Shown here: positions 1 to 10,702 of the stretch, one piece after another
Position numbering within the stretch: position 1 is the first letter of the stretch
How the letters are laid out: each line of letters begins with the position of its first letter
Source of the DNA: an uncultured archaeon
Lineage (GTDB): Archaea > Asgardarchaeota > Lokiarchaeia > Sigyniarchaeales > Promethearchaeaceae
Assembly (NCBI GenBank): GCA_964426185.1
Contig: CAYRPF010000038.1
Location: 18,848 to 29,549, forward strand
DNA: 10,702 bases
Direction: 5' to 3'
The notes under the pieces: generated by a model
Told to the model about the DNA's origin: nothing
What the model saw: only the letters and a program-made list of their open reading frames with translations
The model's database searches: none
Translations under genes and position numbers: made by a program

Positions 1-5
1 TAAAG

Positions 6-39
6 ATTATACTCTTTATTATAAATATTATACTCTTTA
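6..39. repeat. 13-bp direct repeat ATTATACTCTTTA x2 (6-18, 27-39), 21-bp period
   Basis: Two exact copies read directly in the AT-rich region upstream of the hydrogenase operon. Confidence 0.6.
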
Positions 40-125
40 CTTATTTTGCTACTTTTACGAAATTCGGACTTTTTACCCTAAAATTTGATCTTTTTGCGTA
101 ATCATTCATAATTCTTCAATATCTG

Positions 126-144
126 AAAAAAAGGTATTTAATTA
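126..144 (+). promoter_or_regulatory. Putative archaeal BRE/TATA promoter of the hydrogenase operon
   Basis: Purine run AAAAAAAGG (126-134) followed by TATA-like TTTAATTA (137-144), about 100 nt before ATG 243. The AT-rich background makes this tentative. Confidence 0.35.
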
Positions 145-231
145 TCGAGTGCATTATTAATCATACTAAGCATTTTACCACCTTAAATTATGGGTGGCTA
201 AATCAATAACGCTTTTTTTCTTAACTAAAAT

Positions 232-236
232 GAGGT
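232..236 (+). promoter_or_regulatory. Shine-Dalgarno-like GAGGT for mvhG
   Basis: GAGGT lies 6 nt before ATG 243. Similar AGGTGA (1609-1614) precedes hdrC and GAGTGA (4380-4385) precedes vhuU. Confidence 0.6.
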
Positions 237-242
237 AGAATT

Positions 243-1610
243 ATGGCGAAAGTAGCGTTCATGCAATTAGCTTCATGTTGGGGGTGCCATCAATCACTTT
301 TAGATGCACAACTAACCCTTTTGCATGTCTTGCCCGAATTAGAATTCGTGTATTGGCCGGCCGTTGTAGACTTTAAGCTGGATGATTTAAAAGGTTATCC
401 TGACGGTTCGGTAGATGTCGGGTTTTTAGAAGGGTTTTGTCGGACTGAAGCTGATGTTGCCAATGCCAAATTAATGCGGCAAAAATGCAAGATCATAGTT
501 GCGATGGGCTCCTGCGCAGTATTAGGGGGAGCGCCAGGGATGGCCAATCTTTTCTCACGAGAAGAATTGGAAACCCGAAAATTTATGGATGAAGAATTTG
601 TTGATGCTGGATCTGTGGTTCCAACTGAACATGTGCCAAAAATACTTGATGCAATTCCAGATACTCATGATGTGGTAAAAGTAGATGTCGACTTACCTGG
701 ATGTCCTCCGAAAACTGGAAATATTGTGGGATTAATTGCAGCAGTCTTGGCTCAAATTGATACTAAAGTCGATGCATCTAAATCTATGTGTGATGTATGT
801 CCGCTTTCCACTTGTCTTCTGGATGAGGGCAAATTGTGCTATGGCCCCATCACTGCAGTAGGGGACCCCGTTGGACGAATTGCTGATGGATATCCTGTAT
901 TGGGTGAATTTGGATTAACGAAGGCAGTCCATCAATCAAATGCCGAAAAGCTATTTAATAAAATCTTGTCTAAACCATTTGATGCCGAAGAAGTGCGGAA
1001 ATCAGTAGAAGCTTTGATGTTCGTGCTGGGAAGTAATCCATTGGGTTTCTTGGCTAAAAAGGCAGATCCAGTGCGACGAATTCGCTTAGATCCGGAAAGT
1101 TTAACCACGAAATTGGTTCAAAACAAAGAAATTGTGGATTTTACCGCTGATGGATACCCTGAAATGGTAAATCATATTATCGGAGCCGTCATGGCAGACT
1201 TAAAACGTAATCCACTTTATGAAGATTCGGCCAAAACGGTTTGCTCTTCTTGCGAACGAAATCTAAAAGATAAAGAAGTAGTGCGATACATTCGGGATTA
1301 TGAAGGTTTTCCCGACCAAAAAACTTGCTTCTTACTACAAGGATATGTCTGCATGGGACCGTTGACCTCTACCGGATGCGGTGCGACTTGTATTCGGGCG
1401 AATTCTCCATGTCTCGGATGCTATGGTCCTGCTGAAAATGTGGATGACTACGTGAGTAAAGCTACTAGTTATTTTCCTTCGATTTGCAAAGATACTCCAG
1501 AAAATATCACCGCCTTCTTTAAGGATACTGCGGGATTATTCGGGCGCTTCTGCATTCCCACCAGCAAATTAGGGCATAAATTGTCCGATACTCCCATGGA
1601 GGAAAAGTAG
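243..1610 (+). CDS. mvhG: [NiFe]-hydrogenase small subunit, F420-non-reducing (MvhG/VhuG-like), extended by an internal duplication of the Fe-S domain
   Basis: Proximal-cluster motifs SCWGC, EG, GSCAxxGG and LPGCPP. C-terminal CSSC...CFLLQGYVCMGPLTSTGCGATC...PCLGCYGP is typical of group 3 small subunits. 455 aa versus about 300 aa usual. Confidence 0.9.
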   Translation: MAKVAFMQLASCWGCHQSLLDAQLTLLHVLPELEFVYWPAVVDFKLDDLKGYPDGSVDVGFLEGFCRTEADVANAKLMRQKCKIIVAMGSCAVLGGAPGMANLFSREELETRKFMDEEFVDAGSVVPTEHVPKILDAIPDTHDVVKVDVDLPGCPPKTGNIVGLIAAVLAQIDTKVDASKSMCDVCPLSTCLLDEGKLCYGPITAVGDPVGRIADGYPVLGEFGLTKAVHQSNAEKLFNKILSKPFDAEEVRKSVEALMFVLGSNPLGFLAKKADPVRRIRLDPESLTTKLVQNKEIVDFTADGYPEMVNHIIGAVMADLKRNPLYEDSAKTVCSSCERNLKDKEVVRYIRDYEGFPDQKTCFLLQGYVCMGPLTSTGCGATCIRANSPCLGCYGPAENVDDYVSKATSYFPSICKDTPENITAFFKDTAGLFGRFCIPTSKLGHKLSDTPMEEK

Positions 1611-1621
1611 GTGATGAAAAA

Positions 1622-2140
1622 ATGGTAAAAGTAGATTTAAACCTGAAACGTGCCGTATTGGATTTGATGATAGATGGAGATAAAATATCCTACTGTTTCC
1701 AATGTGGAAAATGCAACGACGTGTGTCCCATTTCTGCCCGCTGGGGTTCCCGTTATAATCCCAGAGATATCGTTTTGTTCTCCGCCTTGGGCTATAAGGA
1801 GGCACTGGTTAACGCGGTGGTAAGAGATCCATTTATCTTATGGGGCTGCACCACTTGTGAAACATGCGATGAGAAGTGTCCCGCGGAAATTCCGATCACA
1901 GATATAATTTCTATGTTGAAAAATCTTTCAGTTTCTTTAGGAGTTACGCCGGATTTCTATCCGAGTTCTGCCAGTCAGATTATGGAGCACGGTATGGCCA
2001 TTCCGGTGCAAGCTGCGGTGGAAAAGCGCCGTGAAAAATTAGGTATTGGAATTGCACCAGAAATTCCAGTCGATGAAGTGCAGAAAATCATGAAAGCCAC
2101 CGGTATTGAAAAACTGGTGAAAAAGGAGGAAAGTGCATAA
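1622..2140 (+). CDS. hdrC: Heterodisulfide reductase subunit C (2x[4Fe-4S])
   Basis: CFQCGKCNDVCP and WGCTTCETCDEKCP ferredoxin motifs, YNPR motif, directly upstream of hdrB. Confidence 0.92.
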   Translation: MVKVDLNLKRAVLDLMIDGDKISYCFQCGKCNDVCPISARWGSRYNPRDIVLFSALGYKEALVNAVVRDPFILWGCTTCETCDEKCPAEIPITDIISMLKNLSVSLGVTPDFYPSSASQIMEHGMAIPVQAAVEKRREKLGIGIAPEIPVDEVQKIMKATGIEKLVKKEESA

Positions 2141-3024
2141 TGACAGAATATAAATTATTCCCGGGCTGTTTTATTCAAAATCGAATTCCATTTATTGAAG
2201 CCTCTGCGAAATTTGTGTTTGAGCAACTGGGTGTGCAGCAATCAGCCGGTAAATTTGGATGCTGTCCTAACCCAGTCGGTTTACGCTTTGTAGATGAAAA
2301 AACTTGGGCTGCTCTCGGAGCTCGCAATCTAGCTGAAGCGGAGGCGGAAGGAAAACCCATAATGTCGTTATGTAATGGTTGTTATCAATCCTTGGCGGTA
2401 GTGGATCACGAACTTAAACACAACGCCAATTTAAAATCCGAAGTAAACAATATTCTAGCCGAAGTGGGTAAAGAATACAAAGGAACCATCCGCGTGGAGC
2501 ATTTTGTCAGAGTACTGCATGATGAGGTGGGATTGGAGGCTATAAAGAGCAAAATTACCAAACCTCTCACCGGCTTGAAAGTGGCTTTGCATCCCGGTTG
2601 CCACTATGCTCGACCTTCTCATATTCTTAAGGGAGAAGATCCCTTCGATTTGCACTATCTACGGGATTTGGTAGAAGTTACCGGCGCTACGGTAGTGGAT
2701 TATCCTCAAGAAGAATTATGTTGCGGAAATGGTGTTCGCAATTCTGATCCTTATACTGCGAATACTATGCTGAAAGCTAAAATTGACGGCGCTTTAGCCG
2801 CCGGAGCCGATTGTTTTACTGTAAATTGCCCTGCTTGTTTTCAACAGATGGATGCCGAACAGCGTAATTTGAAAGAATTGGCAGAAGAAGGGCAAGAATA
2901 CAAGTTTCCAACGTTTTATATTACAGAATTACTGGCGATGGCCATGGGAAAGACACCGAAAGACATCGGAGTGAATTTTCATCGAAATAAAGGGAAAAAT
3001 GCTCTAGGAAAGGTGGGATTATAA
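2140..3024 (+). CDS. hdrB: Heterodisulfide reductase subunit B (two CCG domains)
   Basis: FPGC...GCCP...ARNL...LCNGCY and HPGCH...LCCG...NCPACFQQMD. TAATG stop/start overlap with hdrC. Confidence 0.93.
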   Translation: MTEYKLFPGCFIQNRIPFIEASAKFVFEQLGVQQSAGKFGCCPNPVGLRFVDEKTWAALGARNLAEAEAEGKPIMSLCNGCYQSLAVVDHELKHNANLKSEVNNILAEVGKEYKGTIRVEHFVRVLHDEVGLEAIKSKITKPLTGLKVALHPGCHYARPSHILKGEDPFDLHYLRDLVEVTGATVVDYPQEELCCGNGVRNSDPYTANTMLKAKIDGALAAGADCFTVNCPACFQQMDAEQRNLKELAEEGQEYKFPTFYITELLAMAMGKTPKDIGVNFHRNKGKNALGKVGL

Positions 3025-4361
3025 TGAGTCCAGATAAAGTATATGAAGTAGAACCTGTAACAAGGTTAGAAGGGCACGGTGGTTTACGTTTAGTGCTGGC
3101 TGAAGATGGAAAGACTGTAAAGGATGTTCAATTTAATATTACCAGCACCCGCTTCTTTGAAAAGCTCTGTGAAGGTAGATTTGCAGAACATGTTCCACGG
3201 ATTACAAACAGAATTTGCGGTATTTGTCCAGTACCTCATCACCTCGCAGCAACCAAATCTGTAGAAAAAGCATGGGATGTAGAAATTCCCCCAGCCGCCT
3301 ATAAATTACGGCAGTTATTCATGAACGCAAAGCAGTATAGCAGTCATTTATTGCATTTTTTTGCATTAGCTGCTCCCGATTTTCTCTACGGTCCTTTTGC
3401 CCCAGCTGCAAAACGAAATGTAGTGTCTGTAATCAAAGATATGCCCGATGTTGGAGCCATGGCTTTGAAAATGATGGATTTCGGTCAAAATATCTGTGCA
3501 GCCATTGGTGGAAAAGCCGTGGGACCAATTGCAGGTATTGTAGGTGGTATGCGTAATCCACTTTCATCGGATGCTCGAGATGGTTTTCTCGCTCAAATTC
3601 CTGAACAACTCGAATACGTAAAGAAAACTGTAGATCTCGCCAAAAAAGTAGTTACTGATTATTGGGATGTAATTGCTAACCTTGCTGTAACCGAAACTTA
3701 TTATTGCGGTGTGGCTAAAAAGGTTAACGGAGAACTCGTGCATGAAATTTACGATGGTGATTTGGTGGTTGTCACCCCCGACGGCGAGAAGAAGGTTTAC
3801 GATCCCCAGAATTACTTAGAAGCCATCGGAGAACATATTCCTTCCCACTCCTATGCAACCCACACATATTATAAACCCGTTGGATATCCAGCTGGGATTT
3901 ATCGAACCAATTCCTTGGCAATGATCAACGCTTGCGATAGAATGTCTACTCCGATAGCCGAAGATGCTCGAAAAGAACTGGTAAAAGCATGTGTCGGCAA
4001 TGGTGGAAAAGTTATTCATCACACTTTTGCGTATCATTGGGCACGAATTGTAGAGACAGTGGAAGCCTTTGAGTTGTGTGTGCAGTATCTCAAAGATCCA
4101 GATATTCTCAGTACCGATATCAAAACTTTGGATGTAAAACCCAAAGCTGGACGTGGAGTAGGGATGGTTGATGCACCCCGTGGAAATTTAATTTACGATA
4201 TGAAAACCGATACCGATGGAATCTGCCGTAAATTGAATATTTTGGTTGCCACCAATCACAACATCGCGGGTATAGAAAAGAGCGTGAAACACGCTGCCCA
4301 GCAAATTTTTGAGCAAGATGTTTTATCCAAAATTAAACTACCGGATCCTATGCTCAAGTAA
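3024..4361 (+). CDS. vhuA: [NiFe(Se)]-hydrogenase large subunit, N-terminal part (MvhA/VhuA-like), lacking the C-terminal DPCxxCxxH motif
   Basis: VTRLEGHG, RFFE, L1 motif RICGICPVPH, HWAR, APRG and VATNHN are present. The protein ends at ...KLPDPMLK with no L2 motif. TAATG overlap with hdrB. Confidence 0.92.
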   Translation: MSPDKVYEVEPVTRLEGHGGLRLVLAEDGKTVKDVQFNITSTRFFEKLCEGRFAEHVPRITNRICGICPVPHHLAATKSVEKAWDVEIPPAAYKLRQLFMNAKQYSSHLLHFFALAAPDFLYGPFAPAAKRNVVSVIKDMPDVGAMALKMMDFGQNICAAIGGKAVGPIAGIVGGMRNPLSSDARDGFLAQIPEQLEYVKKTVDLAKKVVTDYWDVIANLAVTETYYCGVAKKVNGELVHEIYDGDLVVVTPDGEKKVYDPQNYLEAIGEHIPSHSYATHTYYKPVGYPAGIYRTNSLAMINACDRMSTPIAEDARKELVKACVGNGGKVIHHTFAYHWARIVETVEAFELCVQYLKDPDILSTDIKTLDVKPKAGRGVGMVDAPRGNLIYDMKTDTDGICRKLNILVATNHNIAGIEKSVKHAAQQIFEQDVLSKIKLPDPMLK

Positions 4362-4390
4362 ACTAAAATATAAACTAAAGAGTGAAAATT

Positions 4391-4540
4391 ATGGTCGAAG
4401 TAAATGAAAATATTCTCAATCTACTCGAAATGGTTATTCGCTGCTATGACTGCTGATTATCTTGTGCAGCCCATATAACTATTGTAGATCCGGATGGGAC
4501 CGAACGAGTCATTCGAAAACTCGAAGTAGATTGTGGATAA
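4391..4540 (+). CDS. vhuU: Selenocysteine-containing hydrogenase small peptide VhuU (49 aa; TGA at 4454-4456 = Sec22): MVEVNENILNLLEMVIRCYDC-U-LSCAAHITIVDPDGTERVIRKLEVDCG
   Basis: Manual translation from ATG 4391 to TAA 4538-4540. NLLEMVIRxYDx-U-xSCAAH matches the L2 segment missing from the upstream large subunit, with TGA at the Ni-ligating Cys/Sec position. SD-like GAGTGA upstream. Same architecture as Methanococcus vhuA/vhuU. Confidence 0.9.
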
Positions 4541-4550
4541 TTTGCATAAA

Positions 4551-4616
4551 TCCCCCACCTGATGCATTTTTCTCGTAAACCACGGAGAAAAAGAAGGGTC
4601 TTGCCCAAGACGGGGA
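4551..4616 (+). promoter_or_regulatory. Structured 3' UTR element, candidate SECIS for vhuU
   Basis: Closing stem TCCCC(4551-4555)/GGGGA(4612-4616). Hairpin TTTTTCTCGT-AAACC-ACGGAGAAAAA (4567-4592) flanked by TGAT (4560-4563) and AGAA (4592-4595). GAA-GGG-TCTTG-CCC-A at 4593-4607. It lies between the vhuU stop and the terminator-like hairpin. Confidence 0.55.
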
Positions 4617-4632
4617 ATAAATAAAAACAAAT

Positions 4633-4653
4633 CGGTGTTATCACCGTTTTTTT
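4633..4653 (+). terminator. Hairpin plus oligo-T, putative terminator of the hydrogenase operon
   Basis: CGGTG-TTAT-CACCG followed by T7 and a further pyrimidine tract. Confidence 0.6.
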
Positions 4654-4732
4654 CCTTTCTTATTTGAAATTGAGTTGATAACCTCGAGAGAAATCCTAAA
4701 AAAGGGTGGCACCTTAACTCGTTTGACGAGCT

Positions 4733-5392
4733 GTGGTGGGGAAATCCATAACTAAGCATCATAATTGGCAATTGGTTCTGAGAAAAATTTTATCCTATAT
4801 CTACGAACCTTGTCAAGAAAATGAGATAGAATTTATTATTACGGGATCTACCTCTTCAGCACTGCAAAAATGTCCTATTATTCCAGCAAATATTGATATA
4901 TTAGTGAAGAATCCTGAAAGCGTTAATTTCATTGCAGACCTGCTGAAACCATTTGAACTCCAAACTAGGAATTCAACTGATTCTGAAGTGTGGCTTTCTT
5001 CCAAGCAAAATCGTGTATTTATCTTTGATAACAAGGAAAAAGATGAATTATGGCACATGGGGCGATGGATGGTGAAAGGAATGCAAGTAGAAGTGGCATT
5101 CATTCAATCTCAAACTATGCTAGACAAATCCCGTGAGGAAGGTTATATTTGGGAAAATGGACCGGATATGTATGCTCATACCTTGCGATTTTCTTTTCAA
5201 AATTATTTTGTTCAAGTTGTTCCTTTAGAGATCCAATTATCTTCACTATTTTTACGTGATAAATTAGATCGCATCAAAAAAATCGTTCAATTATTTATTT
5301 CTGAAGGATGTAATAGGGATTTATTGATGCATGCTTTAAAAATTTCAGATTTTCAAACAGTTCAACAATATTTCGAAAACCATCCCGCTTAG
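4733..5392 (+). CDS. Nucleotidyltransferase-superfamily (Pol beta fold) protein, function unknown; start uncertain (GTG)
   Basis: IITGSTSSALQ...PANIDILV resembles the hG[GS]x(9-13)Dh[DE]h signature, with the first Asp replaced by Asn. A later VEVA strand may carry the third acidic residue. Confidence 0.6.
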   Translation: MVGKSITKHHNWQLVLRKILSYIYEPCQENEIEFIITGSTSSALQKCPIIPANIDILVKNPESVNFIADLLKPFELQTRNSTDSEVWLSSKQNRVFIFDNKEKDELWHMGRWMVKGMQVEVAFIQSQTMLDKSREEGYIWENGPDMYAHTLRFSFQNYFVQVVPLEIQLSSLFLRDKLDRIKKIVQLFISEGCNRDLLMHALKISDFQTVQQYFENHPA

Positions 5393-5443
5393 AGAAACAC
5401 ACTATTATCTTAACATGATTAGTGGCTAAGGACCGCATCTGAA

Positions 5444-6427
5444 TTATGGGATGTTGCGTGGAGTTGCTCGAATTCCCAACATTTCTCGTGCTTGTGCTGG
5501 AGTGGCAACTTTTCGGTTAAGTTCTTTTACAATTCGGGCTGCGCGTTCCACTAACTGTGCATTACTGGAAACCATTTGGCTCCGTGCATAATAAATATTG
5601 TCTTCTAAACCAACACGAAGATGTCCGCCCATCAATGCGGCTAGTGTGGTCATTTGAAGTTGATTTCTCCCCACACCTGCACATAACCAGAGAGAATCTT
5701 CTGGGAATTCTTTCAATAACTGAATCACATTTTCCACAGTTGCGTAACTCGAAGTTTGGTATCCCATCACAGTTTGTAGCCAATACGGTTTTTTAAGCAA
5801 ACACTTGGCGATAAGATCTTGTACAACCCAATGAGACCCGGGATGATAGATTTCTACTTCGGGCTTGATATCACGTTTTAACATCTCAGAGGCGAATTTT
5901 TCTACAATTCCATATGAATAAGGGACACACTCGTCGGAGACAAATTCTGGATATGGATCTGGAAGGGGAGGATTGCGTGCTTTCATTTTGTAACGTCCCA
6001 TATCAGGAACAGTGTTTAATGAAGCAATTTCACATCCTGCATCGAGACAAGAGAGTCTGTCTTCCATGGTTGAGGTTAAGCCGCCTCCTGTGGTATTGTT
6101 GATAATGATATCGGGACATTTTTCCCGTACTTTTCGATTAACTTCGATCCACGTTTCTGTTTTAGTTGCAGGGTGAGCTTGCCTTTCTGGATCTCGGGCA
6201 TGAATGTGTACCATGCTAGCTCCAGCTTTATAAGCTTCATATACGGAATCTGCAATTTCATCTGCTGTTTCGGGGATCGCAGGGTTGGATTCCTTTCCTT
6301 GTATTCCACCGTTAATGCAAACACATAAGATCGCTGGTGGTAATCCCTTTCTGAGCATTCCTAAGTATTCGAAGGTATCGGTGTAATCAAAAATATATTC
6401 TTTCCATTTTATACTTTCATTTGACAT
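5444..6427 (-). CDS. Beta-keto acid cleavage enzyme (BKACE / 3-keto-5-aminohexanoate cleavage protein, DUF849 family)
   Basis: NPAIPETADEIA..AGASMVHIHARD (HxH metal ligands), TTGG, KPEVEIY, GGHLRVGLEDN, SNAQLV and ATPAQAREMLG. ATG at 6427 is preferred over GTG 6436. Confidence 0.9.
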   Translation of the reverse strand: MSNESIKWKEYIFDYTDTFEYLGMLRKGLPPAILCVCINGGIQGKESNPAIPETADEIADSVYEAYKAGASMVHIHARDPERQAHPATKTETWIEVNRKVREKCPDIIINNTTGGGLTSTMEDRLSCLDAGCEIASLNTVPDMGRYKMKARNPPLPDPYPEFVSDECVPYSYGIVEKFASEMLKRDIKPEVEIYHPGSHWVVQDLIAKCLLKKPYWLQTVMGYQTSSYATVENVIQLLKEFPEDSLWLCAGVGRNQLQMTTLAALMGGHLRVGLEDNIYYARSQMVSSNAQLVERAARIVKELNRKVATPAQAREMLGIRATPRNIP

Positions 6428-6588
6428 AACAACCACTAATTCTTAGTATGTTTTATTCGTGTTTAAATAGATCTATATAGCGCTCCGAACTACCATTTAC
6501 CAAGCAATTACAAATGTTTATTTAATCTTTTACTAAATTTTGGATATTTCTGACCGCTCTTCTCAATGAATCTTATTGGTGGTGTGAT

Positions 6589-7719
6589 TTAAAATCTTTC
6601 ATAGATCCACTCTTTCAACAAATCAATAACCTTATCAAATTGCTCTTTTGTGTGGTTGGAAGTAATTGTGAATTTTATGGCTCCGGTATCTGGAACGCTT
6701 GTATAACTCTTTGGTTCAGAGTAATTGGTTAAAACCTTGTTATTCTTCAAAAATTCTGATAATTCCTTAAGGTCTTCTTCAGAAGGAAGTGTGAGGTATG
6801 CTATCCCCGTTGGGGTAAGATCATTATGAAATCCAATTTTATTCAGTTTTGTTTTGAAATAAATGGCATTTTCATGAAGTTTTTTTATTTTTTGTGGATA
6901 TTTGGCTAATAAATCAAATGCACAAGCAGAAGCGGCCAATATAGGGTTTGGAATCATGGTTGCCCCTTTTAAAACGATTCCCTTTTTCAAACAGATTTGC
7001 TTGAACTCATTTGAACATGGAATTATTCCCCCGTGGCTGCCAATTGCCTTGCTCATTGTCCCGCAAAAGTAGAGCCGTGAGTCTTTAAGTCCGAAATATT
7101 CATAGGTTCCTTTTCCCGTATCTCCAAGAACACCTGTTCCATGCGAATCGTCAATACAAATTATTCCTTTGCCTAATTTGTCCAGAATGTTCAAAAATTG
7201 GGGGATGGGGGCGATCTCACCTGTTACGGGGAATATTCCATCGCTAGCGATCATGGGCTTATCATGCGGTGCGAGATATTTGTCCATCTGCTGTTTTAGA
7301 TCCTTGAAGTCACGATGTTTGAACACGATGAATGGCTTTCCCGAGATCTGCAAAGCATCCATCATCGAATAATGGGATTCTTCATCAACAAATATGATAT
7401 TATATTCATCCTTTAAAACTCGAAAGAGAATCAAATTGCCCAAATATCCTGAGGGGTAGGTCACCACTGTTTCGGTATCGAAGAATTTTGCTGCTGTTTT
7501 TTCGAGATTCTGCACAGTTGAGTTTATACCATAGCCATAGTAGGAAAGACCCATCTTAATAGGAAACAAATCAAGGATTTTCTGTGCGGCAAGTCGTACT
7601 GACGCGTCATTCTGTAGTCCATGATAGTCACACCCTAAATAGAAATCATATTCTTCACCTTCCCATTTAATCTTGGGAAAAATTGCATCTTTTAGTTGTT
7701 CTTTTTTGTTGTTCATCAT
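6589..7719 (-). CDS. PLP-dependent alpha-oxoamine synthase family enzyme (BioF/Kbl-like, aminotransferase class II)
   Basis: DYHGL, SGYLGN, DEESHYS, FKHRD, SDGIFPVTG, DDSHGTGVLG and GTMSKAIG (PLP lysine). ATG at 7719 follows an SD-like GGAGA; the ORF track extends the frame to 7770. Confidence 0.88.
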   Translation of the reverse strand: MMNNKKEQLKDAIFPKIKWEGEEYDFYLGCDYHGLQNDASVRLAAQKILDLFPIKMGLSYYGYGINSTVQNLEKTAAKFFDTETVVTYPSGYLGNLILFRVLKDEYNIIFVDEESHYSMMDALQISGKPFIVFKHRDFKDLKQQMDKYLAPHDKPMIASDGIFPVTGEIAPIPQFLNILDKLGKGIICIDDSHGTGVLGDTGKGTYEYFGLKDSRLYFCGTMSKAIGSHGGIIPCSNEFKQICLKKGIVLKGATMIPNPILAASACAFDLLAKYPQKIKKLHENAIYFKTKLNKIGFHNDLTPTGIAYLTLPSEEDLKELSEFLKNNKVLTNYSEPKSYTSVPDTGAIKFTITSNHTKEQFDKVIDLLKEWIYERF

Positions 7720-7756
7720 TTTAACGATTTCTCCATTTCTTTGATTTGAATATATG

Positions 7757-7801
7757 TACATCTGAAACATTGCTGAGCATAAATAGCTCAGTGTGGATGT
7801 A
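7757..7801. promoter_or_regulatory. Inverted repeat (core CTGAGC-N7-GCTCAG, outer TACATC/GATGTA) beside a minus-strand TATA-like TTTATAA (7804-7810)
   Basis: The complementary arms are read directly from the sequence. The operator/leader role is inferred from position. Confidence 0.4.
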
Positions 7802-8091
7802 ACTTATAAAGTATGCTATATATCAATAGAATTTTCAACCATTTAATCTAGATTTTAAAGAGGGATCTTATTCTTAATCGTTTAATTATTCAATGAAATT
7901 TTGGATTTTACTTGACTTGGGATCTTTTCTACTATTCAAATTTTTTCTTTAAATATTTTGTTTAGTTAGAATAATATTTATATATTTAATATAGCTGGTT
8001 TAAGGTAAAAATATTTCTATTCAATCTATGTCTGTTTTAGCAAGTTTTTGTTCAAAAAGCAAAATTTTTAATGTTCCAAATGTTCAAATTA

Positions 8092-8099
8092 TTTATATA
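8092..8099 (+). promoter_or_regulatory. Putative TATA box TTTATATA for the regulator/acd genes
   Basis: Consensus archaeal TATA upstream of the + strand genes, in an AT-rich background. Confidence 0.35.
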
Positions 8100-8107
8100 T
8101 CTTTATA

Positions 8108-8167
8108 ACGAAAATATATGAAGTAAATATTGCGCAGCGTAATTTTATCTTCATAGTCGTTTTTCGT
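8108..8167. repeat. 60-bp imperfect inverted repeat / long hairpin
   Basis: ACGAAAA(8108-8114)/TTTTCGT(8161-8167), TATGAAG(8117-8123)/CTTCATA(8149-8155), TAAA/TTTA and ATTGCG/CGTAAT around a CAG loop. Confidence 0.6.
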
Positions 8168-8295
8168 AGAAATTCTGTTCTTCTTGGCAAATCGAGACCA
8201 CTTTAATGAACATTGTTAATCTTGGAGTTGAGTACATGCAAACGTGTCAAAAAGGGATCTATTCCTCAAGTATCAAGGTCGAGCATAACGACTCA

Positions 8296-9270
8296 ATGAC
8301 TCGAAATGTACAATTGACGGGGAAAAGAAGTTATACTATCACCCTTCCCAAAAAATGGATTGAAGAACACAAAATTCAGAAAAAGCAGCCTTTATTGGTA
8401 AAAAGCCAAAGTGATGGTTCACTTCTGATTAAGACAATTTCACCAGAACCTGAATCGATTAATTCTTCAATTATCAATATTTCTCAAGATGCAACTCCCA
8501 TTCGCCTATATCAAGATCTAAAGTCTGCATACATTGAAGGAAATTGTAGAATTGTTGTTGTAAGTGGAGGAAGATTTACTCAACAAGCTAAAAATGCGAT
8601 TATGAATTTTGTAAATGATTTTCATGGCTTGAAAATTACTGATCAAACCTTAAATTCTGTTTTCATTGAGGAAATCGAGAATTTCACCACCCACAAAATA
8701 TCTTGGTTATTTGAAAATATCCTCTATTGTACCGCTGAACTTCTTCTAAATTCGATGGACAAAGAAGTTATGTGTAATACAGTGGGATTCAAAAAATCAG
8801 AAACAATAATCCATAGCATTAACAAGAATTTCCTTCAAATCCTCCATGCTTCAAATTTATCTCACAAGTTATCCTCAATGGCTTCAAATTCTCGGGCAGA
8901 TTTAATACAATACTCTTATATTAGTATGAACCTTGATAAATTGGGAAGAATTATTGGAAATTTTATGAAGAACATTAAGCATTTGGATTCTCTAATGGAA
9001 ATCGACTTGATTTTTAAGAAATGTGTCCCAATTATAAGTGTTATTTATCAAACAATTCAAGAAATCATTCAGAGCTTCAAAGAAGGAAAAATTATGTGTG
9101 AAATGGAGTCTTTTGGGAATAAAATCTCTTTAACCAAGTTAATTGACGATATTTTTATGGATCAACGACTTTCTATGGAAGCAACCAGAATTATAATGCG
9201 GATCATAGACAATCTCAATCAATTCATCAATATCGTAGAATTTATCCATTTATTTATCCATACATTATGA
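8296..9270 (+). CDS. AbrB/SpoVT-type DNA-binding domain regulator with a divergent PhoU-like helical C-terminus (archaeal PhoU-family regulator); start uncertain (8206, 8236 or 8296)
   Basis: RNVQLTGKRSYTITLPKKWI...DGSLLI is the N-terminal AbrB signature of archaeal PhoU-family regulators, followed by LKSAYIEG and helical segments. Confidence 0.75.
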   Translation: MTRNVQLTGKRSYTITLPKKWIEEHKIQKKQPLLVKSQSDGSLLIKTISPEPESINSSIINISQDATPIRLYQDLKSAYIEGNCRIVVVSGGRFTQQAKNAIMNFVNDFHGLKITDQTLNSVFIEEIENFTTHKISWLFENILYCTAELLLNSMDKEVMCNTVGFKKSETIIHSINKNFLQILHASNLSHKLSSMASNSRADLIQYSYISMNLDKLGRIIGNFMKNIKHLDSLMEIDLIFKKCVPIISVIYQTIQEIIQSFKEGKIMCEMESFGNKISLTKLIDDIFMDQRLSMEATRIIMRIIDNLNQFINIVEFIHLFIHTL

Positions 9271-9297
9271 GTACTTAAAAAAAAGGTTGAAATCACT

Positions 9298-10702
9298 ATG
9301 TCAATTACCTCTAATACTATTGAAACAGAAGAACTATCAGACAAATTGGAATGCATTTACCATATTTTGAATGCAAATTCTATCGCAGTTGTTGGAGCTT
9401 CAAAAAATCCAAATAAATGGGGTTATAATATCCTTAAAAACATGATATGTGCAGGGTATAAAGGCAAGATTTATCCTATCAATCCAAGAGAAAAAATTAT
9501 TCAAGGATTGAAGGTCTATAAATCCATTCTTGATGTCCCCGGAGAATTGGATCTGATGATAATCGCAGTTCCTCCAAAGTTTATTCCAGCAATAATCAAG
9601 GAAGGTATACAAAAAAAAGTTGCTGGAGTAGCAATAGTGACCTCTGGCTATCGAGAAGTAGGTAATATTGAAAGAGAAATGGAATTGAAAAAATTAATTG
9701 AAGGAACAAAATTGCACATTTTGGGTCCAAATATTCAAGGTCTTGGAACCCCATCAATTAATCTCTGTGCTCAACCTTCTCCACTTATCACTAAGAAAGG
9801 TCCAATTGCGGTAATCTCCCAAAGTGGCTCAATTACATCAACCATAACCCAATGGGCTCAAGATGAAAATATTGGGATTTCGGGATTTGTTAATCTTGGG
9901 AATCAAATTGATCTCTGTGAATCCGATTTCCTCAGATATTTTGGTGAACATATTGAAACTAAAGTTATCTCCCTCTATATTGAAGGTGCAAAAAATGGGA
10001 AGCATTTTTTCAATGCGCTCCGTGAAGTTTGTCAAAAAAAACCTGTGGTTGTGCTAAAACCAGGTCGAACAACTCGTGGTGTAGAAACTGCCAGTTCTCA
10101 TACTGCCTCTATTGCTGGGAGTGATAAAGTCTTTAATGGAGCCTTATTGCAATGTGGTGCGATTCGGGCCTACGGGATCACTGATTTTTATGATTACACA
10201 AAAGTGTTCGCCACTCAGCCCTTGGTTGAGGGAAATCGGGTGTTTATCATTACCAGTTCTGGGGGTGTTGCTTCTTTACTTATTGACTATCTTGTTGAAA
10301 AAGGTGTGGATATTCCTGAATTGACCCCAGAACAATCAGAACGAATGCAAAAAGCCATATCTATTCCAGGTGTCAGAATTGCTAATCCTTGTGATTTTCC
10401 CGCTTTTCAAGGGAGTGATTATGCACCACTCATAAAATTACTTGCAGAAATTGATGGCGAAGAAGATCTCACCGATCTCTTTATATTTAATGTAGCGGAT
10501 TCCTGTCCTGGGCTGGAACATGAGATTTTAAAGTTCTCCAAATTGACTTCAAAGCCTATTGTTGTAAATTATCAAGGTGGAGGTGAAGATGAAAAAATTG
10601 GAGCGGAATTCCTTAATAAAAATGGAATACCAATTTATCCTGTCGCTGAAAGAGCCGCAAACAGTGTTGGGGCTTTAATCAAATACTCTCAATTTAGAAA
10701 AT
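9298..10702 (+). CDS. acdA: ADP-forming acyl-CoA synthetase (acetate--CoA ligase-type) alpha subunit / CoA-binding protein, 3'-truncated by the window edge
   Basis: Manual translation of a frame open from ATG 9298 to the edge (not in the ORF track): SIAVVGASKNPNKWG, IYPINP, DLMIIAVP, TSGYREVG, LGPN, ISQSGS, LYIEG, KPGRT..ASSHTASIAG (phospho-His codon 10099-10101), TSSGG, NPCD, GIPIYP..ERAA. Confidence 0.88.
   Translation, partial: MSITSNTIETEELSDKLECIYHILNANSIAVVGASKNPNKWGYNILKNMICAGYKGKIYPINPREKIIQGLKVYKSILDVPGELDLMIIAVPPKFIPAIIKEGIQKKVAGVAIVTSGYREVGNIEREMELKKLIEGTKLHILGPNIQGLGTPSINLCAQPSPLITKKGPIAVISQSGSITSTITQWAQDENIGISGFVNLGNQIDLCESDFLRYFGEHIETKVISLYIEGAKNGKHFFNALREVCQKKPVVVLKPGRTTRGVETASSHTASIAGSDKVFNGALLQCGAIRAYGITDFYDYTKVFATQPLVEGNRVFIITSSGGVASLLIDYLVEKGVDIPELTPEQSERMQKAISIPGVRIANPCDFPAFQGSDYAPLIKLLAEIDGEEDLTDLFIFNVADSCPGLEHEILKFSKLTSKPIVVNYQGGGEDEKIGAEFLNKNGIPIYPVAERAANSVGALIKYSQFRK

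Follow-up and report, generated by a model that had tools for sequence, protein, structure and literature searches.

A split [NiFeSe] hydrogenase in a Lokiarchaeon with a UGA-containing vhuU gene and a variant SECIS element

The window, by which we mean the whole stretch of 10,702 nucleotides analyzed here, carries five tightly packed genes that run in the same direction on the plus strand between positions 243 and 4540. The series opens with a vhuG/MvhG-like hydrogenase small subunit of 455 amino acids (aa) (243-1610; Pfam Oxidored_q6, 77 bits), for which VhuG NF045875 is the top NCBIfam model at 222.7 bits, below its cut-off of 450. It is followed by an HdrC-like 4Fe-4S dicluster protein (1622-2140; Pfam Fer4_8), whose top NCBIfam model is TIGR03290 (HdrC) with 92.8 bits, below cut-off, and by an HdrB-like protein with two CCG domains (2140-3024; Pfam CCG, 90 bits), whose top model TIGR03288 (HdrB) gives 261 bits against a cut-off of 345 and thus also stays below it. 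The fourth gene encodes a VhuA-like [NiFe(Se)] hydrogenase large subunit of 445 aa (3024-4361; Pfam NiFeSe_Hases), and the fifth, at 4391-4540, is vhuU, a 49-aa selenoprotein precursor with the motif U-x-x-C-x-x-H, as judged from its translation, NCBIfam, a PDB alignment and related loci. Behind vhuU, on the same strand, lie a three-helix RNA fold (4551-4616), which encloses the core hairpin of a Loki-type SECIS element (4562-4595), and a GC hairpin with a run of seven T residues (4633-4653). The latter, as read from the sequence, is likely the transcription terminator of the operon.

The small subunit is about 170 aa longer than the VhuG model, which has 286 positions and is matched in two stretches, and this layout suggests an extra or duplicated Fe-S module. 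Farther downstream, the window holds a 354-aa ORF with an N-terminal MazE/AbrB-type (SpoVT-AbrB) DNA-binding domain and a TGA stop (8206-9270); a gene resembling that of an ADP-forming acyl-CoA synthetase comes directly after it in the same frame (9298-10701).

The hydrogenase/Hdr cluster of five genes is kept together in all related loci, although in three orders. Among 80 related loci (L022-L101), the order G-A-U-hdrC-hdrB is found in 56, G-A-hdrC-hdrB-U in 10, and the window type, G-hdrC-hdrB-A-U, in 7. That the genes stay clustered speaks for a functional VhuGAU-HdrBC unit, and a complex of that composition may be what the operon encodes. In the commonest order, the SECIS element comes to lie inside the operon, upstream of hdrC.

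The large subunit ends early. Its N-terminal Ni motif is intact (R63-I-C65-G-I-C68-P-V-P-H72, with Cys65 to Cys68 at nucleotides 3216-3227), and the second Ni-binding motif, the C-terminal CxxC, is absent from the 445-aa translation, which terminates at a TAA codon. The NCBIfam model for VhuA, NF041785, is matched with 436 bits over positions 6-417 of 418, a score below the equivalog cut-off. Likewise, the top PDB match is a split chain of 418 aa (9sfi_g; E 1.4e-111, chain residues 5-417). The next-best PDB matches are fused MvhA-type chains of 472 to 475 aa, and here the alignment stops at about residues 417 to 420; for the fused MvhA 5odc_F (473 aa), it covers residues 5-417 (E 4e-86). An R-x-C-G-x-C-x3-H motif in the large subunit thus stands beside a small subunit matching Oxidored_q6/VhuG, as is found in [NiFeSe] hydrogenases, and the window enzyme is a cytoplasmic group-3c (Mvh/Vhu-type) hydrogenase. 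At the protein level, this VhuA is 93% identical to that of "Candidatus Harpocratesius repetitus," 84% to that of Promethearchaeum syntrophicum MK-D1, and 82% to that of "Candidatus Lokiarchaeum ossiferum," and seventy-odd further matches come from Promethearchaeota/Asgard metagenome-assembled genomes. The source genome is that of a Lokiarchaeon close to "Ca. Harpocratesius repetitus." An exact-sequence look-up assigns the window protein to a public Harpocratesius cluster that bears the name "Ni/Fe hydrogenase subunit alpha."

The missing segment is found after a gap of 29 nucleotides (4362-4390), in a different frame. The vhuU frame starts with ATG at 4391, continues for 21 codons to TGA at 4454-4456, and then reads L-S-C-A-A-H and a tail of 21 aa up to TAA at 4538-4540. 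With the TGA read as U, the core is R17-C-Y-D-C21-U22-L-S-C25-A-A-H28, in which His28 corresponds to nucleotides 4472-4474 and the C-terminal extension to nucleotides 4475-4537; the latter is conserved, and its changes are mostly synonymous. Of the two Cys residues in the C-terminal motif of [NiFe] and [NiFeSe] hydrogenases, the first serves as terminal Ni ligand and is Sec in the [NiFeSe] type, whereas the second bridges Ni and Fe. Residues 1-30 of the VhuU peptide align to about residues 422-449 of MvhA (R-A-Y-D-P-C-L-S-C-A-T-H) and to a solved chain of 27 aa, 9sfi_M, that carries the PDB label "F420 non-reducing hydrogenase subunit" (R-A-Y-D-P-X-Y-S-C-A-A-H). The window UGA falls on X, the nonstandard residue of 9sfi_M, and on the DPC cysteine of MvhA, so that residue 22 occupies the position of the terminal Ni ligand, an assignment that also draws on codon invariance and Cys-codon homologues (see below). 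The PDB search with residues 1-30 was a rerun; with the whole peptide, the top matches were designer repeat proteins (Cake, Scone), which matched only tail residues 27-39, many times over, and were discarded. Among NCBIfam models, VhuU NF041786 ranks first for the peptide (56.9 bits, E 1.3e-15) without reaching its cut-off of 70; it is an equivalog model, presumably tuned to Methanococcales.

An earlier note, based on the letters of this DNA, had proposed a selenoprotein at this site. All of its coordinates and counts proved right against sequence and translation, including the 29-nucleotide gap, TGA 4454-4456, His28 and the 21-aa tail. Its statement that the large subunit lacks the second CxxC agrees with the translation and with an alignment that ends at about residue 417 of MvhA, and its placement of the TGA on the terminal Ni ligand is borne out by the alignment with the Sec of 9sfi_M and the Cys of DPC in MvhA.

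The motif D-x-[C/U]-x-x-C-x-x-[H/R] has a single instance in the 3.26-Mb assembly (92% complete), the one in the window vhuU. Given that no other such motif was found in the assembly, the window hydrogenase depends on readthrough of the UGA. By analogy with other hydrogenases, the extension after His28 would be removed by a maturation endopeptidase to give a mature peptide of 28 aa; a gene of the HycI family (maturation protease) is present in the genome and is the single local indication of this cleavage. In public protein collections, copies of vhuU are unnamed, and some carry Trp at the UGA, where TGA was translated as W (P0002-P0004).

The comparison with related loci speaks most directly to recoding. 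In 78 of the 80 related Asgard loci, the same small ORF carries TGA at the corresponding codon, and the two loci without a vhuU ORF are short contigs; such recurrence is far beyond chance. For the codon analysis, we used 75 related vhuU copies of identical length and compared the 27 codons that follow the UGA. The TGA at the Sec codon is found in all 75 copies, while the Cys codon directly before it varies between TGC (33 copies) and TGT (42 copies). Despite extensive synonymous variation, the residues after the UGA (L, S, C, A, A, H, I, T, V, V ... G) stay the same. Over these 27 codons, the window differs from its nearest relative, L022, by 13 synonymous and 0 nonsynonymous changes and from P. 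syntrophicum MK-D1 by 18 synonymous changes and 1 nonsynonymous change. The vhuU reading frame, its conservation and purifying selection on it thus emerge from the comparison itself, and the strong conservation of orthologues downstream of the TGA, which the proposal in the earlier note presupposes, is seen across the 75 copies.

A metagenome scan also returned split homologues with a true TGT or TGC at the Sec position (L104-L107 and L110), which makes up the classical Sec/Cys pair of selenoprotein families, together with two fused forms (L114 and L115) that have the canonical D-P-C. In other words, vhuU has Cys homologues as well as conservation on both sides of its UGA, two features by which selenoprotein genes are recognized. 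A database search for fused ("longer") forms that share words with the VhuU peptide found none, which is weak evidence.

The core of the SECIS element starts 108 nucleotides after the UGA, in the 3' untranslated region. It comprises AUGC (4562-4565), an A (4566), the 5' arm of an 8-bp stem (4567-4574), a 10-nucleotide loop (4575-4584; GUAAACCACG), the 3' arm (4585-4592), a G (4593) and AA (4594-4595), and it came to light in a hairpin scan across all loci. The core is therefore AUGC..AA, not the canonical AUGA_GA (or AUGA_AA). In the minimum-free-energy fold, the hairpin forms part of a three-helix structure, together with a closing helix (4551-4555/4612-4616) and a side hairpin (4598-4611). 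The RNAalifold consensus of eight Lokiarchaeales loci (the window and the subgroup L022-L028) has the same fold; of its 19 pairs, 15 are supported by compensatory changes. In this subgroup, the SECIS element is detached from the stop codon. Most relatives have an AUGA in which UGA is the stop codon, a 9-bp stem, an A-rich loop of 11 nucleotides, the return stem, and GA or AA.

The AUGC_AA core is shared by the window and "Ca. H. repetitus" (L022:5542-5575) only, and the other six Lokiarchaeales loci have AUGA_GA. In a gapless alignment, the window and L022 have C..A where the others have A..G, a joint change of the two partners of one sheared pair; in the MAFFT alignment of 62 SECIS elements, the 3' stem of the six Lokiarchaeales rows is offset by one column. 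Given the AUGC..AA core, the element could in principle have lost its function in the genus of the window. We argue that vhuU is nevertheless still translated, since it differs from its nearest relative by 13 synonymous and 0 nonsynonymous changes.

Detection of this element depended on how it was sought. It escaped a genome-wide hairpin scan anchored strictly on AUGA, and an Rfam scan of 4300-4900 at E<=10 reported no SECIS family and only two chance matches on the minus strand (STnc50 and speF). A loop-anchored scan (..AAAC....) of the same genome recovered the window element and four canonical AUGA..GA elements, on contigs C15, C42, C86 and C88, that have the same RUAAAC loop, length and build. 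The C88 element lies directly behind hdrA, with an in-frame UGA, and vhuD, with two UGAs. The three other canonical Loki-type hairpins (C15, 29700-29749, minus strand; C42, 2547-2596, plus strand; C86, 998-1047, minus strand) each follow an ORF with an in-frame TGA and mark candidate further selenoproteins, two of them with a consecutive TGA pair (C-U-U and Q-U-U) and one a small protein with G-U-C-G.

The genome also encodes the means to decode UGA as Sec, as the earlier note had predicted. A tRNA-Sec with anticodon tca (Rfam, 51 bits) was confirmed by ARAGORN and is the only tRNA with that anticodon in the genome. Genes for SepSecS (439 bits), for SelB/EFSec (248 bits, above cut-off) and for SelD, which has one in-frame TGA itself, are present. 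The candidate for PSTK, with 100 bits to TIGR03574 (below cut-off) and 84 bits to Pfam KTI12, is supported at the family level only. The set of tRNA-Sec, PSTK, SepSecS, SelD/SPS and SelB/EFSec is thus represented in full, with PSTK at the level of a family kinase. At the same time, TGA serves as an ordinary stop codon: it ends 290 of 1,585 long ORFs (18%), and 67 of the 75 vhuU genes use it as their own stop. From these two counts, we conclude that the code has not been reassigned.

Taken together, we are nearly certain that 4391-4540 is vhuU, the last gene of a vhuG-hdrC-hdrB-vhuA-vhuU operon, with its UGA read as Sec. At UGA 4454-4456, archaeal SelB/EFSec would bring Sec-tRNA(Sec) to the ribosome, so that Sec would be inserted and translation would not terminate, and the Loki-type (eukaryote-like, kink-turn) SECIS hairpin 108 nucleotides downstream would direct this event. 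We infer Sec insertion at this codon from the evidence above. The 49-aa VhuU would then dock on the 445-aa VhuA and supply the U-x-x-C-x-x-H motif that is missing there, with Sec22 as the predicted terminal Ni ligand and Cys25 as the predicted Ni-Fe bridge; in combination with Cys65 and Cys68 of VhuA, a complete [NiFeSe] site would result. A HycI-type protease probably trims the 21-aa tail after His28 once the metal has been inserted. The hydrogenase probably partners with the co-encoded HdrC/HdrB-like proteins, and the HdrA-VhuD pair, which contains Sec and has its genes on a different contig, is a further possible partner.

Could the TGA instead be a genuine stop, with a large subunit that is truncated or in decay and, behind it, the remnant of a C terminus that was once fused to it? 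TGA is a normal stop in this genome, and the SECIS core is noncanonical (AUGC..AA), as such a scenario might lead one to expect. A remnant, however, would not be under strong purifying selection over the 27 codons after the TGA (13:0 against L022, 18:1 against MK-D1), nor would the TGA be retained at 75 of 75 loci across Asgard lineages. Moreover, the split is the same as in the solved, functional VhuA/VhuU enzyme, and the genome offers no other such C-terminal motif. We therefore regard a genuine stop as extremely improbable. An assembly or sequencing error, by which a TGC or TGT would appear as TGA, needs a single base change, and Cys-codon homologues do exist elsewhere; but the TGA recurs in 75 of 75 independently assembled genomes, among them the closed culture genomes of MK-D1 and L. 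ossiferum, which leaves this explanation with a negligible probability, the smallest of those considered here.

Readthrough could also yield Cys or Trp rather than Sec, were the code reassigned or the UGA subject to near-cognate suppression. Public collections do hold copies of the peptide with W at the UGA, and the Cys-codon homologues indicate that a Cys at this site need not abolish function. The W copies, however, stem from gene callers that use TGA=W, and TGA ends 18% of the long ORFs as well as 67 of the 75 vhuU genes. The sole tRNA with a tca anticodon is tRNA-Sec, the full Sec pathway and a SECIS element are present, and the solved homologue has a nonstandard residue at the same site. 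Decoding as Cys or Trp is, in our judgment, very unlikely, if somewhat less so than a genuine stop. The reading of the UGA as Sec remains the one that we adopt in what follows.

With Sec at position 22, the peptide has a vicinal Cys-Sec pair, Cys21-Sec22, within the segment 4442-4456 that also includes Cys18. The sequence R-C-[Y/F]-D-C-U is common to all 75 comparable VhuU copies from Asgard loci, with invariant Cys residues at -1 and -4 of the Sec. The split homologues with a Cys codon keep D-C-C, and the two fused forms have D-P-C; all other hydrogenases that we compared have Pro in place of the Asgard Cys at -1. A similar vicinal Cys-Sec pair occurs in thioredoxin reductase. Conceivably, a reversible selenenylsulfide could form between the two residues of the Asgard pair and serve to protect or gate the Ni site. 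We find no discussion of the vicinal pair in PMC4989117 or of a Cys next to Sec in PMC11227280, and neither of the two discusses an AUGC..AA SECIS core. That the AUGC_AA core and the Cys-Sec pair are functional novelties, as opposed to neutral drift, seems to us rather doubtful. Should the window SECIS be active, Loki-type SECIS recognition would tolerate loss of the "invariant" AUGA.

In terms of annotation, the window hydrogenase is to be described as complete rather than truncated and as a selenoenzyme. Because the window vhuU provides the only such Ni motif in an assembly that is 92% complete, the H2 metabolism of this organism is predicted to need selenium and UGA recoding. Such selenium dependence bears on the cultivation of Asgard archaea as well as on syntrophy models of eukaryogenesis.

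How does the locus relate to known systems? The window vhuU is of a kind already known: descriptions of VhuU, the Loki SECIS and the Lokiarchaeia Sec machinery date from 2016, and a survey of Asgard genomes followed in 2024. Mariotti et al. named VhuU among the selenoproteins of Lokiarchaeota in 2016 and described its lokiSECIS (PMC4989117); Huang et al. found it in 68.3% of Sec-utilizing Asgard genomes in 2024 (PMC11227280), and it has also been noted in Atabeyarchaeia and Freyarchaeia (PMC11291895) and listed in a 2026 review (PMC13188914). Since VhuU is published as a Loki and Asgard selenoprotein (PMC4989117, PMC11227280), the novelty of the window vhuU is low. The earlier note was right that a split VhuA/VhuU is known in Methanococcales and reported for Lokiarchaeota (9sfi_g/9sfi_M, PMC4989117, PMC11227280), and by the same token its description of the selenoprotein as "hidden" was overstated. 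Mildly new are the AUGC..AA core and the invariant Cys residues at -1 and -4 of the Sec, which are small, testable additions.

Like the window VhuU, the published Loki and Asgard VhuU is a peptide of about 50 aa that contains one Sec; its gene lies next to vhuA and has a eukaryote-like lokiSECIS behind it, and the published Loki selenoproteome shares SelD/SPS, HdrA and VhuD with the window genome. The SECIS arrangement published for hdrA-vhuD in Loki (PMC4989117) matches that on C88. Most relatives correspond exactly to the published VhuU.1 layout, with the stop codon inside the AUGA (PMC4989117). The window departs from VhuU.1 in that its stop is TAA and its SECIS lies 21 nucleotides further downstream, in its AUGC..AA core as opposed to AUGA..GA/AA, and in its RUAAAC-type loop of 10 nucleotides as opposed to an AAAAA-type loop of 11. 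Its operon order, G-hdrC-hdrB-A-U, likewise differs from the commonest order, G-A-U-hdrC-hdrB.

The VhuA/VhuU of Methanococcales (NF041785/NF041786; 9sfi_g, 9sfi_M) is split in the same manner, with U-x-x-C-x-x-H, the same position of the Sec, and a VhuA that ends at about residue 417. Where Methanococcales have R-A-Y-D-P-U, however, Asgard archaea have R-C-[Y/F]-D-C-U, with Cys in place of the conserved Pro and Ala, and the window SECIS is of the kink-turn type, unlike the GAA_A-bulge type of methanogens. The MvhA proteins of Methanothermobacter and Methanothermococcus (5odc_F, 9sw2_F) belong to the same family and likewise have N- and C-terminal Ni motifs and an association with Hdr, but they are single fused polypeptides of about 473 aa with a Cys (DPC), in contrast to the split with Sec in the window.

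In the periplasmic [NiFeSe] hydrogenases of Desulfovibrio and Desulfomicrobium, the terminal Ni ligand is a Sec that stands in place of the first Cys in the C-terminal CxxC. The sequences of these enzymes (2wpn_B, 1cc1_L) are weakly similar to that of the window hydrogenase, and unlike the latter, they are group 1 periplasmic enzymes whose large subunit is fused and whose SECIS is of the bacterial, in-frame kind.

Follow-up and report, generated by a model that had tools for sequence, protein, structure and literature searches.

SECIS elements of Lokiarchaeia (lokiSECIS) were described in vhuU, vhuD/hdrA and prxL genes by Mariotti et al. in 2016 (PMC4989117). In these elements the stem is always preceded by AUGA, AA replaces GA in vhuU, and the AUGA can double as the stop codon. 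The same paper proposed Lokiarchaeial SECIS as intermediates towards the eukaryotic SECIS, an idea that was extended in 2024 (PMC11227280); no SBP2 is known in Asgard archaea (PMC4989117). Asgard eSECIS-like models date from 2024 and were reviewed in 2026; the type I model of Huang, Xiao & Zhang has the core 5'-GA_[G/A]A-3', and G[U/G]AAA loop variants were reported in Asgard frhA/vhu genes (PMC11227280). The methanogen SECIS is a GAA/A loop between G-C clamps, with a lower stem (PMC11881835; PMC13188914), and a Lokiarchaeal SECIS was inactive in Methanococcus maripaludis (PMC11881835). Two features of kink-turns (K-turns) that bear on the present case have also been described: an A at position 2n in Kt-23 of Thelohania solenopsae, the crystal structure of which was solved bound to L7Ae (PMC3985660), and an extra base between G1b and A2b in the TPP-riboswitch k-junction (PMC4005666).

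Here, we analysed a stretch of DNA of 10,702 nucleotides (the window) on contig C38 of a Lokiarchaeial genome of the genus Harpocratesius (3.26 Mb, 34% G+C). The nearest named relative of this host is its sister species Ca. Harpocratesius repetitus FW102, with a VhuA identity of 93%, and its family also includes Promethearchaeum syntrophicum MK-D1 and Lokiarchaeum ossiferum. The plus strand of the window bears an operon of hydrogenase/Hdr genes, with vhuU following VhuA, and positions 4551-4616 probably form the functional SECIS of vhuU, of the Lokiarchaeia type and eukaryote-like, a reading to which we give a probability of roughly 0.85. The genes and signals that frame the element are as follows.

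243-1610, plus strand: [NiFe] hydrogenase small-subunit-like protein
1622-2140, plus strand: HdrC-like protein
2140-3024, plus strand: HdrB-like protein
3024-4361, plus strand: VhuA, truncated large subunit
4391-4540, plus strand: vhuU coding sequence, 49 codons, translated with TGA as U; stop codon TAA at 4538-4540
4454-4456, plus strand: Sec codon UGA of vhuU, codon 22, in the motif YDC-U-LSCAAH
4633-4653, plus strand: terminator-like hairpin CGGUG-UUAU-CACCG followed by U7, from a pattern scan

The UGA of vhuU is found at the identical codon in every orthologue seen. The closing stem of the putative SECIS (P1) begins 10 nt after the stop codon and the core 21 nt after it, and because the terminator-like hairpin lies downstream, the element falls inside the vhuU 3'UTR; in relatives, a U-run stands directly 3' of P1. 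The host genome has a complete Sec machinery, including tRNA-Sec, SepSecS (345 bits) and SelB (C10:13624-14670; 248 bits, above the curated cut-off), and it also encodes a Sec-containing selD. When a bacterial-type SECIS was looked for, no stable hairpin was found just 3' of the UGA inside vhuU (z = +1.0). Two minus-strand open reading frames overlap the SECIS region (4457-4771 and 4444-4644) and gave no Pfam match, and the region is read as RNA rather than as coding sequence because the changes in its stems are compensatory.

Several further observations were made on vhuU and its surroundings. In VhuU, a Cys rather than the usual Pro directly precedes Sec (D-C-U; window 4439-4456), and this Cys is kept in every orthologue seen, in both families. 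In one relative (locus L019 of genome G015), vhuU seems to be shortened by a TAA after ...VVDE, with the SECIS 44 nt beyond; the cause may be a frameshift or an assembly error, or the gene may be broken. On the plus strand of the window, 3' of the terminator, lies an ORF of 219 aa (4733-5392) for which there were no Pfam matches at E <= 0.1.

The vhuU 3' regions of 28 relatives were collected, each located through VhuA. The window aligned with the vhuU 3'UTRs of its own family without gaps, from 14 nt before the core through to the end of P3. In this alignment the AUGC of the window stands opposite AUGA, and the 9-nt stem arms, the AAAC...G loop and the following purine-A are common to all. 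The layout of the family is [C/U]-N-AUGA, nine stem positions, a 10-nt loop R-N-AAAC-N-N-N-G, nine stem positions, GA after the second stem arm, two bases, and then a hairpin. The large sister family corresponds exactly to the published lokiSECIS, with the stop UGA lying within GGAUGA, a 9-bp stem, the loop AAAAAUAAUAG and AA. This homology to the vhuU elements of relatives bears out the proposal of the initial annotation, made from the letters alone, that a eukaryote-like SECIS of vhuU lies here.

A covariance model (R1) trained on six family members, with the host genome and the sister species left out, matched positions 4556-4614 in a search of the window (31.9 bits, E 3.4e-7), and nothing else in the window scored below E = 1, so that by this model there is no better SECIS elsewhere on the transcript. 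Across the whole 3.26-Mb genome, the top match of R1 was again the vhuU element, followed by the SECIS of hdrA-vhuD (29.1 bits). The model is narrow: the classic Loki-family vhuU elements stayed beyond its reach at E 0.01, and it recovered only six of 30 vhuD loci at E <= 1; for these two groups, comparison relied on anchored scripts and visual inspection. Against Rfam, the complete window returned no SECIS family and no credible family at E <= 10; the lokiSECIS elements of Mariotti et al. were likewise without a match to curated eukaryotic SECIS models (PMC4989117). A crude motif finder also gave ATGC...AA matches at -18, which are false cores in the coding region and dropped out under a stricter layout.

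The minimum free energy (MFE) fold of 4548-4620 is a three-way junction of three helices, P1, P2 and P3, at -20.3 kcal/mol, with pair probabilities of 0.66-0.76 for P1, 0.66-0.93 for P2 and 0.66-0.86 for P3. Its parts are given here from 5' to 3'.

4551-4555, plus strand: 5' strand of the closing stem P1, UCCCC, from the MFE fold; pairs with 4612-4616
4559-4560, plus strand: 5' strand of the C-stem, C4559 and U4560, pairing with G4597 and G4596 (homology register)
4561-4563, plus strand: K-turn bulge G-A-U (L1-L3); A4562 and U4563 supply the 'AU' of the AUGA-type motif
4564-4566, plus strand: 5' side of the core, G4564 (1b), C4565 (2b) and A4566 (3b), from the ungapped alignment with AUGA-N and the model alignment
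4567-4574, plus strand: 5' strand of P2, the SECIS upper stem, UUUUUCUC; 8 Watson-Crick pairs with 4585-4592
4575-4584, plus strand: apical loop of 10 nt, GUAAACCACG, with AAAC and a terminal G
4585-4592, plus strand: 3' strand of P2, GAGAAAAA, from covariation and RNAalifold
4593-4595, plus strand: 3' side of the core, G4593 (3n), A4594 (2n) and A4595 (1n)
4596-4597, plus strand: 3' strand of the C-stem, G4596 and G4597, from covariation
4598-4611, plus strand: P3 hairpin, GUCUU 4598-4602, loop GCCC 4603-4606, AAGAC 4607-4611
4612-4616, plus strand: 3' strand of P1, GGGGA, directly abutting P3

All three helices carry compensatory changes. P1 reads UCCCC/GGGGA in the window and UCGCCC/GGGCGA in the sister species, with two positions changed on both sides, and of 15 relatives folded singly, 14 had a closing stem in their MFE; P1 is missing from the consensus because its register differs among genera. 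The upper stem consists of 8 Watson-Crick pairs and an A.G mismatch, and six of the eight pairs show compensatory changes within the family, as do three of the four modelled pairs of P3, a hairpin kept in the sister as GUCUU/AAGAU. Standard pairs make up 94-95% of cells in the nine family sequences versus 73-74% in shuffles, and ten of 14 pairs change on both sides, while controls with slid partners fall to 36-72%. On a plain, unfitted MAFFT alignment, RNAalifold by itself predicted P2 and P3, with compensatory changes in six pairs. In the apical loop, AAAC and the final G do not vary across the family alignment, and the apical stretch of relatives is an open loop of 10-11 nt; a MAFFT alignment of both vhuU families together mis-set the 10- versus 11-nt loops.

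The same architecture was recovered more widely. With P2 constrained, a three-way junction formed in 99 of 107 distinct vhuU 3' regions versus 22% with shuffled flanks, a count that is descriptive and carries no probability because the sequences are related. A hairpin at the place of P3 was present in all 107 (35% with shuffled flanks). For 16 diverse vhuD 3' regions, MAFFT and RNAalifold recovered P2 alone, because the columns of P1 and P3 differ between families. The conserved C-stem, bulge and second hairpin are a fuller definition of the fold than the published hairpin-only models; the main text of the Loki/Asgard SECIS descriptions cited here makes no mention of a second hairpin or a junction.

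These results uphold much of the initial annotation at the level of secondary structure. The sequence strings that it quoted are all present where it placed them, and the branched fold that it drew is real and conserved, including the UCCCC/GGGGA closing stem, the helix 4567-4574/4585-4592 and a loop containing AAA (4577-4579). The GUCUU/AAGAC helix that it listed as a competing structure does exist; it is no competitor, being P3 itself. An additional G4575-C4583 pair, which the annotation had placed on top of the upper helix, costs energy (-15.5 versus -17.7 kcal/mol) and lies where the loop of relatives is open. Its description of the element as non-canonical was apt, but the reason was missed, namely that the last A of AUGA has become C and the 3' GA has become AA.

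At the core, the 3' side aligns with the G-GA of L003-L009, the closest canonical relatives, in which 2n is G, and with the AA of the classic Loki vhuU SECIS. The C-stem pairs are standard in nine of nine family sequences (U-A 6, A-U 2, C-G 1 for one pair; C-G 8, U.G 1 for the other). Among 83 distinct vhuU cores, 82 have -1b.-1n paired (G-C in 70, C-G in 10) and 75 have -2b.-2n paired, and the bulge is strongly conserved, with L3 being U in 83/83, L2 being A in 79/83 and L1 being G in 77/83. At 2b.2n, these cores have A.G in 41 cases, A.A in 38 and C.A in two, the latter being the window and its sister. Measured against a standard K-turn, the vhuU element has a conserved, covarying C-stem, the G-A-U bulge and a possible G.A pair, has C.A at 2b.2n, and has a short canonical stem that ends in the junction; its sheared pairs and kink are putative.

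Two registers can be drawn for this core. In the homology register, G4564.A4595, C4565.A4594 and A4566.G4593 stack on a C-stem of U4560.G4596 and C4559-G4597; this is the MFE of the sister, and the 3-nt bulge is kept in both species. In the slipped register, the tandem sheared pairs are G4564.A4594 and A4566.G4593, C4565 is extruded, and the C-stem is 4558-4560/4595-4597; this is the MFE of the window itself, so that single-sequence folding of the two species disagrees on the C-stem register. Since slipping restores the tandem sheared pairs, it would explain the change of 2n from G to A. We lean somewhat towards the homology register. An extra 5'-strand base occurs in 19 of the 83 distinct vhuU cores. 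In the sister family (e.g. L020, L022, L023, L043), about a quarter of the classic Loki vhuU SECIS read GGAUGA-A, with a fully paired 9-bp stem and GA after it; these elements have one extra unpaired 5'-strand base by the core, and a one-base asymmetry at this point is therefore common in nature.

A broader reading is tentative and in our view rather doubtful: that Lokiarchaeial SECIS are K-turns within a three-way junction (k-junction-like), and that AUG(C)A...GAA is a re-registered K-turn with the C extruded. The full unit would then comprise the closing stem, the 2-bp C-stem, the G-A-U bulge, the sheared pairs and the second hairpin, whose loop often contains GC, and the object recognised would be the junction rather than the published simple hairpin. 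On re-registering, the old 3b.3n A.G pair would become 2b.2n and the old 2n, now A, would act as 1n, leaving the C extruded. If true, this would show which core contacts the Asgard SECIS-binding factor needs.

The core of about 80 distinct vhuU relatives and of five other SECIS of the genome is NUGA...GA or NUGA...AA, as opposed to AUGC...AA in the vhuU element of the window. Among about 110 distinct vhuU 3' regions, C at 2b is found in the window and the sister only, in two independent assemblies (the host genome and Ca. Harpocratesius repetitus FW102). When genome and metagenome contigs were scanned with VhuA, no AUGC-clade member other than the sister was found; the two best relatives from metagenomes, at 82% and 78% identity, both have NUGA cores. 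Covariation is absent inside the variant clade because only two genomes carry AUGC. The supplements of PMC11227280 contain no text on Harpocratesius, FW102, MK-D1 or AUGC.

Not one of the 25 nt of the core and the two stem arms differs between the window and its sister, while half of the loop has changed. In vhuU itself 20 codons differ, 18 of the 49 codons synonymously. After the UGA there are 13 synonymous and no non-synonymous differences, and since all 13 are synonymous, these codons have been under purifying selection since the species split; this part of vhuU is translated only if the UGA is decoded. From these comparisons we take AUGC/AA to be a genuine core under selection. The GC core, common to two species, represents a modest new variant within a kind of SECIS that is itself known (2016, 2024).

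Alternative explanations were weighed against this reading. Loss of the last A of AUGA could signify decay, in which AUGA to AUGC and GA to AA have crippled the element of a vhuU that is nearing loss or is poorly decoded. The C does stand where every other vhuU SECIS seen has an A, and published core definitions exclude AUGC. Yet neither species has lost the UGA or any part of the reading frame, the codon differences after the UGA are exclusively synonymous, and the two species have the same core and stems despite divergence at synonymous sites. VhuA, moreover, has one full-length match in the host genome (single-copy at E <= 1e-40), so no second large subunit was found that could serve as a replacement. 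We consider decay improbable. Slightly more improbable still is a core set 2-3 nt further upstream, as the initial annotation had proposed, in which UGAU at 4560-4563 stands opposite AGAA at 4592-4595 and GCA (4564-4566) is bulged. A UGA is indeed present at 4560-4562, and the G.A pairs can be drawn in this single sequence. However, the sister, with the same core, stem and AA tail, has CAAU at that place and cannot form these pairs; the AUGA of all relatives aligns without gaps with 4562-4565; and A4592 is required for the U4567-A4592 pair of the covarying helix.

It is very unlikely that the branched structure serves mainly in 3'-end formation or mRNA stability, with Sec insertion relying on something else. 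Its position 16 nt before a hairpin with U7 would suit such a role, as would the U-run that directly follows P1 in relatives. Against this, the combination of K-turn hairpin and P3 follows only UGA-containing genes in genome-wide scans, and no substitute was seen, either as a stable hairpin after the UGA inside the gene or as another model match in the window. The least credible alternative is the annotation's second proposal, a Methanococcus-type SECIS with a GAA/A loop (4593-4595/A4607) below three G-C pairs (4596-4598/4604-4606). The letters GAA-GGG-UCUUG-CCC-A are there, a GGGU/GCCC hairpin appeared in a longer fold, and with P1 and P2 kept, the GGG/CCC hairpin costs just 0.4 kcal/mol above P3. 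Its pair probability is nevertheless 0.12 versus 0.66-0.86 for P3, and it is without the lower stem adjoining GAA and A that the methanogen motif needs (PMC11881835; PMC13188914). The sister reads GAG...UCC, and other relatives have unrelated letters at this place while keeping P3. Rare GAA_A look-alikes in Asgard genes were judged likely non-functional by Huang et al. (PMC11227280). Neither of the annotation's two proposals is thus conserved even at the shortest distance, given the CAAU and GAG...UCC of the sister. A Lokiarchaeia-type SECIS with its core at 4564-4566/4593-4595 remains the reading that we prefer.

Motifs like that of vhuU were found near vhuU orthologues and near other selenoprotein genes, a circumstance on which the initial annotation had made its proposal depend. 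A pattern scan of the host genome gave five more elements with NUGA, a nine-position stem, the loop RUAAAC...G and GA, each 13-45 nt behind an ORF with an in-frame UGA: hdrA-vhuD, selD (GUGA core) and three small ORFs without a Pfam assignment. Among these elements of the host genome, only the vhuU SECIS has the C. A hairpin at the P3 position follows all five; for two of these elements the MFE fold also includes a closing stem, and for a third such a stem can be traced by eye. In two families, the vhuD SECIS of relatives share the three-arm layout, their stem sequences being unrelated. The junction is therefore general to these elements and extends beyond vhuU.

The three small ORFs of the host genome (G000) merit a brief description. 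The ORF on contig C86 (L230:167-466, minus strand), of 99 aa, contains a single in-frame UGA, within the motif RG-U-CG, and its stop codon is followed after 22 nt by a canonical Loki-type SECIS, AUGA...GA (core C86:1044); as no Pfam family matches it (best E 0.07), its product is a candidate for an unnamed selenoprotein. On C15 (L231:163-504, minus strand), a 113-aa ORF has two adjacent in-frame UGA codons (SQ-UU-GL), no Pfam match, and an AUGA...GA SECIS 16 nt after the stop codon (core C15:29746). The ORF on C42 (L232:189-767, plus strand), with the motif AQC-UU-N and again no Pfam match, has a reading frame that extends into the AUGA of its SECIS (core C42:2550).

We envisage the vhuU element working as follows. 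P1 would open into a three-way junction, with the P3 hairpin and its GCCC loop as one arm and a kink-turn as the other. The kink-turn arm would be built from a 2-bp canonical stem, the G-A-U bulge, G4564.A4595 and C4565.A4594 (instead of A.G or A.A), continuing with the A4566.G4593 mismatch, 8 Watson-Crick pairs and the 10-nt loop with its AAAC and terminal G. Folded on the mRNA, this structure may recruit the Sec-specific elongation factor and Sec-tRNASec, directly or via a K-turn-binding protein. The UGA at 4454-4456, 110 nt upstream of the core G, would then be read as Sec instead of stop, and Sec22 of VhuU would be the Sec ligand of the [NiFeSe] site. The binding partners, the real three-dimensional kink and the activity of the vhuU SECIS are what we infer from its sequence.

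The initial annotation had suggested that the element might be an intermediate in the transition from archaeal to eukaryotic Sec decoding; the claim of such a bridge for Loki SECIS is not new. The interest of the window lies rather in its SECIS as a case of natural mutagenesis: an element that appears to be selectively maintained with its second "invariant" core pair as C.A, or with a bulged C, and that may thus reveal dispensable contacts. Such genes escape pattern rules that require 5'-GA, and selenoproteins are then undercounted. The C-stem, bulge and second hairpin should be useful for model building and for binding work with L7Ae-family proteins and archaeal SelB, and the K-turn-in-junction architecture deserves a proper description.

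Among known systems, the closest is the lokiSECIS, to which the window element is homologous through the family alignment. Both lie in the 3'UTR just after the stop codon and have A-U-G-N before a nine-position stem, an A-rich loop ending in G, and AA. The window element differs in having AUGC rather than AUGA, an A.G mismatch at the first stem position, a loop of 10 rather than 11 nt (as in its whole family), and a start 10 nt after the stop codon instead of overlapping it. Compared with the Asgard eSECIS-like type I model, its upper stem is within 7-15 bp, its loop is within 8-20 nt and has the G[U/G]AAA-type start, and it resembles the AUGA_AA variant class of Lokiarchaeial hydrogenase genes; the P3 of the window falls within the internal loop of that model. 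By contrast, in the homology register it has GC where the model demands 5'-GA, and a search by that rule would for this reason skip the vhuU of the window; the requirement is satisfied only in the slipped register, with C4565 extruded and A4566 taken as the A.

With the eukaryotic type I SECIS, the window element shares a K-turn-type core with AUG-, unpaired loop adenines, location in the 3'UTR and action on a distant UGA, whereas its upper stem is far shorter, it matches no Rfam SECIS family, and its lower part is a three-way junction, not a simple helix I. The Methanococcales/Methanopyrus SECIS (GAA_A, kink-turn-like) is similar in lying in the 3'UTR of the orthologous gene and in having a purine-rich asymmetric loop as its presumed recognition site, but a GAA/A loop between G-C-clamped stems is absent from the window in any conserved register. 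In secondary-structure logic only, the A at 2n has its parallel in Kt-23 of Thelohania solenopsae, and the junction in the TPP-riboswitch k-junction, a K-turn with a third helix on its non-bulged strand. The third helix of the TPP junction enters opposite the loop; in the window, by contrast, the K-turn and the junction are set apart by two C-stem pairs.
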